Positions 1-64,000 of a stretch of 64,000 nucleotides of DNA are shown in pieces. The stretch comes from Desulfotomaculum sp. (GTDB taxonomy: Bacteria; Bacillota; Desulfotomaculia; Desulfotomaculales; Nap2-2B). The translations under genes and the position numbers were made by a program. The notes below the pieces were generated by a model. That model was given only the letters and a program-made list of their open reading frames with translations. It had not been told where the DNA came from and did no database searches. Within the stretch, counting starts at the first letter, position 1, and each line of letters starts with the position of its first letter. The stretch lies in contig DOTD01000017.1 in NCBI GenBank assembly GCA_003513005.1, forward strand, positions 758 to 64,757, in the 5' to 3' direction.

Positions 1-37
1 TTAAAAAACAGGCATGTCCCAACCAGGATATTTTCAA
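1..37 (-). CDS. MBL-fold metallo-hydrolase (UPF0173-like), N-terminal fragment running off the window
   Basis: Manual translation: SD GGGAGG, then TTG at 37 giving MKISWLGHACFL, the typical MK(I)xWLGHAC start of this family. Confidence 0.7.
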   Translation of the reverse strand, partial: MKISWLGHACFL

Positions 38-153
38 TTCTAACTACCTCCCTTGAGGAAACAATATTCTTTGGAACATTCTTCGTTATACACAAAATTC
101 CTTCATCTGAAAATAAGATTTTCATAATTTTTGGCGCCGCTGGCGGCATGTGG

Positions 154-185
154 AACTATCCTGAAAATCGATGTTCATTAGGGAG
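154..185. repeat. Partial copy of dispersed repeat (AACTATCCTGAAAA-N11-TAGGGAG)
   Basis: Shares both conserved blocks with the copies at 12901-12963 and 49302-49433. Confidence 0.6.
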
Positions 186-187
186 TT

Positions 188-1519
188 TTAGCAGTAATTA
201 TCCAGCCATTTGCCTTCCAGATGGGTAAGCTTCCCTTCCGTTATTTCAACTTCTGCGATTTTTCCATTTAGATAATGTGGTCCCGGAAATATAACCGTCT
301 TGTTGGAACGCGTCCGGCCGCTTAAAAGTTGGTTGTTTGTCTTGCTTGTCCCTTCAACAAGTAGCCAGTGTTTTTTTCCAACTTCCCGCAGATTTATTTC
401 TTTGCTTATTTTGTTTTGAAGATCAACTAAGACTTTAATTCTTTTACTTTTTACATGATCAGGGATCTGTCCTTCCATTGAAGCTGCCGGTGTTCCCTGG
501 CGCTTGTTGTAGACAAAGGTGAAAGCGCTGTCGAAACGTATTCTTTCGATTAAGTCCAACGTATCCTGAAAATCCTGATCGCTTTCACCGGGAAATCCAA
601 TCATGATATCAGTTGTAACGGAAACGCCAGGAATGCTTCGCCGGATTGATTCCACAAGGTTAATATAATGTTCCCTGGTATATCCCCTATTCATCCTCTT
701 CAGAATGTGGTTGCTTCCGGCTTGTACAGGCAGGTGAATGTGTTCGCATATCTTTTCGCAGCTTGAGATAGTTTCAATAAGTCGCTGGTTAAAATCACGC
801 GGGTGTGATGTTACAAATCTAATTCTGTCAAGACCGCTTATTTTGTTAACCTCAGTAAGAAGTCCTGCAAAATCTGAAGGCTGTTCCAAATCCTTTCCAT
901 AAGAATTAACATTCTGGCCAAGAAGGGTAATTTCTCTGTAACCATGGGCGATCAGGTCTTTTACCTCTGAAATAATATGTCCAGGCTGGCGGCTGCGTTC
1001 GTTTCGCCGTACATAGGGGACAATACAGTAAGTGCAATAGTTATTGCAGCCGTAAGTAACAACCACCCAGGCACGGAAGCCGCTTGCCCTCTTAATCGGA
1101 AGCCCTTCAATAACAGGGTTAATTTGGTGTGAGAGTTGTAAAACTGTTTTTTGACTGTCCTGTGCAGTTTTTAAAAGTTCCGTAAAGTTATGATAGTTTT
1201 CAGTTCCATAGATAAGATCTACAAAAGGAAAACGATTTTTAATCTTTTCCGCTGTCCGTTCCTGCTGAGTCATACATCCGCCTATGCCTATAAATAATGC
1301 TGGTTTTTCATATTTGAGCTTCCGGAGTCTTCCCAACAGGCCATATATTTTGTTTTCAGCGGTTTCCCTTACGCAACAAGTATTTATTAACAGAATATCT
1401 GCCTGTTCCTTATTTTCAGCGGCTGTGTAACCGATGTTTTCCAGGATACCTGCCATAACTTCGGAGTCGTGCATATTCATTTGGCAGCCAAAAGTAAGGA
1501 TGAAATATTTTAATGGCAT
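188..1519 (-). CDS. miaB: tRNA methylthiotransferase MiaB (radical SAM, TRAM domain)
   Basis: TFGCQMNMHDSE N-terminus, CNNYCTYC radical-SAM motif, C-terminal TRAM domain. ATG at 1519 preferred; GTG at 1564 is the alternative. Confidence 0.95.
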   Translation of the reverse strand: MPLKYFILTFGCQMNMHDSEVMAGILENIGYTAAENKEQADILLINTCCVRETAENKIYGLLGRLRKLKYEKPALFIGIGGCMTQQERTAEKIKNRFPFVDLIYGTENYHNFTELLKTAQDSQKTVLQLSHQINPVIEGLPIKRASGFRAWVVVTYGCNNYCTYCIVPYVRRNERSRQPGHIISEVKDLIAHGYREITLLGQNVNSYGKDLEQPSDFAGLLTEVNKISGLDRIRFVTSHPRDFNQRLIETISSCEKICEHIHLPVQAGSNHILKRMNRGYTREHYINLVESIRRSIPGVSVTTDIMIGFPGESDQDFQDTLDLIERIRFDSAFTFVYNKRQGTPAASMEGQIPDHVKSKRIKVLVDLQNKISKEINLREVGKKHWLLVEGTSKTNNQLLSGRTRSNKTVIFPGPHYLNGKIAEVEITEGKLTHLEGKWLDNYC

Positions 1520-1587
1520 ATCCTGTATATTCTTCTTTAAGATGATTGCTTCTCTCCTTTTCACAGATCAATATGTTGAATGCAAAT

Positions 1588-1613
1588 AACTATCTTGAAA
1601 ATTAATTTACTCT
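1588..1613. repeat. Truncated copy of dispersed repeat terminus
   Basis: AACTATCTTGAAAATTAATTTACTCT versus AATATCCTGAAAATTAACTTGCTCT at 12901. Confidence 0.5.
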
Positions 1614-2330
1614 TTATAGAATACCCAGTTTATCAAGTATATCAGCAAGTATTTCCATTGTGATTGGTTTATTTTTTTCAAAATGTTCGGTTAGTTTTGC
1701 TTTTCTGATCAGTTTTACAAGAGGAGTTTCCTGGTATGAATAATCTAAATCCGGTAAAAGCTGAAGATTAACGCCGAGGAAAGAGGCAATTCCGCTGGCA
1801 ATAGCCCATCCCGCCCTTTCCTGAAAATCATCAGTTTTTAACAAGGTCTCTTCCTGCGGGTTGGTAATAAATGCTACTTCAACCTGTGCGGAAGGGCATT
1901 TTGTGTGGCGTAAAACTGCCAGATCCGCCTCTTTTAAACCCCTGTTCAGCAAACCCAGAGCGGGAGAAAGCCTGTTGTTTATATTTGCTGCAAGCAGCTT
2001 ACCCTTTTCGTTGCCGGTATAGTAATAAGTTTCCACTCCGTGATCTTGTTCTTCTATGGAGCTGTTACAGTGAATGGAGACTAAACAGGCTGCGTTAATA
2101 CTGTCCGACATACTCGCTCGGGCAATCTGATCAGCCATTGAGTTTCTTGTAAGGGCTTTATCTTCCGTACGCGTGAGGTAAACATCTACTGTGGAAGACA
2201 GATATAACTGTGTCTTTTTAGCAATAGACAAAGCAACCTGGGATTCATTTGTACCATTTGGACCTATCGCACCCTTGTCATAACCACCATGTCCGGGATC
2301 AAGAACAACGGTTAATCCTTGAACAGGCAT
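1614..2330 (-). CDS. N-acetylmuramoyl-L-alanine amidase (Amidase_3)
   Basis: LDPGHGG, SIHCNS and EVAFITN zinc-ligand motifs. Confidence 0.9.
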   Translation of the reverse strand: MPVQGLTVVLDPGHGGYDKGAIGPNGTNESQVALSIAKKTQLYLSSTVDVYLTRTEDKALTRNSMADQIARASMSDSINAACLVSIHCNSSIEEQDHGVETYYYTGNEKGKLLAANINNRLSPALGLLNRGLKEADLAVLRHTKCPSAQVEVAFITNPQEETLLKTDDFQERAGWAIASGIASFLGVNLQLLPDLDYSYQETPLVKLIRKAKLTEHFEKNKPITMEILADILDKLGIL

Positions 2331-2357
2331 TAATTAATCCACTTCCCTAAGAAAGAG

Positions 2358-2372
2358 AGCTATCCTGAAAAA
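2358..2372. repeat. Terminal motif of dispersed repeat (AGCTATCCTGAAAAA)
   Basis: Only the short terminal motif is present, just upstream of the amidase SD. Confidence 0.4.
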
Positions 2373-2377
2373 TGGCG

Positions 2378-2575
2378 CTATTTTTGTGTTTCCTTTTCTT
2401 GAACAGGATCATTTTCACCGTAAAACAGCTTCATGCATGTGGTGCAGTAAAAGCGGTAAGTTGGTGAGTCTCCTCCAATAAAACAATGCGAGTTTTCTTT
2501 ATAAATAGGCAGGGAACAACCATAACAAAGTATAAAAGGGATGACCTTTGTTTTCCCTGCATATTCGAAATTCAA
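2378..2575 (-). CDS. Small hypothetical protein with two CxxC pairs (possible zinc ribbon)
   Basis: 65 aa with CYGC and CTTC. The TTG start overlaps the TGA of an upstream SD-led 6-codon ORF (2572-2592). Confidence 0.45.
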   Translation of the reverse strand: MNFEYAGKTKVIPFILCYGCSLPIYKENSHCFIGGDSPTYRFYCTTCMKLFYGENDPVQEKETQK

Positions 2576-2806
2576 TCCTTTGACAGATTCATCCGTTTAA
2601 ATCATCCCCTTTTCTTAACCGTTATTTGCCCCGGCTGCCAGGAGTTGCATTTGTTGCTAGCGTCAATATATACAAAAGAAACCTCTTTTGTTACTACAAA
2701 AATAAAAATGCAATTCTTGACGGAGCCGGTGTGATTAATTATTTTCTTTGAAAGTCACTTTTATCCTGCGTTATTTTAAAAATAATTTAATACGTGCTTT
2801 CTTTAT

Positions 2807-2833
2807 AAAAAAACCGCCTTTTAAACGGCGGTT
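2807..2833 (-). terminator. Intrinsic terminator after aroF
   Basis: Minus strand AACCGCC-GTTTAAAA-GGCGGTT followed by a T tract. Confidence 0.85.
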
Positions 2834-2862
2834 AACAATTTACTGATCTACTGCTTTGTTAT

Positions 2863-3879
2863 TTAAAGATTCTTTCCCATTACCTTGGCAATATTACGCA
2901 AATCAGCCATCATAGCGGCGAATTTTACCGGGTTAAGTGATTGCGGACCATCACACCAGGCTGTCTCGGGACTTACATGAACTTCAATTATAAGCCCGTC
3001 CGCTCCGGAAGCTATGGCAGCACGAGACATTGCCGGTACAAATCTCCACTTTCCAATCCCATGGCTGGGATCGGCAACAACCGGAAGGTGGCTTAAATGT
3101 TTGACTACGGGAATAGCACAGAGATCCAGGGTGTTGCGTGTATAAGTATCAAAACTGCGTATACCGCGCTCGCACATAATTACGTTATGATTTCCGCCGG
3201 CCATAATATACTCCGCCGCCATAAGCCATTCTTCTATAGTGGCTGACAGACCCCTTTTAAGAAGGACTGGTTTATTAACAGAAGAGACTTCCTTTAACAA
3301 AACGAAGTTCTGCATATTACGGGCGCCGATTTGTATTATGTCGGTATACTCATTGACTACTTCCACAGTGCGCGTATCCATTACTTCAGTAACAATATAA
3401 AGACCTGTGGCTTCCCTGGCCTCAGCGAGCAGCTTGAGTCCTTCCTCCTCCAATCCCTGAAAAGAATATGGCGATGTCCGGGGTTTAAAGGCGCCGCCGC
3501 GCAGAATAGTAGCGCCTGCCTCTTTAACCTGCCAGGCTGTTTCAAAAAGCTGTTCCCGGCTTTCAACGGCGCATGGCCCTGCCATTATATGGATCGTATC
3601 GCCACCTATAACCAGATTCCCTACCTTTACTGAGGAATCCTCTTGTTTGAAAGACCTGCTGGCCATTTTAAACGGCTGAAGAATGGGAATGATTTTTTCT
3701 ACCCCAGGCATTACTTCCAGACTGAGGACTTCGGGATAATTACGCTTGTCTCCAACAACGCCGATTAATGTTTGCTCCATACCGCGTGAAACATGCGCCT
3801 GTAATCCAGCGTTTTCGACCCGTCTGACAACATCGTCGATCTGTTCCTCTTTCGCCCCGTTAACCATAACAACAATCAT
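2863..3879 (-). CDS. aroF: DAHP synthase type I-beta with N-terminal ferredoxin-like regulatory domain
   Basis: [32 protein letters not shown] and DPSHG motifs; SD-supported ATG at 3879. Confidence 0.93.
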
Positions 3880-3992
3880 TTCTCCAACCTCTTCCCGTAT
3901 GCTCTTTTTTCTCTGTCTATATAATGTTAGCATAGCTGTTTCCCTCAAGCAATCTCTTTTTTATCAAGAAAGAGCCATCTTTATTTCTTTTA

Positions 3993-4610
3993 TTATAAGT
4001 GAGTTACCTCTTTCACCGAATTGATAAACTGCATAATTTTTACAAGATCTTTTTTTTGGTTTGTCTCGACCCCGCTGCTTACATCTACACCATCCGGCCT
4101 CACAGACAGGACAGCTTCTTTTACATTGGATTGATTAAGTCCTCCCGCTAAAATCACCGGTTTTGTCCTGTTTAAGGATTCAAGGGATTTCCAGTCAAAG
4201 ACTTCACCTGTCCCGCCTGCCTTGCCCGGTAAGAAGGTATCAATAAGAACGGCGTCGGCGGGGTAAGAATCTATTAAACCGAATAGAGGGCTTTGAACGT
4301 TGAAGGCCTTGATAACCTTACAGTTACCGTTAATCTGCCGGCAGTATTCCTGTGATTCATCGCCATGCAGCTGAGCAATATCCAGGCGGCAAAACTCTAT
4401 TATTTGTTGAACTTCCTTAATTGTTGAATTAACAAATACACCGGCTTTTAAGACCCTTGATGGAAGCTCCAGGGAAATTAGGCGGGCCGCTTCCGGTGCA
4501 ATCCTTCTTATACTGGGCGCAAAAACAAAACCCAGCGCATCTGCGCCGGCTTCCGCTGAATAAAGGGCGGTTTCCAAATCAGTTATCCCGCAAATCTTTA
4601 CCCAGACCAT
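3993..4610 (-). CDS. trpF: Phosphoribosylanthranilate isomerase
   Basis: VKICGIT, QLHGDE, GGTG and LAGGL/GVDVSSGVE motifs. Confidence 0.95.
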   Translation of the reverse strand: MVWVKICGITDLETALYSAEAGADALGFVFAPSIRRIAPEAARLISLELPSRVLKAGVFVNSTIKEVQQIIEFCRLDIAQLHGDESQEYCRQINGNCKVIKAFNVQSPLFGLIDSYPADAVLIDTFLPGKAGGTGEVFDWKSLESLNRTKPVILAGGLNQSNVKEAVLSVRPDGVDVSSGVETNQKKDLVKIMQFINSVKEVTHL

Positions 4611-4611
4611 A

Positions 4612-5403
4612 TCAATATACTCCTGTCAGTTCTTTTACTTTTGCTTTAATATTTTCACTGCGCATTAAAACTTCACCAACCAGGACAGCGTCTATTTTAT
4701 TGCGATACAGCTCATCAACCTGCGGCCTGCTGCTTATTCCGCTTTCGCTGACTACTACTGTGGATTGATCAGTTATATAGCGCCGCAGATTAAAAGTAAC
4801 ATTTAGATCAATTTCAAACGTTTTTAAATCCCGGTTGTTAATACCGATTAAAGAGGCGCCTGAATCTAAGGCCATTTGAAGTTCTTCCTTATTATGGACT
4901 TCTACAAGGCACTCCAGGTTCAACTCTGACGCCAGTTTTTGAAAAAAGACAAGTTCATACTTATTAAGAACTGCGACAATCAGCAGCAGGGCGTCTCCTC
5001 CAAGTACTCTCGTTTCATATATCTGATATGGGTCAATAATAAAGTCCTTGCGCAAAACAGGCAATTCTGTTCTTGAACGAACCGCTTGAAGATAATCCGG
5101 CTTTCCATAAAAAAACTTCTCTTCGGTAATTACGGAAATGGCGGAAACTCCGCTGAGGGTGAAGTCATCTGTAATCTCTTCCAGATTAAAATCAGGACGG
5201 ATCATTCCTTTTGAAGGAGATGCCTTTTTAATCTCAGCCAGAATTGATACTCTGCCTTGCTTTCTAAGGGCGGCTTTTAATGACCTGCATGGCGGCATGC
5301 CTTTCAGACTACTTAAAAGTGAATCTAAAGGGCGCCTTTCTTTAATTGTTTTTAGATCATGCCTTTTTTGAGAAATAATCTGTTCCAGAATCACTGACTG
5401 CAC
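4612..5403 (-). CDS. trpC: Indole-3-glycerol phosphate synthase
   Basis: AEIKKASPSKG, LRKDFIIDPYQ and GINNRDL motifs. Confidence 0.95.
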   Translation of the reverse strand: MQSVILEQIISQKRHDLKTIKERRPLDSLLSSLKGMPPCRSLKAALRKQGRVSILAEIKKASPSKGMIRPDFNLEEITDDFTLSGVSAISVITEEKFFYGKPDYLQAVRSRTELPVLRKDFIIDPYQIYETRVLGGDALLLIVAVLNKYELVFFQKLASELNLECLVEVHNKEELQMALDSGASLIGINNRDLKTFEIDLNVTFNLRRYITDQSTVVVSESGISSRPQVDELYRNKIDAVLVGEVLMRSENIKAKVKELTGVY

Positions 5404-6443
5404 ACCTGTTCTTTCGCTGAATTGGTAAACCTGATCAGATGCTGAAGTTTCTTCAACGCAGAACCGTTTGATATGCTTTCTGCCGCCAGATCCAGCCCTT
5501 CGGATAGATCTTTCGCTAACCCGGACGCCATCATCCCAAAAGCCGCATTAATAAGAACGGCATTTGTGCGCGGGCCGCGTTCCCCATGTAAAATAGATAA
5601 GGTATACGCGGCGTTTTCAGATGGAGATCCACCGAAAAGCTCCTTTACCGGAGATTTCGGCAAGCCGTATTTTTCGGGATCAACAGTATATTCACTTATC
5701 TTTTCGTTGTTTATTTCACATACATAGGCGGGTCCGGAAAGGGAAATTTCATCAACTCCCTGAGCGCCGTGGATGACAAAGGAATGATCAGTGCCTAAAC
5801 GGGCAAGCACACCGCCCAGCTTTGTTGTAAGTTCACGATTATATACTCCCAGCACCTGAGCTTTTGCCCCGGCAGGATTGGTCAATGGGCCCAAAACATT
5901 AAAAACCGTACGGATTCCGATTTCCCGGCGCGGCCCCGCAACGTGCTTCATCGCCGAGTGCATTAACGGCGCAAACAGGAAAGCAATACCTGTTTCTTCA
6001 AGGCAGGACTCGATTTGGTCCGGCTCCAGGTCAATGCGGACATTCAGAGCCTCAAGGAGATCAGCCGAACCGCATTTGCTGGAGACGGAACGATTGCCAT
6101 GTTTTGCAACCGGGGCTCCAGCGCCGGCTACTACGAAGGCAGCAGTGGTTGAAATATTAAAGGTGTTGGCGCCGTCTCCGCCTGTTCCGCAGGTATCGAC
6201 AACGACCGGATATTTAGTGTTAATGCGGGTCGCCTTTTTGCGCATTACTTTCACAAAACCGGTAATCTCTTCAATAGTTTCTCCTTTTAATCTTAATGAG
6301 ACCAAAAGCGCTGCTATCTGCGCGGAGGTAGCCTGGCCTTCCATAATTGCTTCCATAACATTTTCAGACTGGCTTTCCGTCAGGTCTTTACCGGCTGTAA
6401 GGTATTCAATTGCTTCCTTGATTATCGAAATATCCTGAGACAT
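5391..6443 (-). CDS. trpD: Anthranilate phosphoribosyltransferase
   Basis: [13 protein letters not shown] and [15 protein letters not shown] motifs; strong SD before ATG at 6443. Confidence 0.95.
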
Positions 6444-7032
6444 CTTTATCTCTTCCTCCTTTGGTATGGTTGTTAATAAAATTGCGCAGCAGGTCAAGGC
6501 CGTGCTCGGTTAAAATCGATTCCGGATGGAACTGAACACCTTCGACCGGCAGTTCCTTATGCCGCAGTCCCATTATTTCACCTTCTGAGGTCCAGGCGCT
6601 AACCGCCAGGCAGGAGGGGAGATTCTCATTTGAGACCATCAAGGAATGATAACGGGTTGCCTGAAACGGGGACGGTATACCTTTGTAAATTCCCCCGCCA
6701 TCGTGGTAGATTAAAGATGTTTTCCCGTGCATCAAACGTCCGGCGTTGACAACACGCCCGCCAAAAGCCTGGCCGATAGCCTGATGCCCAAGGCAGACAC
6801 CCAGTATGGGTATACGGCCGGCTAACTTACTGATTACATCAAGTGAGATTCCTGCTTGATCGGGCGAACCGGGACCCGGAGAGATAACGATGTGGGTTGG
6901 ATTTATTTGTTTCAACTGCGGCAGATTAATCTGGTCGTTGCGCCAAACGCCCACTTCTACCTTTAATTGTCCGAAATATTGAACCAGGTTGAAGGTAAAT
7001 GAGTCGTAGTTATCAATCATTACCAGCAACAA
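6406..7032 (-). CDS. trpG: Anthranilate synthase component II (glutamine amidotransferase)
   Basis: [20 protein letters not shown] and QFHPES motifs; SD plus TTG start. Confidence 0.95.
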
Positions 7033-7050
7033 TAGCGCCTCCTTTTGTGG

Positions 7051-7112
7051 TAAATTAATTTTTGCTTTAGGGGGGTCAACTGCCTACATGCCAAGATATT
7101 GACCCCTTTTTT
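7051..7112. repeat. Internal fragment of dispersed repeat, rearranged into a hairpin between trpE and trpG
   Basis: 7068-7091 matches the reverse complement of 49386-49409 at 22/24 nt. The GGGGTCAA...TTGACCCC hairpin has its T6 tract on the plus (antisense) strand. Confidence 0.65.
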
Positions 7113-7127
7113 GATGAATTATCCCTT

Positions 7128-8603
7128 TTATGAAAGAGCAATAGTCTGGAATAATGCCTGAGCCTTATTAACAGTTTCCTGATACTCTTTTTCAGGTTCT
7201 GAGTCGGCGACAATTCCTGCTCCTGCCTGAATATACGCATAATTCCGGTGAAATAAAATAGTCCTGATTGTGATTGCGGAGTCCAGATTGCCATTATAGC
7301 CAAAATACCCGACCGCTCCTGCATAAGGTCCCCGTTTTGACGGTTCAAGTTCATCGATAATTTCCATAGCCCTTACTTTAGGAGCGCCGGAAACCGTTCC
7401 TGCCGGGAAACATGACTTTAATGCGTCAAACGCAGTAAGACCAGGGGAAAGTTTACCGCGGACAGCGGATACCAAATGCATTACATGCGAATATTTTTCT
7501 ACTTCCATGAACTGAGGGACCTCGACCGTTCCAGGTTTGCAAACACGTCCCAGGTCGTTTCGTCCCAAATCGACAAGCATAATATGTTCCGCTTTTTCTT
7601 TAGGGTCGTCTAAAAGTTCCAGACTTAATTTTTCGTCCTCCAGGTGAGTGGCGCCGCGTGGTCTTGTTCCCGCTATCGGTCTGGTTTCAACTTCATCTTC
7701 CTCAACGCGCGCCAGCATTTCCGGTGAGGAACTGGCTATAACCAAATCTCCGAAATCAATATAATAAAGATATGGAGAGGGATTTATTGAACGCAAACGA
7801 CGGTAAGTTTGAAAAGGATTACCTTCAAAGGGAAGACGGAAACGCTGCGAAAGCACGACTTGAAGAATGTCTCCGCTTCTGATATATTCTTTTGCTTTAA
7901 CCACACCGTTTAGAAAAACTTCACGTTTCATATTGCTTTCAATGCCTGATACGCTTATTATTTCTTCATGTTTAGCTGTTAAAAAATCATTTTCACCAGG
8001 AACGGGCGCACTTATTTTTTTAAAAACCCGCTCAATTTTTTCCAGGGCCAGGGAATAAGACTTCTCCGGCGATCCATTTATAGTGTTGTTAACCACGATA
8101 CGAAGTGAATGGTGCAGGTGGTCAAAAATCAAAATTGTTCCGCAGAACATGAACATGCAATCACAAAGACCGAGATCAGCTTCTGCTGTATGTGGAAGCC
8201 GTTCAAGCCATTGGGACATTTCATAACCGAAATAGCCTACAGCTCCTCCAAAAAATCTTGGCATCACGGTCTGTACAGGTGTTATATAGGCGCTGAGGAG
8301 ATTATTTAGAATCTTGAAGGGATCACCTGTTACTTTCTTGATCTTCTCGCCTGAATTATTTTTGATCTGGCCGTGATTACCAAGGTGGCTGTATAGGATC
8401 TCCGGATCGAGACCAATAAAAGAATAGCGGGCAATCTTTTCCTTTCCTTCAACGCTTTCCAGAAGAAAAGACGGTCTTCCGTCAGCTGTTTTCCTGAACA
8501 ATGTTATTGGTGTTTCAGTGTCAACGGGGAATTCGCAGCTAACAGGAATCAGGTTGTAGAACTTGCTTAATTGGATGTACTCATTTAACACAGGCTCAAT
8601 CAA
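7128..8603 (-). CDS. trpE: Anthranilate synthase component I
   Basis: FLLESVEG, SPYLYY, RPIAGTRPRG, EHIMLVDLGRND and PAGTVSGAPK motifs. Confidence 0.95.
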   Translation of the reverse strand: MIEPVLNEYIQLSKFYNLIPVSCEFPVDTETPITLFRKTADGRPSFLLESVEGKEKIARYSFIGLDPEILYSHLGNHGQIKNNSGEKIKKVTGDPFKILNNLLSAYITPVQTVMPRFFGGAVGYFGYEMSQWLERLPHTAEADLGLCDCMFMFCGTILIFDHLHHSLRIVVNNTINGSPEKSYSLALEKIERVFKKISAPVPGENDFLTAKHEEIISVSGIESNMKREVFLNGVVKAKEYIRSGDILQVVLSQRFRLPFEGNPFQTYRRLRSINPSPYLYYIDFGDLVIASSSPEMLARVEEDEVETRPIAGTRPRGATHLEDEKLSLELLDDPKEKAEHIMLVDLGRNDLGRVCKPGTVEVPQFMEVEKYSHVMHLVSAVRGKLSPGLTAFDALKSCFPAGTVSGAPKVRAMEIIDELEPSKRGPYAGAVGYFGYNGNLDSAITIRTILFHRNYAYIQAGAGIVADSEPEKEYQETVNKAQALFQTIALS

Positions 8604-8633
8604 TATAGTTTTTCACCTCCTGTACAAAAATAG

Positions 8634-8689
8634 AAAAACCGACGTTCCAGACGAACATCGGTTTTGGGCAAAATAAAAAAACCATGCTC
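8634..8689 (-). terminator. trp leader attenuator: terminator 8634-8665 with overlapping antiterminator
   Basis: AAAACCGATGTTC-GTCTG-GAACGTCGGTTTTT hairpin. The upstream GAGCATGGTTTT can pair with the 5' arm of the terminator. Confidence 0.8.
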
Positions 8690-8723
8690 ATCTCATCTCA
8701 ACTAACTCTACTCAGCTAAACTA
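8687..8723 (-). promoter_or_regulatory. TRAP (MtrB) binding site: 8 (G/U)AG repeats
   Basis: Minus strand TAG tt TAG ct GAG ta GAG t TAG tt GAG at GAG at GAG. Confidence 0.8.
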
Positions 8724-8745
8724 GATAATTATTCAATTATAATAT

Positions 8746-8774
8746 ATTCTAATCATAAAAGAAACAAAAGTCAA
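8746..8774 (-). promoter_or_regulatory. sigmaA promoter of trp operon
   Basis: TTGACT-17 nt-TAGAAT. Confidence 0.75.
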
Positions 8775-8798
8775 TTGTTACTTGTTCTTAGACACCTT

Positions 8799-9443
8799 CT
8801 ACGCTTCACGTTTTTCAAGATATCTTTCCAGCTTTCGCTTAACTCTCTGCAGAGCGTTGTCAATTGATTTTACGTGACGTTTTAAGTCCTCGGCTATTTC
8901 CTGGTAGGACTTACCTTCCAGGTAAGACATAAGCACCTTCCATTCCAGAGAGCTTAGAATTTCACCCATCTTCTCTTCTATGTCATAATATTCTTCCCTG
9001 CTGATGATCATTTCTTCGGGATCTGCTACTTTGGAGCTGGAAATAATATCTAAAAGAGTGCGGTCAGAATCTTCCTCATAAACGGGTTTATTTAAGGATA
9101 CATAAGAATTTAGTGGAATGTGTTTTTGCCTTGTAGCCGTTTTGATGGCTGTAATTATCTGTCTTGTAATACATAATTCCGCAAAGGCCCGGAAGGATGA
9201 TAGCTTGTCCGTTCTAAAATCGCGGATAGCCTTATAAAGACCAATCATACCTTCCTGGATAATATCTTCCCGGTCTGCTCCTACTAAAAAATAGGAACGC
9301 GCTTTTGCCCGCACAAAATTCTTATATTTATTGATAAGGAATTCTAGGGCGCCATTATCACCTTCCCTGGCAAACTCAACTACTTCTTCGTCAATCATTA
9401 ACTGGTAAGAGGCGGCGATATCTCTTTGAACGCTTAGATTCAC
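8799..9443 (-). CDS. sigH: RNA polymerase sporulation sigma factor SigH
   Basis: QEGMIGLYKAIRDF, RQIITAIKTATRQKHIPLNSYVSL and KSIDNALQRVKRKL motifs. Confidence 0.97.
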   Translation of the reverse strand: MNLSVQRDIAASYQLMIDEEVVEFAREGDNGALEFLINKYKNFVRAKARSYFLVGADREDIIQEGMIGLYKAIRDFRTDKLSSFRAFAELCITRQIITAIKTATRQKHIPLNSYVSLNKPVYEEDSDRTLLDIISSSKVADPEEMIISREEYYDIEEKMGEILSSLEWKVLMSYLEGKSYQEIAEDLKRHVKSIDNALQRVKRKLERYLEKREA

Positions 9444-9533
9444 TATATCCCCCCACTTTAATTAACCTAATCTGTTAGTTAAATAATATGTAGTTATTGA
9501 GCTACCCTTGGACGAGCCTCATTGGCCTAGCCT

Positions 9534-9562
9534 ATTATAACGTAGGGTAAAAACTCAGTCAA
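9534..9562 (-). promoter_or_regulatory. sigmaA promoter of sigH
   Basis: TTGACT-17 nt-TATAAT. Confidence 0.8.
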
Positions 9563-9575
9563 GGAAAATTCCAAT

Positions 9576-10091
9576 TTAACTTCTTTTACGACGCCATTTT
9601 TCAAAAATCGAACGGACATTTTCAGTTAAGCTTCTCTCCAGATAACCGTCAACAGGTGTTCCGCCTGTATAATGACCTTCTGCATCTTTTTTTGCACGTT
9701 CCACCCAGGACAGGAGTTCTTTAGGTGTAAGCCGGAATGCTCCGTGTCCAAGTATCATCCGCTGTTCCAGCCAATCTGATGTTGCCACATAAACGGTTTC
9801 CAGCCTCGACAGCTCCTTCGTGAGTTTTTCAATGACGTTGTCGGCGGTTTCTCCTTCCATAGTATAAATTGCTTTTAGCCCGAAAGTATTTTCAATCTCA
9901 TGCTGTGAGTCTTTTGTTTTTGCAGCGTCGAAAACAATCGTTGTTTGAATACCGGTTATAGCGGCATGGTTGATTAATGTATTAATGAGCCTGTTTCTTG
10001 CGCTTTCCAGACCATTCTTTTTCATTTCATCAGATGTTTCCGGCCAGGCAAAAATAACATTATAACCATCAACGATCAGGTGGTCTCCCAT
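9576..10091 (-). CDS. NYN-domain ribonuclease (YacP/Rae1 family)
   Basis: LIVDGYNVI, VFDA, ETADNVIE and VATSD motifs; conserved position upstream of sigH. Confidence 0.9.
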   Translation of the reverse strand: MGDHLIVDGYNVIFAWPETSDEMKKNGLESARNRLINTLINHAAITGIQTTIVFDAAKTKDSQHEIENTFGLKAIYTMEGETADNVIEKLTKELSRLETVYVATSDWLEQRMILGHGAFRLTPKELLSWVERAKKDAEGHYTGGTPVDGYLERSLTENVRSIFEKWRRKRS

Positions 10092-10839
10092 GAGCAGCCA
10101 ATCTCCTTTGCCTGAATACTTCATAAGCCAGCAGGGCTGCGGCTACAGAAGCATTTAATGAATTTAACCTGCCTGTCATTGGCAAACTAACAAGGATATC
10201 GCAATATTTTCTAATCAGGGGGCCGAGTCCCTTACCCTCGCCTCCTATGACAAGAGCTACAGGTCCATCAAGGCGGGAATCCCAAAAAATCTCTTTTGCC
10301 AAAGGGTGTGCTCCTACTATCCAAATATTTTTTTGCTTAAGATATTTTATTGTCTGGACCATGTTTGTTACCCTGCATACAGGCACGTATTCGAATGCTC
10401 CTGCCGAGGCTTTAACAGCCGCCGGCGTGAGTGATACACTGCGATGCGCTGTAATTACTAGACCATGCGCGCCGGCTGCTTCAGCGGTACGGGCAATGGC
10501 GCCAAGGTTGCGCGGATCATTAAGTTCCGGCAGAAGGAATAAGAATGGCTCTGCCCCTGCGGAAAGCAATAACTCATCAATCGAAAGATAACCTTTAGCG
10601 GCGCTTATGGCAGCGGTACCCTGGTGTACGACTCCGGGGAACATTTTATCCAGGTATGTTCTTTCGACAAAGACAACGGGAATATTTTTCTCTCTGGCCA
10701 GCATTCTGATTTCATGCCCGGGGCCGGTGTCTGTTTTTCCGGCCAGAAGAAGCTTGTTGATTGGGCGGTTGGCCTTTAGAGCCTCTCGCACAGGATTGCG
10801 CCCGACAATATAATCTTCATGTACCCTGTCCGGGTTCAC
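10069..10839 (-). CDS. rlmB: 23S rRNA (Gm2251) methyltransferase, TrmH/SpoU family
   Basis: GRNPVRE, DPRNLGAIARTA, IGGEGKG and SLNASVA motifs. Confidence 0.93.
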   Translation of the reverse strand: MNPDRVHEDYIVGRNPVREALKANRPINKLLLAGKTDTGPGHEIRMLAREKNIPVVFVERTYLDKMFPGVVHQGTAAISAAKGYLSIDELLLSAGAEPFLFLLPELNDPRNLGAIARTAEAAGAHGLVITAHRSVSLTPAAVKASAGAFEYVPVCRVTNMVQTIKYLKQKNIWIVGAHPLAKEIFWDSRLDGPVALVIGGEGKGLGPLIRKYCDILVSLPMTGRLNSLNASVAAALLAYEVFRQRRLAAHGRPPDR

Positions 10840-10896
10840 CTAAGATTTCACCTGCTTTTTAGCAATTTGAAAACACTCTTGCATCAAGGAGGTCGT

Positions 10897-11328
10897 TCAC
10901 CTAAGCTCAAAATTTTCGCTTGCGTCGACCGCCTCACGTGCCATTGTTAAAACTTCCTGGAGACGGGTATAATTCCTCTTTAAATACAGATAACCAATAA
11001 GCGCCTCCAAGCCTGTACTATAATGGTAAAGACCTATATCTTTGCCCTTTTTCGGATGTCCGCTTTTAGCGTTGCGTCCTCTTCTGACCACTGCCGCTTC
11101 ATCGTCACTTAAACTTTTCTCAAGAGACCGTATGGCAATTGCCTGTTTTTCGGCCTGCACATAACCTGTTGCTTTTTGATGTAATACATTAAGCCGTGTT
11201 ATACCCTGTTCAATAAGATACTGGCGGATGTACAAGTCATAAACAGCATCTCCCAGGTAAGCCAGTACTAAAACCGGGGTTTCTTCGGGAGAGCATTTTT
11301 CATTTTGCAAAAAACTATTCACTTCCAT
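10897..11328 (-). CDS. mrnC: Mini-ribonuclease III
   Basis: LAYLGDAVY, RRGRNAKS and TGLEALIGYLYL motifs; follows cysS. Confidence 0.93.
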   Translation of the reverse strand: MEVNSFLQNEKCSPEETPVLVLAYLGDAVYDLYIRQYLIEQGITRLNVLHQKATGYVQAEKQAIAIRSLEKSLSDDEAAVVRRGRNAKSGHPKKGKDIGLYHYSTGLEALIGYLYLKRNYTRLQEVLTMAREAVDASENFELR

Positions 11329-11434
11329 TATAACTACCCCGGAAAATAGTTTTTCATATCAAATAAGGGGTCAGGCTTGACTTATTACAAATATTGACTT
11401 ATTGGATATCTTTCATTGAACCCTTTGGACGGTT

Positions 11435-12883
11435 CTATTGAGTACTTATTTTCCATCTGGCGCCGTCCGGAGTATCTTCTATTATAATTCCCATTTCATT
11501 CAGACCGTTGCGGATCCGGTCGGCTGTTGCCCAATCTTTTTTTGTGCGGGCTTCCTGACGGATTTTAAGAAGCAGCTCAATTAAAGATTGGATAAGGCTG
11601 TCGTCGGTGTGTGATTTCTCATCAAGGATGAATTTTCCGTCGGGATCTGTTTTAAACAGACCCAGAACATTGTTAAAATAGGCATACAACTCAATTGCCC
11701 TGACTAAATCAGCTTTATCAAATATTGTGTTTTGGTTTAAAAACGTATTTACTTCTTTGGCAGCTTCGAAGAAAACACCGATGGCCAGAGCAGTGTTAAA
11801 GTCATCATCCATTGCCTGGTTAAAACGCTTTTTTAAATCGATAAGCCTTGTTTGAAAATCTGAATCCTTTTCTTTAAGCCCGGCTGACGACCGTTTTTTA
11901 ATGGCCTCCTCAAGAAGTTCAATGCTGTTTTTTAGACGTTCCAATCCTTGTCCGGATGCTTCCAGTTTTTCGAAATCAAAATCTAACGGACTGCGGTAAT
12001 GTGTGGAAAGAAGGAAAAAGCGGACAGAAAGGGGATTGAATTTTTCAAAGATTTCTCTGACCAAAAAAAAGTTGCCTAATGATTTTGACATCTTATCCTG
12101 GTTAATGGTTATAAAGCCATTATGAATCCAGTATTTCGCAAAAGGTTTTCCTGTAGCGGCTTCTGATTGGGCGATTTCATTTTCATGGTGGGGGAAGATC
12201 AGGTCCATCCCGCCTCCGTGAATGTCAAAACCGGAACCAAGGTATTTTAAAGACATTACCGAACATTCTATGTGCCAGCCAGGTCTGCCGGCGCCCCAGG
12301 GGCTTTCCCAGAAGGGTTCGCCTTCTTTGGCTGCCTTCCAGAGTGCAAAATCCGCCGGGGTTTTTTTTCTGGGATCTACCTCTACCCTTGCGCCAGCCAG
12401 TATTTCATCGCTTGATCTATGGGATAGTTTGCCATATTCACGGAAAGACGGAACATCAAAATATACATCACCTTCGACTTCATAGGCAAATCCTTTCTCT
12501 ATTAAGACAGAGACCATTTCTATAATTTCTTTCATGTGCTCGGAAACCCTGGGATGGCGGTTTGCTCTTGTTACGTTTAAAGCATCGGCATCCCTGTAAT
12601 ATTCTTCAATATATCTTTGGGAGAGAACTGCTGCGTCTAAACCTTCCTTAATGGATTTTTTGATGATCTTGTCGTCGATATCCGTAAAGTTCTGGACATA
12701 GTTAACCTGAAAGCCTTGCTGTGTGAAGTAGCGGCGAACAGTATCGAAGAAAACAAGAGGCCGGGCATTTCCAAGATGGATATAGTTGTAGGTCGTAGGG
12801 CCGCATACATAAATGCATACTTGCCCGTCATCACGGGGAATAAATTTTTCTTTTCGTTTTGTTAAAGTATTATAGATCTCCAA
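11435..12883 (-). CDS. cysS: Cysteine--tRNA ligase
   Basis: CGPTTY, HLGN (HIGH-like), GRPGWHIECS and KMSKS motifs. Confidence 0.97.
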   Translation of the reverse strand: MEIYNTLTKRKEKFIPRDDGQVCIYVCGPTTYNYIHLGNARPLVFFDTVRRYFTQQGFQVNYVQNFTDIDDKIIKKSIKEGLDAAVLSQRYIEEYYRDADALNVTRANRHPRVSEHMKEIIEMVSVLIEKGFAYEVEGDVYFDVPSFREYGKLSHRSSDEILAGARVEVDPRKKTPADFALWKAAKEGEPFWESPWGAGRPGWHIECSVMSLKYLGSGFDIHGGGMDLIFPHHENEIAQSEAATGKPFAKYWIHNGFITINQDKMSKSLGNFFLVREIFEKFNPLSVRFFLLSTHYRSPLDFDFEKLEASGQGLERLKNSIELLEEAIKKRSSAGLKEKDSDFQTRLIDLKKRFNQAMDDDFNTALAIGVFFEAAKEVNTFLNQNTIFDKADLVRAIELYAYFNNVLGLFKTDPDGKFILDEKSHTDDSLIQSLIELLLKIRQEARTKKDWATADRIRNGLNEMGIIIEDTPDGARWKISTQ

Positions 12884-12900
12884 AATACACTTCCCCTTTT

Positions 12901-12963
12901 AATATCCTGAAAATTAACTTGCTCTAGGGAGGTCAAATGCTATGCGTGCTCATGTTCGCCTCA
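12901..12963. repeat. Copy of dispersed repeat immediately upstream of the cysS SD
   Basis: Identical blocks TATCCTGAAAA, TAGGGAGGTCAA, CGTGCTCA and GTTCGCCTCA shared with the reverse complement of 49373-49433. Confidence 0.8.
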
Positions 12964-13032
12964 AGCAGCGCATAAAAAAACCGAAAGTTCACAATGTATT
13001 AGACATGGCAATACTTTGGTTTGTGTGTATAA

Positions 13033-13076
13033 AAGCAATAAACCACAGCTCCAGTGGAACTGTGGTTTTATTGCTT
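13033..13076 (-). terminator. Terminator after codY
   Basis: AAGCAATAAACCACAG...CTGTGGTTTTATTGCTT inverted repeat. Confidence 0.75.
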
Positions 13077-13860
13077 AATATTGTTTAAGCCTTTCAAGCT
13101 CTTCCAGCAGCCTGTCGTTTAACACCCTGATGTACGTTCCTTTCATACCCAGGGATTTTGATTCAATGACTCCAGCGCTTTCAAATTTACGCAGAGCATT
13201 TACTATAACAGATCGAGTTATTCCTACACTATCTGCTATTTTGCTTGCTACCAGTAAGCCTTCATCACCATTTAACTCTTCAAAGATATGATGTACCGCA
13301 TCTAGTTCCGAATAAGACAGTGTGCCGATAGCAATTTGCACTGCCGCCCTCTTACGGGCTTCTTCTTCCATACGTCCTGCCCTGGCGCGCAGTATTTCCA
13401 TGCCGATAACTGTGGCGCCGTACTCAGCTAAAATAAGGTCTTCATCATTAAACTTTGGCTCAAATTTGGCTAGCATAAGAGTCCCTAATCTGGAACCAGC
13501 CCCCACAATGGGTACTACCGTCATAACTTTATTATTGAATTTACAACCTGTTTGCTGGTTAAAAACACAGACACCCGGTGTCTGTGTAAAATTTGCGTTT
13601 GTTTCATCCATATGCAGCAATGTTTCGTTGTATTCCTCAGGAAAACCAACAGGGGATTCAACAAAGTTATCCATTATTTCACAACTAAAACCTTTTAGAT
13701 ATGAGTACCCGAGGGTTTTACCGCGCCGGTCAACGATATAAACGCTGCATCCGATGTTTTCTCCAAGAATGGCCGCTATTTCTCTGAAATCAACTGGGTA
13801 TCCTGCAGATTTCTGCAGTAACCTGTTTAAGGAACGTGTTTTATCGAGAAGGTTGCGCAT
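13075..13860 (-). CDS. codY: GTP/BCAA-sensing transcriptional repressor CodY
   Basis: [47 protein letters not shown] motifs. Confidence 0.97.
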
Positions 13861-13931
13861 TTTAATCAATTCCTCTCTAGGATTATTGGTCTTAACCAGG
13901 AAAACAGTTTTTTAAAGAGGAATACATTTTG

Positions 13932-15329
13932 CTATAGGATATAACGGCTAAGATCCTCGCTCTTGACTATCTCCCCGAGTTTCTGACGGACATATATTTC
14001 GTCTATAGAAATAGTTTGCCCCGTCATTTCACTAGCATTAAAAGAAATATCTTCCAGGAGCTTTTCCATAATGGTGTGAAGCCTTCTGGCGCCTATATTC
14101 TCTGTTTGCTCGTTAACAGTATAAGCGATTTTAGCAATCTCTGCAAGAGAATTTTTTGAAAATTGTATCTCTAAGCCTTCTGTTGCCATCAGACTGGTAT
14201 ATTGTTTAATAAGGGAGTTTTCAGGCTCAGTGAGAATCTGTAAAAAGTTCTGTTGGGTTAAGCTGTCAAGCTCTACCCGAAGCGGAAAACGTCCTTGAAG
14301 TTCCGGAATAAGATCGGAAGGCTTCACACCATGGAAAGCGCCTGCTGCAATAAACAGTATGTGATCAGTTCTGACAGGTCCGTATTTTGTCATTATAGTT
14401 GAACCTTCAACAATCGGCAGGATATCCCTTTGAACACCGCCCCGGGAAACATCAGGTCCATGACCGCTGTCGCGGCCAGCAATCTTATCTATCTCATCCA
14501 GAAAGACAATCCCGTCCTCTTCAGATCTTTTTATTGCTTCGGAATATACTTCATCCATGTCAATTAGCTTTTGGGCTTCCTGCTGTGTCAGGATCTTACG
14601 AGCTTCTGTTACGGTAACTTTTCTCCTGCGTTTCTTTTTGGGTAAAATTCCGCCAAGCATATCCTGAATATTAATGCCCATCTCTTCCATTCCGGAACCT
14701 GTAAAGATCTCAAGCATGGGAGGCGCCGGGTCATCAACCTCTATTTCCAGGTATTCCGTTTCAAGTTCTCCTTTAGCCAGCCTGCTGCGAAGGGTTTCTC
14801 TCTCCACCTGAATACGGCGGTTTTTTTGTTCCTGGATTTGATCAACCTGTTCTGTTTGTTTTGTTCCGCCGAAGAGCATTTCCAAGGGATTACGGAGGCT
14901 TGATTCTTGTCTGTATAGAGGAGCAAGGAGTTCAACTATTCTTTCTTCTGCTATCCTTCTCGCTTTTTCCTCAACCAGAGTAATTTTTTCTTGTTTGACC
15001 ATTCGGATGGAAGTTTCTAAAAGATCCCTGATCATGCCTTCCACATCCCTGCCTACATAGCCAATCTCGGTAAATTTTGTTGCCTCTACTTTAACAAAGG
15101 GCGCCTTAACAAGCCTTGCGAGCCTGCGCGCTATTTCTGTTTTACCAACACCGGTCGGGCCAATCATAAGAATATTCTTGGGAACTATTTCTTCCCTTAA
15201 ATCCTCGGGAAGCTTGCTGCGCCGGTACCGGTTGCGAAGTGCTATCGAAACGGCTTTTTTTGCCTTTTCCTGTCCGACAATAAATTTATTTAACTCCTTC
15301 ATAGTATCCCGCGGGGTTAATCCTTCCAT
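13932..15329 (-). CDS. hslU: ATP-dependent protease ATPase subunit HslU (ClpY)
   Basis: [20 protein letters not shown] and DEIDK motifs. Confidence 0.97.
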
Positions 15330-15347
15330 TTATGTTTTCCTCCCTTT

Positions 15348-15932
15348 TTACGTTTGCGAGTTGTTCGCTGTTTCACTGCCCTCGCGTGATAGCAAATCCG
15401 GCTTAATATCTTCGACTGTAATTTCCTTGTTGGTGTAAACACAAATATCCGAAGCTACTTCCATTGCTTCACGGACAATTTCTGAAGCTGTAAGCTGCGT
15501 ATGTTTTAACAAAGCCCTTGCCGAAGCAAGGGCGTATGGCCCGCCGGACCCGATGGCAGCTATGCCGTCGTCTGGTTCAATTACTTCCCCGCCTCCAGAT
15601 ACAACAAGCAAATGGTCAAGGTCAGCAATAATCAAGAGCGCTTCCAGCCGGCGAAGAACTTTGTCCATCCGCCATTCCTTGGCTAGTTCAACGGCTGCCC
15701 TTTGAATATTCCCATTGTGTGTCTCCAACTTGGCTTCAAATTTTTCAAAAAGAGCAAAAGCGTCAGCCACAGAACCTGCAAAACCGGCAAGTACGCGGTT
15801 GTTATATAAACGCCTAATTTTCTTTGCCCTGTGTTTTAAGATTGTATTTTGGCCGAAGGTAACCTGACCGTCACCTGCCATGGCCACCTGACCGTTTCTT
15901 CTTACTGCTACAATTGTTGTCGAATGAAACAC
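15348..15932 (-). CDS. hslV: ATP-dependent protease subunit HslV (ClpQ)
   Basis: STTIVAV N-terminal Thr, AGDGQVT and GSGG motifs. Confidence 0.97.
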
Positions 15933-15962
15933 TATATAACCATCCTTCTTTATATTTTAATC

Positions 15963-16871
15963 CTATGCCCGGGGATGAAATTGCTGGTAAACTTTCTTTA
16001 ATTTCTCCTGCGTAACATGAGTATATACCTGGGTAGTCGACAGACGCTTATGGCCGAGCAACTCCTGGACTGCTCTTATATCAGCTCCCTTGTTCAACAT
16101 GTGAGTGGCATAAGTATGGCGAATCAGGTGGGGGTTTACATGACGGTTAAGGCAGCTTTTATAGACCTGTTTATTTATTATCCCCCGGATTCCCCTGGTG
16201 GTCAGTCTTTTCCCTGTTCTATTTACAAAGACCGCCTGTTCAGAATCAAGTTCGCCGGCAAGTCTGGGCCTGCCGTCCTCCAGATAAATTCTTATACTAT
16301 CGGTTGCAGGGAATCCAATGGGTATAATCCGTTCTTTATTACCCTTGCCCATAAGCTTTAAATAACGGGAAGTCAGGTCAAGATCACTTAAATTTAAATT
16401 AACCAATTCACTAACCCGCATACCTGAAGCATAGAGAGTTTCCAGCATGGCGCGATCCCTTAAGCCTAAAGGGTTATTTCTTGATGGGGCTTCAACCAGC
16501 GCCCTGCATTCATCTTCGAATAAAAACGAAGGCAGCCGTTTCTCCAGCCGCAAGTAGCTTATTCTGGAAAACGGGTTGTCTTTAATTATTTCTTCCCTGC
16601 TTAAATATTTAAAGAAAGATCTCCAGCCAGCCAGCTTTCTGTTAATGCTGGAACGGGCAATTTTTTCCCTGTGCAGTTTCGATAAAAAAGCCCGAATAAG
16701 CTGGTAGCTAATATCGCCTGGCTGCATTTCAAAATCTTTTTTTCCAAGAGAATGTGAAAAAAAATCTATTCCCTGAAACAGGTCTCGCTGGTAACCTTCC
16801 AGCGTGTGGACAGAAACATTTTTTTCTAACTGCAGATAGTCAAGAAAATTGTCAACATATGGATACATCAA
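15963..16871 (-). CDS. xerC: Tyrosine recombinase XerC (CodV)
   Basis: YASGMRVSE, GKGNKER, HLIRHTYATH and LGH...TTQVY motifs; conserved position before hslV. Confidence 0.9.
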   Translation of the reverse strand: MMYPYVDNFLDYLQLEKNVSVHTLEGYQRDLFQGIDFFSHSLGKKDFEMQPGDISYQLIRAFLSKLHREKIARSSINRKLAGWRSFFKYLSREEIIKDNPFSRISYLRLEKRLPSFLFEDECRALVEAPSRNNPLGLRDRAMLETLYASGMRVSELVNLNLSDLDLTSRYLKLMGKGNKERIIPIGFPATDSIRIYLEDGRPRLAGELDSEQAVFVNRTGKRLTTRGIRGIINKQVYKSCLNRHVNPHLIRHTYATHMLNKGADIRAVQELLGHKRLSTTQVYTHVTQEKLKKVYQQFHPRA

Positions 16872-19033
16872 GTTGTTGCCTTCTTTATTACTACGTTATT
16901 ACTTGCATTTCTTTTCTTGGTTTTTTTCTGATCAGCTTTTCGACTTGGAACGCTATTTTCCGCTTCTGAATTAAAGCCGCACTCAGCATTAATGCATGAA
17001 AGACGGGTATGTCCACCGCTATTCTGCTTTGAGACCATTAATCCGCCACAGCGGGGGCATTTTTCCGGACTGGGCTCATACCAGGTCACAAAGTTGCATT
17101 CGGGATAACGGCTGCAGCCGAAAAAACGGCGTCCTTTCTTACTTTGCCGCACGACCAGTTCACCTTCGCATTGTGGACAGGGTACTCCCGTAGATGCAAC
17201 CAAAGGTTTAAGATAGCGGCATTCCGGAAATCCCGGACAGGCAAGAAATTTGCCGTGCCTGCCGAACTTGATAACCATATTTCTGCCGCATTTTATGCAT
17301 TTTTCTTCAGTTTGTTCTTCCTGCAGCATTACTTTTTCGATCTTTTCAGCTGCGGTCTCGACGGTTTCCCTGAAAGGAAAATAAAAATCCCGAATCATTT
17401 CGACCCAATCCAGTTTACCTTCTTCGACTTTGTCGAGTTTTTCCTCAATCATTGCTGTAAATTCAACATCTATAATGTTATGAAAATGATTTTTAAGAAG
17501 ATCGACAACAACTTTGCCCAATTCAGTAGGCATAAACTGCTTTTTTAACCTGTTCACATAACCTCGTCTTAAGATTGTCTCCACGATTGGAGCATAAGTA
17601 CTGGGCCTGCCAATTCCTTTCTCCTCCAGTGTTTTAATTAATGTTGCGTCTGTATACCGTGGAGGCGGTTGTGTGAAATGTTGTTTCGGGGCCAAAGACT
17701 TGGCTTTATATAGATCGCCTTCAAAAAGCTTTGGCAGTGTTACGTCAAATTCCTTTAATTCATCCTGGCCGGATTCAATGTAAACACGCATGAAGCCGGG
17801 AAATTTTATAACCGAACCTGAAGTTCTGAAAAGATAGATTCCTGTATCCAGATCTACACTGGTAGTTTCAATCAGCGCCGGACTCATCTGGCTGGCGGCA
17901 AACCGTGACCAAATAAGTTTGTAAAGTTTATACTGGTCTCTTGATAAATATTTCTTAACCGTCTCCGGTTCACGGTAGATGGAGGTCGGTCTGATAGCCT
18001 CATGGGCATCCTGAATTTTCCCTTTTTGTACGGCATGTTTTTGAAAGTTTGAGACGAATTCCTGGCCAAACTTTTCCTTAAGAAAACTCACTGCCTCTGT
18101 CTGGGCAGATTCAGAGATCCTGGTGGAATCAGTCCTTATATATGTCACAAGCCCAACAGGGGTTTTCTCACCTACATCCAGTCCTTCGTATAGTTGCTGT
18201 ACGATCCCCATTGTTCGTCTGGCTGTATAATTTAATTTGTGGTATGCTTCCTGCTGCAGGGTACTGGTTGTAAACGGCGGAGACGGGTAGCGGGTTTTTT
18301 CCTGAGTCGTAATCTTTTTTACACGGTAGGAAACTCCGGTAAGATCTTTGACAATTTTATCAACCTGCTTTTTATCTGAGATGACTGCTTTTTCGTTATT
18401 TATTTTATATAACTTCGCCTCGAAGGAAACACCGTCTTTTTGAGCAAAGTTAACAGTAATCGTCCAATATTCCTCTGGCAGGAAGGATTCAATCTCGTTT
18501 TCCCGATCACAAATCAGACGGATTGCGACTGACTGCACCCGTCCCGCGCTTAGTCCATTCTTTACTTTTTGCCACAACAGGGGGCTCAGATTATAACCTA
18601 CCAGGCGGTCTAAAATACGCCGTGCTTGTTGAGAATTAACACGGTTGAAATCTATTTCACGCGGGTTTTTAATAGCTTTCTGGACGGCCTGTTTGGTTAC
18701 CTCATTGAATTCGACACGGCAGGGGCTGTCTTTTAGCTTCAGCATTTCACGCAAGTGCCAGGCAATGGCTTCACCTTCACGGTCAGGATCAGGGGCAAGT
18801 AAAACACAATCAACTTTTTTTACCGCTGATTTCAGATCTTTGATTATTTCTCCTTTTCCCCTGATTGTAATATACTTTGGTTGGAAACTGTCTTCGGTTT
18901 GAATTCCCAGGCTGCTTCGCGGCAGATCCCTTACATGCCCCATCGAAGCTTTGACAGTGTATTTACTTCCCAGGAACTTGCTTAGACTTCTTGCTTTGGT
19001 TGGTGATTCGACTATAACCAGCGTTTTTGTCAA
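16868..19033 (-). CDS. topA: DNA topoisomerase I
   Basis: IVESPTKA Toprim, DPDREGEAI, SAGRVQS, TYIRTDS and C-terminal zinc ribbons. Confidence 0.97.
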   Translation of the reverse strand: MTKTLVIVESPTKARSLSKFLGSKYTVKASMGHVRDLPRSSLGIQTEDSFQPKYITIRGKGEIIKDLKSAVKKVDCVLLAPDPDREGEAIAWHLREMLKLKDSPCRVEFNEVTKQAVQKAIKNPREIDFNRVNSQQARRILDRLVGYNLSPLLWQKVKNGLSAGRVQSVAIRLICDRENEIESFLPEEYWTITVNFAQKDGVSFEAKLYKINNEKAVISDKKQVDKIVKDLTGVSYRVKKITTQEKTRYPSPPFTTSTLQQEAYHKLNYTARRTMGIVQQLYEGLDVGEKTPVGLVTYIRTDSTRISESAQTEAVSFLKEKFGQEFVSNFQKHAVQKGKIQDAHEAIRPTSIYREPETVKKYLSRDQYKLYKLIWSRFAASQMSPALIETTSVDLDTGIYLFRTSGSVIKFPGFMRVYIESGQDELKEFDVTLPKLFEGDLYKAKSLAPKQHFTQPPPRYTDATLIKTLEEKGIGRPSTYAPIVETILRRGYVNRLKKQFMPTELGKVVVDLLKNHFHNIIDVEFTAMIEEKLDKVEEGKLDWVEMIRDFYFPFRETVETAAEKIEKVMLQEEQTEEKCIKCGRNMVIKFGRHGKFLACPGFPECRYLKPLVASTGVPCPQCEGELVVRQSKKGRRFFGCSRYPECNFVTWYEPSPEKCPRCGGLMVSKQNSGGHTRLSCINAECGFNSEAENSVPSRKADQKKTKKRNASNNVVIKKATT

Positions 19034-19140
19034 TAATACTCACTCCTTTCTTTCTGAGGTATCAACTGTCCGTTATCTTTATATGCGAGTATACATTAAA
19101 AAATAATTTTTCAAAAGTCAACAAAAAAAATGGCTAAGAT

Positions 19141-20238
19141 TTATTCATGTGAAGTATAAAGTCTGCCGGGCAGCTGTCTGACCAGTCCCTTAATTTCAAG
19201 GAACATAAGCGCTGCTAGTGTTTCCTGTGCGGAAAGTCCCAACTGCTCTATTATATCGTCAAGATCGCATGTGTTGCCAATAAGCAAACGATAAATGTTT
19301 TCTTCAACCAGGCTCATTTTTGGAAGAGTCTTTGTTTTTATTTCATCCTGCCTGAATAAACTGCCAAGCCCGATTTCTTCAAAAACATCTTCTGTCTTTT
19401 CAACCAGGCGGGCGCCCTGTTTGATCAAACGGTTTGTTCCCTTACTCATGGGACTGTTTATATTTCCGGGTACCGCCAGCACTTCCCTGCCCTGTTCAAG
19501 AGCGCAATCAGCTGTAATTAATGTGCCGCTTCGCTCAGATGCTTCAATCACAACTATTGCCCTGGAAAGTCCGCTGATAATCCGGTTTCTGACAGGAAAA
19601 TGCCATGCTTCCGGAGGAGAGCCCAAAGGGTATTCACTGATTACTGCGCCGCTTGACGAAATATTATCCTGAAGTTCCCTGTTTTCTCGCGGGTAAACAA
19701 GATCAACGCCATTCCCCAAGACTGCAATAGTCCGGCCGCCAGCTTTCAAAGCTCCCCTGTGGGCGCTGCTGTCAATACCCCTGGCCAGGCCGCTGATTAT
19801 TGTTAAGCCGCTTTCCGCTAGTTCTGCCGCCATCTTTTCGGCAACTGTTTTTCCGTAATGGGTTGGCCGCCTTGAGCCTACAAGGGCAACTGCAACGTTA
19901 TCCTGTGAAACGAAATCTCCTTTATAAAAGAGTCCTGGCGGTGGATCAAAAATGTTCTTCAATGGTTCGGGATAAGAATGTTCCTGGTAAGTTATATATC
20001 CAATCCCCTCTTTGGCCAGGCGAGCCATTTCTGCTTCCGGTTCCGTATCTTTCTTCTTTTTGTCCAAATTTATGGCAATTTCAGTTGAACAACCGCCAGT
20101 GCTGATAAGTTCTTTGACAGATGCTTCCCAGGCTGTTTTGGGTGAACCAAAACGCTCAACAAGATGCCAGATCCGTTTTGCCTGACCGGGCAGCAGAATC
20201 TGCCAGCCAAGCCAAAAAGCTTTTTCCTTCATATTCAT
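19141..20238 (-). CDS. dprA: DNA-processing protein DprA
   Basis: VGSRRPT, SGLARGID, FPVRNRIISGLS and SGTLITA motifs; SD-supported ATG at 20238. Confidence 0.93.
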   Translation of the reverse strand: MNMKEKAFWLGWQILLPGQAKRIWHLVERFGSPKTAWEASVKELISTGGCSTEIAINLDKKKKDTEPEAEMARLAKEGIGYITYQEHSYPEPLKNIFDPPPGLFYKGDFVSQDNVAVALVGSRRPTHYGKTVAEKMAAELAESGLTIISGLARGIDSSAHRGALKAGGRTIAVLGNGVDLVYPRENRELQDNISSSGAVISEYPLGSPPEAWHFPVRNRIISGLSRAIVVIEASERSGTLITADCALEQGREVLAVPGNINSPMSKGTNRLIKQGARLVEKTEDVFEEIGLGSLFRQDEIKTKTLPKMSLVEENIYRLLIGNTCDLDDIIEQLGLSAQETLAALMFLEIKGLVRQLPGRLYTSHE

Positions 20239-20440
20239 TATTCTCACCACTTTTTTATGGCATTCGTTGAAGGAAGCATGATCTCCTGCCAAATCAGATA
20301 ATATTTTCTATTTAAAACACTAATTACATAGTGGAGATATTTCAATCGTCAATCCCTTGATTAACGCCAAATTGGTCTCTATAACGAAGAAGTTTTGGAT
20401 TTTGAAATGCCAAAATCACCAATTTATCAACTTTTTCAAA

Positions 20441-20470
20441 CAGAATATCTCTATTCAGAATATCTCTATT
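20441..20470. repeat. 15-bp direct tandem duplication (CAGAATATCTCTATT x2)
   Basis: Seen directly in the dprA/tRNA-Gly intergenic region. Confidence 0.85.
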
Positions 20471-20684
20471 ATAACAGATTTATATCCACCATGCAATTAA
20501 CGTTTTTTCTATTTTAGGATATGGGCGGCATTATTTACGCTGCTCAGGTTCACTCGTTCTTTGAATTAAGGCTTAAAATTGCACTTAAGGCATTGCCCTT
20601 TCTTTGTCGATGAATTTTCATCCTTTAAGCTGGCGCCGCTTAAAGCAGCATGAATATCTAATTGGTTTATATAGATAATTGGTT

Positions 20685-20713
20685 TTGACTTGTCTGGATT
20701 TATTAAGTATAAT
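20685..20713 (+). promoter_or_regulatory. sigmaA promoter of tRNA-Gly
   Basis: TTGACT-17 nt-TATAAT. Confidence 0.85.
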
Positions 20714-20740
20714 AAAATAAATATACAAAAATTGCGATTA

Positions 20741-20814
20741 GCGGGTGTAGCTCAATGGTAGAGCATCGGCCTTCCAAGCCGAGTACGTGGGTTCGATTCC
20801 CATCACCCGCTCCA
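20741..20814 (+). tRNA. tRNA-Gly (anticodon TCC)
   Basis: GCGGGTG acceptor stem, CGGC-CT TCC AA-GCCG anticodon arm, GTTCGATTC T-loop, encoded CCA. Confidence 0.97.
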
Positions 20815-20843
20815 AATATATCATTTAGTAAAGGGTGGGGATC

Positions 20844-21446
20844 ATGTTGGGCTTTAACCCTTTTGTTTCACCAAGGGCTGATCAGATAAGGCAGAAGATC
20901 AATTCTCTCAAGCAAAATCATCCTGATCTATCAAATCGTGAAATTGCCGGTATTATTACGAGTGAAAAGTGTTTAAAGTGTGCTTTGGTTGGTATAATTA
21001 CCGCTCTTCCCGCTCTGGTCCCCGGGGCCGGCTCCTTAATTTCCCTTCTCGGAGGCGCGGCGATAGACATTTTATTATTCACTTATCTGTTAGCTACGAT
21101 GGTCGTTGAAATTGCCGCAGTATTTGATCGTGATTTAACCGGCAGGGCTTTTCAGAAAGAAGCTTTTTGGGCATTTTTAATAGCTACCGGCACAGGCAGC
21201 GCCGGTAGTAAAATATCCCAATCCGTTGTAGCAGCGTTAACAAAAGAAACATTAAATGAAATGACCGAACGAGCGCTTATCTCTCTTGGAGTAAGGAGTA
21301 CCGCACGGGTAGGACTGATTCGGATTATTCCATTTTTAGGGTTGTTGTTCACAGGAGGGATAAATTACTGGGTGAGTAAAGCGATAGGTAAGCGCGCTCT
21401 TATATATTACGAAAATAGGAATTTTGCGGATGAAAGACCTTATTAA
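20844..21446 (+). CDS. EcsC-like / DUF697-type membrane-associated protein
   Basis: Gly/Ala-rich hydrophobic stretches, IAAVFDRDL and RIIPFLG...GGINY pattern; SD before ATG at 20844. Confidence 0.6.
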   Translation: MLGFNPFVSPRADQIRQKINSLKQNHPDLSNREIAGIITSEKCLKCALVGIITALPALVPGAGSLISLLGGAAIDILLFTYLLATMVVEIAAVFDRDLTGRAFQKEAFWAFLIATGTGSAGSKISQSVVAALTKETLNEMTERALISLGVRSTARVGLIRIIPFLGLLFTGGINYWVSKAIGKRALIYYENRNFADERPY

Positions 21447-23111
21447 TCATATTTCCATTATAATCGGTAAGACCATTGGCCGCCTTCTGGTTTTTTCATA
21501 AAGAAATTTATTCAGAGTTTCCCTGACCTGAGATTTGATTGCCCCCCGTTCTGAAAACCCCTGTTCAAAACAATTATCCAGAGCATTTTTTACCCTTTCC
21601 CGTGCTTCGTCCATCAATTGTTCTGACTCCCGTACATAAACAAAACCGCGGGATACAATATCTGGTCCCGCCATAATCAAACCAGTTTCTCTGTCAATAG
21701 TAACAACAACTATTAAAATACCATCCTGAGAAAGTTGTTTGCGATCACGTAAAACAACATTTCCTACGTCACCTATTCCAAGGCCGTCGACCAGCACACG
21801 ACCGGATGAAACCCTGCCGGCTAACCTTCCTGAACGATGTGTAAATTCCAGCGCCTGGCCATTTTCAATAATAAAGACTCTTGACGCTGGAATTCCCATG
21901 CTTTGGGCCAGTTCTGCATGTTTGATCAGCATGCGGTATTCGCCATGAATGGGCACGAAAAATTTCGGTTTAATAAGGTTAATCATCAACCGGAGTTCCT
22001 CCTGGCTGGCATGACCGCTTACATGAACACCCGAGATATTTTCATGGATAACATGGGCTCCCTTCTTAAATAACAAATCAATAACCCTGGAGACCAGTTT
22101 TTCATTTCCCGGGATTGGGGCTGCAGAAATTATTACTGTATCACCGGGAAGAATATCAACCTGACGGTGGTCACCCCATGCCATTCTGGTTAACGCGGAC
22201 ATTGGTTCACCCTGACTGCCTGTGCTTAAAAAAACGACCTTGTTGCTTGGGAGTTTGCCTGCCTCATCAAGTTCAACAAGTGTGCCTTCCGGTATAATAA
22301 GATACCCCAATTCACTGGCAATAGAGATAACATTGACCATACTCCGGCCAATTACGGCTACTTTACGCCCGTAATTAAAGGCAGTTGTTATTGCCTGTTG
22401 CAGACGGTGTATATTTGAAGCGAATGTGGCAATAATTATTCTTTCTTTTGCGTGCCGGAAGGTCTCGTCAAAAGTATTGCCGATAAGGCTCTCAGACATG
22501 GTGTAACCGGGCCGCTCAACATTGGTGCTGTCGGACATAAGTACTAAAACGCCTTTTTCACCAAGTCTGGCCAATTGAAATAAATCAGTCACCTGTCCGT
22601 CTACCGGTGTATGGTCGATTTTAAAATCCCCTGTGTGTACCAGAACTCCTACAGGGGTGTGGATTGCTATTGCCACAGCGTCCGGTACACTATGAGAAAC
22701 TCTGATAAACTCGACCTTAAAAGGCCCGATTACAACTGAATCCCTCGGTTTGACTACTTTTAAGCAGGCTCCGTCTGCAATACCCTGTTCCTTGAGCTTG
22801 CCCTCAAGCAAACTCAAAGTAAGCTTAGTTCCGAAAATAGGAACATCAAGTTGTTTGGACAGATAAGGCAAAGCCCCGATATGATCCTCGTGTCCGTGTG
22901 TCAATACAATTCCACGGACAGAATTTCTGTTTTCCAAAAGATAGCTGATATCAGGGATCACTACATCAATTCCTAAAAGCTCTTCTTCGGGAAACATAAG
23001 GCCACAATCAACAACCAGGATATCTTCACCCAGCTTGATTGCCATTATGTTTTTACCTATCTCACCCAAGCCGCCTAACGGAATAACGGTCAACTTTGGT
23101 TCTTTGGCCAG
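21447..23111 (-). CDS. rnj: Ribonuclease J; probable CTG start at 23111 (ATG at 23126 has no SD)
   Basis: IPLGGLGEIGKN, THGHEDHIG, HTGDFK and HVSGHAS motifs. Confidence 0.95.
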   Translation of the reverse strand: MAKEPKLTVIPLGGLGEIGKNIMAIKLGEDILVVDCGLMFPEEELLGIDVVIPDISYLLENRNSVRGIVLTHGHEDHIGALPYLSKQLDVPIFGTKLTLSLLEGKLKEQGIADGACLKVVKPRDSVVIGPFKVEFIRVSHSVPDAVAIAIHTPVGVLVHTGDFKIDHTPVDGQVTDLFQLARLGEKGVLVLMSDSTNVERPGYTMSESLIGNTFDETFRHAKERIIIATFASNIHRLQQAITTAFNYGRKVAVIGRSMVNVISIASELGYLIIPEGTLVELDEAGKLPSNKVVFLSTGSQGEPMSALTRMAWGDHRQVDILPGDTVIISAAPIPGNEKLVSRVIDLLFKKGAHVIHENISGVHVSGHASQEELRLMINLIKPKFFVPIHGEYRMLIKHAELAQSMGIPASRVFIIENGQALEFTHRSGRLAGRVSSGRVLVDGLGIGDVGNVVLRDRKQLSQDGILIVVVTIDRETGLIMAGPDIVSRGFVYVRESEQLMDEARERVKNALDNCFEQGFSERGAIKSQVRETLNKFLYEKTRRRPMVLPIIMEI

Positions 23112-23286
23112 ATCAGGCGCCTCCATTTGATTAAATAAAAAATCAAACCATTATTCAAAAAAACACATAAAATCTTTATCTTTTATTAAGCATAAAAAAA
23201 CTTGTCCTTTATAATTATATTAGAACTGGACAAGCAGAACAAGCCGTAATAATTTAGCAAGAAAACTATTTAAGGCTTTTTACATC

Positions 23287-23511
23287 TCATCTCCTTAACC
23301 AGGTCCTGTCAACATTTATCTCAAAATCCCTGCCCATTACTTCAAAGTGGTACTCCAGCGGTGATAATTTTACCATTGCTGCAAAACGGAAAGGATCAGG
23401 ATCTCCCACGGCATCGTTAAAACATTTCAAAGATTGATGCAGGCCGTACGAGACAGTTCCAATAAGGATGCCCGATATAATAATAAATAAGAATTTTCTC
23501 TGATTAAGCAA
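23287..23511 (-). CDS. Small hypothetical membrane protein downstream of spoIIP
   Basis: 74 aa with an N-terminal hydrophobic helix; SD-like GGAGG before TTG. Confidence 0.55.
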   Translation of the reverse strand: MLNQRKFLFIIISGILIGTVSYGLHQSLKCFNDAVGDPDPFRFAAMVKLSPLEYHFEVMGRDFEINVDRTWLRR

Positions 23512-23562
23512 TATCTTCCTCCGTTATCCTGATATATTTATTTTTGACTATCCTGTTAATAT

Positions 23563-24543
23563 TTAGTCGCCGCCCGAAATTTCATCGCCCAGAACATCAG
23601 CAAATAAACGGGCTGTCGCAACCGCTTCCTCTGTGGAATTACTGGCGCTCCCGATTTCTACCAGGATGGATCTGGGATGTAAGAACTGGTTATACCTTCC
23701 CTTACTGATACGTACTCCAAGACAAAGGCCCGGGTACTTTTCGTCCAGTTTCTTCGACAGATGGCTTGCGAATTGATAATTATCCTTCCAGTTTGGAAAA
23801 GGCTGCCTGGAATCAGAACCAACAATGAAGCAAAGCGGAGCTATTTGCTGGCCGTTTATTTTGACCAGGCTGTTCTTGCGTGATTTTCCCGCGTCCCGGT
23901 GAATGTCAATTATTACGGAAACCTTTGGATTATCGGATAAGAAATTACGGACAGTCTTTTCTGATTCCCTGTAGGAAACAGCATACTGCCGATCATGGAT
24001 CTTAACACTGTGAATGACTTTTAGACCGTAATTATTTTCCAGAACTTCTTTAACGGTTGAGCCGGCGGTTACAACACCACCACATTTACCCTCAAGCCTA
24101 TCCATACCGTCCGTCAAGGTATAAGTCTCACCGGTATGGGTGTGGTAAATAAAGACTGTATTCCGGCCGGTTAGGGGCTGCAATTCAATTAAAGGGTTTT
24201 CATCCGGTATTGTAACTGCGGGTTCAGTTGAATCCGTTTCTACAATTTCATCCGGTTTTATAAAGGCTAAAAGAGGTATTTCCGATTGCAGGAGAAACTC
24301 AGGTTCAAAGCTTCTCCAGGAAAGCGCACCATTGCCGTCATTTTTTTGAAAGATCAAAGGAGACGCTGCCCAAAGCAGCCATTCGGCAATATTGTCGCTT
24401 AAAGAAAAGAAATTATAAGGATTTATTTGCCTGTTGACTATAAAAGAGTTAAATCTATTGCCTGTCAAGAATAATAAAGAGAAAATGGCTAATATAACAG
24501 ATAAACGAATTACAGCATTTCGGGCAAAGACAAGGAAGAACAC
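23563..24543 (-). CDS. spoIIP: Stage II sporulation protein P (amidase/endopeptidase)
   Basis: IYHTHTGETY, DIHRDA and RYNQFLHPRSILVEIG motifs; N-terminal TM. Confidence 0.9.
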   Translation of the reverse strand: MFFLVFARNAVIRLSVILAIFSLLFLTGNRFNSFIVNRQINPYNFFSLSDNIAEWLLWAASPLIFQKNDGNGALSWRSFEPEFLLQSEIPLLAFIKPDEIVETDSTEPAVTIPDENPLIELQPLTGRNTVFIYHTHTGETYTLTDGMDRLEGKCGGVVTAGSTVKEVLENNYGLKVIHSVKIHDRQYAVSYRESEKTVRNFLSDNPKVSVIIDIHRDAGKSRKNSLVKINGQQIAPLCFIVGSDSRQPFPNWKDNYQFASHLSKKLDEKYPGLCLGVRISKGRYNQFLHPRSILVEIGSASNSTEEAVATARLFADVLGDEISGGD

Positions 24544-24576
24544 AGCGAAGGCCCCTTTCCAGTGTTTTCCTAGAAA

Positions 24577-24605
24577 ATGATATGCCTAAAAAGGGACATT
24601 TATGT
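24577..24605 (-). promoter_or_regulatory. Probable sigmaE promoter of spoIIP
   Basis: ACATAAA-14 nt-CATATCAT, fitting the B. subtilis sigmaE consensus. Confidence 0.55.
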
Positions 24606-24703
24606 GAAAGACAAAAGGGACCAGGTGTGAAATCCCTGATCCCTTATTACTTAAGACATTGATCTCCCTTTGCTGATGAATCTTCATCATCGTAACCTCG
24701 TCG

Positions 24704-25042
24704 TTAACGTAAAACCGTAGGTACAACTGCATCAATAAGTCCGATAATAAATGCCGAAATCAAGGCGCCAACCAGGTTCACACTAAGGAAACCTGGAATT
24801 ATAAACTGGGCCAGGTAAATCACAATTGCTGCTACTATAAAACCTACAATTCCTTTGCTCTGCGGACTCACCCTGTCTCCCAGGATTGCTTCGGCAAGGT
24901 ATCCTAACAGCGCTATTACAACAGCGGCTACAATGGCGCCGACAAAGCCTCCCTTAACTACAAATCCGGGGGAAAGCCAGCTAACAACGATTAGTACAAG
25001 AGCAGAAACAACAAAACGGACGATTAGACCAACCCATTGCAT
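24704..25042 (-). CDS. YvlD-like 4-TM membrane protein (superfamily IV holin-like)
   Basis: 112 aa with four hydrophobic helices and the GFVVKGGF.GA..AA pattern. Confidence 0.75.
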   Translation of the reverse strand: MQWVGLIVRFVVSALVLIVVSWLSPGFVVKGGFVGAIVAAVVIALLGYLAEAILGDRVSPQSKGIVGFIVAAIVIYLAQFIIPGFLSVNLVGALISAFIIGLIDAVVPTVLR

Positions 25043-25117
25043 TTTTATTCACCTCCTTATAAAAAAGATCATCTTTAGGATAAACAAAAAAAAGATGTTC
25101 TATACAGTCCTGGCAGG

Positions 25118-25146
25118 TTGCTTTTTTTATTAACGCATGTTAAAAT
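25118..25146 (+). promoter_or_regulatory. sigmaA promoter of rpsT
   Basis: TTGCTT-17 nt-TAAAAT with a TG extension. Confidence 0.6.
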
Positions 25147-25172
25147 GACTCTCATTGGGAGGTGAAGAATAG

Positions 25173-25439
25173 TTGGCAAATACAAAAACAGCTAAAAAAA
25201 GGATTAAGATAATCGAGAACCGCACACTTCGCAACGCAAGTATAAAATCAAATTTGCGTACTTTTATCAGGAAGTTTGAAAACGGTCTTGCGACTGCAAC
25301 CGAGGAAGAGAATAGATCAGCATTAAGGAAAGCAGTTGTTATAATTGATAAGGCAGTATCTAAAGGGATCCTCCATAAAAATAACGCTGCCCGTAAGAAA
25401 TCCCGTCTGATGCGTGCGTTTAATAAAAAAGTAGGTTAA
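25173..25439 (+). CDS. rpsT: 30S ribosomal protein S20
   Basis: MANTKTAKKR...KGILHKNNAARKKSRL. Confidence 0.97.
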   Translation: MANTKTAKKRIKIIENRTLRNASIKSNLRTFIRKFENGLATATEEENRSALRKAVVIIDKAVSKGILHKNNAARKKSRLMRAFNKKVG

Positions 25440-26530
25440 ACAAGTTTAGAAACACATTCTATAATAAACATTTCCATGGCGGAATAGAAATCCTGTCCCC
25501 CTGTTTTTACACTTAGATCCAGCTCTAGAAGCTTTTCAAGAATTTCTTTAACCTGAGCAGGTTTAAAGTTATAGCTTTGAGCCAATATCTTTTTGGCTGC
25601 AAAGGCTTGAACTCCTAGAGACTTGCTTAATTGTGCTCCTCTGTTCCCCTGTCTGGCCAGTTCATGAGCCTGCAGAATCAGTCTGAACTGCCTTGCCACC
25701 ATATAAGAAATGTATGCAAAATTGTAACCGGCTTCTAAAAGCTCTCTCAGCCCTTTAAGTCCTTTTCTTGATTCGCGTTCGCCTATAGCATCAACCATTT
25801 CAAATATGTTTTCCTCTGCGTGCGGCGACGTAATTTTAAGAATATCCTCCCCGGTTATATCATTCCGGCTCCCAGTGTAGAAGATGAGCTTGTTAAGTTC
25901 ATTTTCCAGTGTGTACATGCTTTTTCCCAAACGGTTGATAAATAGTTCCACACACTCGGGCGACATAGTTTTACCTATCCTGTCACACCGCCTGGTTAAC
26001 CATCTGAACAACTCGGCCGTTGTCAAGTAATTGAACTCAATTAAATGTCCCTTTTTGCTGATTATTTTTAAGATCTTTTTCCGCTGGTCAACCTTCTGAC
26101 CGGCATCGAAAATCAGGCAGGTTGTTTTACAAGGGTTTTCCAAGTATTTTATTAGAACTTGATCTCCGGGCGCTACAATGCCTTCCTGTTCTTTCGGACC
26201 AGAAATGTCCGGATCATCCTTCCCGTGCGATTCTGCGCGTTGTCTTTTGGGCGGCGCAAAATACGGCGAATGGTGGACGACAACAAGTCTTAGCCCTGAG
26301 AAAAAAGGCGGTGTTTCAGACAGTGAGACTATATCTCTAACTTCAGTCTCCTCGCCGTCAACATAATCAAAATTAAACTGTGCGCTTTCTTCCGTCAGGA
26401 TACGTCTCTTTAATTCCTCAATGGCCTGCCTGCGCAGATAATCCTCCTGCCCATATAATAAGTAAACGGGAGCAATTCCCTCCCGTTTGACGTTCTCCAG
26501 AAAATCAATAAAAGCACGCAAAATACTCAC
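25436..26530 (-). CDS. holA: DNA polymerase III subunit delta
   Basis: VYLLYGQEDY, ETPPFF..RLVVV, ELNKL and ENIFEM motifs; convergent with rpsT. Confidence 0.9.
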   Translation of the reverse strand: MSILRAFIDFLENVKREGIAPVYLLYGQEDYLRRQAIEELKRRILTEESAQFNFDYVDGEETEVRDIVSLSETPPFFSGLRLVVVHHSPYFAPPKRQRAESHGKDDPDISGPKEQEGIVAPGDQVLIKYLENPCKTTCLIFDAGQKVDQRKKILKIISKKGHLIEFNYLTTAELFRWLTRRCDRIGKTMSPECVELFINRLGKSMYTLENELNKLIFYTGSRNDITGEDILKITSPHAEENIFEMVDAIGERESRKGLKGLRELLEAGYNFAYISYMVARQFRLILQAHELARQGNRGAQLSKSLGVQAFAAKKILAQSYNFKPAQVKEILEKLLELDLSVKTGGQDFYSAMEMFIIECVSKLV

Positions 26531-27030
26531 TCCTTGAGAAAAGGCTGCAAAAAATTAACCAGTCCCTGAACGTCATCCGGTTCAAAGGCTGGTATGTCCT
26601 TGAAATTGTCGCAATGACCCACAGTACAGATTACTTCAGGCGCAGGATCTGCCTGCCGTGCGGGATCGCCGCTGCAGACGAGGATTTTGGGCCTGTTCGA
26701 TTCTTTATACCCTTCGGCAAGCACAATGTCAACTTCACCCATCAAATCTACAATTTGCTCCAGGAGCAACTCCTGTTCCACCTTTTTAATCATTGCCGCT
26801 TTAAAAAAAGAAGAAAGAAAAACAACATCAGCTCCGGCCTGGGAGTGCCTCCAGCTATCTTTCCCGGGGTAATCAATTTCAAAATCTCCGATATGATGAT
26901 GTTTTACTGTTCCGACTCTAAAACCCTGCCTCTTATATTCTGCAATTAGCTTTTCCACTAATGTCGTCTTGCCTGCATTCTGTGACCCTACTACGCACAA
27001 TACGAGGGGGGTTGATCTGCAGTGTTTCAT
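26527..27030 (-). CDS. mobB: Molybdopterin-guanine dinucleotide biosynthesis protein B
   Basis: GSQNAGKTT P-loop, VKHHH, GKDSWRH and EGYK motifs. Confidence 0.9.
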   Translation of the reverse strand: MKHCRSTPLVLCVVGSQNAGKTTLVEKLIAEYKRQGFRVGTVKHHHIGDFEIDYPGKDSWRHSQAGADVVFLSSFFKAAMIKKVEQELLLEQIVDLMGEVDIVLAEGYKESNRPKILVCSGDPARQADPAPEVICTVGHCDNFKDIPAFEPDDVQGLVNFLQPFLKE

Positions 27031-27464
27031 AGCACTTCAACAGGATCTCCAGTCTGCACGGGGCCGCCGGTATGTATACGGAGAAATACTCCTTCCCTTG
27101 GCATAATACAGTCATTTAACTTACGGCGGATTTCACATTCTCTATGGCATTCCTTGCCTATTTGAGTTACTTCGCCTATGGCTGAAGAGCCTATCTTAAT
27201 ACGTTTCCCGATTGTAAGGTCTTCGAAGTTCAAACCCTCAATCGTCAAGTTTTCAGCAAAGTCACCGGGTTTGATATCCATTAACCCCAACTCCTGTACT
27301 TTTCTGATGCTTTCCATGGGCAGCATACTGACCTGCCGGCGCCATGTCCCTGTATGCCCATCACCTTCAATTCCGTGCCCGGCAATTAAATTTCCTTTCC
27401 CAACGTCTGTCTTGGAAGTTCCCCTTCCGGTACTTATGCAGACAGCCCTGATTATCCCGGCCAT
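27027..27464 (-). CDS. MOSC-domain protein
   Basis: GDGHTG.WRRQVS, GDFAEN, TQIGKECH and CIMPREG motifs. Confidence 0.9.
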   Translation of the reverse strand: MAGIIRAVCISTGRGTSKTDVGKGNLIAGHGIEGDGHTGTWRRQVSMLPMESIRKVQELGLMDIKPGDFAENLTIEGLNFEDLTIGKRIKIGSSAIGEVTQIGKECHRECEIRRKLNDCIMPREGVFLRIHTGGPVQTGDPVEVL

Positions 27465-27505
27465 AATTTCAACCACCTTTCTTAATCTTTCTTAATATGC
27501 TTTTA

Positions 27506-28006
27506 TTATTCCTCTCTTTTAAATTCTCCGCTTTTGCCGCCTGCTTTAAAAATCAAACAAAGGTTATCAATTATCATTGCACGATCGACTGCCTTGCACA
27601 TATCATAAATAGTCAACGCCGATACAGAAGCGGCTGTCAGAGCCTCCATTTCAACACCTGTTTTCCCAACCGTATGCACCCTTGCTTCTACCTCCACAGT
27701 TTGCGGTTCAATCATCTTAAAATATATATCTACACCGGTTAATGTAATCGGGTGCGCCAGGGGAATCATGTGTCCGGTCCTCTTTGCGCCCATAATCCCA
27801 GCCAAACGGGCCACTCCAAGCACATCTCCTTTGGCCATGCCTCCCTTTTTAATCAACTGCCAGGTCTCGGGCAGCATTCTTATTTCACAGCGTGCAATTG
27901 CCTCGCGGAAAGTATTTTCCTTTTTGCTGACATCTACCATTCGAGCCTGGCCGTCACTGTCAAAATGGGTCAGTTTTGGATCTTTCGAGTCAGATTCTTT
28001 ATTCAA
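27506..28006 (-). CDS. moaC: Cyclic pyranopterin monophosphate synthase
   Basis: LTHFD, MVDVS, KGDVL and TGVEMEALTA motifs. Confidence 0.95.
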   Translation of the reverse strand: MNKESDSKDPKLTHFDSDGQARMVDVSKKENTFREAIARCEIRMLPETWQLIKKGGMAKGDVLGVARLAGIMGAKRTGHMIPLAHPITLTGVDIYFKMIEPQTVEVEARVHTVGKTGVEMEALTAASVSALTIYDMCKAVDRAMIIDNLCLIFKAGGKSGEFKREE

Positions 28007-28013
28007 TTCGGCG

Positions 28014-28991
28014 CTACCCTCCTATTTGATACATCATAGATCTGTAGGCGCCCAGATCAATTTCTGAATGCTTTTTTGGTTTGTTCTGTACTGAATTTGC
28101 GATAATTTCCGAGAGCGTTTTTAATGAGGCTCCACATCTTAAAGCCGTTTTTATATCTGCCTCGCCGTCCGAGTACAGGCACGGCCTCAAACCGCCGGTG
28201 GACGTGAGCCGCAAACGGTTGCATTTGCTGCAAAAATGCTCGCTTATAGCAGAAATAAATCCGATAGTGCCGGTTGCCCCTTTAAAGTGGTAATATTGGG
28301 CAGGCCCGTTTCCTTTTGGTTTTTGTATTCTGTCCAAACGCCCCAGTTTTATTTCGATTATATCCTTCACTTCCTGAGCAGGAATAAAACGTCCGCTTGC
28401 CCATGCCTGTGAGGTTCCGATGGGCATTAGTTCTATAAAACGGATATGCAGGGGCTTTTCCATAGTTAAACCTGCAAATTGAATAATCTCATCGTCGTTA
28501 AAGTCCCTGATTAATACCGTATTTATTTTTACAGGTTTGATATCTAATCTTATTGCTGCTTCAATTGATTCCCAAACCTTGTCCAGGTTTCCCCCGCGTG
28601 TAATAAACTTAAAGCGATCCTTTCGCAAACTGTCCAAACTGAAATTTACTCTTTTAAGACCGGCCTGTTTAAGCTCTTCAGCCTGTTCGGCAAAGAGGAT
28701 TCCGTTGGTTGTCAGGGCAAGATCGTCTATTTCAGGCATTGAATTAATCCTGTTGATCAGCAGACTGATTCCTCTGCGGATTAGAGGTTCTCCTCCGGTT
28801 AACCGGATCTTTTTTACACCAACGAGTGTCGATGCTTGAACTACTCTGGCGATCTCTTCCAGACTTAAAATGTCATTATGAGAAACGATATCGATACCTT
28901 TTTCAGGCATGCAATACATGCAGCGCAGATTGCAGCGATCTGTAACCGATATACGCAAATAGTCAATTTCTCTGGAGTATTTGTCCTTCAT
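28014..28991 (-). CDS. moaA: GTP 3',8-cyclase
   Basis: TDRCNLRCMYC, C..CNRLRLT..G.L.PCL motifs and C-terminal IGG. Confidence 0.95.
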   Translation of the reverse strand: MKDKYSREIDYLRISVTDRCNLRCMYCMPEKGIDIVSHNDILSLEEIARVVQASTLVGVKKIRLTGGEPLIRRGISLLINRINSMPEIDDLALTTNGILFAEQAEELKQAGLKRVNFSLDSLRKDRFKFITRGGNLDKVWESIEAAIRLDIKPVKINTVLIRDFNDDEIIQFAGLTMEKPLHIRFIELMPIGTSQAWASGRFIPAQEVKDIIEIKLGRLDRIQKPKGNGPAQYYHFKGATGTIGFISAISEHFCSKCNRLRLTSTGGLRPCLYSDGEADIKTALRCGASLKTLSEIIANSVQNKPKKHSEIDLGAYRSMMYQIGG

Positions 28992-28999
28992 TACTAGCA

Positions 29000-29104
29000 G
29001 CCTCTTTCGGTTATAGTAACTATCCTGGCGTAGTCACAGTATTTCAACGCTCGCTCTGATGCTTAAGCACCAGCAGTACAGCAGTGTGGTTTGCTTCGGA
29101 AAGC
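29000..29104 (-). ncRNA. Candidate Moco/Tuco-type riboswitch in the moaA leader
   Basis: 5' CTTTCCGAAG and 3' CCGAAAG ends, CTGGTGC-TTAA-GCATCAG hairpin, GAAATAC element, correct gene context. The usual CCTCCCG stretch is not evident. Confidence 0.5.
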
Positions 29105-30058
29105 TTACTTTCGCGCCTTTCTTTTTAAATAATCAACTACACCCTCGGCGCAAAGCTGTATATCAATAAGCGGAATAAACTCACGAAGATCAAGATTGCT
29201 GAAATCCGGTATCTGCATACTTATAAGTTGCCAAAGTTCTTCTTCAATATCTTTAACCGATCCGTTCTCCGATAATATTATCCTTCCGGCGGCGCTGGTA
29301 AACTGCTGCAGAAGCTGGCGGTTTCGTTCGAGAATGTAACTGATATTTTTCGAAATCCCAAAGTGTGAAAAATAGAGCACTTCCGGCGCAAGCCCGCCGA
29401 CCATATCACATACGTCAATTCCTTCTGCGGGATCAAATTCGGAAGGTGGAGTAGCCGGAATAACAAAATCACGTCCGATTATTCTTGACAGCGGCTTATA
29501 TACTGCGCCCAGAGCGTCGCCGCAAAAAAGGCCCCTGGTCAAGTTATCGTAAATTGCCATATGATGACGGGCATGTCCGGGTGTATAATAAAAAGTTAAT
29601 ACCCTGTCTTTTCCTAAATCAAGCTGTTCGCCTTCTTCAGGGGTATATATAAATCCCTCTTCTACAGGCTCAACCTGCCCAAAAACCTGATCAAAACAGT
29701 TATCATATACTGTATATGCCGCTCTTGTTCCTTCGACTAGCCGCGTTGGATTCATTAAATGCCCGGCGCCTCGCGGATGCACCATTAAACGGGCATTGGG
29801 TGTCTTCTTAATAAAAGTTCCAGCTCCGCCCGCATGGTCAATATGGATATGAGTTAAAATAATATAGTCTATATTAGGAAGGGAAATATTTAAGGAATTT
29901 AGTCCGGAAAGCAAGTTTTCCGTACAGGATGAAGCGCCAACCTCTACTAAAGCGGTTTTGTCGCCCCTAATCAGATATACGGAAGTTCTTTCCGGCTTTC
30001 CTCCTTCATAAATATCAATTTGATAGGTTTCTTTGCCTAAATCAACAACTTTCGACAA
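29105..30058 (-). CDS. MBL-fold metallo-hydrolase
   Basis: THIHIDHAGG, TPGHARHH and GDALG motifs. Confidence 0.9.
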   Translation of the reverse strand: MSKVVDLGKETYQIDIYEGGKPERTSVYLIRGDKTALVEVGASSCTENLLSGLNSLNISLPNIDYIILTHIHIDHAGGAGTFIKKTPNARLMVHPRGAGHLMNPTRLVEGTRAAYTVYDNCFDQVFGQVEPVEEGFIYTPEEGEQLDLGKDRVLTFYYTPGHARHHMAIYDNLTRGLFCGDALGAVYKPLSRIIGRDFVIPATPPSEFDPAEGIDVCDMVGGLAPEVLYFSHFGISKNISYILERNRQLLQQFTSAAGRIILSENGSVKDIEEELWQLISMQIPDFSNLDLREFIPLIDIQLCAEGVVDYLKRKARK

Positions 30059-30169
30059 AAAATATCCCCCCCGCTTTTTTTAATTATAAACTACCAGAGA
30101 AGTTATGACAACCGGATGCATTATAAAAAACACATTTTACTATTTCAGGAAGGAATCATATGTTTCAGA

Positions 30170-30391
30170 TCTAACAACATATTCTATGCAAGAATATACG
30201 GCGCAGCGCTGTCGATATTCCGTACCAGGACATGGCTTGAAAGCATTAAGCAGAAAAGCGCTGTAATTATGCAGAGCTATTCAATGCTTAGCGGCCGGCT
30301 GATCAACCAGCAGTCAATGCTGCTGGAACTGGCCATAGTTTTGTTGTTTCTTTTGGATATAATCTTAAGCTTGTTTAGTTTATTGCGCTAA
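30170..30391 (+). pseudogene. Probable C-terminal remnant of an RMD1/DUF155-like membrane protein gene
   Basis: FYARIYGAAL..F....W..SI..K...Y..L.....LE..IV.L...I pattern recalled from that family; no SD-supported start. Left boundary approximate. Confidence 0.4.
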
Positions 30392-30518
30392 GCTTATATT
30401 TTTTACCTTCCTGTTTACCAAACCAAACAAAAAATATGATATAAAATATAGAAAGATAAAAAAACAATAGGAACTATGATTAAAAAGATATAATTAAGAA
30501 AAGGAAGAGGATACTGGA

Positions 30519-32279
30519 ATGGTTTATGACGTAATGAAAATGGCAGATTGGGAGATTGCCCTGGAAGCTGAAAAGAATTTACCGACAGCTTCCGAGTGGC
30601 AGGAACGTTTAGGACTTAAAAAAGATGAAATTATCACTTACGGCCGCATCTGCAAACTTGATTCAATGAAAATCATTAACCGCCTTGGCCGCAAACCCTG
30701 TGGCAAGTACATACAAATTACCGCTATTAATCCCACCCCGCTTGGGGAAGGCAAAACGACAACTTGCATGGGCCTTTTAGAAGGACTGGGAAAAAGAGGC
30801 AAGCTGGCGGGAGGCTGCGTCCGGCAGCCGTCCGGCGGACCTACCATGAATATCAAAGGAACTGCAGCCGGGGGAGGGAATTCCCTTCTTATTCCCATGA
30901 CAGAATTTTCGATGGGGCTTACAGGCGATATTAACGATCTGATGAACGCCCACAACCTGGCCATGGTAGCGCTAAACGCCCGCATGCAGCATGAAAGAAA
31001 CTACAATGACTACGAACTTGCCTTGCGGAACCTGAAAAGGCTCAGCATTGATCCGACAAGGGTAGAAATGGGATGGGCTGTTGATTTCTGCGCCCAGGGC
31101 CTGCGTAATATAGTCATGGGTATCGGCGGCAGAATGGACGGATATATGATGGCTTCAAAATTTGGCATGGCGGTAAATTCCGAATTAATGGCCATCCTTG
31201 CCGTTGTCAATGATTTAAAGGACCTGCGTGAAAGGCTTGGCAAGATAATAGTAGCCTATGACAAAAACGGCGCCCCTGTCACTACGGAGGATCTTGAAGT
31301 AGCCGGCGCAATGTGCGCATGGATGAGGAATACAATTAACCCGAACCTCCTTTGTACTGTTGAATACCAGCCCTGCCTGGTTCATGCAGGACCGTCCGCA
31401 AATATTGCCCTTGGCCAGTCTTCAATCATCGCAGACCGGATTGGCTTAAAAATGTTTGACTACCATGTAACGGAGAGCGGTTTTGGCGCAGATATAGGTT
31501 TTGAGAAGTTCTGGAACGTAAAGTGCAGGCACAGCGGCCTTATCCCCAACGTATCGGTTATTACGGTCAGTGTCAGAGCTTTAAAAATGCATGGCGGCGG
31601 GCCGAAGGTGATCCCCGGCCGGCCTCTTCCCGCTGAGTATAAGGAAGAAGATTTGCAACTTCTGGAAAAAGGTATACCGAATCTGTTGCACCATATAGAG
31701 ATTGTAAAGAAGTCAGGGGTTAATCCTGTAGTCTGTATAAATGCATTTGAAACAGATACAAAAGAAGAAATTAGGCTGGTGCGCCGTTTTGCCGAGCAAG
31801 CCGGGGTCCGGTGCGCCTTTTCGGAGCATTGGCTGAAAGGCGGCGACGGGGCTCTGGAGTTGGCCGACGCGGTAATAGACGCCTGCAACGAAGAGGTCAA
31901 CTTTAAATACCTCTATCCTCTTTCAATGCCGCTGCGTAAAAGAGTTGAAGTAATCGCCAAAGAGGTGTACGGCGCTGACGGAGTAAGTTGGGTGCCGGAA
32001 GCGGAAGTCAAAGCGAAGCGATTTGAAGCCGATCCCGGGATGAAGGATTATTCTACGGTTATGGTCAAATCCCACTTGAGCCTCTCCCACGATCCTGACC
32101 TTAAGGGAGTCCCTAAAAACTGGATGCTTCCTGTACGGGACGTAATGGTATTCGCCGGGGCAGGCATCTTCTGCCCGATAACAGGCGCAATCAGCCTCAT
32201 GCCGGGTACTGGTTCCGATCCCGCGTTCAGGAGAATAGATGTTGATGTAAATACCGGTAAAGTGACAGGCCTGTTTTAA
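30519..32279 (+). CDS. fhs: Formate--tetrahydrofolate ligase
   Basis: [37 protein letters not shown] and [10 protein letters not shown] motifs. Confidence 0.95.
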
Positions 32280-32309
32280 AAAATGAATGGCTTTCTTGGA
32301 GGTATTCTT

Positions 32310-33041
32310 ATGTACCCTCAGACGCATGTTTTCTTTGCGCATAAACTCTTTGGATTTTTGTCTGATGCTTTAGTTCTGGGAAGTATCTTTCCTGATATTG
32401 CAGCAGGTTTATATAACGACAGGAATGAATCACATGGAAGAGGAGTTGACATGCTTCTTTTTCTTCAAGAAATAGGGGAATTGAATGAGTTTGTCATGGG
32501 TGTAATTACACACGGTATAGATCCAAAAGGACTCGATTATTATGGAGATGAAAGATTTCTTTCTTATGAACGCGGTTACTGTTTTGAAAAAGGACGCTTG
32601 ATAGTTGACGAGACTATCGAAGCATGTAATTTACCGGCATCAATGGGCTGGTGGAAGTCACATAATATCATTGAAATGGGTATAGAACTGTATATCAACA
32701 ACAGTTTTTGCAGCACGGCGCTTGAATCCGCTTTCGCAAATGAGGTTATGGTTTTAGAAGTAAGCAAATATATGTCCCGTTTTTATGCCACAGAGCCAAA
32801 CAAGTTTCAAAACCGCATCCAAAATTTCTTTAATTATATAGAAATCTCGAAAATCAGCGCCGAATCTTTGGCTGCCCGCTATGACATGCAAATGTACACA
32901 CGTCACAGAATCCATATTGATGTACCAAGAGTAACCGGATTGATTTTTAAGGCCGTTGAGTTAATTGCAGATGATTTTAACGATTTTTTTAATCTTGCTC
33001 TTGACAATGTGAGGAAGAGCTTATCGGAACTGCAGGCTTAA
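32310..33041 (+). CDS. Conserved hypothetical protein, possible zinc-dependent phospholipase C-like fold
   Basis: N-terminal THxxFA, GSIFPD, THG..D and HN..E residues; SD-supported ATG at 32310. Confidence 0.55.
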   Translation: MYPQTHVFFAHKLFGFLSDALVLGSIFPDIAAGLYNDRNESHGRGVDMLLFLQEIGELNEFVMGVITHGIDPKGLDYYGDERFLSYERGYCFEKGRLIVDETIEACNLPASMGWWKSHNIIEMGIELYINNSFCSTALESAFANEVMVLEVSKYMSRFYATEPNKFQNRIQNFFNYIEISKISAESLAARYDMQMYTRHRIHIDVPRVTGLIFKAVELIADDFNDFFNLALDNVRKSLSELQA

Positions 33042-33053
33042 GCGCCTGAATTT

Positions 33054-33734
33054 TTAACGCGGCAGGCTATTTGAATGCCTTGGGGCAAACAGTTTGATCA
33101 ATACAGCGCCTGCGAGAAAGCCTCCGACATGGGCTATCCACGCCACGGGGTTGGCGACTCCGCCTAACGAAACGGCGCCGTTAACCAACTGCAGGATGAA
33201 CCAGAAGGCAAGAAAAAAAACTGCAGGAATCTCAACCAGGAAAAAGATAAAAAAAGGCGCCAGAGAAAGAATTCGCGCACTTGGGAACAGAAGGAAATAT
33301 CCGCCCAAAACACCGGCAATTGCGCCGCTTGCGCCAACTATAGGAACAGGTGAACCGGCGTTCGCCAAAACGTGGGCAAGACTCCCGATAACACCTGTGA
33401 TCAGGTAAAAAAGCAGGTAACGCGAGTGTCCGAGAAGATCTTCTACGTTATCACCAAATATGAATAAGTACCACATATTACCAATGATATGCAGCCAACC
33501 GCCATGTAAAAACATAGCTGTGATAAAGGGAATAATTACGAGATGCCAGGATGCTCCTGTTTGCAGAAGGTGAACAACCCTTATAGGAACAACCCCATAC
33601 CGAAAGTAAAGTTCTTCCAGTCCGTTCTGGGACAAACCTAGATAGCCGAAAAAAACTATAAAATTAATAATAATCAGCAGCCAGTTTACGTATGGTTTGT
33701 GCCGTGCCCTGAGGCTGTCGCGTAAAGGTATCAA
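33054..33734 (-). CDS. Rhomboid family intramembrane serine protease
   Basis: FLHGGWLH..GNM, GASGAIAG and AHVGGF motifs. Confidence 0.93.
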   Translation of the reverse strand: MIPLRDSLRARHKPYVNWLLIIINFIVFFGYLGLSQNGLEELYFRYGVVPIRVVHLLQTGASWHLVIIPFITAMFLHGGWLHIIGNMWYLFIFGDNVEDLLGHSRYLLFYLITGVIGSLAHVLANAGSPVPIVGASGAIAGVLGGYFLLFPSARILSLAPFFIFFLVEIPAVFFLAFWFILQLVNGAVSLGGVANPVAWIAHVGGFLAGAVLIKLFAPRHSNSLPR

Positions 33735-33822
33735 TTTGGCGCCTCCTTGTTAAACTGCCCCAATTACTAATATTCCCTTGTTTTGCTTTAAGTGATGCAA
33801 TAAAAAAAATTATTTATTTTAG

Positions 33823-34692
33823 CTAAGGGATTACTTTGTTCAAGGGGTATTCAATGATATCATGAGCGCCGATTTTCTTTAATGCCGGCGCCAATTCACG
33901 GACCTTTTTTTCATTCAGGACGACTTCTATCGCCACCCAGTCGCTGTTAACCAACTTGGAAACAGTCGGATGCCTCATAGATGGCAAAACCTTTAGGACT
34001 TCATCAAGCTTTTCTCCCGGAACGTTCATTTTTAGTCCTACTTTATCATCAGCTCTTAAGGCGCCTTCCAGTAAAACCGCAAGATTCTGAAGCTTTTCCT
34101 TTTTCCAGGGATCATCCCAGGCCATCCTGCTGGCATGCAGGCGAGGGGTCGATTGAAGAATCGTTGCAATTATACGAAGGTTATTTGCTTGAAGAGAACT
34201 GCCCGTTTCCGTTATATCAGCTATTGCGTCAACCAATTCAGGCACTTTTACTTCTGTAGCTCCGTACGAAAATTCTATTGTCGCCTGCACATTATGATCG
34301 GACAGGAAACGCCTGGTCACCTGTACCAATTCGGTGGCGATACGTTTACCCTGTAAGTCTTTTATTTCTTTTATTTCACTGTCTTTGGCCACAGCAAGCG
34401 CCAAACGGATTGGATTAGGTGTGTTTTTTGAGTAAACCAGTTCAGCTACTTCAATTACATCAGCGCTGTTCTCCATTATCCAGTCATAGCCGCTTAGGCC
34501 GGCGTCCAAAACACCATCGCTTACATAACGGGGGATCTCCTGGGCGCGCATAAGCATTATTTCAAGTTCCGGATCATCTATGACAGGGTAGTATGAACGG
34601 TCGGGAAGCTTGATGTTGAATCCCGCTCTCTTGAATAGAATAAAAGTAGCTTCCTGGAGGCTGCCTTTAGGCAGACCCAGGCGCAGTATCAT
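33823..34692 (-). CDS. hisG: ATP phosphoribosyltransferase, long form
   Basis: LGLPKGSL, RAQEIP, GATE and DITETGSSL motifs plus the C-terminal regulatory domain. Confidence 0.93.
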   Translation of the reverse strand: MILRLGLPKGSLQEATFILFKRAGFNIKLPDRSYYPVIDDPELEIMLMRAQEIPRYVSDGVLDAGLSGYDWIMENSADVIEVAELVYSKNTPNPIRLALAVAKDSEIKEIKDLQGKRIATELVQVTRRFLSDHNVQATIEFSYGATEVKVPELVDAIADITETGSSLQANNLRIIATILQSTPRLHASRMAWDDPWKKEKLQNLAVLLEGALRADDKVGLKMNVPGEKLDEVLKVLPSMRHPTVSKLVNSDWVAIEVVLNEKKVRELAPALKKIGAHDIIEYPLNKVIP

Positions 34693-34725
34693 AATCTATG
34701 ATCCTCCTTTTTAAAGTATCTGTTT

Positions 34726-35175
34726 CTATTCATAAATCCAGGGTTCAATACTCCTTGTGTAATCGATTAATTCTTCTGTCTTAAAAAAGTTGCCGATTTC
34801 CCTATCGGCGCTGGCCAGTGAATCTGAGCCATGGATAATATTTCTGCCCATATCCATACCGTAAATTGCCCTGATTGTTCCCTGTTCAGCCTTTAAAGGA
34901 TCCGTGGACCCCATCATGGCGCGTACAGTGCTTACTGCGTTTTTGCCTTCAAGTACCATGGCGATAACAGGACCGCAGGTTATATATTTGACCAGGTTTT
35001 CAAAAAAAGGCTTGCCGATGTGTTCTCCGTAATGTCTTTTTGCCAGGTCCTCGGAAATAACAAGCATTTTCATGGCAACCATTTTCAAACCTTTATTTTC
35101 TAGTCTGGCGATTATTTCTCCCGCCACTCCTCGTTGTAATCCTTCGGGTTTAATCATTACGAAAGTTTTCTCCAT
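34726..35175 (-). CDS. ndk: Nucleoside diphosphate kinase
   Basis: [13 protein letters not shown] and NIIHGSDS motifs. Confidence 0.95.
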
Positions 35176-35358
35176 TGGTTTAACCGGAAAAATCCGGCAA
35201 TAATCACCTCCAATAAAATTAAAGAACATTAACGCATCAATAATAACATATAAAAGTTAATCTAGCATAATAAAACCAGCTTTTTTGTTAAGTTGGAAAT
35301 AGAAAAATAATGTATAATAAAGATGGTCAATTGTATAAATAAGAAAGGGAAGGTAAAA

Positions 35359-35964
35359 TTGCTCACGACCAAGGAAGCAATCGAACAAAGACGCAGCATC
35401 AGAAAGTTCAAGCCCGATCCTGTTCCTCGGGAACAGATTGACGCGTTGTTGGATTCAGCCAGACTGGCGCCCTCGGCCTGTAATGCTCAACCCTGGCGTT
35501 TCAAGATTGTTAAGGATGAAAAGACGCGGCTGAAATTGTCGCAGGCTGCTTTTAACCAGGCATTTATTGCCGGCGCACCTGTTGTATTTGTCTGTTGCGT
35601 GGACATAAACGGTTATCTGGACGGAAGTGTTTCCGGAACACAGGACCTTGGGAGGATCAAAGCGGTAGATGAAAATGTAGTCGAGGTCGTCCTGGATCGT
35701 ATTAACAACGTAAGCAAAATGAACTTCGAAGAAATTGGAGTTAGAATTGCCCTGAACACTGCCATAGCAATAGAGCATATTGTGTTAAGGGCTTTGGATT
35801 TTGGACTTGGTACCTGCTGGGTAAGGCTATTTGAAGAAAGGAATATAAAAAGTATTTTCGGCTGGGGAAATAATATATCCGTGGTAGCCCTTCTTCCAAC
35901 CGGTTATCCCGCAGAATTTCCTCCCCCGCGGAACAGGTTGTCTCTTGGGACGGTTATAATCTAA
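35359..35964 (+). CDS. Nitroreductase family protein
   Basis: RRSIRKF, APSACNAQPW and GLGTCW motifs; SD before TTG at 35359. Confidence 0.9.
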   Translation: MLTTKEAIEQRRSIRKFKPDPVPREQIDALLDSARLAPSACNAQPWRFKIVKDEKTRLKLSQAAFNQAFIAGAPVVFVCCVDINGYLDGSVSGTQDLGRIKAVDENVVEVVLDRINNVSKMNFEEIGVRIALNTAIAIEHIVLRALDFGLGTCWVRLFEERNIKSIFGWGNNISVVALLPTGYPAEFPPPRNRLSLGTVII

Positions 35965-36011
35965 AGGTTGATTGAAGGCAACTTGTACGGCATAAGAAAA
36001 TACACAGGTAT

Positions 36012-36455
36012 TTATTTTATAACGGTTACAGGACACTGGCACATATGCAAAACTTTATAGCAAACTCCGCCAAGCCAGAATTTTGAACCTTCATCCTCTT
36101 CATATCCGTGGAATCCTATAACTACAAGGTCAAAACCGCCTTCCACCGCAAACTTGCTTATTGCGGCAGCCGCATCGCCGCGGCTGATAGCCTTTTCAAT
36201 AATTGAGCCTTTATGACCTGTGATCTTGTCAATTTTTTTAAATACCTCATTTGCTCTTGACTCAATTTCCTTGTCCAGTTCCTTTTGTTGAAACCCCGAA
36301 AAAGCTCCGGGCTCAGGAAAAAGATCGTAACATGACGGGCCAATATAAAGTGCAGTTACATGCACATGTGAACTGAGTTTCTTTAACTGTAGAGCATGGC
36401 TGACCGCTCTTAAGGAACTTTCGGAACCGTCTACTGCCACAACAATCCGCTTCAT
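36012..36455 (-). CDS. Universal stress protein
   Basis: IVVAVDGSESS, DLVVIG and G.V...VL....CPVTVIK motifs. Confidence 0.9.
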   Translation of the reverse strand: MKRIVVAVDGSESSLRAVSHALQLKKLSSHVHVTALYIGPSCYDLFPEPGAFSGFQQKELDKEIESRANEVFKKIDKITGHKGSIIEKAISRGDAAAAISKFAVEGGFDLVVIGFHGYEEDEGSKFWLGGVCYKVLHMCQCPVTVIK

Positions 36456-36483
36456 TTGTTCGAACCTCCTTATTAACCCGTGG

Positions 36484-37272
36484 TTACCTGATCATTAACT
36501 TGCGCATTAAAAAAAATGGGACAGGCAGCAGGATAAGTACCGCTGCCGCCATCCAGATAAAATCCCAAACCAAACTAATACCCACCCTGCCGAGGATCAT
36601 TCCGCGGGTTAGATTGACAAGGTGGTATAGCGGGCTAATCCAGACAATTTTTTGAACTATTACGCTCATTCCTGTCAGTGGAAAAAAAACGCCGGAAAAA
36701 AGAAACAACGGAGTCATAACCAGTGAGAAATAATAGTTAAAGCTTTCGATGTTAGGTACAAGCCCTGTCCAAATAATCGACAAAATAGCGAATAAGGCGC
36801 CCCCGGCAAACATCACACATGGAATAAACAAAGCCCAGGGTGATTTAACAAGACCAAGGGCAAAGATAACCACCAGGATGACCAGACTGTATAAGATACT
36901 TTTAAAAACCCCGTAAAGGATTTCACCGGCAATTACGTCATCTATGCTTACCGGAGTTGCCACCATTGCCTGAAATGTCTTCTGGAATTCCATACGTATG
37001 AAAGTACCGTATGTACACTCATAGGCGGTGGCAAAAACCGCGGAAGAAGCAACTAACCCCGGGGCCAGGTAGTTAAGGTAAGGAACACCCTCAATTGGTT
37101 GAACATATGCGCCCAGTCCAATTCCCAAAGCAGTAAGGTAAAGAAGAGGTTCAAAGAAATTAAAAGAAACATTTACTTTCCAGCTCCGGCTGAAAACAAT
37201 CAAATGCCTGCGAAAAATCTTCCAGACCAGAGGTGAAATATCTATTCGTAATAATCTTTTTAACGTTTCCAC
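36484..37272 (-). CDS. ABC-2 type permease (NodJ-like)
   Basis: FEPLLYL, YLAPGL, GEIL and PLFLFSGVFFP motifs. Confidence 0.88.
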   Translation of the reverse strand: METLKRLLRIDISPLVWKIFRRHLIVFSRSWKVNVSFNFFEPLLYLTALGIGLGAYVQPIEGVPYLNYLAPGLVASSAVFATAYECTYGTFIRMEFQKTFQAMVATPVSIDDVIAGEILYGVFKSILYSLVILVVIFALGLVKSPWALFIPCVMFAGGALFAILSIIWTGLVPNIESFNYYFSLVMTPLFLFSGVFFPLTGMSVIVQKIVWISPLYHLVNLTRGMILGRVGISLVWDFIWMAAAVLILLPVPFFLMRKLMIR

Positions 37273-37273
37273 G

Positions 37274-38050
37274 TTAATCCTGTAGTTTTCTGCCGGTCAG
37301 TTTGAGAAAAACATCTTCTAATGTAGCCGGCTGTTCTTTTTTCTCTTGAACAATTTGGCCTGAAGTTTCAGCAGTATAGTCGGCTACTAATTTTTTAGGG
37401 GTTCCCTCTACCAATATTTCCCCCAAATTCATAATTACCAGACGGTCGCAAAGCTGACTGGCTTCCTCCATGTAATGGGTTGTTAGGATCAGGGTCACGC
37501 CCTGCTCTTTCAGAAGGCGCAAGCGCTGCCAGACTAGATGGCGGGCCTGCGGATCAAGACCTGTTGTCGGTTCGTCAAGAATTAAGAGGTTTGGTTTGTT
37601 GATCAGCGCACGTGCTATCGTCAGGCGTCTTTTCATGCCGCCGGAAAGGGATTCTACTACTTCCCCCGCTTTTTCTTCCAAGCCGAAAAAATCAAGCAGT
37701 TCTTCTGCCCTTTCCCTGGCCAGACGATCGTTAATTCCAAAATAACTTGCATAGACCAGTAAATTCTGAAGCACTTTCAAGTCGGGATCCAGGTTATTAT
37801 CTTGAGGGACAACACCCAGAAAACGTTTTATATTTCTGATATCTGTCCTTACATCCATTCCAAAGACTGTCAGTTTTCCTAATGTTACCGGCGAGAAGCC
37901 ATAAATCATTTTAACCAGGGATGTTTTGCCGGCGCCGTTGGGCCCTAAGAATCCAAAACACTCTCTGTCCCTGATTGTAAAGTTTACTTCTCGCACTGCT
38001 GTAAATCCATTATATTGTTTAAGCAATTTTTCGGCAATTACAATATCCAA
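37274..38050 (-). CDS. ABC transporter ATP-binding protein (NodI-like)
   Basis: GPNGAGKTS, LSGGMKRR and DEPTTGLDPQAR motifs. Confidence 0.92.
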   Translation of the reverse strand: MDIVIAEKLLKQYNGFTAVREVNFTIRDRECFGFLGPNGAGKTSLVKMIYGFSPVTLGKLTVFGMDVRTDIRNIKRFLGVVPQDNNLDPDLKVLQNLLVYASYFGINDRLARERAEELLDFFGLEEKAGEVVESLSGGMKRRLTIARALINKPNLLILDEPTTGLDPQARHLVWQRLRLLKEQGVTLILTTHYMEEASQLCDRLVIMNLGEILVEGTPKKLVADYTAETSGQIVQEKKEQPATLEDVFLKLTGRKLQD

Positions 38051-38083
38051 AAATTCTCCACCAGATTTCCCCGTTGCTCCTGG

Positions 38084-39280
38084 TTAAATCTTAGCTTTCA
38101 GACCTTTGACAGCCTGTTCCAAACCGTCCACTGTCAGCTCAAACATGGGGAAAACTCTCCTGATCAAGCTTATCGACTCGGAGCCATAAAATGCTTGCCA
38201 GTATTTACCTGGGATAGGATTTAACCAGACTGAAAATTTGAAGTAAGAAAACAACCTTTGCAGCCAGGTAATGCCCGGTTCCTCGTTGTACTCCTCCCAA
38301 CTGATAATGCCGCCGGGCATCATCAACTCACCGGGCGACATACTTGCGTCCCCGACTATGATTAACCGGTAATCACGGCCGAGGTTATTTAAAACCTCTG
38401 TTGTAGAAAGAGAGTTTTTCTTCATACAGTAAGGATCAAGGTATAGGCGGTCATAAACACAATTATGAAAAAAGTAATATCTGGTGTCCTTGAAATGATT
38501 GATTTTGCTTGCGGCGTTAAAAAGCTGGCTGCACAACCTGGAATAAGGGTGCATGGAACCGCCGGCGTCCATCAGCAGGACAAGTTTAATAATGTTTTTT
38601 CTTGGCCTTTCCCAGACCAGTTCCAGGTTTCCTGCCTTTTTACAGGTAGCGTCAATGGTGCCTTCCAGGTCAAGTTCTTCCTTTGGCCCTTCTTCGTTGT
38701 AGCTCAGTTCGCGCAGCTTGCGCAGGGCTACTTCAAACTGGCGTGTAGTAAGGGTATCATCTGTGCGAAAATCACGGTAGCGCCTCTGGGCTGCAACTTT
38801 TACCGCGGAGTGATTTACTGATTCCCCCCCGATTCGTATACCGGCCGGGTTGTATCCCGAATGTCCAAAAGGAGAAGTGCCTCCGGTTCCAATCCAGCGC
38901 CCTCCTCCATGATGTTGTTCCGTCTGCTGGTTCAACCGTTCTTCAAGCGCTTTGCGCAGTTCTTCCAAATCCCACGGGCTGAAAGGCTTACGCTCGTTCT
39001 GATCAATTTGCTTTGGCGGCAGCGATTTTTCAAGCCATTTCATAACCCTTTCAGCAAGTTCCGGTGAGGTTTCAATATCCTGAAAAAAACGGTAGAAAGC
39101 AAGGTCAAAACGGTCAAAATACGTTTCGCTTTTAACCAGCAGCGAACGCGCCAGGTAATAGAAACCGTTCAGGCTGGCGCCGGACAATCCTTTGTGTAAG
39201 GCTTCCATCAAAGTCATCCATTCGGTCAGGGAAACAGGGACTCCTTCTTCACGCAGGGTATAAAAAAGTCCGGTAAACAT
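38084..39280 (-). CDS. VWA-domain protein (CoxE-like)
   Basis: GGRWIGTGGTSPFGH, MIDAS-like DAGGSM, VGDASM and WLNP motifs; start set at ATG 39280. Confidence 0.85.
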   Translation of the reverse strand: MFTGLFYTLREEGVPVSLTEWMTLMEALHKGLSGASLNGFYYLARSLLVKSETYFDRFDLAFYRFFQDIETSPELAERVMKWLEKSLPPKQIDQNERKPFSPWDLEELRKALEERLNQQTEQHHGGGRWIGTGGTSPFGHSGYNPAGIRIGGESVNHSAVKVAAQRRYRDFRTDDTLTTRQFEVALRKLRELSYNEEGPKEELDLEGTIDATCKKAGNLELVWERPRKNIIKLVLLMDAGGSMHPYSRLCSQLFNAASKINHFKDTRYYFFHNCVYDRLYLDPYCMKKNSLSTTEVLNNLGRDYRLIIVGDASMSPGELMMPGGIISWEEYNEEPGITWLQRLFSYFKFSVWLNPIPGKYWQAFYGSESISLIRRVFPMFELTVDGLEQAVKGLKAKI

Positions 39281-39290
39281 AATCTGTACC

Positions 39291-40157
39291 TCAATAACCG
39301 CGGCGGTTGCTGGTTGAAGACGTTTTCTTTTGAACGCCTCCCGCCTGCAGGCGTCGGAGGACAACTTCAAAATCCTGATTCTTCTTTAACAGGACACCTA
39401 AAAAGGGCAGGTCGGAACAGATTCGATTGTAACTTATCCCGCCTACCACAAGAGCCTGAACCCAGTCTAAGAGTTCGCTGGTGCTGGGTTTTTTCTGAAG
39501 GCCATTTATACCTCTAATCCAGTAAAAAGCGTTTAATGCTTCATCAAGCAGCGTTTTTTCCATATCGGGGTAATGCACCTTGATTATTTTCAGCATCATA
39601 TCTTCATTAGGAAAATCAATGTAATGAAAAACACAGCGCCTAAGAAATGCGTCAGGCAGTTCTTTTTCGGCGTTGCTGGTGATTACTACAATTGGCCTGT
39701 GTTTGGCGGTGATAGTCTCTTTGGTTTCCGGAATATAGAAATTCATAATATCAAGTTCCCATAAAAGGTCATTGGGGAACTCGAGGTCTGCCTTGTCAAT
39801 TTCATCAATCAGAAGCACGACGCGTTTATCTACATTAAAAGACTCACCCAGCTTGCCAAGTTTAATATACTGTTTTATTTCTGAAACGTCATGGTCGCCA
39901 AATTGACCGTCATACAATCGCTGGACTGTGTCATAAACGTAGAGTCCTTCCTGGGCTTTGGTGGTTGATTTAATATTCCAGATAATAAAATCAAGAGCCA
40001 AAGACTCGGCGATAGCCTTAGCCAGCATGGTCTTGCCGGTTCCCGGCTCACCTTTAATCAAAAGCGGTCTTCCCAGGGCAACAGCAATGTTTACAGTATT
40101 GCGCAGGTCGGTTGAGACCAGGTAACTTCCGGTACTGTCAAAAGCGGGTCTATCCAC
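39291..40157 (-). CDS. MoxR-family AAA+ ATPase (CoxD-like)
   Basis: GEPGTGKT, LLIDEIDKAD, TSNAEKELPDAFLRRC and PSTSEL motifs. Confidence 0.9.
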   Translation of the reverse strand: MDRPAFDSTGSYLVSTDLRNTVNIAVALGRPLLIKGEPGTGKTMLAKAIAESLALDFIIWNIKSTTKAQEGLYVYDTVQRLYDGQFGDHDVSEIKQYIKLGKLGESFNVDKRVVLLIDEIDKADLEFPNDLLWELDIMNFYIPETKETITAKHRPIVVITSNAEKELPDAFLRRCVFHYIDFPNEDMMLKIIKVHYPDMEKTLLDEALNAFYWIRGINGLQKKPSTSELLDWVQALVVGGISYNRICSDLPFLGVLLKKNQDFEVVLRRLQAGGVQKKTSSTSNRRGY

Positions 40158-40261
40158 AAAAAATCCCCCTTGATGTTCTTAATCAATCTTGCTCTGGAAC
40201 ATTATAGCACCTTTATAATTCTCCAACAAGACTGTCCAAGCTATCAGTTTTTAATCATTTT

Positions 40262-40762
40262 TTATCCTGGGAATTTGATAACTTCCATTGCTGCTCTGAG
40301 TTTTTTGTATGTTGTGTCAAGCGCTTCAGAGATAACCCTGACATCTCCTACAACACTCATGAAGTTCGTGTCGCCGTTCCAGCGCGGCACAATGTGGACG
40401 TGAATATGACCTGGTATGCCTGCTCCGGCTACTTTTCCCAAATTGGCTCCTATATTAAAGCCGTCGGGTTTAAAGACTTCTTTCAACAGCCCGGCCATAT
40501 ATTTTGTTACTTTGCCTATTTGGAGAAATTCATTCTCTGTTAATCCGGCAATGTCTCCCACATGTTTTACAGGAGCGACCATAATGTGTCCGTTGCTGTA
40601 TGGGTATAGGTTCAGCAAGGTAAACACCTGATCGCTTCTTAATAACAGGTAGTTCTTTTCATCATGTGAGTGGTCGGACTGTATCTTTTCGCAAAAAATG
40701 CAGCCTTCATTTTGTTTGCCGCCTACATAGACAGTCCTCCACGGCGCCCAGATACGTTCCAC
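40262..40762 (-). CDS. HIT-family hydrolase (Ap4A hydrolase/phosphorylase-like)
   Basis: IWAPWR, CIFC, NLYPY and HIHVHIVPRW motifs; SD plus GTG at 40762. Confidence 0.9.
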   Translation of the reverse strand: MERIWAPWRTVYVGGKQNEGCIFCEKIQSDHSHDEKNYLLLRSDQVFTLLNLYPYSNGHIMVAPVKHVGDIAGLTENEFLQIGKVTKYMAGLLKEVFKPDGFNIGANLGKVAGAGIPGHIHVHIVPRWNGDTNFMSVVGDVRVISEALDTTYKKLRAAMEVIKFPG

Positions 40763-40822
40763 AAATATTACTCCTCTCACAACATGTATTAAACGTGTAT
40801 TATCAGAACATATATTATACAT

Positions 40823-40847
40823 AAAAAATACCGGCTTTCCAACCGGC
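40823..40847 (-). terminator. Terminator after the GGDEF/HD-GYP gene
   Basis: GCCGGTTGGAAAGCCGGT hairpin followed by a T-rich tail. Confidence 0.6.
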
Positions 40848-40884
40848 CGTAAAAATGTTCCAGAAAAGCGCTCCGCGCAATTTT

Positions 40885-42522
40885 TTATATTATTGTGTTT
40901 ATAAAAGCTTCCACCAGCGCAGGATCATACATTTTGCCCGAATATTTTCTAAGCTCTTCAAAAGCTTCCTCATGTGTCATACCCTTGCGGTATGGCCTGT
41001 CTGTTGTCATCGCGTCAAAACTGTCTGCGATTCGCATTATCCTGGCGGAGAGAGGAATGTTTTGACCGATCAGACCATCAGGGTAGCCGGTGCCGTCGTA
41101 ATTTTCATGATGATGTCTGACCAATGACACCAGGCCCTCCAGTGACAATAAAGGCCTGACAATATCGCTTCCCCAGACCGGATGCTGTTTGGTAATTTCC
41201 CATTCTTCAAACATCAGGGGACCATTCTTATTTAAAATATCGGCCTCTATATCAACCTTGCCTATATCATGAAGGTAAGCTCCGTACTTGAGCTCCGTTT
41301 TCTGCTCTTCAGGAAGGTCTATTCTTTCAGCGACTGCCACAGCATAGGACATTACTCTTTCCGAATGGGCAAATGTATACCTGTCCTTGACGTTGATAAT
41401 TGTTAAGAGAGCTTTAAAACAGTCAAACAAATCCTTTTCCGACTGGCTGAGGGAATATAACTGGTCGATGACGGAAAAGCAGATCCGGCTGCGGCTGTGT
41501 TTGGACTGGTAGCAGGCGTCGTCTGCGGATTTGACTAAATCCCTGGGCTTTTCTCCGTCCTCGGGGAAACAGGCCAAGCCCAAAGAGACGGTTATTTTTC
41601 CTCCCGGTTGGGTGTGATCGCCTTCAATAGAATATTTTTTTATTTTCTCTTCAATTTCGCCTGCTTTCTGCAAGGCCTCCAATCTATTGATACCCGGCAT
41701 TACTACGGCAAACTCATCCCCTCCATAGCGGGCCACAAAAGAAGGCGGAGATATCAGACCTTCCAGGATCCTGCCAATTTCTACAATAACCAGATCTCCT
41801 TTTTGGTAACCGTAGATGTCATTGAAAAATTTAAAATAATTTATATCAATCATAATCAGGGATACAGGTTTAGACCTGCCCCGTGCAATTTCCAACTCTT
41901 CAGTCAGCTTTTCATAAAAATGCCGGTGGTTGGTAAATCCGGTGAGGGTGTCAGTATTGGCGAGTGAGAGAAGCTGAACCTGTGTCCGCCTTTCAATGTC
42001 CGTAAGCCCGCCAATCAACCATGCTATGGTAAACAATATACCCGTATAAATTAAATCGATCTGAAAAGCAGGAGAAACAGTATGAATAAAAAACTGTCTC
42101 AGGTCGAGGACAAAGATTGCTGTACTGGCTATTAATGCGCTTAGGACACCTATGGTCTTACCATAGCTGCTGGCTGCAATAACCACCGGGACAAAAAGAA
42201 GCACCTTGGAACCGTCAAAGCCCTTTGTCAGATAAATTAGTGCCAAAATCAAGGGAAATAAAATGACCAGTAAAAGGGCTTCGCCTGTCCAAGGCTGTGA
42301 GCTGAACTTTTTCGATAAATATGGTATAACGACAACCAATAAGAATAAAACTACACCGGTATAATAATAAAGTGCAGTAAGATATACCTGACCGAGCTTA
42401 AAGCTAACATTCAGCGCCATGATGGCCAGAAAGACAACGAGTACGCAGATAATATGGGAGACAAGGATATGTTCAGCAAGCTCTTCTTTTCTTTTCGCCA
42501 GCGGGTGTATTTTTTCCGCCAT
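40885..42522 (-). CDS. Membrane-bound diguanylate cyclase / HD-GYP phosphodiesterase
   Basis: About 5-6 N-terminal TM helices, DTLTG..N, RYGGDEF, HSERV, HDIGK and HHENYDGTGYP motifs. Confidence 0.93.
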   Translation of the reverse strand: MAEKIHPLAKRKEELAEHILVSHIICVLVVFLAIMALNVSFKLGQVYLTALYYYTGVVLFLLVVVIPYLSKKFSSQPWTGEALLLVILFPLILALIYLTKGFDGSKVLLFVPVVIAASSYGKTIGVLSALIASTAIFVLDLRQFFIHTVSPAFQIDLIYTGILFTIAWLIGGLTDIERRTQVQLLSLANTDTLTGFTNHRHFYEKLTEELEIARGRSKPVSLIMIDINYFKFFNDIYGYQKGDLVIVEIGRILEGLISPPSFVARYGGDEFAVVMPGINRLEALQKAGEIEEKIKKYSIEGDHTQPGGKITVSLGLACFPEDGEKPRDLVKSADDACYQSKHSRSRICFSVIDQLYSLSQSEKDLFDCFKALLTIINVKDRYTFAHSERVMSYAVAVAERIDLPEEQKTELKYGAYLHDIGKVDIEADILNKNGPLMFEEWEITKQHPVWGSDIVRPLLSLEGLVSLVRHHHENYDGTGYPDGLIGQNIPLSARIMRIADSFDAMTTDRPYRKGMTHEEAFEELRKYSGKMYDPALVEAFINTII

Positions 42523-42544
42523 TTGATGTCACCTGTCTCCGCAT

Positions 42545-42567
42545 AAAAAAAGTGGGGGTATCCCCCC
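42545..42567 (-). terminator. Terminator-like hairpin between agrD and the GGDEF/HD-GYP gene
   Basis: GGGGG-ATA-CCCCC followed by AC and T7 on the minus strand. Confidence 0.55.
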
Positions 42568-42584
42568 TTAATTGGCGCGTGTCA

Positions 42585-42716
42585 TTATTTTCTTAAGCTT
42601 TTTGGAAGTTCGGGCTGATAACACATTATCATACAGGTAGGCCTAACACTAAACGCAGCCAGAAGGACCAGAACACTGAAAAAGGACGAAAAGACAAAGT
42701 AGGAAAACTTTTTCAT
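42585..42716 (-). CDS. agrD: AgrD-like cyclic lactone autoinducer propeptide (43 aa)
   Basis: MKKFSYFVFSSFFSVLVLLAAFSVRPTCMIMCYQPELPKSLRK: amphipathic leader, Cys, then YQPxxP; strong SD; directly after agrB. Confidence 0.88.
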   Translation of the reverse strand: MKKFSYFVFSSFFSVLVLLAAFSVRPTCMIMCYQPELPKSLRK

Positions 42717-42736
42717 TTTTTTACACCTCCTTTCGC

Positions 42737-43360
42737 TTAAAATAGACTGTCTACTGTTGCTATAAGACGGTGGCCTGCTTGAGTCATGGAAAAGATTTGC
42801 CATAAAAGTCCCGCTTCTATGGCCAGAATTATCACTGTAGCCAGGGAAAGCGGACTCAATAAAAGAAAAGACACCTGAGCAGAAACCGCCAAGAAGACAA
42901 AAACTATTGAGAACAAACGCAATTGCCGCCTTTGTTTCTCAGAAGAAATGGGCTTTTTAGGCGACTCCACCGGGGCCAACCGCCATACTGCGGCCAGAGA
43001 TACTATAAAACCGCCGGCGATTACCAAAACCAGCGCAGAATATGAAAAATAAGGCGCTGCTATAACGGCCAGCTTGCCAAAAATCGAAACCACCATTATA
43101 CTGACCAAAATACAAACATAAGGAGAAGAGCTGTGAGCGCCGCCGGCGAAAGAGCGCAGCAACATTCCCACAGTTAAAACTATTAAGGTAACAACCAGAC
43201 ATTTAAGCAGCCATCCTGCAATGCACACCAGAAGAACACCTGCGCCGCCGTAGATAATCATCTCCAGGCTGTAAGCAGCGACTTCTTCTTCATCCCTGTT
43301 TAAACCCAGCCTGTCCTTTAAAAAACCTGCCGCAGATTTGGGGAGGTCTACTTTAAACAA
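42737..43360 (-). CDS. agrB: Accessory gene regulator B-like peptide-processing membrane protein
   Basis: LRSFAGGAHSSS...C (catalytic His/Cys) and APVESPKKP motifs; multi-TM. Confidence 0.9.
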   Translation of the reverse strand: MFKVDLPKSAAGFLKDRLGLNRDEEEVAAYSLEMIIYGGAGVLLVCIAGWLLKCLVVTLIVLTVGMLLRSFAGGAHSSSPYVCILVSIMVVSIFGKLAVIAAPYFSYSALVLVIAGGFIVSLAAVWRLAPVESPKKPISSEKQRRQLRLFSIVFVFLAVSAQVSFLLLSPLSLATVIILAIEAGLLWQIFSMTQAGHRLIATVDSLF

Positions 43361-43377
43361 AAATTAAATGCACTCCC

Positions 43378-43899
43378 TTAAGCTGAAATTTTTCCCCGCC
43401 GGCGGTTGTAATAATTTTTACCCAGAGCGACAGCCAGCAAAACCAACTCGTAGGGAAGGCTGTATAGTTCCCTGAGTACAGGGTTGGCAAAAAATTCTTC
43501 ATAGGTCCTGCCTGTTAAATTTAATAACGGCATCATATAAATCATTTCCACCAAACCACAAATTACAAAGGTCCCAATTACCGTCAGGAAAACCCTGCTC
43601 AAGCGAATCTTTGTGATCAAGTGCACATATACAGCCAGGGAAATGACAAGAACTACCGTATGAACACCAAAGGCAATGGGCAACAAGCGCACTAAATTGG
43701 TTACAGTCTGAAGTACGGCGATTGCGGTTATCTTTTTAAAATCAAATCTCAAGCAGAGGAAACTAAAAACAACCATCACACAGACTATACTTTCAGGAAA
43801 ATCCTGTATAAGTAAGGCGGTCAATTCTCTTGTCAATATTGCAGGCATGTATATCTTTCCAGTTCCTATATTTGTATCTGAACCCGGACTTTTCTTCAC
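43378..43899 (-). CDS. Hypothetical multi-TM protein upstream of agrB (resembles a stand-alone sensor domain)
   Basis: About 5 hydrophobic helices and no cytoplasmic kinase domain; start uncertain (GTG 43899 or ATG 43848). Confidence 0.7.
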   Translation of the reverse strand: MKKSPGSDTNIGTGKIYMPAILTRELTALLIQDFPESIVCVMVVFSFLCLRFDFKKITAIAVLQTVTNLVRLLPIAFGVHTVVLVISLAVYVHLITKIRLSRVFLTVIGTFVICGLVEMIYMMPLLNLTGRTYEEFFANPVLRELYSLPYELVLLAVALGKNYYNRRRGKISA

Positions 43900-43937
43900 A
43901 TTCCGTGTATTCTAAAAATTAAAACCTACTTACCACT

Positions 43938-43966
43938 ATTTTCGTCATCCAACAAATAATTCCTTC
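43938..43966 (-). promoter_or_regulatory. Possible sigmaH-type promoter for the agr-like cluster
   Basis: GAAGGAATT-11 nt-GACGAAAAT versus the consensus RNAGGAWWW-11/12-RNNGAATWW (one mismatch). Confidence 0.3.
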
Positions 43967-43985
43967 TTTCGCAGCCAATATTTTT

Positions 43986-45116
43986 CTATTGTCCTTTCTG
44001 GTTTAAATAATATCTCGGCACGCGGCTGTTGACCATGCAGACTATTTCATAACTAATCGTTCCGGTTAATTTCGCAATTTCTTCAACAGGAATGGTTTCT
44101 CCCCCGCCGGATCCAAAGAGAACTACCTCATCACCGGGATACACATCATTGATATGCCCGACATCAACCATGCATTGGTCCATACAAACACGGCCGACAA
44201 CTCTCGCCCTTTGTCCATTGACAAGCACAATTCCCCTGGAAGATAAAAGCCTGCTGTAGCCGTCTGCGTAACCCGCCGAGATCACGGCGATGACAGTCGG
44301 ATGTGAAGTTTGGTAAGTGGATCCATAGCTTACTTTAAATCCTGCGGGTACTTTCTTAATTTGTGCTATTCGTGTCTTAAAAGACATAGCAGGTTTTAGA
44401 TTTAGTGAGTTCCGGATTTCGTTGGAAGGATACAAACCGTAAATGATAATACCGGGTCTGACCAGGTTTAAACAAGTCTGCGGGAGATCAAGCAGAGCGG
44501 CGCTGTTGGCGCAATGCCGGAGAGGAAACTCCAGCCCCGCTTTGCGGAGTGCTTCCAGAAAAGAATTGAACAGCTCGAGCTGCGCAAGCGCGAATGTTTT
44601 ATCCGCGCTGTCAGCTGCGGCAAAATGCGTAAAGATTCCTTCCGGAATTAGATGAGGAAGCCTTGCGGCTTTAAGGACATCTTCAAGGGCTGATTTTCCC
44701 GGCGTTAGACCCAGACGGCCCATGCCGGTATCAATTTTAATATGAACTTTAGCCTGCCTGCCTGAGCGTTCCGCAATACTGTTCAACGCTTCAGCCATCT
44801 CCAGGCTGTATACCGTCTGGATCAGATTTAAATCCAGTACCTCTTTAAATTGGGCGCCGGGTGTATACCCAAGAAGCAAAACCGGGGCTTCAATCCCCGC
44901 TTTTCTTAACTCTTTTGCTTCTTCAACTCTGGCAACGGCCAGGCTTTTTGCTCCGTTAGCCAGAACAACTTTTGCCGATTCCAAAGCGCCGTGTCCATAT
45001 GCGTTTGCTTTTACTACGGCCATAATTTCCGATTTTGGGGAAACAATTTTACGTATTTCCCGCATATTCTGTGCGATAGCGCAAAGATCTATTTCAGCCC
45101 AAACCGGGACTTTCAG
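43986..45116 (-). CDS. alr: Alanine racemase; probable CTG start at 45116
   Basis: AVVKANAYGHG PLP-lysine motif, HIKIDTGMGRLG, GYADG and GRVCMDQ. The conserved WAEIDL..I..N lies upstream of the ATG at 45065. Confidence 0.95.
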   Translation of the reverse strand: MKVPVWAEIDLCAIAQNMREIRKIVSPKSEIMAVVKANAYGHGALESAKVVLANGAKSLAVARVEEAKELRKAGIEAPVLLLGYTPGAQFKEVLDLNLIQTVYSLEMAEALNSIAERSGRQAKVHIKIDTGMGRLGLTPGKSALEDVLKAARLPHLIPEGIFTHFAAADSADKTFALAQLELFNSFLEALRKAGLEFPLRHCANSAALLDLPQTCLNLVRPGIIIYGLYPSNEIRNSLNLKPAMSFKTRIAQIKKVPAGFKVSYGSTYQTSHPTVIAVISAGYADGYSRLLSSRGIVLVNGQRARVVGRVCMDQCMVDVGHINDVYPGDEVVLFGSGGGETIPVEEIAKLTGTISYEIVCMVNSRVPRYYLNQKGQ

Positions 45117-45132
45117 GATCAGTCACCTGCCG

Positions 45133-46686
45133 TTAATTGCTTTCAGTTTCTAAAATAGCATCCGGTAAAAAGTCCAGAATATCACCGGCTACAAGGCCGC
45201 GGCAGCCTTTCCGCCTGACCGCAAGATCACCGGCCAAACCGTGAAGATAAGCCCCTGCCCCTGCTGCGTCAAACGGGTTTAACCCCTGGGCGATCAACCC
45301 GGCAATGATTCCGGTAAGAACATCTCCCGCGCCGCCTGTAGCCATGCCGGGATTTCCTGTTGTATTGATATAAGCCCTGGAATCGGGAGCCGCCACTATA
45401 GTCGAAGCGCCCTTCAATAATAAAACGACTCCCCAGTCTTTAGCCGCTTTTTCCGTTATCTCTAAACGCCGCTGCTGGATTTCGGCTGTAGTATTGCCTG
45501 TCAGCCTGCCCATCTCACCCGGGTGAGGGGTTAAGACAATTGGCGCTGACGTTAGTTTGAATACCTCCGTGTGACCGGCAAGGCAGTTTAAACCATCCGC
45601 ATCCAACACACAAGGTATTTTTAACATAGGTAAAATTCTTTTTATAAAAGAAGCTGTCTCCGGATGTGTGGTGATACCGGGTCCGATTGCGACAACATCA
45701 AAGCGCTGCGCAAGAGTAAAAACTTCATCCAAAGCTTCGCTTCCAATTGTCTGTTCGGAACTCTCCGGCAAGGCGACAGTCATGATTTCAGTCAGTTTTG
45801 AAGCGGCAAGCTTTTGCACACCGGAAGGAACCGCCAGAGTTACCAGTCCCGCACCCGCCCGGGCTGCGCTCATTGCGGCCAGACAGGCGGCGCCGGTCAT
45901 GCCTCTTGACCCGGCTACAATTAGTACCCTCCCATAATCACCTTTGTTGGAGGCGGGCTGACGCGGCTGAAGCCAACCGCGGACCAAATCCCTGGTTAAC
46001 AACTGTCTCTTTAAGGATTCGTTATTATAAAGATACGCCGGTATGGAAATGTCAGCCACATGAAGTTTTCCAGTATGGCTTGCGCCAGGTTCCTGGACAA
46101 GCCCCAGCTTGGGCAGGCCGAAGGTAACTGTACAGGTTGCCTTAACGCAAAGGCCCTCAATAAGGCCGCTGTCCGCCTGTAATCCGGAGGGTATATCTAC
46201 AGCCACTACCGGCTTCCCGCTGTGGTTAATCTGCTCAATTACACCAGCAGAGGGCTGGCCCGGAATTCCTTTGAAACCAGTGCCAAAAATAGCGTCTATA
46301 ATGAGATCGCTTCCTGTAAGGGCCGTATGTAAATCATCGAAACGGAAGTTTTGATCTAATACTTCTATCTTTTGGCCCATATTCTCCCAGATAGACATAT
46401 TTGTTTTTGCGTCACCGGAGATTTCTTCTTTTTCAGCTAAAAGAAAAACCTTTACATTGGCTTTTAAGTTATACAAATGCCGGGCAACAACAAAACCGTC
46501 CCCGCCATTGTTTCCCTTGCCTGAAAATACGCAAACAGCCTTGTTTTCAATATTAGGAAGCAGCTCCCGGATAACTTGAATGACCTGAAAACCGGCATTC
46601 TCCATTAGAACAACCCCGGGTATCCCGTAATCTTCGATAGTGGTGCGATCCAGTTCTCTCATTTCCGCGGCGCTGACTACTTTCAT
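45133..46686 (-). CDS. nnr: Bifunctional NAD(P)H-hydrate epimerase/dehydratase
   Basis: LMENAG, GKGNNGGDG, DAIFGTG, LTPHPGEM and GGAGDVL motifs. Confidence 0.95.
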   Translation of the reverse strand: MKVVSAAEMRELDRTTIEDYGIPGVVLMENAGFQVIQVIRELLPNIENKAVCVFSGKGNNGGDGFVVARHLYNLKANVKVFLLAEKEEISGDAKTNMSIWENMGQKIEVLDQNFRFDDLHTALTGSDLIIDAIFGTGFKGIPGQPSAGVIEQINHSGKPVVAVDIPSGLQADSGLIEGLCVKATCTVTFGLPKLGLVQEPGASHTGKLHVADISIPAYLYNNESLKRQLLTRDLVRGWLQPRQPASNKGDYGRVLIVAGSRGMTGAACLAAMSAARAGAGLVTLAVPSGVQKLAASKLTEIMTVALPESSEQTIGSEALDEVFTLAQRFDVVAIGPGITTHPETASFIKRILPMLKIPCVLDADGLNCLAGHTEVFKLTSAPIVLTPHPGEMGRLTGNTTAEIQQRRLEITEKAAKDWGVVLLLKGASTIVAAPDSRAYINTTGNPGMATGGAGDVLTGIIAGLIAQGLNPFDAAGAGAYLHGLAGDLAVRRKGCRGLVAGDILDFLPDAILETESN

Positions 46687-46688
46687 TT

Positions 46689-47075
46689 TTAGCCTCCTAA
46701 GGCCAGGGCAAATGCCAAAGCTTTGTCCTGATCGTGAGAAATGGTGATTAGTACTTTACTGATTCCTTTTTCCCCGGCGATTTCAACAGCCCTGTTATGT
46801 AAAGATACTTTTGGCCCATTGTCTTTTTCTGTTACTATCTCGACATCCCGCCAACCTATACCAAAGGCCAGGCCTGTCCCCAATGCTTTTAAAACAGCTT
46901 CTTTGGCGGCAAAACGGGCTGCAAAAGATGGAAAGGGATCCTTGCGCAAACTGCAGTAAGCCACTTCATCCTGTGTAAAAATTTTATTAAAAAACTTACC
47001 CGGATATTTTTCGGCCAATAACCGCAGCCGCTTGATTTCAATTATATCAGTGCCGATTCCTTTTACCAATGGCAA
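46689..47075 (-). CDS. acpS: Holo-[acyl-carrier-protein] synthase
   Basis: GIGTDII, ARFAAKEA and ISHD motifs. Confidence 0.95.
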   Translation of the reverse strand: MPLVKGIGTDIIEIKRLRLLAEKYPGKFFNKIFTQDEVAYCSLRKDPFPSFAARFAAKEAVLKALGTGLAFGIGWRDVEIVTEKDNGPKVSLHNRAVEIAGEKGISKVLITISHDQDKALAFALALGG

Positions 47076-47092
47076 ATCCGCCTTAAGTTTGT

Positions 47093-47890
47093 TTAGAAAC
47101 CGATAATTCTTTTAAGCTTTTTTGCCTGTGCGCGGCTTACAGGGACTTCGCTTTTTTCTTTATCATCCACTATGAGGTTGTATGTCCCGTTAAAAAAAGG
47201 GACTATTTCTTTTACTTTATGCAGGTTGACCAGGTAACACCGGTGAGTTCTGAAAAATACTTTCGGATCTAAACGTTTTTCGAGTTCCTTTAAAGTAAAT
47301 CTTACAAAAAGTTTTTCATCAAAGATCTTTAAATAAACGTAATCTTTTTCCGTAAAGGCAAAAACGAGATCTGATTCAGGCACCAGGACTGTTTTTCCTT
47401 TCTTTTCAGCAGGAATGCGGTCAATTTTAATCTGCTCCAAATCAAGGTTAATATCTGCCTGGTTGTAAACACTGGTTGTTTCCGCTTCCTCGATTTCTTG
47501 ATTTTCCAGGTTTGCTCCGGAATCACCGATTAATTTCAGGACTTTGTCAATAGCCCTTTTTAAGCGGCTGATTTCCACAGGCTTCAAAAGATAGTCGACA
47601 GCGTTGATATCAAAGGCTTTCACTGCATATTCATCATAGGCGGTAACAAAAATAACGAACGGCTTACAGGGGAGTTCCTGAATCGCCGCTCCCAATTCCA
47701 TACCGCTCATTCCGGGCATTGAAATATCAAGAAACAAAACCTGATAATCCAGCGCTTTTATTAATACAAGCGCTTCTTGCGCATTGGCGGCCTCGCCGAT
47801 AACTTCAATGTTGTCAAAGTTCTTCAAAGCAAAGCGTAATTCCTGCCGCGCCGGGTATTCGTCATCCACGATCAGAGCTTTCAATTTCAT
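47093..47890 (-). CDS. LytTR-family response regulator (LytT/YpdB-like)
   Basis: IVDDE, FLDISMP and DYLLKP receiver motifs; FFRTHRCYLVN LytTR domain. Confidence 0.92.
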   Translation of the reverse strand: MKLKALIVDDEYPARQELRFALKNFDNIEVIGEAANAQEALVLIKALDYQVLFLDISMPGMSGMELGAAIQELPCKPFVIFVTAYDEYAVKAFDINAVDYLLKPVEISRLKRAIDKVLKLIGDSGANLENQEIEEAETTSVYNQADINLDLEQIKIDRIPAEKKGKTVLVPESDLVFAFTEKDYVYLKIFDEKLFVRFTLKELEKRLDPKVFFRTHRCYLVNLHKVKEIVPFFNGTYNLIVDDKEKSEVPVSRAQAKKLKRIIGF

Positions 47891-49178
47891 TTCTATTCTC
47901 CTCCCCGTCCACATGTTTGAGATCCAGTGGAACCCGGAAAAATACAGATGTACCCATCCCGGGTGTGCTTTCTATTTTTAAGCCGTAATCTTCACCAAAC
48001 AAGCTCTTCAAACGTTCGTTTACATTACTGAGGCCGACGCCGTTTCCCGAACCTACGCCAGGTTTAAGAATTTCAGGCAGCCTTTCCGGGTGGATTCCCA
48101 CACCGTCATCATTTACCTCAAATAAGATTTCCCCGTCAGCGAGGCTGGCGGTAATTTTTACTGTTCCTTTGCCTAGCTTGGGTAATATACCGTGCTTGAT
48201 CGCGTTTTCGGCCAGCGGTTGAATAGTAAGTACAGGCACCTCGCAGGATAAAAGAGTATCGTCGATATCCTTCATTATTTGCAGCTTCTCACCAAAACGC
48301 GCTTTTTCCAGAACAAGATATGTATTCAAATACTCAATTTCTTCTTTCAGGCTGTTGAAATGTCCTCTTCTTTTAAGCGCATAACGAAAAAAACTGGCCA
48401 GACGGATCAACAGGCGTCTGGCTGTTTCGGGATTCGTCCGGATAAACATGATAATGGTATTTAAAGTATTAAACAGAAAATGCGGGTTAATTTGCGCCTG
48501 AAGAGCTTCCAGTTCCGCCTTGGTAACCAGTTGGGTCTGCCGGTTCAGTTCCGCTAATTCCATCTGCATTCCAAATAAATGAGCCAGCCCGACAGACAGT
48601 TTCACTATTCCTTCCGGTACTTTGCCGGGTTTTGACTGGTATAGTTTTAATGCCCCGGTTACTTTTCCGTTGCATTTCAAAGGAGCGATCACGGCGGACT
48701 CCAAAGGACAGTTTGGAAAAGGACATTTCAAATCATATGGGTTATTCAATATTTTTAACTCCCCGCTGTAAAGCGCCGCCTTGGTGGCTTCTGTAAGAAC
48801 AGGTCCTCCCGCTTTATGGTGATCGTCTCCCGAACCGATGTAGGCAAGTATTTTTTCTCTGTCGGTGATCGCTACTGCAGCGACTTGAGAAATCTCTTTT
48901 ATTATAGCCGCCGTTTTAGCAGCTGTTTCTTCACTAAGACCCCGTCTTAAAAAAGGCAAAGTCTCATTGGCAATCTGGAGCGTGAGATCGGCAAGGCTTT
49001 TCTCTAGCTTGATATTTTGAAGTTTCTGCCTGTAGACAAACCTGTCCATCCCTAAAGCTGTTAGAATATTGGATATGAGCAGGACAATCGCACAATGCCA
49101 GATTAAAGGTTTCCATAAGATTAGTAATGCCGCAGCTGCAATATTAAGCGGCAGCCACCAGATAAGTATCCCGCGCAA
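47862..49178 (-). CDS. LytS/YpdA-type sensor histidine kinase with a short 2-TM N-terminus and GAF domain
   Basis: LQAQINPHFLFNTLN, EKARF, QPLAENAIKHG, DDGVG and GVGLSNV motifs; start uncertain (TTG 49178 has an SD). Confidence 0.9.
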   Translation of the reverse strand: MRGILIWWLPLNIAAAALLILWKPLIWHCAIVLLISNILTALGMDRFVYRQKLQNIKLEKSLADLTLQIANETLPFLRRGLSEETAAKTAAIIKEISQVAAVAITDREKILAYIGSGDDHHKAGGPVLTEATKAALYSGELKILNNPYDLKCPFPNCPLESAVIAPLKCNGKVTGALKLYQSKPGKVPEGIVKLSVGLAHLFGMQMELAELNRQTQLVTKAELEALQAQINPHFLFNTLNTIIMFIRTNPETARRLLIRLASFFRYALKRRGHFNSLKEEIEYLNTYLVLEKARFGEKLQIMKDIDDTLLSCEVPVLTIQPLAENAIKHGILPKLGKGTVKITASLADGEILFEVNDDGVGIHPERLPEILKPGVGSGNGVGLSNVNERLKSLFGEDYGLKIESTPGMGTSVFFRVPLDLKHVDGEENRNEIESSDRG

Positions 49179-49301
49179 TATACTCCTGTCCGTTTTCCAG
49201 CCCCCTAGCCATAGACTGAATATTTGTAAACATTCGTCATTTAAAGCTGTTTTTGCTTTCACAATTTTCTTTTAACTATTATAATTAAGGAAAAAGTAAA
49301 T

Positions 49302-49433
49302 GTCTATCGCAAAAACACCGCCGGAATTCTGAGGAATAACGAGCACCTGAGCGAACCGTGACAACGACGGCCTGAGGCGAACTGAGCACGTAGGCAGTTG
49401 ACCTCCCTAAGACAAGCTTTTTTCAGGATAGTT
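49302..49433. mobile_element. Longest copy of the dispersed repeat; MITE-like, about 130 bp, with imperfect terminal inverted repeats
   Basis: Left CTATCGCAAAAA (49304-49315) versus right end reverse complement CTATCCTGAAAAA; partial copies elsewhere in the window; no clear target-site duplication. Confidence 0.55.
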
Positions 49434-49459
49434 TATTTTATAAAGGAGATCGGTAAAAA

Positions 49460-50383
49460 ATGAAAAACATCCTGATTATTGGAGGGAGCTACTTTATAGG
49501 AAGGGTATTTATCCTAATGCTATCGAGGCGAAAAGAATATACAATCCACGTCCTGAACCGGGGCAACAGGCCGCTAAGGATACAGGGTGTCGAAGAACAT
49601 ATCTGCGACAGGAATGAATCTGAGAGAATAAAAAAGGTTATCCCTCCCTTGGATTGGGATGCGGTGGTTGACTTCTGCGCTGATCTTCCTCACGAAATAA
49701 GCAGTATGATTAATGATTTGCCCGGCAAGATAAACCATTATATTTATTTCAGTACCTGTGCGGTTTATAAAACATCTCTAGATTACCCCAAATACGAAGA
49801 CTCACCCAAGCTTTCAGGATCTATTCCGGGCCCTTTTGGAGATTATGGCTATAAAAAGTATCTTGCAGAGCTTGAATTAGTTAAGAGTTGCGAGACTGAA
49901 AACATAAATTATACTGTATTAAGGCCTGCTTTCGTTTACGGGCCTTTTAATTATGCCCCGAGAGAATCATATTTTTTTGATCTTATCTTAAGCAACAAGG
50001 AAGTGCCGGCGCCGTCGAACTCAATTGCTCTTTTTCAGTTTGTTTATGTTACGGATATCGCCAACTTGTGCATTTCCTGTTTGGGCAACAGCACTGTCTA
50101 TGGAAATGCCTACAACTTATCCGCGGAGGAAATGATCTCATATCAAAAGTTAATCAATGTATTTGAAGAAATCAGCGGCGAAAGAATCCGAACCAGGGAA
50201 TACAGCTGTGAGGAAATTGAGCAAAAGAATATCCCTCTGCCCTTTCCATTAGAACAGCATGAACTCTATTCCGGCTCACTGATCACAAGGACTTTAAATT
50301 TTAAGTACACTCCCTTTGCAAAAGGCATGAAAGATACCTTTGAATTTTACAAGAAACACTCTTTTAAGAAGCAGCTAAAATAA
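49460..50383 (+). CDS. NAD-dependent epimerase/dehydratase family (SDR) protein
   Basis: IIGGSYFIG Rossmann start, YGYKK (YxxxK) and LRPAFVYGP motifs. Confidence 0.85.
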   Translation: MKNILIIGGSYFIGRVFILMLSRRKEYTIHVLNRGNRPLRIQGVEEHICDRNESERIKKVIPPLDWDAVVDFCADLPHEISSMINDLPGKINHYIYFSTCAVYKTSLDYPKYEDSPKLSGSIPGPFGDYGYKKYLAELELVKSCETENINYTVLRPAFVYGPFNYAPRESYFFDLILSNKEVPAPSNSIALFQFVYVTDIANLCISCLGNSTVYGNAYNLSAEEMISYQKLINVFEEISGERIRTREYSCEEIEQKNIPLPFPLEQHELYSGSLITRTLNFKYTPFAKGMKDTFEFYKKHSFKKQLK

Positions 50384-50576
50384 AGCTCCAAGAACACAAA
50401 TTCAAAAGGTGAAATAACCAGAGGGACGGTGATTTCATTTCAGCAAAAGTAGATATTTCATCAGCGGGGCGCACTCTATGAAAAATTTTCAACGCCCGTT
50501 AAATGCTGTTGTTTTTGCTGTTGTAATTTACGAATAATTAGCGCATAATAGTATCAACAAGGAAAGAGGTGATCTT

Positions 50577-50834
50577 ATGCCAAACATCAAGCCGGTTTCG
50601 GATTTGCGAAATTATAACGAGGTTTTGAGGGATGTTGCTGTGGGCGCGCCAGTCTTTTTGACGAAGAACGGCAGAGGACGTTATGCGCTTATTGATATTA
50701 CAGAGTACGAGAAAATACAGGCGACAATCAAGCTGATGGGCGAACTTGCCAAGGGCCGGAAATCAGGCGAGGAAAAGGGATGGGTTTCACGTGAAGCTGT
50801 GAGAGCACATTTCAAAGAGAAAACCAGTGAATAA
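50577..50834 (+). CDS. Type II antitoxin, Phd/YefM family
   Basis: IKPVSDLRN and PVFLTKNGRG motifs. Confidence 0.9.
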   Translation: MPNIKPVSDLRNYNEVLRDVAVGAPVFLTKNGRGRYALIDITEYEKIQATIKLMGELAKGRKSGEEKGWVSREAVRAHFKEKTSE

Positions 50835-51159
50835 GCTTCATTATTCTCCGGAGGCTTTAAGTGACCTTGACGAAATATGGGCATGTATTTTTGAAGAATT
50901 ACAAAATTCCACCGCTGCCCAAAACACGGTGGATGGCATATTGGATAATATAGAAAATTTGCGAAAGTTTTCAGAAATGGGGGCGCCTCTGTGCTCAGTC
51001 ATAGAGGTTGAAGGCGATTACCGTTTTCTTGTATGCGGAAACTACCTTGCCTTTTACCGCGTCAAGGGCGAGGAGGTCAACATAGACCGCATATTATACG
51101 GCAGACGCGATTATCTGCGTATCTTGTTCGCCAATTCATCGGAAGAAGCCATCAAGTAG
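50827..51159 (+). CDS. Type II toxin, RelE/ParE family
   Basis: YSPEA..DL..I, YRFLVCGNYLAFYR and RILYGRRDY motifs; overlaps the antitoxin. Confidence 0.9.
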   Translation: MNKLHYSPEALSDLDEIWACIFEELQNSTAAQNTVDGILDNIENLRKFSEMGAPLCSVIEVEGDYRFLVCGNYLAFYRVKGEEVNIDRILYGRRDYLRILFANSSEEAIK

Positions 51160-51230
51160 AAACTAACATTTAGACCTTGTGTTTTGGGCAGAATAATGCT
51201 ATAATTATGTACAATAGAGGAGGCGCAGTC

Positions 51231-51494
51231 ATGCCGCAGATCAGACCGATTACGGATTTGAGAAATACCAACGAAATTTCCGACATCTGCCACGCCAAGA
51301 AAGAGCCAATTTTCATTACAAAAAACGGCTATGGTGATCTGGTAGTTATGAGCATTGAAACTTACGAAGCCATGCTGGAAGAACGGGAACTTGACGCCGC
51401 CATCATGGAAGCCGAGGCCGAGTATGCATCTGGCAGCCAGTTGTTGGATGCGAGGAAAGCTCTCTCCACATTAAGGAGACGGCACTTTGGATAA
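51231..51494 (+). CDS. Second Phd/YefM antitoxin
   Basis: IRPITDLRN and PIFITKNGYGDLVVMS motifs; SD before ATG at 51231. Confidence 0.9.
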   Translation: MPQIRPITDLRNTNEISDICHAKKEPIFITKNGYGDLVVMSIETYEAMLEERELDAAIMEAEAEYASGSQLLDARKALSTLRRRHFG

Positions 51495-51559
51495 ATACGC
51501 CGGTGGCTAGGAAACAGGTCGTCATCGTGACGGTGCGGTATTCCAAAAGCCAATTCTGA
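51487..51559 (+). pseudogene. RelE/ParE toxin remnant with a large internal deletion
   Basis: Coupled TTG gives MDKYAGG*, then a shifted frame gives KQVVIVTVRYSKSQF*, resembling the two ends of a RelE/ParE toxin. Confidence 0.6.
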
Positions 51560-51591
51560 TAGGATCACATATTGAAAGAAAAGACAATCAT

Positions 51592-51631
51592 AAAAAATAA
51601 GACCAGGGTACATTGCCCCGGTTTATTTTTT
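51592..51631. terminator. Bidirectional terminator between the TA islet and tRNA-Pro
   Basis: A-tract, GACCAGGG...CCCCGG hairpin, T-tract. Confidence 0.6.
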
Positions 51632-51673
51632 AAAACGTTATATTGTCGTTATGGTGTAGAACCGCTATTTCCA

Positions 51674-51752
51674 TGGTCGGGGCGACAGGACTTGAACCTG
51701 CGGACCTCACGGTCCCGAACCGTGCGCTCTAGCCAAACTGAGCTACGCCCCG
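51674..51752 (-). tRNA. tRNA-Pro (anticodon CGG)
   Basis: CGGGGCG acceptor stem, CACGG-TT CGG GA-CCGTG anticodon arm, GGTTCAAGTCC T-loop, encoded CCA. Confidence 0.95.
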
Positions 51753-51858
51753 TTAAAAAGTCAACAATGTAATTTTCACACAAAACCCGGAAGAAGTCAA
51801 CGCCAATGTAAGTTGTGGTATAATAATACCAATCAGGAAACCGGCAGGGAGACTAAAT

Positions 51859-53637
51859 ATGCCATTCGACGGTTTTGTGCTTGCCGCAGTACGCCATGAA
51901 CTGGAAGATAAAATAATTGGGAGCAGGGTTGATCGGGTCTATCAGCCTTCCAAGGACACTGTAGCTTTAAATTTGCATCGCACAAAGGAAAAGATGCGTC
52001 TGTTGCTTTGCGCACATCCTTCTTTTGCGCGTATACACCTGTTTAAGCAGCCAAAGGAGAACCCGGCTTCCCCACCCTCTTTCTGCATGGTCCTTAGAAA
52101 GCATTTGGAAGGCGGCCGTATAAAGAGTATAATTCAACCCGGCCTGGAACGTATTATCTCTCTTGAAATAGAAGCGCAAAACGAAATAGGCCAGGCAGTG
52201 ACAAAACACCTGATCTGCGAAATTATGGGAAAACACAGCAATATTATTCTTGTCGATGTTCAAAGCAGAAAAATAACCGACGCCATTAAAAAATACTCCC
52301 ATGTATTAAGCCGGCACAGGGAAGTGCTGCCGGGGCGCATATACATACCACCACCGGCACAGGAAAAGCTGGACACGTTGAATATGACGGAGAAAGACCT
52401 GTTCGAATCTTTGATGAAAAGGCCTTTAGACGATCTCATAGTTAAATGCCTGCAAAACTGCCTGGAGGGATTCAGCACTCCTTTAGCCAAAGAAATACTT
52501 TACCGTACAGGGCTTCCTGCGGAACTTACTTTAAACGAGTGCGGAGAGTACGAGCTTAATAAAATATGGGCAGTTCTTCAGGAGATAATAATTCAGGCAA
52601 GACAGAATCTATTTCAACCGACACTTGTTTTAAACAGGCAGGGGGAACCGGTAGAATTCAGCGCGTTTGACCTGACTTGTTACGGAGATCAATTGAGAAA
52701 AAAAGGTTCGATGAACGATAACGTTGAACAGTTTTATAGCCTTAAGGAAGACGATTTGCGGCGCGGGAAGGAAAGAAGCTTTCTTCTTAAAACAGTGCTC
52801 AAACAGACCGTGAACCTTTCTAAGAAGCTGGAATTCCAGCGCGAATACCTGGGAAAGGAAGAAAAAACTGAGCAGCTGAGGATATCAGGGGAATTGATTA
52901 TGGCCAACATTCATCAAATAAGCAGAGGATCTGTAAGAGTTAGTCTTGATAACTTTTATGATGTGTCCGGTTCAAAAGCAGATATTAATCTAAATCCTGA
53001 ATTGGGACCCGTTGAAAATGCCCAGGCTTATTTTAAGAAATATGCCAAAGCCAAGAGAGCTTCCAAAACAGCCGCCAGGATAGAAGAACAAACCTTAAAA
53101 GAACTTAATTATCTTGCCTGCGTCGAAACAAACCTGAATATGGCATCCGTTGATCAGGAAATATCCGAAATAAAAGAAGAATTAAACAAGCAGGGGTATC
53201 TTAAAGATAATTCCGGTCCTCGTAAGGTGAAAACAGTTCATAAAACGCCTCAGCCGCTGGTTTTCAAATTATCCGAAGGCTTTACGGCGCTAGTCGGTAA
53301 GACCAACCGCCAAAATGATTACCTGGTCACACATCTGGCTAAGGATAATGATATCTGGCTTCATGTAAAGGATTATCCGGGAGCGCATGTAATAATCAAA
53401 ACGGAAAAGAGTTTGTCTGAAACACCTGCGGGTGTCTTACTGGAAGCTGCCTGCCTGGCGGCGCATTTCAGCAAGGCCAGACAGAATAAAAATGTTCCCG
53501 TGGATTATACATTTCGTAAGAATGTACATAAACCGCCTGGCGCAAAGCCGGGTTTTGTCACTTATACCGGCCAGCGAACGATAAATGCAAATCCTGATGA
53601 AGAGATGGTGCTTAAACTGGCCGGAAATAAATTGTAA
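51859..53637 (+). CDS. rqcH: NFACT/FbpA-family ribosome quality control factor (RqcH/Rqc2)
   Basis: MPFDG, F.MVLRKHL, EIMGKHSNIIL, GKTNRQND, WLHV...PGAHV and KPPGAKPG motifs. Confidence 0.9.
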   Translation: MPFDGFVLAAVRHELEDKIIGSRVDRVYQPSKDTVALNLHRTKEKMRLLLCAHPSFARIHLFKQPKENPASPPSFCMVLRKHLEGGRIKSIIQPGLERIISLEIEAQNEIGQAVTKHLICEIMGKHSNIILVDVQSRKITDAIKKYSHVLSRHREVLPGRIYIPPPAQEKLDTLNMTEKDLFESLMKRPLDDLIVKCLQNCLEGFSTPLAKEILYRTGLPAELTLNECGEYELNKIWAVLQEIIIQARQNLFQPTLVLNRQGEPVEFSAFDLTCYGDQLRKKGSMNDNVEQFYSLKEDDLRRGKERSFLLKTVLKQTVNLSKKLEFQREYLGKEEKTEQLRISGELIMANIHQISRGSVRVSLDNFYDVSGSKADINLNPELGPVENAQAYFKKYAKAKRASKTAARIEEQTLKELNYLACVETNLNMASVDQEISEIKEELNKQGYLKDNSGPRKVKTVHKTPQPLVFKLSEGFTALVGKTNRQNDYLVTHLAKDNDIWLHVKDYPGAHVIIKTEKSLSETPAGVLLEAACLAAHFSKARQNKNVPVDYTFRKNVHKPPGAKPGFVTYTGQRTINANPDEEMVLKLAGNKL

Positions 53638-53648
53638 AGGGGTACAAA

Positions 53649-54470
53649 GTGGAGGTTTTTGCGTTAACAGGCCCCAGCGGAACTGGAAAAAGCCACCGTG
53701 CAATAGCGCTTGCTCACGAGTTGGATGCAGATCTGATTATTGATGACGGCCTGGTCATCAAAGGAACTCAAATACTCGCGGGTTCATCCGCAAAAAAGCA
53801 GCCTACCCGGATAGGAGCCATAAAGACTGCGCTTTTTCTTGACAAAAACGAGGCGGAACTGGCCAGATCGGCAATTTTGAAATTTGTCCCTCAGAGAGTG
53901 CTGATTCTGGCAACATCCAAACGGATGGCTGAAAGAATAAGAAACAATCTCAGACTTGATTCTTTCAGCAGGATTATTTCTATAGAAGAAGTGGCGTCAC
54001 CCAAAGAAATCCGCAAAGCCAGGATGCTTCGCAAGCAGCACAGCAAACATGTTATTCCTGCTCCTACTGTGGAAGTTCAAAAATCTTTTCCGGATACATT
54101 AATTGATCCTTTACAGGTCTTTTTAAAGCGCAAAAGCACACCCGAGATAAAAAGCTGGTCGGAGCAATCAGTTGTGCGGCCTTCCTTTACAGGCTATGGT
54201 AAAATCTCTGTTTCCCACAGCGCTTTAATATCTATTATTACCAGGGCAGCCGAAGAAATTGACGGTGTTAAGAAAACAGGCAGAGTGCATATTACACGAT
54301 CGGAACAGGACGTTGTTCTGGATCTGTTTCCGACGATAATTCATGGCTATAACTTAAAAACTGTGAGCCACAAAGTGCAGTATGCGGTCAAGAAACGCGT
54401 TGAAGATATGACAGGTCTTACTGTTAAGGCAGTAAACGTTTTAGTTAAAGATTTGAGTTTAAAAGATTAA
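53649..54470 (+). CDS. Uncharacterised P-loop NTPase fused to a C-terminal Asp23/Gls24-like domain
   Basis: GPSGTGKS Walker A, IIDDG; C-terminal G.ISVS..A...I...A...V.GV...V...VE.MTGL.V..VNV pattern. Confidence 0.75.
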   Translation: MEVFALTGPSGTGKSHRAIALAHELDADLIIDDGLVIKGTQILAGSSAKKQPTRIGAIKTALFLDKNEAELARSAILKFVPQRVLILATSKRMAERIRNNLRLDSFSRIISIEEVASPKEIRKARMLRKQHSKHVIPAPTVEVQKSFPDTLIDPLQVFLKRKSTPEIKSWSEQSVVRPSFTGYGKISVSHSALISIITRAAEEIDGVKKTGRVHITRSEQDVVLDLFPTIIHGYNLKTVSHKVQYAVKKRVEDMTGLTVKAVNVLVKDLSLKD

Positions 54471-55067
54471 TTTATTTTGAATTATTTCCAGCAGTATCTT
54501 ATATGTACCGGCAAGAGCACGCGCCCGGTGGCTGATTTTATTTTTTACATCAGGTTCGAGTTCGGCAAAAGTCTTCTCAAATTCGGGTACATAAAAAAGA
54601 GGATCATAACCGAATCCTCCGGCGCCTTTTTGTTCAAAAGCGATTAACCCATGGCAGCTGCCTTCGGCGGTAAAAATCCTTCCGGATGGGGTGGCAATTG
54701 CCACAACACAAAAAAATCGCGCCTTACGTTGTTCCCAGGGTACGTTCTTCAATAATTTTAGAAGTTTCGTGTTGTTAGCAAGATCATCGCTTTTTTCGCC
54801 CGCGAAACGCGCTGAAAATATTCCCGGGGCGCCGTTCAAATAATCTACCTCTAATCCCGAATCGTCGCCCATTGCCAGGCAGCCGGTTGCCAGAGCGACA
54901 GTTTTAGCCTTCTTTAAGGCATTCTCAGTAAATGTAGATCCATCCTCAATGATCTCGGGCAATTCGGGATATAAAGACAGGGAAACCACCTCAAGATCAA
55001 GTGGGCTCAGCAAAGAAATTAGTTCTTTAGTTTTTCCCTGGTTGCGGGTTGCCAGAATTAGTTTCAT
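54459..55067 (-). CDS. rdgB: XTP/dITP diphosphatase (Ham1 family)
   Basis: ATRNQGK, E.GSTF.ENA, DDSGL, GFGYDP and SHRARA motifs. Confidence 0.95.
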   Translation of the reverse strand: MKLILATRNQGKTKELISLLSPLDLEVVSLSLYPELPEIIEDGSTFTENALKKAKTVALATGCLAMGDDSGLEVDYLNGAPGIFSARFAGEKSDDLANNTKLLKLLKNVPWEQRKARFFCVVAIATPSGRIFTAEGSCHGLIAFEQKGAGGFGYDPLFYVPEFEKTFAELEPDVKNKISHRARALAGTYKILLEIIQNKLIF

Positions 55068-55079
55068 ATCATTATCCTT

Positions 55080-55856
55080 TTAATATAAGAAGTAAGTGTC
55101 TCCTTCCTGCGCAAGAACTACCGGACGGCCATATCCTTCCTGGGCCTGGGAGCGTAGCTGCTCAAGATCATATTCAGGGTAAAAGTGAGTTATAATAAGT
55201 TCCTTGACTTTAGCCCGCGCAGCCAGTTCCCCGGCCTGCCGCGCAGTAAAATGCAGCTCTTTGAAAGCCTCCAGGTCTTTATCCAGTCCGCTTGCCTCAC
55301 AAAGGAAGATACCGGCTTTTTCAGCAAGCTCGGTTAACTCTTTGCCGGGTATTGCGTCCCCGGAATAAACCAGATAACCGGAGCCTTCTATTCCCAAGGC
55401 GTAGGCGCTCATGGTTGAATGATGCACTGGAAGAAAAGAAATATTCACTGCGCCGATCTTAGCCTGCCGCACACTGGCGCCGGAAGACAGCTTTTCAACC
55501 GGCAGGTCTTCAATAGGCGTTACCTCAAAGGCATCCGAGCAGGATTGAAGTTCCTTGAAAATATGGTGTGGTTCCGAGGGTAAAAACAGTTGTATGTGAT
55601 TCCTTCTCAGACCGTCTCTTAGAGCGCCTCTAGTGGCATGCCGCAGGCAGTGCAAATCAACGTAGTGATCGGGATGCAGGTGGGTTATGACAGCCGCCTT
55701 TATATCTGCATGATGTATGAAATGTCCTAAACGGCTGAATGCGCCATGTCCCAAATCAAGTAGAATGTTGGCGCCGCCGTCCTGCAGCAGGTAGCCGGAA
55801 CAGGCGCCGTCCACAGGTGCGTATGGAGCCCAACATCCGAGAACGGTTAAGCGCAT
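55080..55856 (-). CDS. MBL-fold hydrolase (RNase Z / YhfI-like)
   Basis: LTVLGC, CSGYL, THLHPDH, YSGD and THFYP motifs. Confidence 0.88.
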   Translation of the reverse strand: MRLTVLGCWAPYAPVDGACSGYLLQDGGANILLDLGHGAFSRLGHFIHHADIKAAVITHLHPDHYVDLHCLRHATRGALRDGLRRNHIQLFLPSEPHHIFKELQSCSDAFEVTPIEDLPVEKLSSGASVRQAKIGAVNISFLPVHHSTMSAYALGIEGSGYLVYSGDAIPGKELTELAEKAGIFLCEASGLDKDLEAFKELHFTARQAGELAARAKVKELIITHFYPEYDLEQLRSQAQEGYGRPVVLAQEGDTYFLY

Positions 55857-56054
55857 TTTTATATTTGCCTCCTTGAAAAAAATATGCATTGGGTATTATA
55901 TCACCCTGGAATTACAAAAGGCAACAATCTAATCTACACCCATTTACAACAACAACAACTCTGTTTAAAATAGAAAGAAACATGGCTTCAAATATAGAAT
56001 AAGCTAAAAAATAATATAATGATTCAAAAATGAGAAGGAGAGGCGGTTATCACA

Positions 56055-57359
56055 TTGGAAACAAATCTCCAGGAAAAAGAAGACCAGGCAGTTTTAAAAA
56101 CAGAGAAAGGCATTCCTCCTGCAAAAACACTTGATCAATACGCTGAAATTGTCGGCCCGCAAATCATAGAGGAACTAATCAAGCTGGGAAACGAAGTTAA
56201 AGGGCTGAAAGTACAGCAGATCAATTCGGCGCGGTTCGGCGGCGGCGTTGCTGAGATGCTGCATTCAATAATTCCCCTTGAACGTGTCCTGGGGCTTGAC
56301 ATGAACTGGGAAGTTATTACGGGAAATATAGATTTCTTTAACTATACGAAAACGATCCATAATTTTATCCAGGGCAAGATGGGAATTCCGGATCTTGTCG
56401 GAACGAAAGTATATTGGGATACAAACAAGGCCAACTTTAAATTAATTGACCAGGACGCGGATATAATCCTTATCCACGATCCACAACCGGCCGGAATGAT
56501 AAAATTCCTCGACACTGCAATAAGGAAAAAACAGAAATGGATCTGGCGGTGTCATATTCAGCTCCTGCCAAAAGATTTTTTTGTAACGGAGTTTTTAAGG
56601 ACCCTGATCGAGTCCTATGACGCAACAATCTTTTCTTCACCTCAGTTCCTTCCGCCGTGGAAAGTACCGTCAATTCTTATTCTGCCGTATATTGATCCCC
56701 TTTCAGACAAAAATAAAGAATTGACGAAACAAGAGATACAAGCTGTGCTTGATAAATTTAGAATCGAAGATCCGAAAAAGAAACCCCTCCTTACGCTGGT
56801 CTCCCGTTTTGATCCTTTTAAGGGACATCTGGCAGCCATAGAGGCTTTTAAAAAGATACGCAAAATAATTCCCTGTCAGCTGTTACTGGCGGGAGGAACA
56901 GCTTACGACGACCCCGAAAATATCAGGATCTTCGATGAATTAGCCGATAAGTCAAAAAACATACCGGATGTTATGCTGCTGAATCTCCCTCCGGACAGTC
57001 ATATAGAAATCAATGCCTTTCAGAGGGCGTCTACTATTATTCTGCAGCCCTCCGTCAAAGAAGGTTTCGGGCTTACGGTAAGTGAAGGAATGTGGAAGGA
57101 GAAACCGGTAATCGGCGGTAATACAGGAGGCATACCGGCACAGATTATAGACGGTTATAATGGCTTTTTGATAACTCCCGGTGAAAAGGGTATACCTGAA
57201 ATGATTGAAAGAATAATTTACCTCCTGGAGCATCCCATGTCTGCCAGAGAAATGGGAAAAAGAGGAAGAGAAGGCGTTAAAGAGCGTTTTCTAGTTACCC
57301 GGGGTATTTATGACGAGTTATGTCTGTTTAGAAACCTGATTTGCAATTTAGAAATATAG
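56055..57359 (+). CDS. GT4 glycosyltransferase, TreT-like trehalose synthase
   Basis: NSARFGGGVAEML, IHDPQP, WRCH, VSRFDPFKG and EGFGLTVSEGMWK motifs. Confidence 0.8.
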   Translation: METNLQEKEDQAVLKTEKGIPPAKTLDQYAEIVGPQIIEELIKLGNEVKGLKVQQINSARFGGGVAEMLHSIIPLERVLGLDMNWEVITGNIDFFNYTKTIHNFIQGKMGIPDLVGTKVYWDTNKANFKLIDQDADIILIHDPQPAGMIKFLDTAIRKKQKWIWRCHIQLLPKDFFVTEFLRTLIESYDATIFSSPQFLPPWKVPSILILPYIDPLSDKNKELTKQEIQAVLDKFRIEDPKKKPLLTLVSRFDPFKGHLAAIEAFKKIRKIIPCQLLLAGGTAYDDPENIRIFDELADKSKNIPDVMLLNLPPDSHIEINAFQRASTIILQPSVKEGFGLTVSEGMWKEKPVIGGNTGGIPAQIIDGYNGFLITPGEKGIPEMIERIIYLLEHPMSAREMGKRGREGVKERFLVTRGIYDELCLFRNLICNLEI

Positions 57360-57373
57360 GAGTGAGAACTATA

Positions 57374-58282
57374 ATGAGTGTTTTGTCAGCTATCGGCAAC
57401 ACCCCGCTTGTAGCTTTAAAAAACTTAAACAGCAATCCCCGAGTAAGAATTTTGGCCAAGCTTGAAGGTAATAATCCGGGTGGATCAGTTAAGGACAGGC
57501 CGGCTTACTACATGATTAAAAAAGCGGAAGAGTCGGGTGAATTAACACATGACAGGGTTATCTTGGAGCCTACCTCCGGCAATACAGGCATAGCGCTGGC
57601 AATGATCGGGGCGGCAAGGGGATACAAAGTAAAATTAATTATGCCTGAATGCGTCAGTATAGAAAGAAGGCATATCCTGGAGGCCCACGGTGCGGAAGCT
57701 ATCCTTACTAACGCATGTGAGGCGACAGACGGGGCCATCCGGAAAGCCCATGAAATCATGAAAAACGAACCGGAATTATACTACATGCCGAATCAATTTG
57801 TAAACGCAAATAACATTCTTGCTCATTACGAGACAACCGGACCGGAAATCTTCTCTCAGACAAATGGAGAAGTTGATGTATTTGTGGCTGGAATGGGGAC
57901 AACCGGTACACTGATGGGTATAAGCCAGTACCTAAAGGAAAAGAAACCCGGAGTAAAGATTGCCGGGATAGAACCGACAGTAGGGCATACGATACAAGGG
58001 CTTAAAAACATGACAGAATCTATTGTTCCTGCTATCTACGATCCTGCAATGCTGGACCAGATAATTGTCGTTGAAGATGAAGAAGCGTTCGAAACAACCA
58101 GAAGACTGGCTCTGGAAGAAGGTATTTTCGCAGGTATGTCCAGCGGCGCTGCTGTGGCGGGGGCGCGTCGCCTGGCGGCAGAAATGGATTCCGGGACAAT
58201 TGTCGCCCTGCTGCCTGACCGGGGTGACCGTTACCTCAGTACGGTTTTGTTTAGATCAGTCTGCGGTAAATGTCCCCCGTAA
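57374..58282 (+). CDS. Cysteine synthase (CysM/CysK family, PLP)
   Basis: GNTPLV, NPGGSVKDR, TSGNTG, GMGTTGT and GMSSGAA motifs; C-terminal CGKCPP. Confidence 0.92.
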   Translation: MSVLSAIGNTPLVALKNLNSNPRVRILAKLEGNNPGGSVKDRPAYYMIKKAEESGELTHDRVILEPTSGNTGIALAMIGAARGYKVKLIMPECVSIERRHILEAHGAEAILTNACEATDGAIRKAHEIMKNEPELYYMPNQFVNANNILAHYETTGPEIFSQTNGEVDVFVAGMGTTGTLMGISQYLKEKKPGVKIAGIEPTVGHTIQGLKNMTESIVPAIYDPAMLDQIIVVEDEEAFETTRRLALEEGIFAGMSSGAAVAGARRLAAEMDSGTIVALLPDRGDRYLSTVLFRSVCGKCPP

Positions 58283-58350
58283 AAACTGAAATTATTGTGA
58301 TATTGTTTTTCCGGAAAGACATTTGGAGGGTTATTTTCTCCTCCAAAATT

Positions 58351-59148
58351 TTATTTTATGGGTGGAATGTTGTCCGCAATTATATTAAAGAATGTATGTT
58401 TTTGTCCGGGCAGGGATTCCAGACATTCCAAAGCTTCTATTGAAGTTTCAAATCCGTCACTCCGGCTAAGTAATCTTTTTATAAGTGAAATAAATGAATC
58501 TGACAAATTAAGAACTTTCTCCCATGGCAACTCAAATTGTGTCTCATCCTCAACATGGTTTATAAAAAGATCTACTGCAACAACCCCTGCCCCGAACAAA
58601 TCGCTGCGGGGGCTGATTTCCCCGCGCAGCAGGGAGTATGTTTCATATCCGGGAATATTCTGCCCTTTCATTCTAACACTATGAAAAGGACGGACATATT
58701 TCAGCGCTTTTTCTGTAGAAGTGATTTCCACTGGGTCATGACAAAGAGGAAACTGAAGCGGATCAAGAAATCTTGCCAGACCAAAATCAACTAAATATAG
58801 TTTTCCCTTATTTAGCAAAAGATTTGACAAACGAATATCGCGATGGATAACTGCATTTTCTTTTACTAAAGGGCAATGCAGTTCAGTGAGAATAGCGAAA
58901 AGCTTTATTAATATGTCCCTGACTTCTTGTTCGCTAAAACGGCAGCCTGTATCAATAGAGTAACTTAAAGGCCACCCGGGTATATATTCCTGAACTATAC
59001 AGTATACATCCTCCAGGGAAAAGCTTTCAACAAACCTCGGCGTTCCTCTGCAGGTTATACGTTCCAGGATTTCTTTTTCCAAGTGAAAGTACGGCGGAAA
59101 ATCAGGACTCTCTTCAGCATTGTTAAACAAAGCCTTTAAAGCATACAA
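58351..59148 (-). CDS. Ser/Thr protein kinase (Hanks type); the true N-terminus extends upstream of the first canonical start
   Basis: IHRDIRLSN, DFG and DLFGAG motifs. The in-frame LGRGSYGAV glycine loop lies upstream of the TTG at 59148. Confidence 0.8.
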   Translation of the reverse strand: MYALKALFNNAEESPDFPPYFHLEKEILERITCRGTPRFVESFSLEDVYCIVQEYIPGWPLSYSIDTGCRFSEQEVRDILIKLFAILTELHCPLVKENAVIHRDIRLSNLLLNKGKLYLVDFGLARFLDPLQFPLCHDPVEITSTEKALKYVRPFHSVRMKGQNIPGYETYSLLRGEISPRSDLFGAGVVAVDLFINHVEDETQFELPWEKVLNLSDSFISLIKRLLSRSDGFETSIEALECLESLPGQKHTFFNIIADNIPPIK

Positions 59149-59238
59149 CCGGCCATTTTTCTCGACTTTTAGAACGGCTCCATAACTCCCTCGGCCAAGA
59201 TATGACTTAAAGCAATATCCGTGGTGAGAATGTTCCTT

Positions 59239-59529
59239 TCAGGAGGAGAACAGTCCTCCCAGAAAGCCTTTCTTGCGGCGGTGTTTTCCTCCGGAACTGC
59301 TGTGACGATATCCGTAGGGCTGGTGCTCCGGCCTCGGAATTTGCTGCTGAGGAGCTTGACTGGAAGTTATTCCCTTCAAAGCTGTGCCGCACTGGGGACA
59401 GGAAACCCAATTTTGTTCCACTTTGTTCCCACACGAGGGGCAAAAAAGACCCCTGTTAACTTCGGAACCGCAGTAAGGACAGAATCTGAAATCATTTTGA
59501 AGGTTTTGCTGGCAGTTTGGGCAATTCAT
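59239..59529 (-). CDS. Double zinc-ribbon protein
   Basis: CPNC...FCPYCG...FCPSCG...CPQCG and a basic tail HRRKKGFLGGLFSS. Confidence 0.85.
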   Translation of the reverse strand: MNCPNCQQNLQNDFRFCPYCGSEVNRGLFCPSCGNKVEQNWVSCPQCGTALKGITSSQAPQQQIPRPEHQPYGYRHSSSGGKHRRKKGFLGGLFSS

Positions 59530-59603
59530 TAAAAAAGCCTCCTTGGTTAAATGTTACTTTTTTATACCATAAAGAACAGAAATATGCAAATTCATCATAA
59601 CTA

Positions 59604-59690
59604 AATACAGGGGGACGGTTCTTGTGTATTCATTAATGAATACACAAGAACCGTCCCCCTGTATTAACACAAGAACCGTCCCCCTGTATT
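59604..59690. repeat. Perfect 62-bp palindrome plus a 24-bp direct duplication of its right arm end (REP-like)
   Basis: 59604-59665 is self-complementary around CATTAATG; ACACAAGAACCGTCCCCCTGTATT occurs at 59642 and 59667. Confidence 0.9.
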
Positions 59691-59717
59691 AATAAAAACC
59701 ATCTTGTAGTTGCTTTT

Positions 59718-60494
59718 CTAGCCTGGAGCCGCTAGGCCGGGGCCTTTGGGCTTGCCTTTTAACCAACGGTTAAATCCACGGAAAGCAGTCTCACGGTTAA
59801 GCTCGGCAATTATTGAAACCAGCGGAATTTCCTTGGGGCAGACTCTTTCGCAGTTTTGTGCATTACCGCAATCTGCAATTCCACCATCACCTGCTATGGC
59901 GTCCAAGCGTTCGTCTTTATACATAGCTCCTGTTGGATGGGCATTGAATAACTTTACCTGTCCCATGCATGTCGGCCCCATATAATTTGTCTTGGGATTG
60001 ACGTAAGGGCAGGCCTCCATGCAGCATCCGCAAGTCATACAGCATGAAATAAGGTAACGTTCATCCTGAACGCTGGGAGCAACTTTAGGGCCAGGGCCCA
60101 TGTAATAAGTTCCGTCTATGGGAACCCACGCTTTGATCTTTTTCAAATTCTCAAACATTTTTTGCCGGTCAACCATCAGATCGCGGACCAATGGGAATTT
60201 GCTCAGCGGCTGCAGGACAATTGGCTTACTCAGCGTATCTACCAGGGCAGCGCATGCCTGACGGGCAACTCCGTTGATCACCATACTGCAGGCGCCGCAA
60301 ACCTCTTCCAGGCAGTTGCAGTCCCAAATTACCGGGGTTGTTGGTTTGCCCTGCACGTTGACAGGGTTCCTTTGGATTTCAAGGAGCAACGAAATTACAT
60401 TAGCCTTGGGTGCAACGGGAACTTTAAATTCCTCCCAGTACGGCCTGGAGTTAGGACTCTCCTGACGTTTAATTTTTAAAATAACATCACTCAT
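59718..60494 (-). CDS. sdhB: Succinate dehydrogenase/fumarate reductase iron-sulfur subunit
   Basis: CLEEVCGACSM, CMTCGCCMEACP and CGNAQNCERVCP motifs. Confidence 0.93.
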   Translation of the reverse strand: MSDVILKIKRQESPNSRPYWEEFKVPVAPKANVISLLLEIQRNPVNVQGKPTTPVIWDCNCLEEVCGACSMVINGVARQACAALVDTLSKPIVLQPLSKFPLVRDLMVDRQKMFENLKKIKAWVPIDGTYYMGPGPKVAPSVQDERYLISCCMTCGCCMEACPYVNPKTNYMGPTCMGQVKLFNAHPTGAMYKDERLDAIAGDGGIADCGNAQNCERVCPKEIPLVSIIAELNRETAFRGFNRWLKGKPKGPGLAAPG

Positions 60495-60497
60495 TTT

Positions 60498-62294
60498 TTA
60501 TTTCGCCCCCTCCTTGCTCGTGGCGGCCTCTTTTTCGGCGCTCTCTTTAATTACCTGATCCTTAGTGACATCATATCGGCGCACTCTTGGTTTGACTAAC
60601 GTTATATCTACATCTTCCACGGAGAACACCGGACCATTTGGTGTCCATTTGGCTTTGGTGGTTTTCAGCCAGTTCTCGTCATCCCGGTTGGGATATTCAG
60701 GCATATAATGCGCGCCCCTGCTCTCCTTGCGCAGCAGAGCGCCTCCGACTATTCCCCTGGCTAATTCGAACATGTTCCATAAGTGCCGGATAAATATGGC
60801 TGTCCTGTTGGACCAACCGCCTGTGTCATAGACACCGAGTTTCTTATACCTCTCCATTAATTCTAAAAGCTTTTTGTCAGTATCCTGCAGCTGTTTGGTC
60901 GTGCGCACAACACCAGCATAAGTGGACATATATTCATTCATTTCGTCTTTAAGCACATAGGGATTTTCCGGGCCGTTAAACTTAAATATCTTATCCATCT
61001 CGGCTTTCTGCTTGGCCATTTCCGCATCAAAAACTTTACTTGAGACATCGCTGGAGGTTTTCTTAAGCGACTTGCAGTATTCCATTACTTTGTCCCCGGC
61101 TACTGTACCGGCGTATAAGCAGGAAATAAGTGAGTTTGCGCCAAGTCTATTGGCTCCGTGGTACTGATATTCACATTCCCCGGCTGCAAACAGGCCCGGA
61201 ATGTTGGTCATCTGATTATAATCGACCCACATGCCGCCCATTGAATAATGCATCGCCGGGAATACTTTCATAGGCACTTTGGTTGGTTCCTCACCGGCAA
61301 ACTTACGGTAAATTTCCAAAACGCCGTGCTGTCTTTTCTCTATCCAGTCGGGTTCAAGATGGGTAACATCCAAATAAACGGAATCTCCTCCGTCCAGACC
61401 AAGTCCTAATTCACGGCACACTTTAAAAATGCCCCTGCTGGCAACATCACGGGAGACTAGATTGCCATAGGCAGGATACCATTCCTCCATGAAGAACCAG
61501 GGTTTGCCGTCTTTGTATGTCCAAAGGCGTCCGCCGTCACCGCGTACCCCTTCAGAAATCAGCCTTAGTTTATCGTCTCCGCCAATACATGTGGGATGAA
61601 TCTGGATCATTTCCGGGTTTGCGTAATATACACCCTGCTGGTAGGCGCTGCTCGCCGGGCTGCCGGTATTGATAATTGAATTCGTCGTTTTTCCATAGAC
61701 AGCGCCAAGACCACCAGTGCATAGAATTACCGCATCACCTTGGAACGACCTTATTTCCATCGTTTTCATATCCTGGGCAATACAACCGCGGCAAACACCG
61801 TTATCATCAATTACGGCAGACAGGTAATCCCAGTCTTCAAATTTATTGACCTTGCCCTGCGTTTCCCAATAACGAACCTGTTCATCAAGGGCATAGAGAA
61901 GCTGCTGCCCCGTTGTAGAACCGGAAAAAGCAGTCCTGTGGACCAGTGTTCCTCCGAATCTGCGGAAATCAAGGCTGCCTTCAGGAGTACGTGTAAAGGG
62001 AACACCCATTCGATCCATAAGATAAATAATCCCCGGCGCTGCCTCGCACATTCCGAGCACGGGGGGTTGGTTGGCCAGGTAATCCCCTCCCAGAAGGGTA
62101 TCATCAAAATGGTTCCAGGGTGAATCTCCTTCTCCTTTGGTGTTTACTGCGCCATTAATTCCACCCTGGGCACAAACCGAGTGGGAACGCTTAACGTGAA
62201 CAAAAGAGATTAAATCTACATTTTCGCCTTTTTCAGCAATTTTTATCGTAGCCATTAGGCCTGCAAGGCCGCCGCCTACAACAATAAACTTCAA
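60498..62294 (-). CDS. sdhA: Succinate dehydrogenase/fumarate reductase flavoprotein
   Basis: GGGLAG, RSHSVCAQGG (covalent FAD His), QIHPT, HYSMGG, HGANRLGANSL and ESRGAH motifs. Confidence 0.95.
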   Translation of the reverse strand: MKFIVVGGGLAGLMATIKIAEKGENVDLISFVHVKRSHSVCAQGGINGAVNTKGEGDSPWNHFDDTLLGGDYLANQPPVLGMCEAAPGIIYLMDRMGVPFTRTPEGSLDFRRFGGTLVHRTAFSGSTTGQQLLYALDEQVRYWETQGKVNKFEDWDYLSAVIDDNGVCRGCIAQDMKTMEIRSFQGDAVILCTGGLGAVYGKTTNSIINTGSPASSAYQQGVYYANPEMIQIHPTCIGGDDKLRLISEGVRGDGGRLWTYKDGKPWFFMEEWYPAYGNLVSRDVASRGIFKVCRELGLGLDGGDSVYLDVTHLEPDWIEKRQHGVLEIYRKFAGEEPTKVPMKVFPAMHYSMGGMWVDYNQMTNIPGLFAAGECEYQYHGANRLGANSLISCLYAGTVAGDKVMEYCKSLKKTSSDVSSKVFDAEMAKQKAEMDKIFKFNGPENPYVLKDEMNEYMSTYAGVVRTTKQLQDTDKKLLELMERYKKLGVYDTGGWSNRTAIFIRHLWNMFELARGIVGGALLRKESRGAHYMPEYPNRDDENWLKTTKAKWTPNGPVFSVEDVDITLVKPRVRRYDVTKDQVIKESAEKEAATSKEGAK

Positions 62295-62325
62295 TTTTAA
62301 AACCCCTTCCCCTGCAAAATAATTA

Positions 62326-62958
62326 TCAACGTATTACGACAACAGCGTTGCTTAAAAGAGTTAAGCCCGCAATACCAACAACACCCAAGGCAATAAAAAT
62401 TAATGTGCAGATGCAGCTGACAAAATTTTGCGATTCTGAGCCGATTGTAATTCCCCAACTGATCAGGAAAGACCAGATGCCGTTGCAGAAGTGGAAAACA
62501 GCGGCCAGGTAACCGATTATATAAACTACATAAATAGTAGGATCGGAGAGCCACGCTGCGATAGTGGCAAAATCCATCTCAGCCCCGGTAAAGATTCTGG
62601 CTATTCTCAGGACGTAAATATGCCAGAAAACAAAAATGAATGTTACAATTGCCGTAAAGCGCTGCAAATAAAACATCCAGTTTCTGTAATACTTATATTG
62701 AAATGTATTGGTCTTTGAAATATAGGTTACCCAGACACCATAAAGCGCATGGTAAAGTATAGGGATGCCTATTAAACCTACTTCAATATAAGGTGTCAGC
62801 GGCGACCTTTCTAAAAGTCCGATTGCCCAGTCATAGGCCTCCGGCCCCTTAAAGATGAAAGAGTTGATGCATAAATGTATACATAGAAAAATGCCCACCG
62901 GAAAAATTCCTGTAAAGGAATGCAACCGCCGCGCTAAATAATGATATTTCTGCGACAT
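62326..62958 (-). CDS. sdhC: Succinate dehydrogenase cytochrome b558 subunit (Bacillus-type single anchor)
   Basis: RRLHSFTG, H residues in TM helices, LQRFTA and FHFCNGIWSF..SWG motifs. Confidence 0.92.
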   Translation of the reverse strand: MSQKYHYLARRLHSFTGIFPVGIFLCIHLCINSFIFKGPEAYDWAIGLLERSPLTPYIEVGLIGIPILYHALYGVWVTYISKTNTFQYKYYRNWMFYLQRFTAIVTFIFVFWHIYVLRIARIFTGAEMDFATIAAWLSDPTIYVVYIIGYLAAVFHFCNGIWSFLISWGITIGSESQNFVSCICTLIFIALGVVGIAGLTLLSNAVVVIR

Positions 62959-63180
62959 TTTTTAACTCCCTTCCAACAGAGTTTCTAATCAACCAAAAAA
63001 TTCAAAAAATAAATCCATTACTATTAAGTCACATAACTTGTTTTATACTTTACTTCCCTTACTCCACCTCCTTTGAAAAGTTGCTCTAGAAACCTACTCC
63101 TGCCAGACAAACCAGACAATAATAATATTTTTTTTGGAAACATGTCCAGATAATATTCTAGCCCTTACTTTAAACTGATG

Positions 63181-64000
63181 TCAAGAATTTTCTCGTTTTT
63201 TAGCGGCGCCATGGGCGGGATAAGATCCTAAAATACGCATACTTACCGTATACCTTTTGATACATGATAAGGCATCACAAACATGCGCGTCTTTACGATG
63301 CCCTTCAAGATCGATAAAGAATAAATAATCACCCAGCCTGCTCTTTGTAGGCCGCGATTCTATGTGCGTCAGGTTAATCTCCCTACTGGCAAATTCTTTT
63401 AGAATATCATACAGCGCTCCAGGGCGGTCGTTTACAGATAAAATAAGAGAGGTTTTACAACCGGAAACAGGTTTACTATCCTGCATAGCTATAATTACAA
63501 ACCTTGTGGCATTTTCCGGATAATCGTTTATGTTCCCGGCAATAACGACAAGGTTAAGTGTTTCCGCAGCCAGGGATGTTCCTATTGCCGCCCATGGCTC
63601 CTGATGGAGGGATACAAGCCGGGCAGCTTCAGCCGTGCTGATGACTTCCTTTTTTTGTGCCAGGTATAAATACTGCTCAATGAAACCCCAACACTGCGCA
63701 AGCGCTTGCGGATGGGAGACTACCACCTCAATTTCGTCAGCGCTCATCCATTGACGGGCAAGGAGTTGATGAACAACCGGAATAATCGCCTCTCCTTTGA
63801 TTTTTACTTCTTTAAACCGGTGGGCCAGTAGATCGAGTATTACGTTAATTGAACCTTCAGTTGAATTCTCGAAAGGAAGAAGTCCTTCCTCGAGCTCACC
63901 TGATTCAACAGCGGATAAGATATCGGCAAAGGAAGAAAGGCAGACTGCATCTGCTTCTTCATCATGACCAACTTTTCTGAGCTGATCAATATAGAAGCGG
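63181..64000 (-). CDS. pheA: Prephenate dehydratase with ACT domain (5' end beyond the window)
   Basis: The frame is open to the window end and contains PFENSTEGSI, SHPQALAQC, N.TRF, PGALY, NLTHIESRP and GDYLFFID. Confidence 0.92.
   Translation of the reverse strand, partial: RFYIDQLRKVGHDEEADAVCLSSFADILSAVESGELEEGLLPFENSTEGSINVILDLLAHRFKEVKIKGEAIIPVVHQLLARQWMSADEIEVVVSHPQALAQCWGFIEQYLYLAQKKEVISTAEAARLVSLHQEPWAAIGTSLAAETLNLVVIAGNINDYPENATRFVIIAMQDSKPVSGCKTSLILSVNDRPGALYDILKEFASREINLTHIESRPTKSRLGDYLFFIDLEGHRKDAHVCDALSCIKRYTVSMRILGSYPAHGAAKKRENS

Follow-up and report, generated by a model that had tools for sequence, protein, structure and literature searches.

The 195-nt gap between a sigH-like gene and trpE, on the minus strand of the window (the whole 64,000-nt stretch of DNA that was analyzed), very probably holds a transcription attenuator that depends on TRAP (MtrB) and controls the trpE-G-D-C-F-aroF operon. 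All of the elements that an earlier note on this DNA had listed for the leader were read from the sequence at 8634-8774, minus strand, in the order that it gave. The leader is a clear but ordinary case of a known TRAP switch and adds little to the mechanism. The host is an uncultured Desulfotomaculia-like anaerobe, for which a textbook switch of this kind is predicted from the sequence.

In the proposed mechanism, transcription would start about 16 nt upstream of an array of eight (U/G)AG triplets. Under tryptophan scarcity, TRAP would be inactive and the nascent RNA would form an antiterminator, in which 8692-8678 pairs with 8665-8650. The antiterminator would sequester the left arm of the terminator, and RNA polymerase would read into trpE. 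When tryptophan is plentiful, the Trp-loaded TRAP ring would wrap the eight triplets and keep the last of them, which belong to the 5' arm of the antiterminator, single-stranded. The 13-bp terminator could then form, and transcription would stop at the U-run before trpE. TRAP binding of the leader RNA, Trp-dependent termination and the co-regulation of aroF are the three parts of this scheme that we infer from sequence.

Organization of the trp leader

The leader is bounded upstream by the gene of a sigH-like sigma factor (8799-9443) with Sigma70_r2/r4 domains. A sigma-A-type trp promoter was recognized at 8746..8774, minus strand, with the -35 box TTGACT at 8774-8769, a 17-nt spacer and the -10 box TAGAAT at 8751-8746. 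It matches the consensus at 10 of 12 positions, and both boxes are kept in five of five same-genus leaders. Transcription is predicted to start near 8739, which gives a trp leader of about 135 nt. A search for RNA-seq runs gave none that contains this locus. About 22 A/U-rich nucleotides lie between the -10 box and the array, which begins some 16 nt past the predicted start. Because only these 16 or so nucleotides precede the array, there is no room for a 5' stem-loop, and its presence is unlikely. In transcript order, the array is separated from the terminator by CAUGGUUUUUUUAUUUUGCCC. The ribosome-binding site and start of trpE (8601..8621, minus strand) consist of the Shine-Dalgarno sequence AGGAGGTG at 8621-8614 and a TTG start codon at 8603-8601, and are kept in relatives.

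Between the end of the sigH-like gene and the trp -35 box lie 24 nt, with no terminator that would serve the sigH-like gene itself (8775-8801 in the window). Since such a terminator is lacking, transcripts that run on from sigH may reach the trp leader and end at the attenuator. At one related locus (L014), a terminator-like hairpin with a T-run and about 100 extra nucleotides were found between sigH and the trp promoter.

The (U/G)AG triplet array

The putative TRAP-binding array of eight (U/G)AG triplets (8687..8723, minus strand) reads TAG tt TAG ct GAG ta GAG t TAG tt GAG at GAG at GAG. Six of the spacers are 2 nt long and one, in GAG t TAG, is 1 nt long. The whole assembly (2.49 Mb, 101 contigs) was scanned on both strands for (G/U)AG chains. 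Four chains with at least six triplets and 1-3-nt spacers were found in the genome, one being the trpE leader and the other three sitting in two tandem repeats, (TAGTAAGAGAT)n on contig C33 and (TAG)n on contig C101. A weighted chain score was also calculated, in which AAG was allowed and odd spacers were penalized. By this measure, the trpE leader array ranked first among the non-tandem arrays genome-wide with a score of 7.25, and a chain on contig C63 ranked second with 6.4. The maxima in ten first-order Markov shuffles of the whole genome were 4.25-5.9, and a score of 6.4 was never reached. The description of eight triplets mostly 2 nt apart was confirmed, with the array standing above all ten genome shuffles, and a chance origin of the array is excluded. 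Moreover, each of the two top-ranking (U/G)AG chains belongs to a trp leader, which is very hard to explain without a regulator that reads triplets.

These results bear on the alternative that the leader is not regulated and consists of a sigH terminator and a purine-rich repeat produced by chance or slippage. Such an origin would fit with the other (U/G)AG-rich stretches of this genome, on C33 and C101, which are nothing but hypervariable tandem repeats. However, the trpE array is not a tandem repeat, it exceeds all of the shuffles and it is conserved before trpE across genera, while a second array precedes the other trp cluster of the genome. The absence of regulation is therefore extremely improbable.

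Most Bacillus leaders have 11 NAG triplets with 2-3-nt spacers (PMC3184956), and TRAP sites comprise 9-11 repeats (PMC4347634). With eight triplets, the present array falls short of the 9-11 described for B. subtilis sites, and its 1-nt spacer lies outside the usual 2-3 nt. This odd spacer is conserved in the genus, and further genera of the family also have one (TAG g TAG, TAG t TAG). One could imagine that TRAP acts on a shortened operator, split 4 + 4 around the 1-nt spacer, and that the (TAGTAAGAGAT)x10 repeat on C33 is a TRAP site as well, a combination that we regard as unlikely. If the split operator were real, its binding geometry would be unlike the uniform wrap of the Bacillus complexes.

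Alternative structures of the leader RNA

In the antiterminator hairpin (8650..8692, minus strand), the 5' arm GAUGAGCAUGGUUUU at 8692-8678 pairs with AAAACC(G)AUGUUCGUC at 8665-8650, forming 15 bp with one bulged G and a predicted energy of -14.0 kcal/mol. Triplet 8 lies wholly within the 5' arm, as does the final G of triplet 7, and the 3' arm corresponds to the 5' arm of the terminator and part of its loop. An antiterminator that takes in the last GAG and overlaps the terminator is therefore present, as the earlier note had claimed, although at 15 bp it is slightly longer than described there. The intrinsic terminator, or attenuator (8626..8665, minus strand), has a 13-bp stem and a 5-nt loop, AAAACCGAUGUUC-GUCUG-GAACGUCGGUUUU (8665-8635), followed by the U-rich tail UCUAUUUUU, and is predicted at -17.5 kcal/mol.

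Folding of the leader agreed with the switch that had been proposed for it. Nascent RNA extending up to the terminator loop folds as the antiterminator, and when the array is held single-stranded the terminator is obtained. For the full-length RNA, the predicted energies favor the terminator over the antiterminator (-17.5 vs. -14.0 kcal/mol). Since the terminator is the more stable of the two, read-through under tryptophan limitation would have to be kinetic and depend on co-transcriptional folding.

The greater predicted stability of the terminator would also suit an explanation in which TRAP binds the array but its main output differs from the choice between antiterminator and terminator. 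The terminator would then be largely constitutive and would also end the sigH transcripts, and TRAP would act through protein-induced termination, RNA stability or translation. The lack of a sigH terminator before the trp promoter in the window is consistent with this explanation, as is the use of a translational-type site on trpD2 in a genome of another family (G021). Furthermore, B. subtilis TRAP is reported to promote termination beyond freeing the attenuator hairpin (PMC3064811, PMC3913778). However, the nascent RNA takes up the antiterminator fold, which is conserved and includes a compensatory change. The array also ends 66 nt before the Shine-Dalgarno sequence, and no anti-Shine-Dalgarno segment is evident in the leader. 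A main output other than the antiterminator/terminator choice is thus quite doubtful.

A further candidate was ribosome-mediated attenuation through a leader peptide. A 29-codon open reading frame (MVFLFCPKPMFVWNVGFSIFVQEVKNYID and stop; 8599-8685, minus strand), with its ATG in GAGCATGG (8685), overlaps the antiterminator and the terminator, and one Trp codon, TGG, is found in the terminator loop (8649-8647). However, the reading frame has no good Shine-Dalgarno sequence and only this single Trp codon. Moreover, the ATG is missing at two related loci (L015 and L016) and the TGG is changed to TGC at L014. Leader-peptide attenuation was rejected, with hardly any likelihood left to it, because the reading frame is not conserved in relatives while the array and hairpins are.

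Conservation of the leader

The elements of the proposed attenuator are shared with related genomes. The closest public records are the MAGs Firmicutes bacterium UBA5766 and UBA4049 and Desulfotomaculum sp. UBA7919, in which TrpE is 88-90% identical. The promoter, array, antiterminator, terminator and Shine-Dalgarno sequence are kept in four of four same-genus leaders. These relatives carry one extra triplet, and the window is shorter by a clean 5-nt gap, that is, a triplet and its spacer. An indel of this type would be expected under selection for the 5-nt register.

In an alignment of five leaders, 94.7% of the antiterminator cells were paired, compared with 36-54% when the helix was slid, and one G-C to A-U compensatory pair was found. 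The terminator gave 93.8% paired cells, compared with 48-62% when slid, and one of its pairs occurs as an A-U / G-U / G-C series. The covariation is supportive and not decisive because it comes from five close sequences, with one compensatory pair per helix and shuffle controls on helix pairing that were not significant.

At a greater distance, at least 22 of 30 trpE leaders from other genera and families of the order have 5-11 triplets followed by a terminator. Several of the 30 loci in this survey (e.g. L143, L147, L154 and L161) were not counted because the offset assumption failed or the array was very short. Genera with diverged flanks still have the array in the same position ahead of trpE, and the terminator of the leader is often CCGGYRCUCAUUUGAGYGCCGGUUUUU across the order. 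The design of an array and a terminator before trpE is widespread in Desulfotomaculia-like lineages.

The TRAP protein and its distribution

The prediction that mtrB would be encoded outside the window was borne out. A six-frame search of the genome with PF02081 gave one match, at G000:C91:36683-36883. The single-copy protein scored 137.8-138.6 bits against this profile (TrpBP; cut-off 21.3) and covered profile positions 2-68/69. MtrB is 78 aa long, and 47 of 68 residues (~69%) are shared with the TRAP chain of PDB 1C9S in an end-to-end alignment. In B. subtilis numbering, the RNA-binding residues of TRAP established by structural studies are Phe32, Glu36, Lys37, Asp39, Lys56 and Arg58. All six RNA-contact residues (F32, E36, K37, D39, K56, R58) are identical when MtrB is compared with 1C9S and related chains (...DTRFHHTEKLDKGE...SAIKIRGK...). 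The Trp-pocket motifs GLTRGKDTRFHH and AQFTEHTSA match the crystallized TRAPs except at one non-conserved position, and the pocket loops are kept as GLTRGxDTxFHH and AQFTEHTS. A known residue of the Trp pocket is Thr30 (PMC1474065). Lys15 and Thr72 have been linked to the formation of TRAP 12-mers (PMC3184956); MtrB has Leu and Asn at these positions, a weak hint that its ring may be an 11-mer rather than a 12-mer.

At 12 of the 13 loci from the order, mtrB is flanked on one side by dnaE and on the other by a 63-aa DUF2007 open reading frame that is conserved and followed by pfkA or accD; the downstream gene at the C91 locus is pfkA. The DUF2007 reading frame has the motif MWTVVYIAP...EILVPE.E.DEA.E.I. 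It was considered as a TRAP partner and rejected. Since it is present in 5 of 17 mtrB-negative genomes, it is probably just a syntenic neighbor. The dnaE gene beside mtrB shows an intein-like C-terminal junction between ...THNFLANGFVVHN and SHSAAYA..., and the same motif was seen at another locus (L013).

Conceivably, the reader of the array is not TRAP but a HutP-like binder of UAG repeats or some undescribed factor, in which case mtrB would serve other targets. HutP is a known reader of triplet repeats, and eight triplets with a 1-nt spacer are atypical for TRAP. However, no HutP homologue was found in the genome, and a HutP-like reader was rejected for that reason, whereas a highly conserved mtrB is present. 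Moreover, mtrB and the arrays co-occur across the order, and an array dominated by GAG with 2-nt spacing is the signature of TRAP (PMC3184956). A reader other than TRAP is very improbable.

The search for mtrB was extended to other genomes. Of the 41 genomes of the order, 37 carry the gene, and a sample of 401 genomes from across the GTDB phylum gave 188 carriers (137 of 271 genera). As a control, 14 named genomes were searched, and B. subtilis alone matched. These frequencies in the order and the phylum indicate that a TRAP element is typical of the lineage. The leader had been framed as unusual on the ground that most Firmicutes use T-boxes, and this framing fails for the present lineage. 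The literature describes TRAP as a Bacillus feature (PMC3435397, PMC7461572). A literature search, which had the comparative study of Gutierrez-Preciado et al. (2007) outside its coverage, found no paper on TRAP outside the Bacilli. TRAP is not confined to the Bacilli, since about half of the sampled genomes in a separate GTDB phylum encode mtrB, and its presence in clostridial lineages will already be visible in protein-family databases.

Alternative sensors of tryptophan

The leader had been reported to be free of T-box motifs, and this was upheld by an Rfam search of 8000-9500, in which no credible match, T-box RF00230 included, was obtained even at E <= 10. Four T-boxes were located elsewhere in the genome, at C51:122423-122703, C99:34600-34834, C53:4885-5174 and C33:375-635. 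Three of them precede leuA-like, Lrp/AsnC-type regulator and ilvE-like genes, as read from the N-terminal sequences, and the fourth precedes the gene of a 370-aa protein. None of these four T-boxes is linked to trp or aminoacyl-tRNA synthetase genes. The tandem Trp T-box leaders of other Firmicutes resemble the present leader in their position as trp leaders and in their terminator/antiterminator output. They differ in the signal, sensing uncharged tRNA-Trp, whereas the signal here would be free tryptophan acting via TRAP.

Anti-TRAP (PF15777) was absent from the genome above the cut-off, with the only match reaching 24.2 bits against a cut-off of 32. This sub-threshold match lies inside a 380-aa frame and is probably DnaJ.

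The operon downstream of the leader

The trp operon spans 2863..8603 on the minus strand. It begins with trpE (7128-8603, TTG start) and trpG (6406-7032, GATase domain), continues with the open reading frames of trpD (5391-~6443), trpC (4612-5403) and trpF (3993-4610), and ends with the gene of an aroF-like DAHP synthase with an N-terminal ferredoxin-like domain (2863-3948; DAHP_synth_1 and DAHP_snth_FXD). A strong terminator, AACCGCCGTTTAAAAGGCGGTT followed by a T-run (2812..2833, minus strand), lies after aroF. The repression of aroF by tryptophan, which had been predicted from its place at the end of the operon, is reasonable to expect from the co-orientation of the genes, because no convincing internal promoter or terminator was found from trpE to the DAHP synthase gene and the strong terminator lies past aroF.

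The operon lacks trpB and trpA, which are found at a separate locus after an arsC-like gene. No NAG array was found within 700 nt upstream of trpB or the arsC-like gene. Both trpB and trpA are broken across contig ends (C3:24094-24261, C5:9938-10105, C5:4807-5832, C86:27172-27759 and C63:23904-24425). Near-identical trpB starts end two contigs, and three trpA fragments, likewise at contig ends, show ~94-95% DNA identity to each other, indicating a strain mixture in the MAG or repeats. Since the genome is a MAG of 101 contigs with signs of strain mixture, the linkage of the C91 mtrB and the C63 leader to the same chromosome rests on binning.

Comparison with the B. subtilis system

The leader of the B. 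subtilis trpEDCFBA operon has in common with the present one a phased (G/U)AG array with mostly 2-nt spacers, trpE as the first gene, the location of the last triplets in the antiterminator 5' arm, and an overlapping intrinsic terminator. The MtrB proteins are orthologous (PF02081), with the RNA- and Trp-binding residues kept. The B. subtilis trp leader has a 5' stem-loop, and mtrB of that organism lies downstream of folE in a folE-mtrB operon, whereas the neighbors of mtrB here are dnaE and the DUF2007 gene/pfkA. The operons differ as well, that of the window having trpG and aroF and no trpBA. Neither an anti-TRAP nor a Trp T-box input is present here, unlike in B. subtilis, and with no room for a 5' stem-loop the system appears simpler.

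The attenuation logic of B. subtilis (PMC3064811, PMC4347634) matches the fold switch predicted here. The number of triplets is eight, with the conserved 1-nt spacer, compared with 11 in B. subtilis. With 13 bp, the terminator here is strong; its B. subtilis counterpart has been described as a weak attenuator (PMC3064811). The lineage seems to run a minimal TRAP system with 8-9 repeats, a strong terminator, and none of the anti-TRAP, Trp T-box or 5' stem-loop components. Such a minimal version could reveal which parts of the Bacillus circuit are add-ons.

Other arrays and candidate TRAP sites

The earlier note had looked to further arrays to define a regulon, and the second-best chain of the genome scan proved to be a trp leader on C63. 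This second TRAP-type leader (G000:C63:17046-17079, minus strand) is directly upstream of trpD2-trpC2-trpF2, a divergent paralogous cluster in which TrpD2 is 43% identical to the TrpD of the window. Its array of seven triplets, GAG aa GAG tc AAG tt GAG tt TAG ctc TAG cg GAG, is followed by the terminator ACCAGGGCCGGCUAAGACUCUGGUUUUUUU. In the nascent-RNA fold, GAGUC of the array pairs with the right arm of the terminator. In a genome of the same genus (G002), a promoter, an array, a terminator and trpD2 come immediately after trpA, and the trpD2 orthologue is an 89% identical fragment with an in-frame stop. The orthologue in G021 is 78% identical. The second array and terminator at trpD2-C2-F2 suggest a small TRAP regulon.

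Several TRAP sites per genome are also a feature of B. subtilis, where trpG(pabA), trpP and ycbK have translational operators. Unlike these operators, both of the sites detected in the genome of the window are of the terminator type, and no array was found over a start codon in that genome except for the non-conserved tandem repeat on C33. In G021 (contig C10), a run of six GAG triplets spaced by 2 nt, GAG ac GAG ca GAG aa GAG ga GAG at GAG g ATG, extends over the Shine-Dalgarno sequence and start of trpD2. This would be a translational-repression-type TRAP site and not one of the terminator type, and it matches the RBS-blocking mode known from B. subtilis (PMC4347634). The trpE leader, the trpD2-C2-F2 leader and the translational-type site of G021 form a small natural series of operators for comparative biochemistry.

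The C33 repeat (C33:37733-37867, plus strand) is a perfect tandem (TAGTAAGAGAT)x10 followed by AAGAGAGGAGAGGAGAAAG, and contains at least 20 (U/G)AG triplets with 2-3-nt spacers. It runs into the Shine-Dalgarno sequence and GTG start of a gene for an NMT1-type ABC substrate-binding lipoprotein, which is downstream of ubiD-ubiA-ubiX (names read from the sequences). As a conserved TRAP target, the repeat was rejected. The same-genus sites have TAGTAAGGAT units or almost none, and distant sites are without an array. Because orthologous sites carry different repeats, it is a hypervariable tandem repeat and no established operator, and it could still bind TRAP in this strain. If it did, transporter control could be evolving fast by repeat expansion, or the repeat could act as a TRAP sponge.

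Follow-up and report, generated by a model that had tools for sequence, protein, structure and literature searches.

A clostridial-type Agr cassette with a membrane-bound GGDEF/HD-GYP enzyme as candidate peptide receptor

The Agr system is the paradigm of peptide-based quorum sensing among Gram-positive bacteria, and most clostridial agrBD loci are called 'orphan'. In the staphylococcal agrBDCA system, AgrB is a His/Cys peptidase, AgrD consists of an amphipathic leader, a Cys-plus-four ring and a C-terminal tail that is conserved, the gene directly after agrD encodes a multi-TM sensor, and the region from agrB through agrD to the agrC sensor forms a hypervariable block ahead of a conserved cytoplasmic output. 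The locus described here, located on a 64,000-nucleotide stretch of a Desulfotomaculum sp. contig (DOTD01000017.1; hereafter the window), resembles that system in these respects. Unlike it, however, the cassette encodes neither an AgrC (HPK10) kinase domain nor AgrA. Its output consists of GGDEF and HD-GYP domains, a membrane protein gene (oTM) stands ahead of agrB, and the TM domain of its sensor appears related to 6TM_PilS.

The agr locus that has been studied in C. perfringens (CPE1563-CPE1562-agrB-agrD) is the same cassette, as is agr-1 of C. botulinum, with oTM being CPE1562-like. In C. perfringens, CPE1563 through agrD were found by experiment to be co-transcribed, while CPE1560 figures only as a boundary marker (PMC2706048). 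Sensing of the autoinducing peptide (AIP) has been assigned to VirS/VirR in this species, and the receptor for C. difficile AgrD1 'remains elusive' (PMC10602386). The C. botulinum kinases CBO0336 and CBO0340 are listed as uncharacterised in a review (PMC11210211). In the openly accessible literature, we found no paper tying agrBD to a GGDEF/HD-GYP neighbour. Within that scope, the clostridial agr literature treats agrBD as orphan and is silent on the downstream GGDEF/HD-GYP gene.

A cell-to-cell signal is converted to c-di-GMP in DSF systems, where RpfG is an HD-GYP phosphodiesterase and RpfR a signal-binding c-di-GMP enzyme. Xanthomonas RpfC/RpfG and Burkholderia RpfR (BDSF) are functional analogues only, their signals being fatty acids and not ribosomal thiolactone peptides. 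Further, RpfG is a response regulator below a kinase (REC-HD-GYP) and RpfR a cytoplasmic PAS-GGDEF-EAL protein, whereas the window protein carries a 6TM module fused directly to GGDEF-HD-GYP.

Cassette layout and encoded proteins

The cassette comprises four genes, all on the minus strand, encoding oTM, AgrB, AgrD and a 545-aa 6TM-GGDEF-HD-GYP protein (Table 1). Our ORF check reproduced the four co-oriented genes of the initial annotation and their gaps of 17, 20 and 62 nt (oTM/agrB, agrB/agrD and agrD/enzyme gene, respectively). The next gene upstream of oTM encodes an alanine racemase. An Rfam scan of the window returned two tRNAs only and no c-di-GMP riboswitch or other regulatory RNA.

Table 1. 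Positions of the cassette features and of a nearby two-component system in the window
Feature	Position	Strand	Description
oTM	43378-43848	-	156-aa membrane protein, five predicted TM helices; first gene of oTM-agrB-agrD
agrB	42737-43360	-	207-aa AgrD-processing membrane endopeptidase; TTG start; Pfam PF04647, E=1.1e-35
agrD	42585-42716	-	43-aa autoinducing-peptide precursor; TIGR04223, 35.9 bits (cut-off 19)
Predicted five-residue thiolactone ring codons	42621-42635	-	CMIMC, AgrD residues 28-32; from alignment and sequence
Terminator-like hairpin, then T-run	42545-42567 (hairpin 42554-42567)	-	GGGGGGATACCCCC; between agrD and enzyme gene
GGDEF/HD-GYP enzyme gene	40885-42522	-	545 aa; Pfam GGDEF 2e-40, HD_5/HD-GYP 2.2e-38
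Sensor module	41968-42522	-	N-terminal ~185 residues; six predicted TM helices, very short outer loops
GGDEF diguanylate-cyclase domain	41491-41961	-	Residues 188-344; Pfam 2e-40; GGDEF A-site intact
HD-GYP (HD_5) c-di-GMP phosphodiesterase domain	40915-41409	-	Residues 372-536; Pfam HD_5 2.2e-38
Kinase	47862-49262	-	His_kinase (PF06580)/HATPase_c; three genes / 3.2 kb upstream of cassette
REC+LytTR regulator	47093-47914	-	Three genes upstream of cassette

The Agr hallmarks are present in the window: AgrB retains the catalytic His and Cys, and AgrD has a leader, a Cys-plus-four ring and a charged tail. The AgrB motif, which had been described as intact, reads R69..G73 G74. H76 ...... C83. No substitution of G73, G74 or the catalytic H76 and C83 occurs among 24 cassette AgrBs, and R69 is nearly invariant (at least 90%). 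The AgrD sequence is MKKFSYFVFSSFFSVLVLLAAFSVRPT-CMIMC-YQPELPKSLRK. Its motif C-x4-[YH][QE]P..P is common to the window and 58 other cassettes, including that of C. perfringens with the ring CLWFT, and a form reading SAC-x4-[YH]QPEEP is common to the window type, C. perfringens and C. botulinum. In the AgrD alignment, the ring is hypervariable at its four non-Cys positions (mean p-distance 0.87).

The enzyme has intact GGDEF, HDIGK and HHENYDGTGYP motifs, in agreement with the initial annotation, and the metal- and GTP-binding residues are kept. Based on these motifs, the two domains are predicted to be an active cyclase and an active phosphodiesterase. Homologue alignment showed D226, G238, G242, R265, G267 and F271 of the GGDEF domain to be invariant and N234 and D243 nearly invariant (at least 90%), while H386, H418, D419, H447, H471, H472, E473, G479, Y480 and P481 of the HD-GYP domain do not vary among 34 homologues. 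All 22 tabulated cassettes, that of the window included, have an intact HHE..G.GYP motif, and HD[IV]GK is present in 21 of them. The exception, L004, had neither HD[IV]GK nor a GGDEF-type motif by pattern search alone. A Pfam scan of the enzyme found no PAS, EAL, REC or kinase domain. The sequence SPPS occupies the position of the RxxD inhibitory site (I-site), as first noticed; the argument that control therefore comes from elsewhere does not generalize, however, since Clostridium and Romboutsia members keep RxxD. In the aligned sequences, absence of the I-site is specific to the window's clade.

For oTM, the longest ORF (43378-43899) reaches a GTG at 43899, but homologues and gene callers favour the ATG at 43848. 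No Pfam or NCBIfam family matched the protein. A profile search returned 205 homologues, all annotated 'hypothetical', among them proteins of C. botulinum and C. sporogenes and PTH_2129, and alignments point to P18 (invariant), E19, R54, P57, G61, H63, E101 and P132 as conserved residues. The AF2 model of oTM (pLDDT 87) found nothing in the PDB at E<0.5 using Foldseek (TMq at most 0.36), and a PDB sequence search with oTM and the sensor TM domain gave nothing significant. Of 20 genome cassettes, 19 have the gene directly ahead of agrB. Paralogues of oTM also accompany the sensor where agrBD is missing, as in the p150-HK1 pair of C. botulinum. Under the broadest receptor proposal (see below), oTM would be a new membrane accessory of the machinery for either peptide synthesis or sensing.

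In 16 of 21 cassettes, a hairpin with a T-rich tail lies between agrD and the enzyme gene, so that the two genes need not be co-expressed. This weakens the assumption, made in the initial annotation, that all four genes are co-transcribed.

Linkage of agrBD to the enzyme across Clostridia

The association of agrBD with the enzyme was surveyed from both sides. Starting from the enzyme, 80 genome loci with GGDEF+HD-GYP relatives were collected, 22 with the TM domain (20 evaluable) and 58 without it. In all 20 evaluable TM-positive loci, agrB (and agrD) directly precedes the enzyme gene in the same orientation, which is the case in none of the 58 TM-negative loci (Fisher p=6.5e-17). The linkage first seen in the window is thus widespread, and it is tied specifically to this TM domain. 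It was found in Clostridium, Romboutsia, Halanaerobiales, Desulfoscipio, Syntrophaceticus, Thermanaeromonas, Ammonifex and Pelotomaculum. An apparent loss of agrBD in P. thermopropionicum, where PTH_2129 and PTH_2130 are adjacent, was rejected as agrB and agrD are intact there but unannotated. From the AgrB side, 58 evaluable metagenome loci had the sensor TM downstream in 51 cases, a kinase in two and nothing in five, with the query, a 10-sequence AgrB subset, biasing these counts towards the AgrB subfamily of the window. Where at least 2 kb of downstream sequence was available (41 metagenome AgrB loci), 34 loci encode the full TM+GGDEF+HD-GYP protein.

The gene order oTM-agrB-agrD-6TM-GGDEF-HD-GYP is identical in C. 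perfringens (L090) and C. botulinum (L085), both of which have a DUF5317 (CPE1563-like) gene upstream according to Pfam, unlike the window. Proteins of ~181-189 aa similar to DUF5317 were also read upstream in other Clostridium-type genome loci. A second difference is the RxxD site, which the Clostridium proteins keep and the window protein lacks. Judged from gene neighbourhoods, the pairing of agrBD and enzyme is conserved across Clostridia, including C. perfringens and C. botulinum. The cassette is the common clostridial agr locus, and its arrangement is not unusual for this genome.

The initial annotation had stated that AgrC and AgrA are not adjacent. This is true for the immediate neighbours only, because a kinase and a REC+LytTR regulator are encoded three genes upstream of the cassette on the same strand (47093-49262). 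This pair, or a VirS-like kinase elsewhere, could provide conventional two-component sensing and leave the enzyme outside Agr signalling, much as VirS/VirR is the reported AIP receptor in C. perfringens (PMC10602386). The kinase, however, is not AgrC-like; it is a PF06580-type protein containing about two TM segments plus a GAF-like domain. Further, no response regulator or other kinase is encoded within 8 kb of any of the 20 other genome cassettes, and the LytTR pair was rejected on this ground as a cognate AgrCA belonging to the conserved cassette. Two-component sensing also leaves the synteny and the co-diversification of the TM domain (see below) unexplained, and two receptors need not exclude each other. 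We regard this explanation as improbable and give it the least weight of those considered.

Co-diversification of peptide and sensor

Covariation of the AgrD ring with the sensor was analyzed in two ways. In a partial Mantel test with catalytic distance as the control, ring and TM distances were weakly positively correlated (r=0.24, p=0.002); the test, a method prone to phylogenetic artefacts, did not tell the TM domain apart from oTM or AgrB. It was superseded by a mosaic analysis of close pairs, which are not phylogenetically independent of each other. In close pairs with differing AIP rings, the catalytic part is 93-99.7% identical while the TM domain is 63-91%, AgrB 56-93% and oTM 49-89% identical. 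At the TM/GGDEF junction, or no more than about 100-150 nt from it, DNA identity climbs to 91-100%, and oTM-agrB-agrD together with the sensor TM domain forms a hypervariable block. Where rings are identical, TM identity about equals catalytic identity in three of four pairs, the exception being L051/L122 with 75% versus 93%. The TM domain therefore co-diversifies with AgrD and AgrB, as the initial annotation would lead one to expect of a receptor, and the catalytic domains do not. TM domains in general evolve faster than catalytic domains, which counts against reading this pattern as the mark of a receptor. Nevertheless, on this comparative evidence, the membrane domain of the enzyme, which diversifies together with the peptide, is probably an unrecognised peptide receptor.

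These data also bear on the view that the enzyme is linked to agr by regulation alone and is no receptor, with c-di-GMP controlling agr expression or AIP export, or with the enzyme being co-regulated while sensing another envelope cue. Such a role would suit the hairpin and T-run after agrD, the five AgrB loci without a sensor and the occurrence of more distant members of the TM family without agr (L088). An unrelated cue, however, would not predict a hypervariable block that is shared with agrD and agrB and ends sharply at the TM/GGDEF junction. The linkage at 20 of 20 loci in very distant taxa and the lack of a c-di-GMP riboswitch in the window argue against this view as well, and we consider it quite unlikely.

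Relatives of the sensor module and a candidate mechanism

The AF2 model of the sensor module (pLDDT 75) contains six helices, with predicted outer loops of 4-8 residues. As in PilS-type kinases (PF25323), the N-terminal membrane module has six helices and minimal loops, but the window protein has no kinase output and its match to 6TM_PilS is weak (E=0.0022, 18.1 bits, under the cut-off of 27). Clear matches above this cut-off were obtained for the relatives P0281 (34.8 bits) and P0263 (29.7 bits), and a PF25323 match is recorded for seven listed Clostridium orthologues, among them P0313-P0316. Based on these scores, the module appears related to 6TM_PilS, belonging to or lying near that family. 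Foldseek comparison of the sensor model with the PDB gave nothing at E<0.5; the best match, the 6TM region of adenylyl cyclase AC9, was not significant (TMq 0.50, E=3.6). With no PDB fold match for either the sensor or oTM, the fold offers no functional clue or structural support.

In an exhaustive search, both GGDEF-HD-GYP proteins and HisKA kinases were found to carry the module. The enzyme following agrD1 in C. botulinum has a TM domain 41.5% identical (E=1e-48) to that of an orphan kinase, and a second kinase with the same N-terminus follows agrD2. One locus (L089) has agrBD flanked by both a kinase and the enzyme. The presence of the module on kinases after agrD fits a receptor module with interchangeable outputs, as far as gene context can indicate.

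The ligand of PilS is pilin, and AgrC binds AIP with short loops. The 6TM module may act as an intramembrane self-sensor in the manner of PilS, detecting the membrane-embedded AgrD precursor or leader, or the AgrB/oTM complex, instead of an extracellular peptide; c-di-GMP would then report the peptide-production state of the cell itself and not population density. Placement of the TM domain in or near 6TM_PilS and the shortness of the outer loops are consistent with this, and so is the co-diversification of oTM and AgrB with the TM domain. The oTM paralogues that accompany a sensor lacking agrBD (p150-HK1) further suggest a membrane partner. Short loops, however, also serve AgrC in AIP binding, and in the pair L085/L013 divergence is concentrated in the sensor TM (63%), with AgrD at 93% (one ring position) and oTM at 89%. 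Self-sensing is in our estimate unlikely.

Overall, we think it reasonably likely that the window holds a clostridial-type Agr cassette in which a c-di-GMP enzyme, and not an AgrC kinase, is the dedicated receptor. Under this receptor model, oTM-agrB-agrD would act as a tightly packed transcription unit, and AgrD, processed by AgrB with the probable help of oTM, would leave the cell as a five-residue thiolactone with the predicted ring CMIMC. The enzyme gene, behind a probably leaky terminator, would supply the 6TM sensor with its intact GGDEF and HD-GYP domains. The TM module may recognise its cognate peptide in or at the membrane, and recognition may shift the balance of c-di-GMP synthesis and hydrolysis, by which cell density would be read out as a second-messenger level. 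As to polarity, our guess, held with low confidence, is that the peptide favours HD-GYP activity and lowers c-di-GMP, in parallel to DSF/RpfG. The initial proposal that a thiolactone peptide acts through this enzyme gains from the linkage and the co-diversification, while its statements on co-transcription, on the generality of the missing I-site and on the absence of a two-component system need correction.

The broader proposition, which we hold to be evenly balanced, is that Clostridia possess widespread, unrecognised AIP receptors in which a 6TM specificity module co-diversifying with AgrD/AgrB is mounted on GGDEF/HD-GYP enzymes or on orphan HisKA kinases. Given the assignment of AIP sensing to VirS/VirR in C. 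perfringens, the enzyme may be an additional receptor there and not the only one. If the enzyme is a receptor, cell density would feed directly into c-di-GMP, which controls motility, biofilm, toxin production and sporulation in the group, and the enzyme would be the first receptor to link a quorum-sensing peptide directly to c-di-GMP. The boundary between sensor and output would offer a natural domain-swap point for peptide specificity. The enzymes would become candidates for the receptors that 'orphan' agrBD loci are missing in C. perfringens and in species of the C. botulinum group, with C. perfringens and C. sporogenes as tractable hosts, and would explain the broad phenotypes of clostridial agr mutants that are not fully covered by VirS/VirR.

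Gene content of the cassette

The cassette consists of four genes on the minus strand with intergenic gaps of 17, 20 and 62 nt, as described in the initial annotation. They encode an orphan membrane protein (oTM), AgrB, AgrD and a protein with six predicted N-terminal transmembrane (TM) helices followed by GGDEF and HD-GYP domains, hereafter the enzyme. Profile searches upheld the earlier assignments of AgrB and AgrD, and the AgrB catalytic residues H76 and C83 were invariant in 24 cassette AgrBs. The GGDEF, HDIGK and HHENYDGTGYP motifs of the enzyme are all intact, likewise as noted before, and judging from sequence both catalytic sites look competent. The reported lack of an RxxD inhibitory site holds for the window's enzyme, which carries SPPS at this position, but is clade-specific, with RKED, REDD or REND found in Clostridium and Romboutsia orthologues. 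The enzyme's nearest named relatives come from Pelotomaculum, Desulfallas, Sporotomaculum and Moorella. The window's sequence derives from an uncultured Bacillota MAG (GCA_003445665.1) and a JGI metagenome. A 564-residue homologue of 49% identity (P0013) is recorded as a diguanylate cyclase from a Klebsiella pneumoniae plasmid; because the distribution is otherwise strictly Clostridia, this record looks mis-assigned or a contaminant.

Features of the window and of related loci (L-numbers denote survey loci with their own coordinates)
Feature	Position	Strand	Remarks
oTM	43378-43899 (longest ORF)	-	Start ATG 43848 (156 aa) favoured by homologues and gene callers
AgrB	42737-43360	-	PF04647, E=1.1e-35
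AgrD, 43 aa	42585-42716	-	TIGR04223, 35.9 bits (cut-off 19)
Predicted ring CMIMC, codons	42621-42635	-	Second cysteine is the C-terminal ring residue
Enzyme, 545 aa	40885-42522	-	GGDEF, 2e-40; HD_5/HD-GYP, 2.2e-38
MoxR-like AAA ATPase gene overlapping VWA (CoxE-like) gene	38084-40157	-	Just downstream of cassette, past HIT-family gene
Response regulator	47093-47914	-	REC+LytTR
Histidine kinase	47862-49262	-	PF06580 His_kinase, HATPase_c, GAF-like (SpoVT_C) region
PhdYeFM-ParE-PhdYeFM antitoxin-toxin-antitoxin cluster	50577-51494	+	Precomputed Pfam matches, source contig
tRNA gene	20741-20811	+	One of the two sole Rfam matches in the window
tRNA gene	51677-51752	-	The other Rfam match
Unannotated agrB-agrD, P. 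thermopropionicum SI (AP009389)	L086 6468-7334		Ring CAGAW
Two tandem 6TM-GGDEF-HD-GYP genes after agrD, Halanaerobiales MAG	L016 1477-3729
Two tandem oTM genes ahead of agrB	L008 6008-7180
Region 5' of agrB without detectable oTM	L015, upstream of 6795		Sole such genome cassette
Three-sensor cluster, C. botulinum GCA_040733375.1	L085 7271-16453

The earlier statement that neither AgrC nor AgrA is adjacent needs qualification. Neither occurs in the cassette, but a kinase and a regulator whose ORFs overlap by 53 nt are encoded three genes upstream on the same strand, beyond alr, nnr and acpS. The regulator shares its architecture with AgrA, whereas the PF06580 kinase is not AgrC-like. Since 20 other genomes showed no regulator or kinase within 8 kb of their cassettes, this LytTR pair was rejected as part of the cassette and is regarded as a neighbour only.

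Conservation of the linkage and co-diversification with the peptide

One genome per species was scanned for relatives of the enzyme, yielding 80 loci that were searched in six reading frames with profile HMMs of the TM domain, AgrB and oTM. The TM domain was present in 22 loci, two of which were not evaluable because the contig starts right at the gene. In all 20 evaluable loci agrB was found directly upstream on the same strand, accompanied by an AgrD ORF in 19 of the 19 loci with ORFs read (the L015 peptide was not extracted) and by oTM in 19 of 20. AgrB was detected within 8 kb in none of the 58 loci sharing only the catalytic domains (Bacillaceae, Paenibacillus, Dehalococcoidia and others; Fisher p=6.5e-17). 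Among the TM-positive taxa are Clostridium sensu stricto, Romboutsia, a Halanaerobiales MAG, Desulfoscipio, Syntrophaceticus, Thermanaeromonas and Ammonifex. The cassette is likewise present in Pelotomaculum thermopropionicum SI, where agrB and agrD are intact and unannotated between PTH_2129 (oTM) and PTH_2130 (GGDEF/HD-GYP). For the reciprocal survey starting from AgrB, metagenomes were scanned with the motif LAPVDS[PA]xKP, which gave 64 loci, a sample biased to the AgrB subfamily from which the motif was built. Among the 58 evaluable ones, the sensor TM domain lay directly downstream in 51, a kinase in two and nothing in five, while a full TM+GGDEF+HD-GYP protein was encoded in 34 of the 41 loci where 2 kb or more of downstream sequence was available. 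The linkage, initially described from a single locus, is thus recurrent in both surveys.

Four loci (L138, L141, L146 and L148) form an AgrB/oTM subgroup with an AgrD of the form ...SVFAC(A/T)YI(S/A)(Y/H)QPKTPKSLQR, and no sensor, kinase or GGDEF gene was detected downstream of them. L126 encodes a related peptide, SVFACGWLGYQPTAPKSLQK, with a kinase next downstream. A second ring cysteine, as in the window, is also seen in the C. botulinum group (CVWCV, CYWCV), in Romboutsia (CMCLF) and in several metagenome cassettes (e.g. CYWCF).

Across 59 cassettes, the AgrD ring is hypervariable at its four non-cysteine positions, between conserved flanks. Cassette pairs were binned by catalytic-domain identity, and TM identity was compared with the number of ring differences. 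In line with the initial suggestion that the TM domain senses the peptide, more ring differences went with lower TM identity in five of six bins, although pairs are non-independent, TM segments generally evolve fast and the signal in a partial Mantel test was only weak. At catalytic identities of at least 95%, TM identity was 98% for identical rings and 80-91% for different rings. Cassette pairs that are closely related but differ in their rings have a mosaic structure: sliding-window DNA identity drops over oTM, agrB, agrD and the 5' part of the enzyme gene, then recovers to 91-100% at the TM/GGDEF junction or within ca. 100-150 nt of it. For the three such pairs in which the available upstream sequence was readable, it is 89-100% identical.

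Protein identities in closely related cassette pairs with different rings
Pair	Catalytic domains	TM domain	Other proteins
L085/L013	95.5%	63%	oTM 89%
L007/L094	99.7%	91%	oTM 77%, AgrD 81%
L113/L120	93.5%	67%	AgrB 56%, oTM 49%
L020/L127	94.6%	71%	AgrB 57%, oTM 60%
L093/L149	96.6%	77%	AgrB 58%

For identical-ring pairs, TM identity approximated catalytic identity in three of four cases (97/97, 85/88 and 85/88), the exception being L051/L122 (75 vs 93). This co-diversification is the strongest evidence for the putative link between peptide and TM domain, and the pattern would be hard to explain if the two were unrelated. That the enzyme is a regulatory neighbour and not a receptor is quite unlikely. 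In staphylococcal agr, the hypervariable region extends over agrB, agrD and the sensor part of agrC, and the cassettes mirror this arrangement.

Sensor module and loci in studied clostridia

The AlphaFold2 model of the sensor module (pLDDT 75) has six TM helices, and its outer loops are 4-8 residues long. An exhaustive HMMER search with residues 1-188 against 1.84 billion representatives returned 49 relatives, many of which, judged by their length of ca. 560 aa, are GGDEF-HD-GYP proteins. Pfam scans of 20 relatives of other lengths identified HATPase_c kinase domains in 17, mostly combined with HisKA and variably with PAS, GAF and REC. The Pfam family 6TM_PilS is matched by two of these kinases and seven listed Clostridium enzyme orthologues, and weakly by the window's enzyme (E=0.0022). 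PilS-like intramembrane sensing, with the AgrD precursor or processing complex being detected, would suit these matches and is considered unlikely.

The C. perfringens locus has the order DUF5317-oTM-AgrB-AgrD(...TSACLWFTHQPEEPKSLRDE)-6TM-GGDEF-HD_5 and represents the known CPE1563-CPE1562-agrB-agrD operon with CPE1560 after it, a gene named in PMC2706048 solely as a boundary marker. C. botulinum agr-1 shows the same cassette, followed by an oTM paralogue and a 617-aa PAS-HisKA kinase and, further on, by oTM2-AgrB2-AgrD2 and a second 617-aa kinase. By size and architecture, these kinases match CBO0336 and CBO0340, two uncharacterised orphan kinases (PMC11210211). The TM domain of the C. botulinum enzyme shares 41.5% identity with that of the neighbouring kinase (183 residues, E=1e-48) and 34% with the N-terminus of the kinase that follows agrD2. 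One metagenome locus is ordered kinase(6TM)-oTM-AgrB-AgrD-enzyme. As the module occurs on both kinases and GGDEF-HD-GYP proteins in agr loci, one sensor module serves alternative outputs at the receptor position. In C. botulinum GCA_040733375.1, three sensors with this module cluster within 9 kb: the enzyme downstream of agrD1, a kinase with only an oTM paralogue ahead of it and no agrBD, and a kinase downstream of agrD2.

The oTM model has five helices and is confident (pLDDT 87); the protein matches no Pfam family and has no fold relative in the PDB. Conserved residues are P18 (invariant), E19, R54, P57, G61, H63, E101 and P132. In most pairs oTM falls within the hypervariable block, L085/L013 being the exception, and a paralogue sits beside a sensor kinase lacking agrBD. 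Its candidate roles are either AgrD processing/export or that of a co-receptor with the 6TM sensor.

Transcription and proposed signalling

The 62-nt spacer preceding the enzyme gene contains a terminator-like hairpin, GGGGGGATACCCCC, followed by a T-run, and in 16 of 21 cassettes the same position holds a hairpin with a T-rich tail. In nearly all 21, by contrast, oTM, agrB and agrD are overlapping or separated by no more than ca. 50 nt. The layout is thus [oTM-agrB-agrD], a probably leaky terminator, then the sensor gene, which agrees with RT-PCR data on co-transcription of CPE1563-CPE1562-agrB-agrD in C. perfringens (PMC2706048).

We propose that AgrB, with or without oTM, would produce a thiolactone with the CMIMC ring, which would be recognised by the 6TM module of the downstream enzyme and alter the balance of GGDEF and HD-GYP activities. 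No variation is seen in the HD-GYP residues of 34 homologues, while the GGDEF signature is occasionally degenerate among relatives (GSDEF, GNDEF, GGARF), which suggests hydrolysis as the more constrained output. As the reported C. perfringens receptor of the autoinducing peptide (AIP) is VirS/VirR (PMC10602386), the enzyme may be a second, parallel AIP receptor there. Sensing of the peptide by a two-component system alone is very unlikely. In clostridial sporulation, Agr is reported to act positively and c-di-GMP negatively (PMC10602386; PMC3673130, citing Cooksley et al. 2010), and our low-confidence guess is therefore that the peptide lowers c-di-GMP.

The agrBD-GGDEF/HD-GYP link is well supported by comparative genomics, with its role being inferred from sequence. 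No connection between a GGDEF/HD-GYP gene and agr was found in the literature searched, which did not include subscription journals, and the link is apparently unreported there. Precedents for converting quorum signals into c-di-GMP use fatty-acid signals (RpfC/RpfG, RpfR); for a ribosomal thiolactone peptide, or in Gram-positive bacteria, none was found within the same scope. The cassette belongs to the clostridial agrBD locus type and would work like canonical agr, but without its AgrC and AgrA features.
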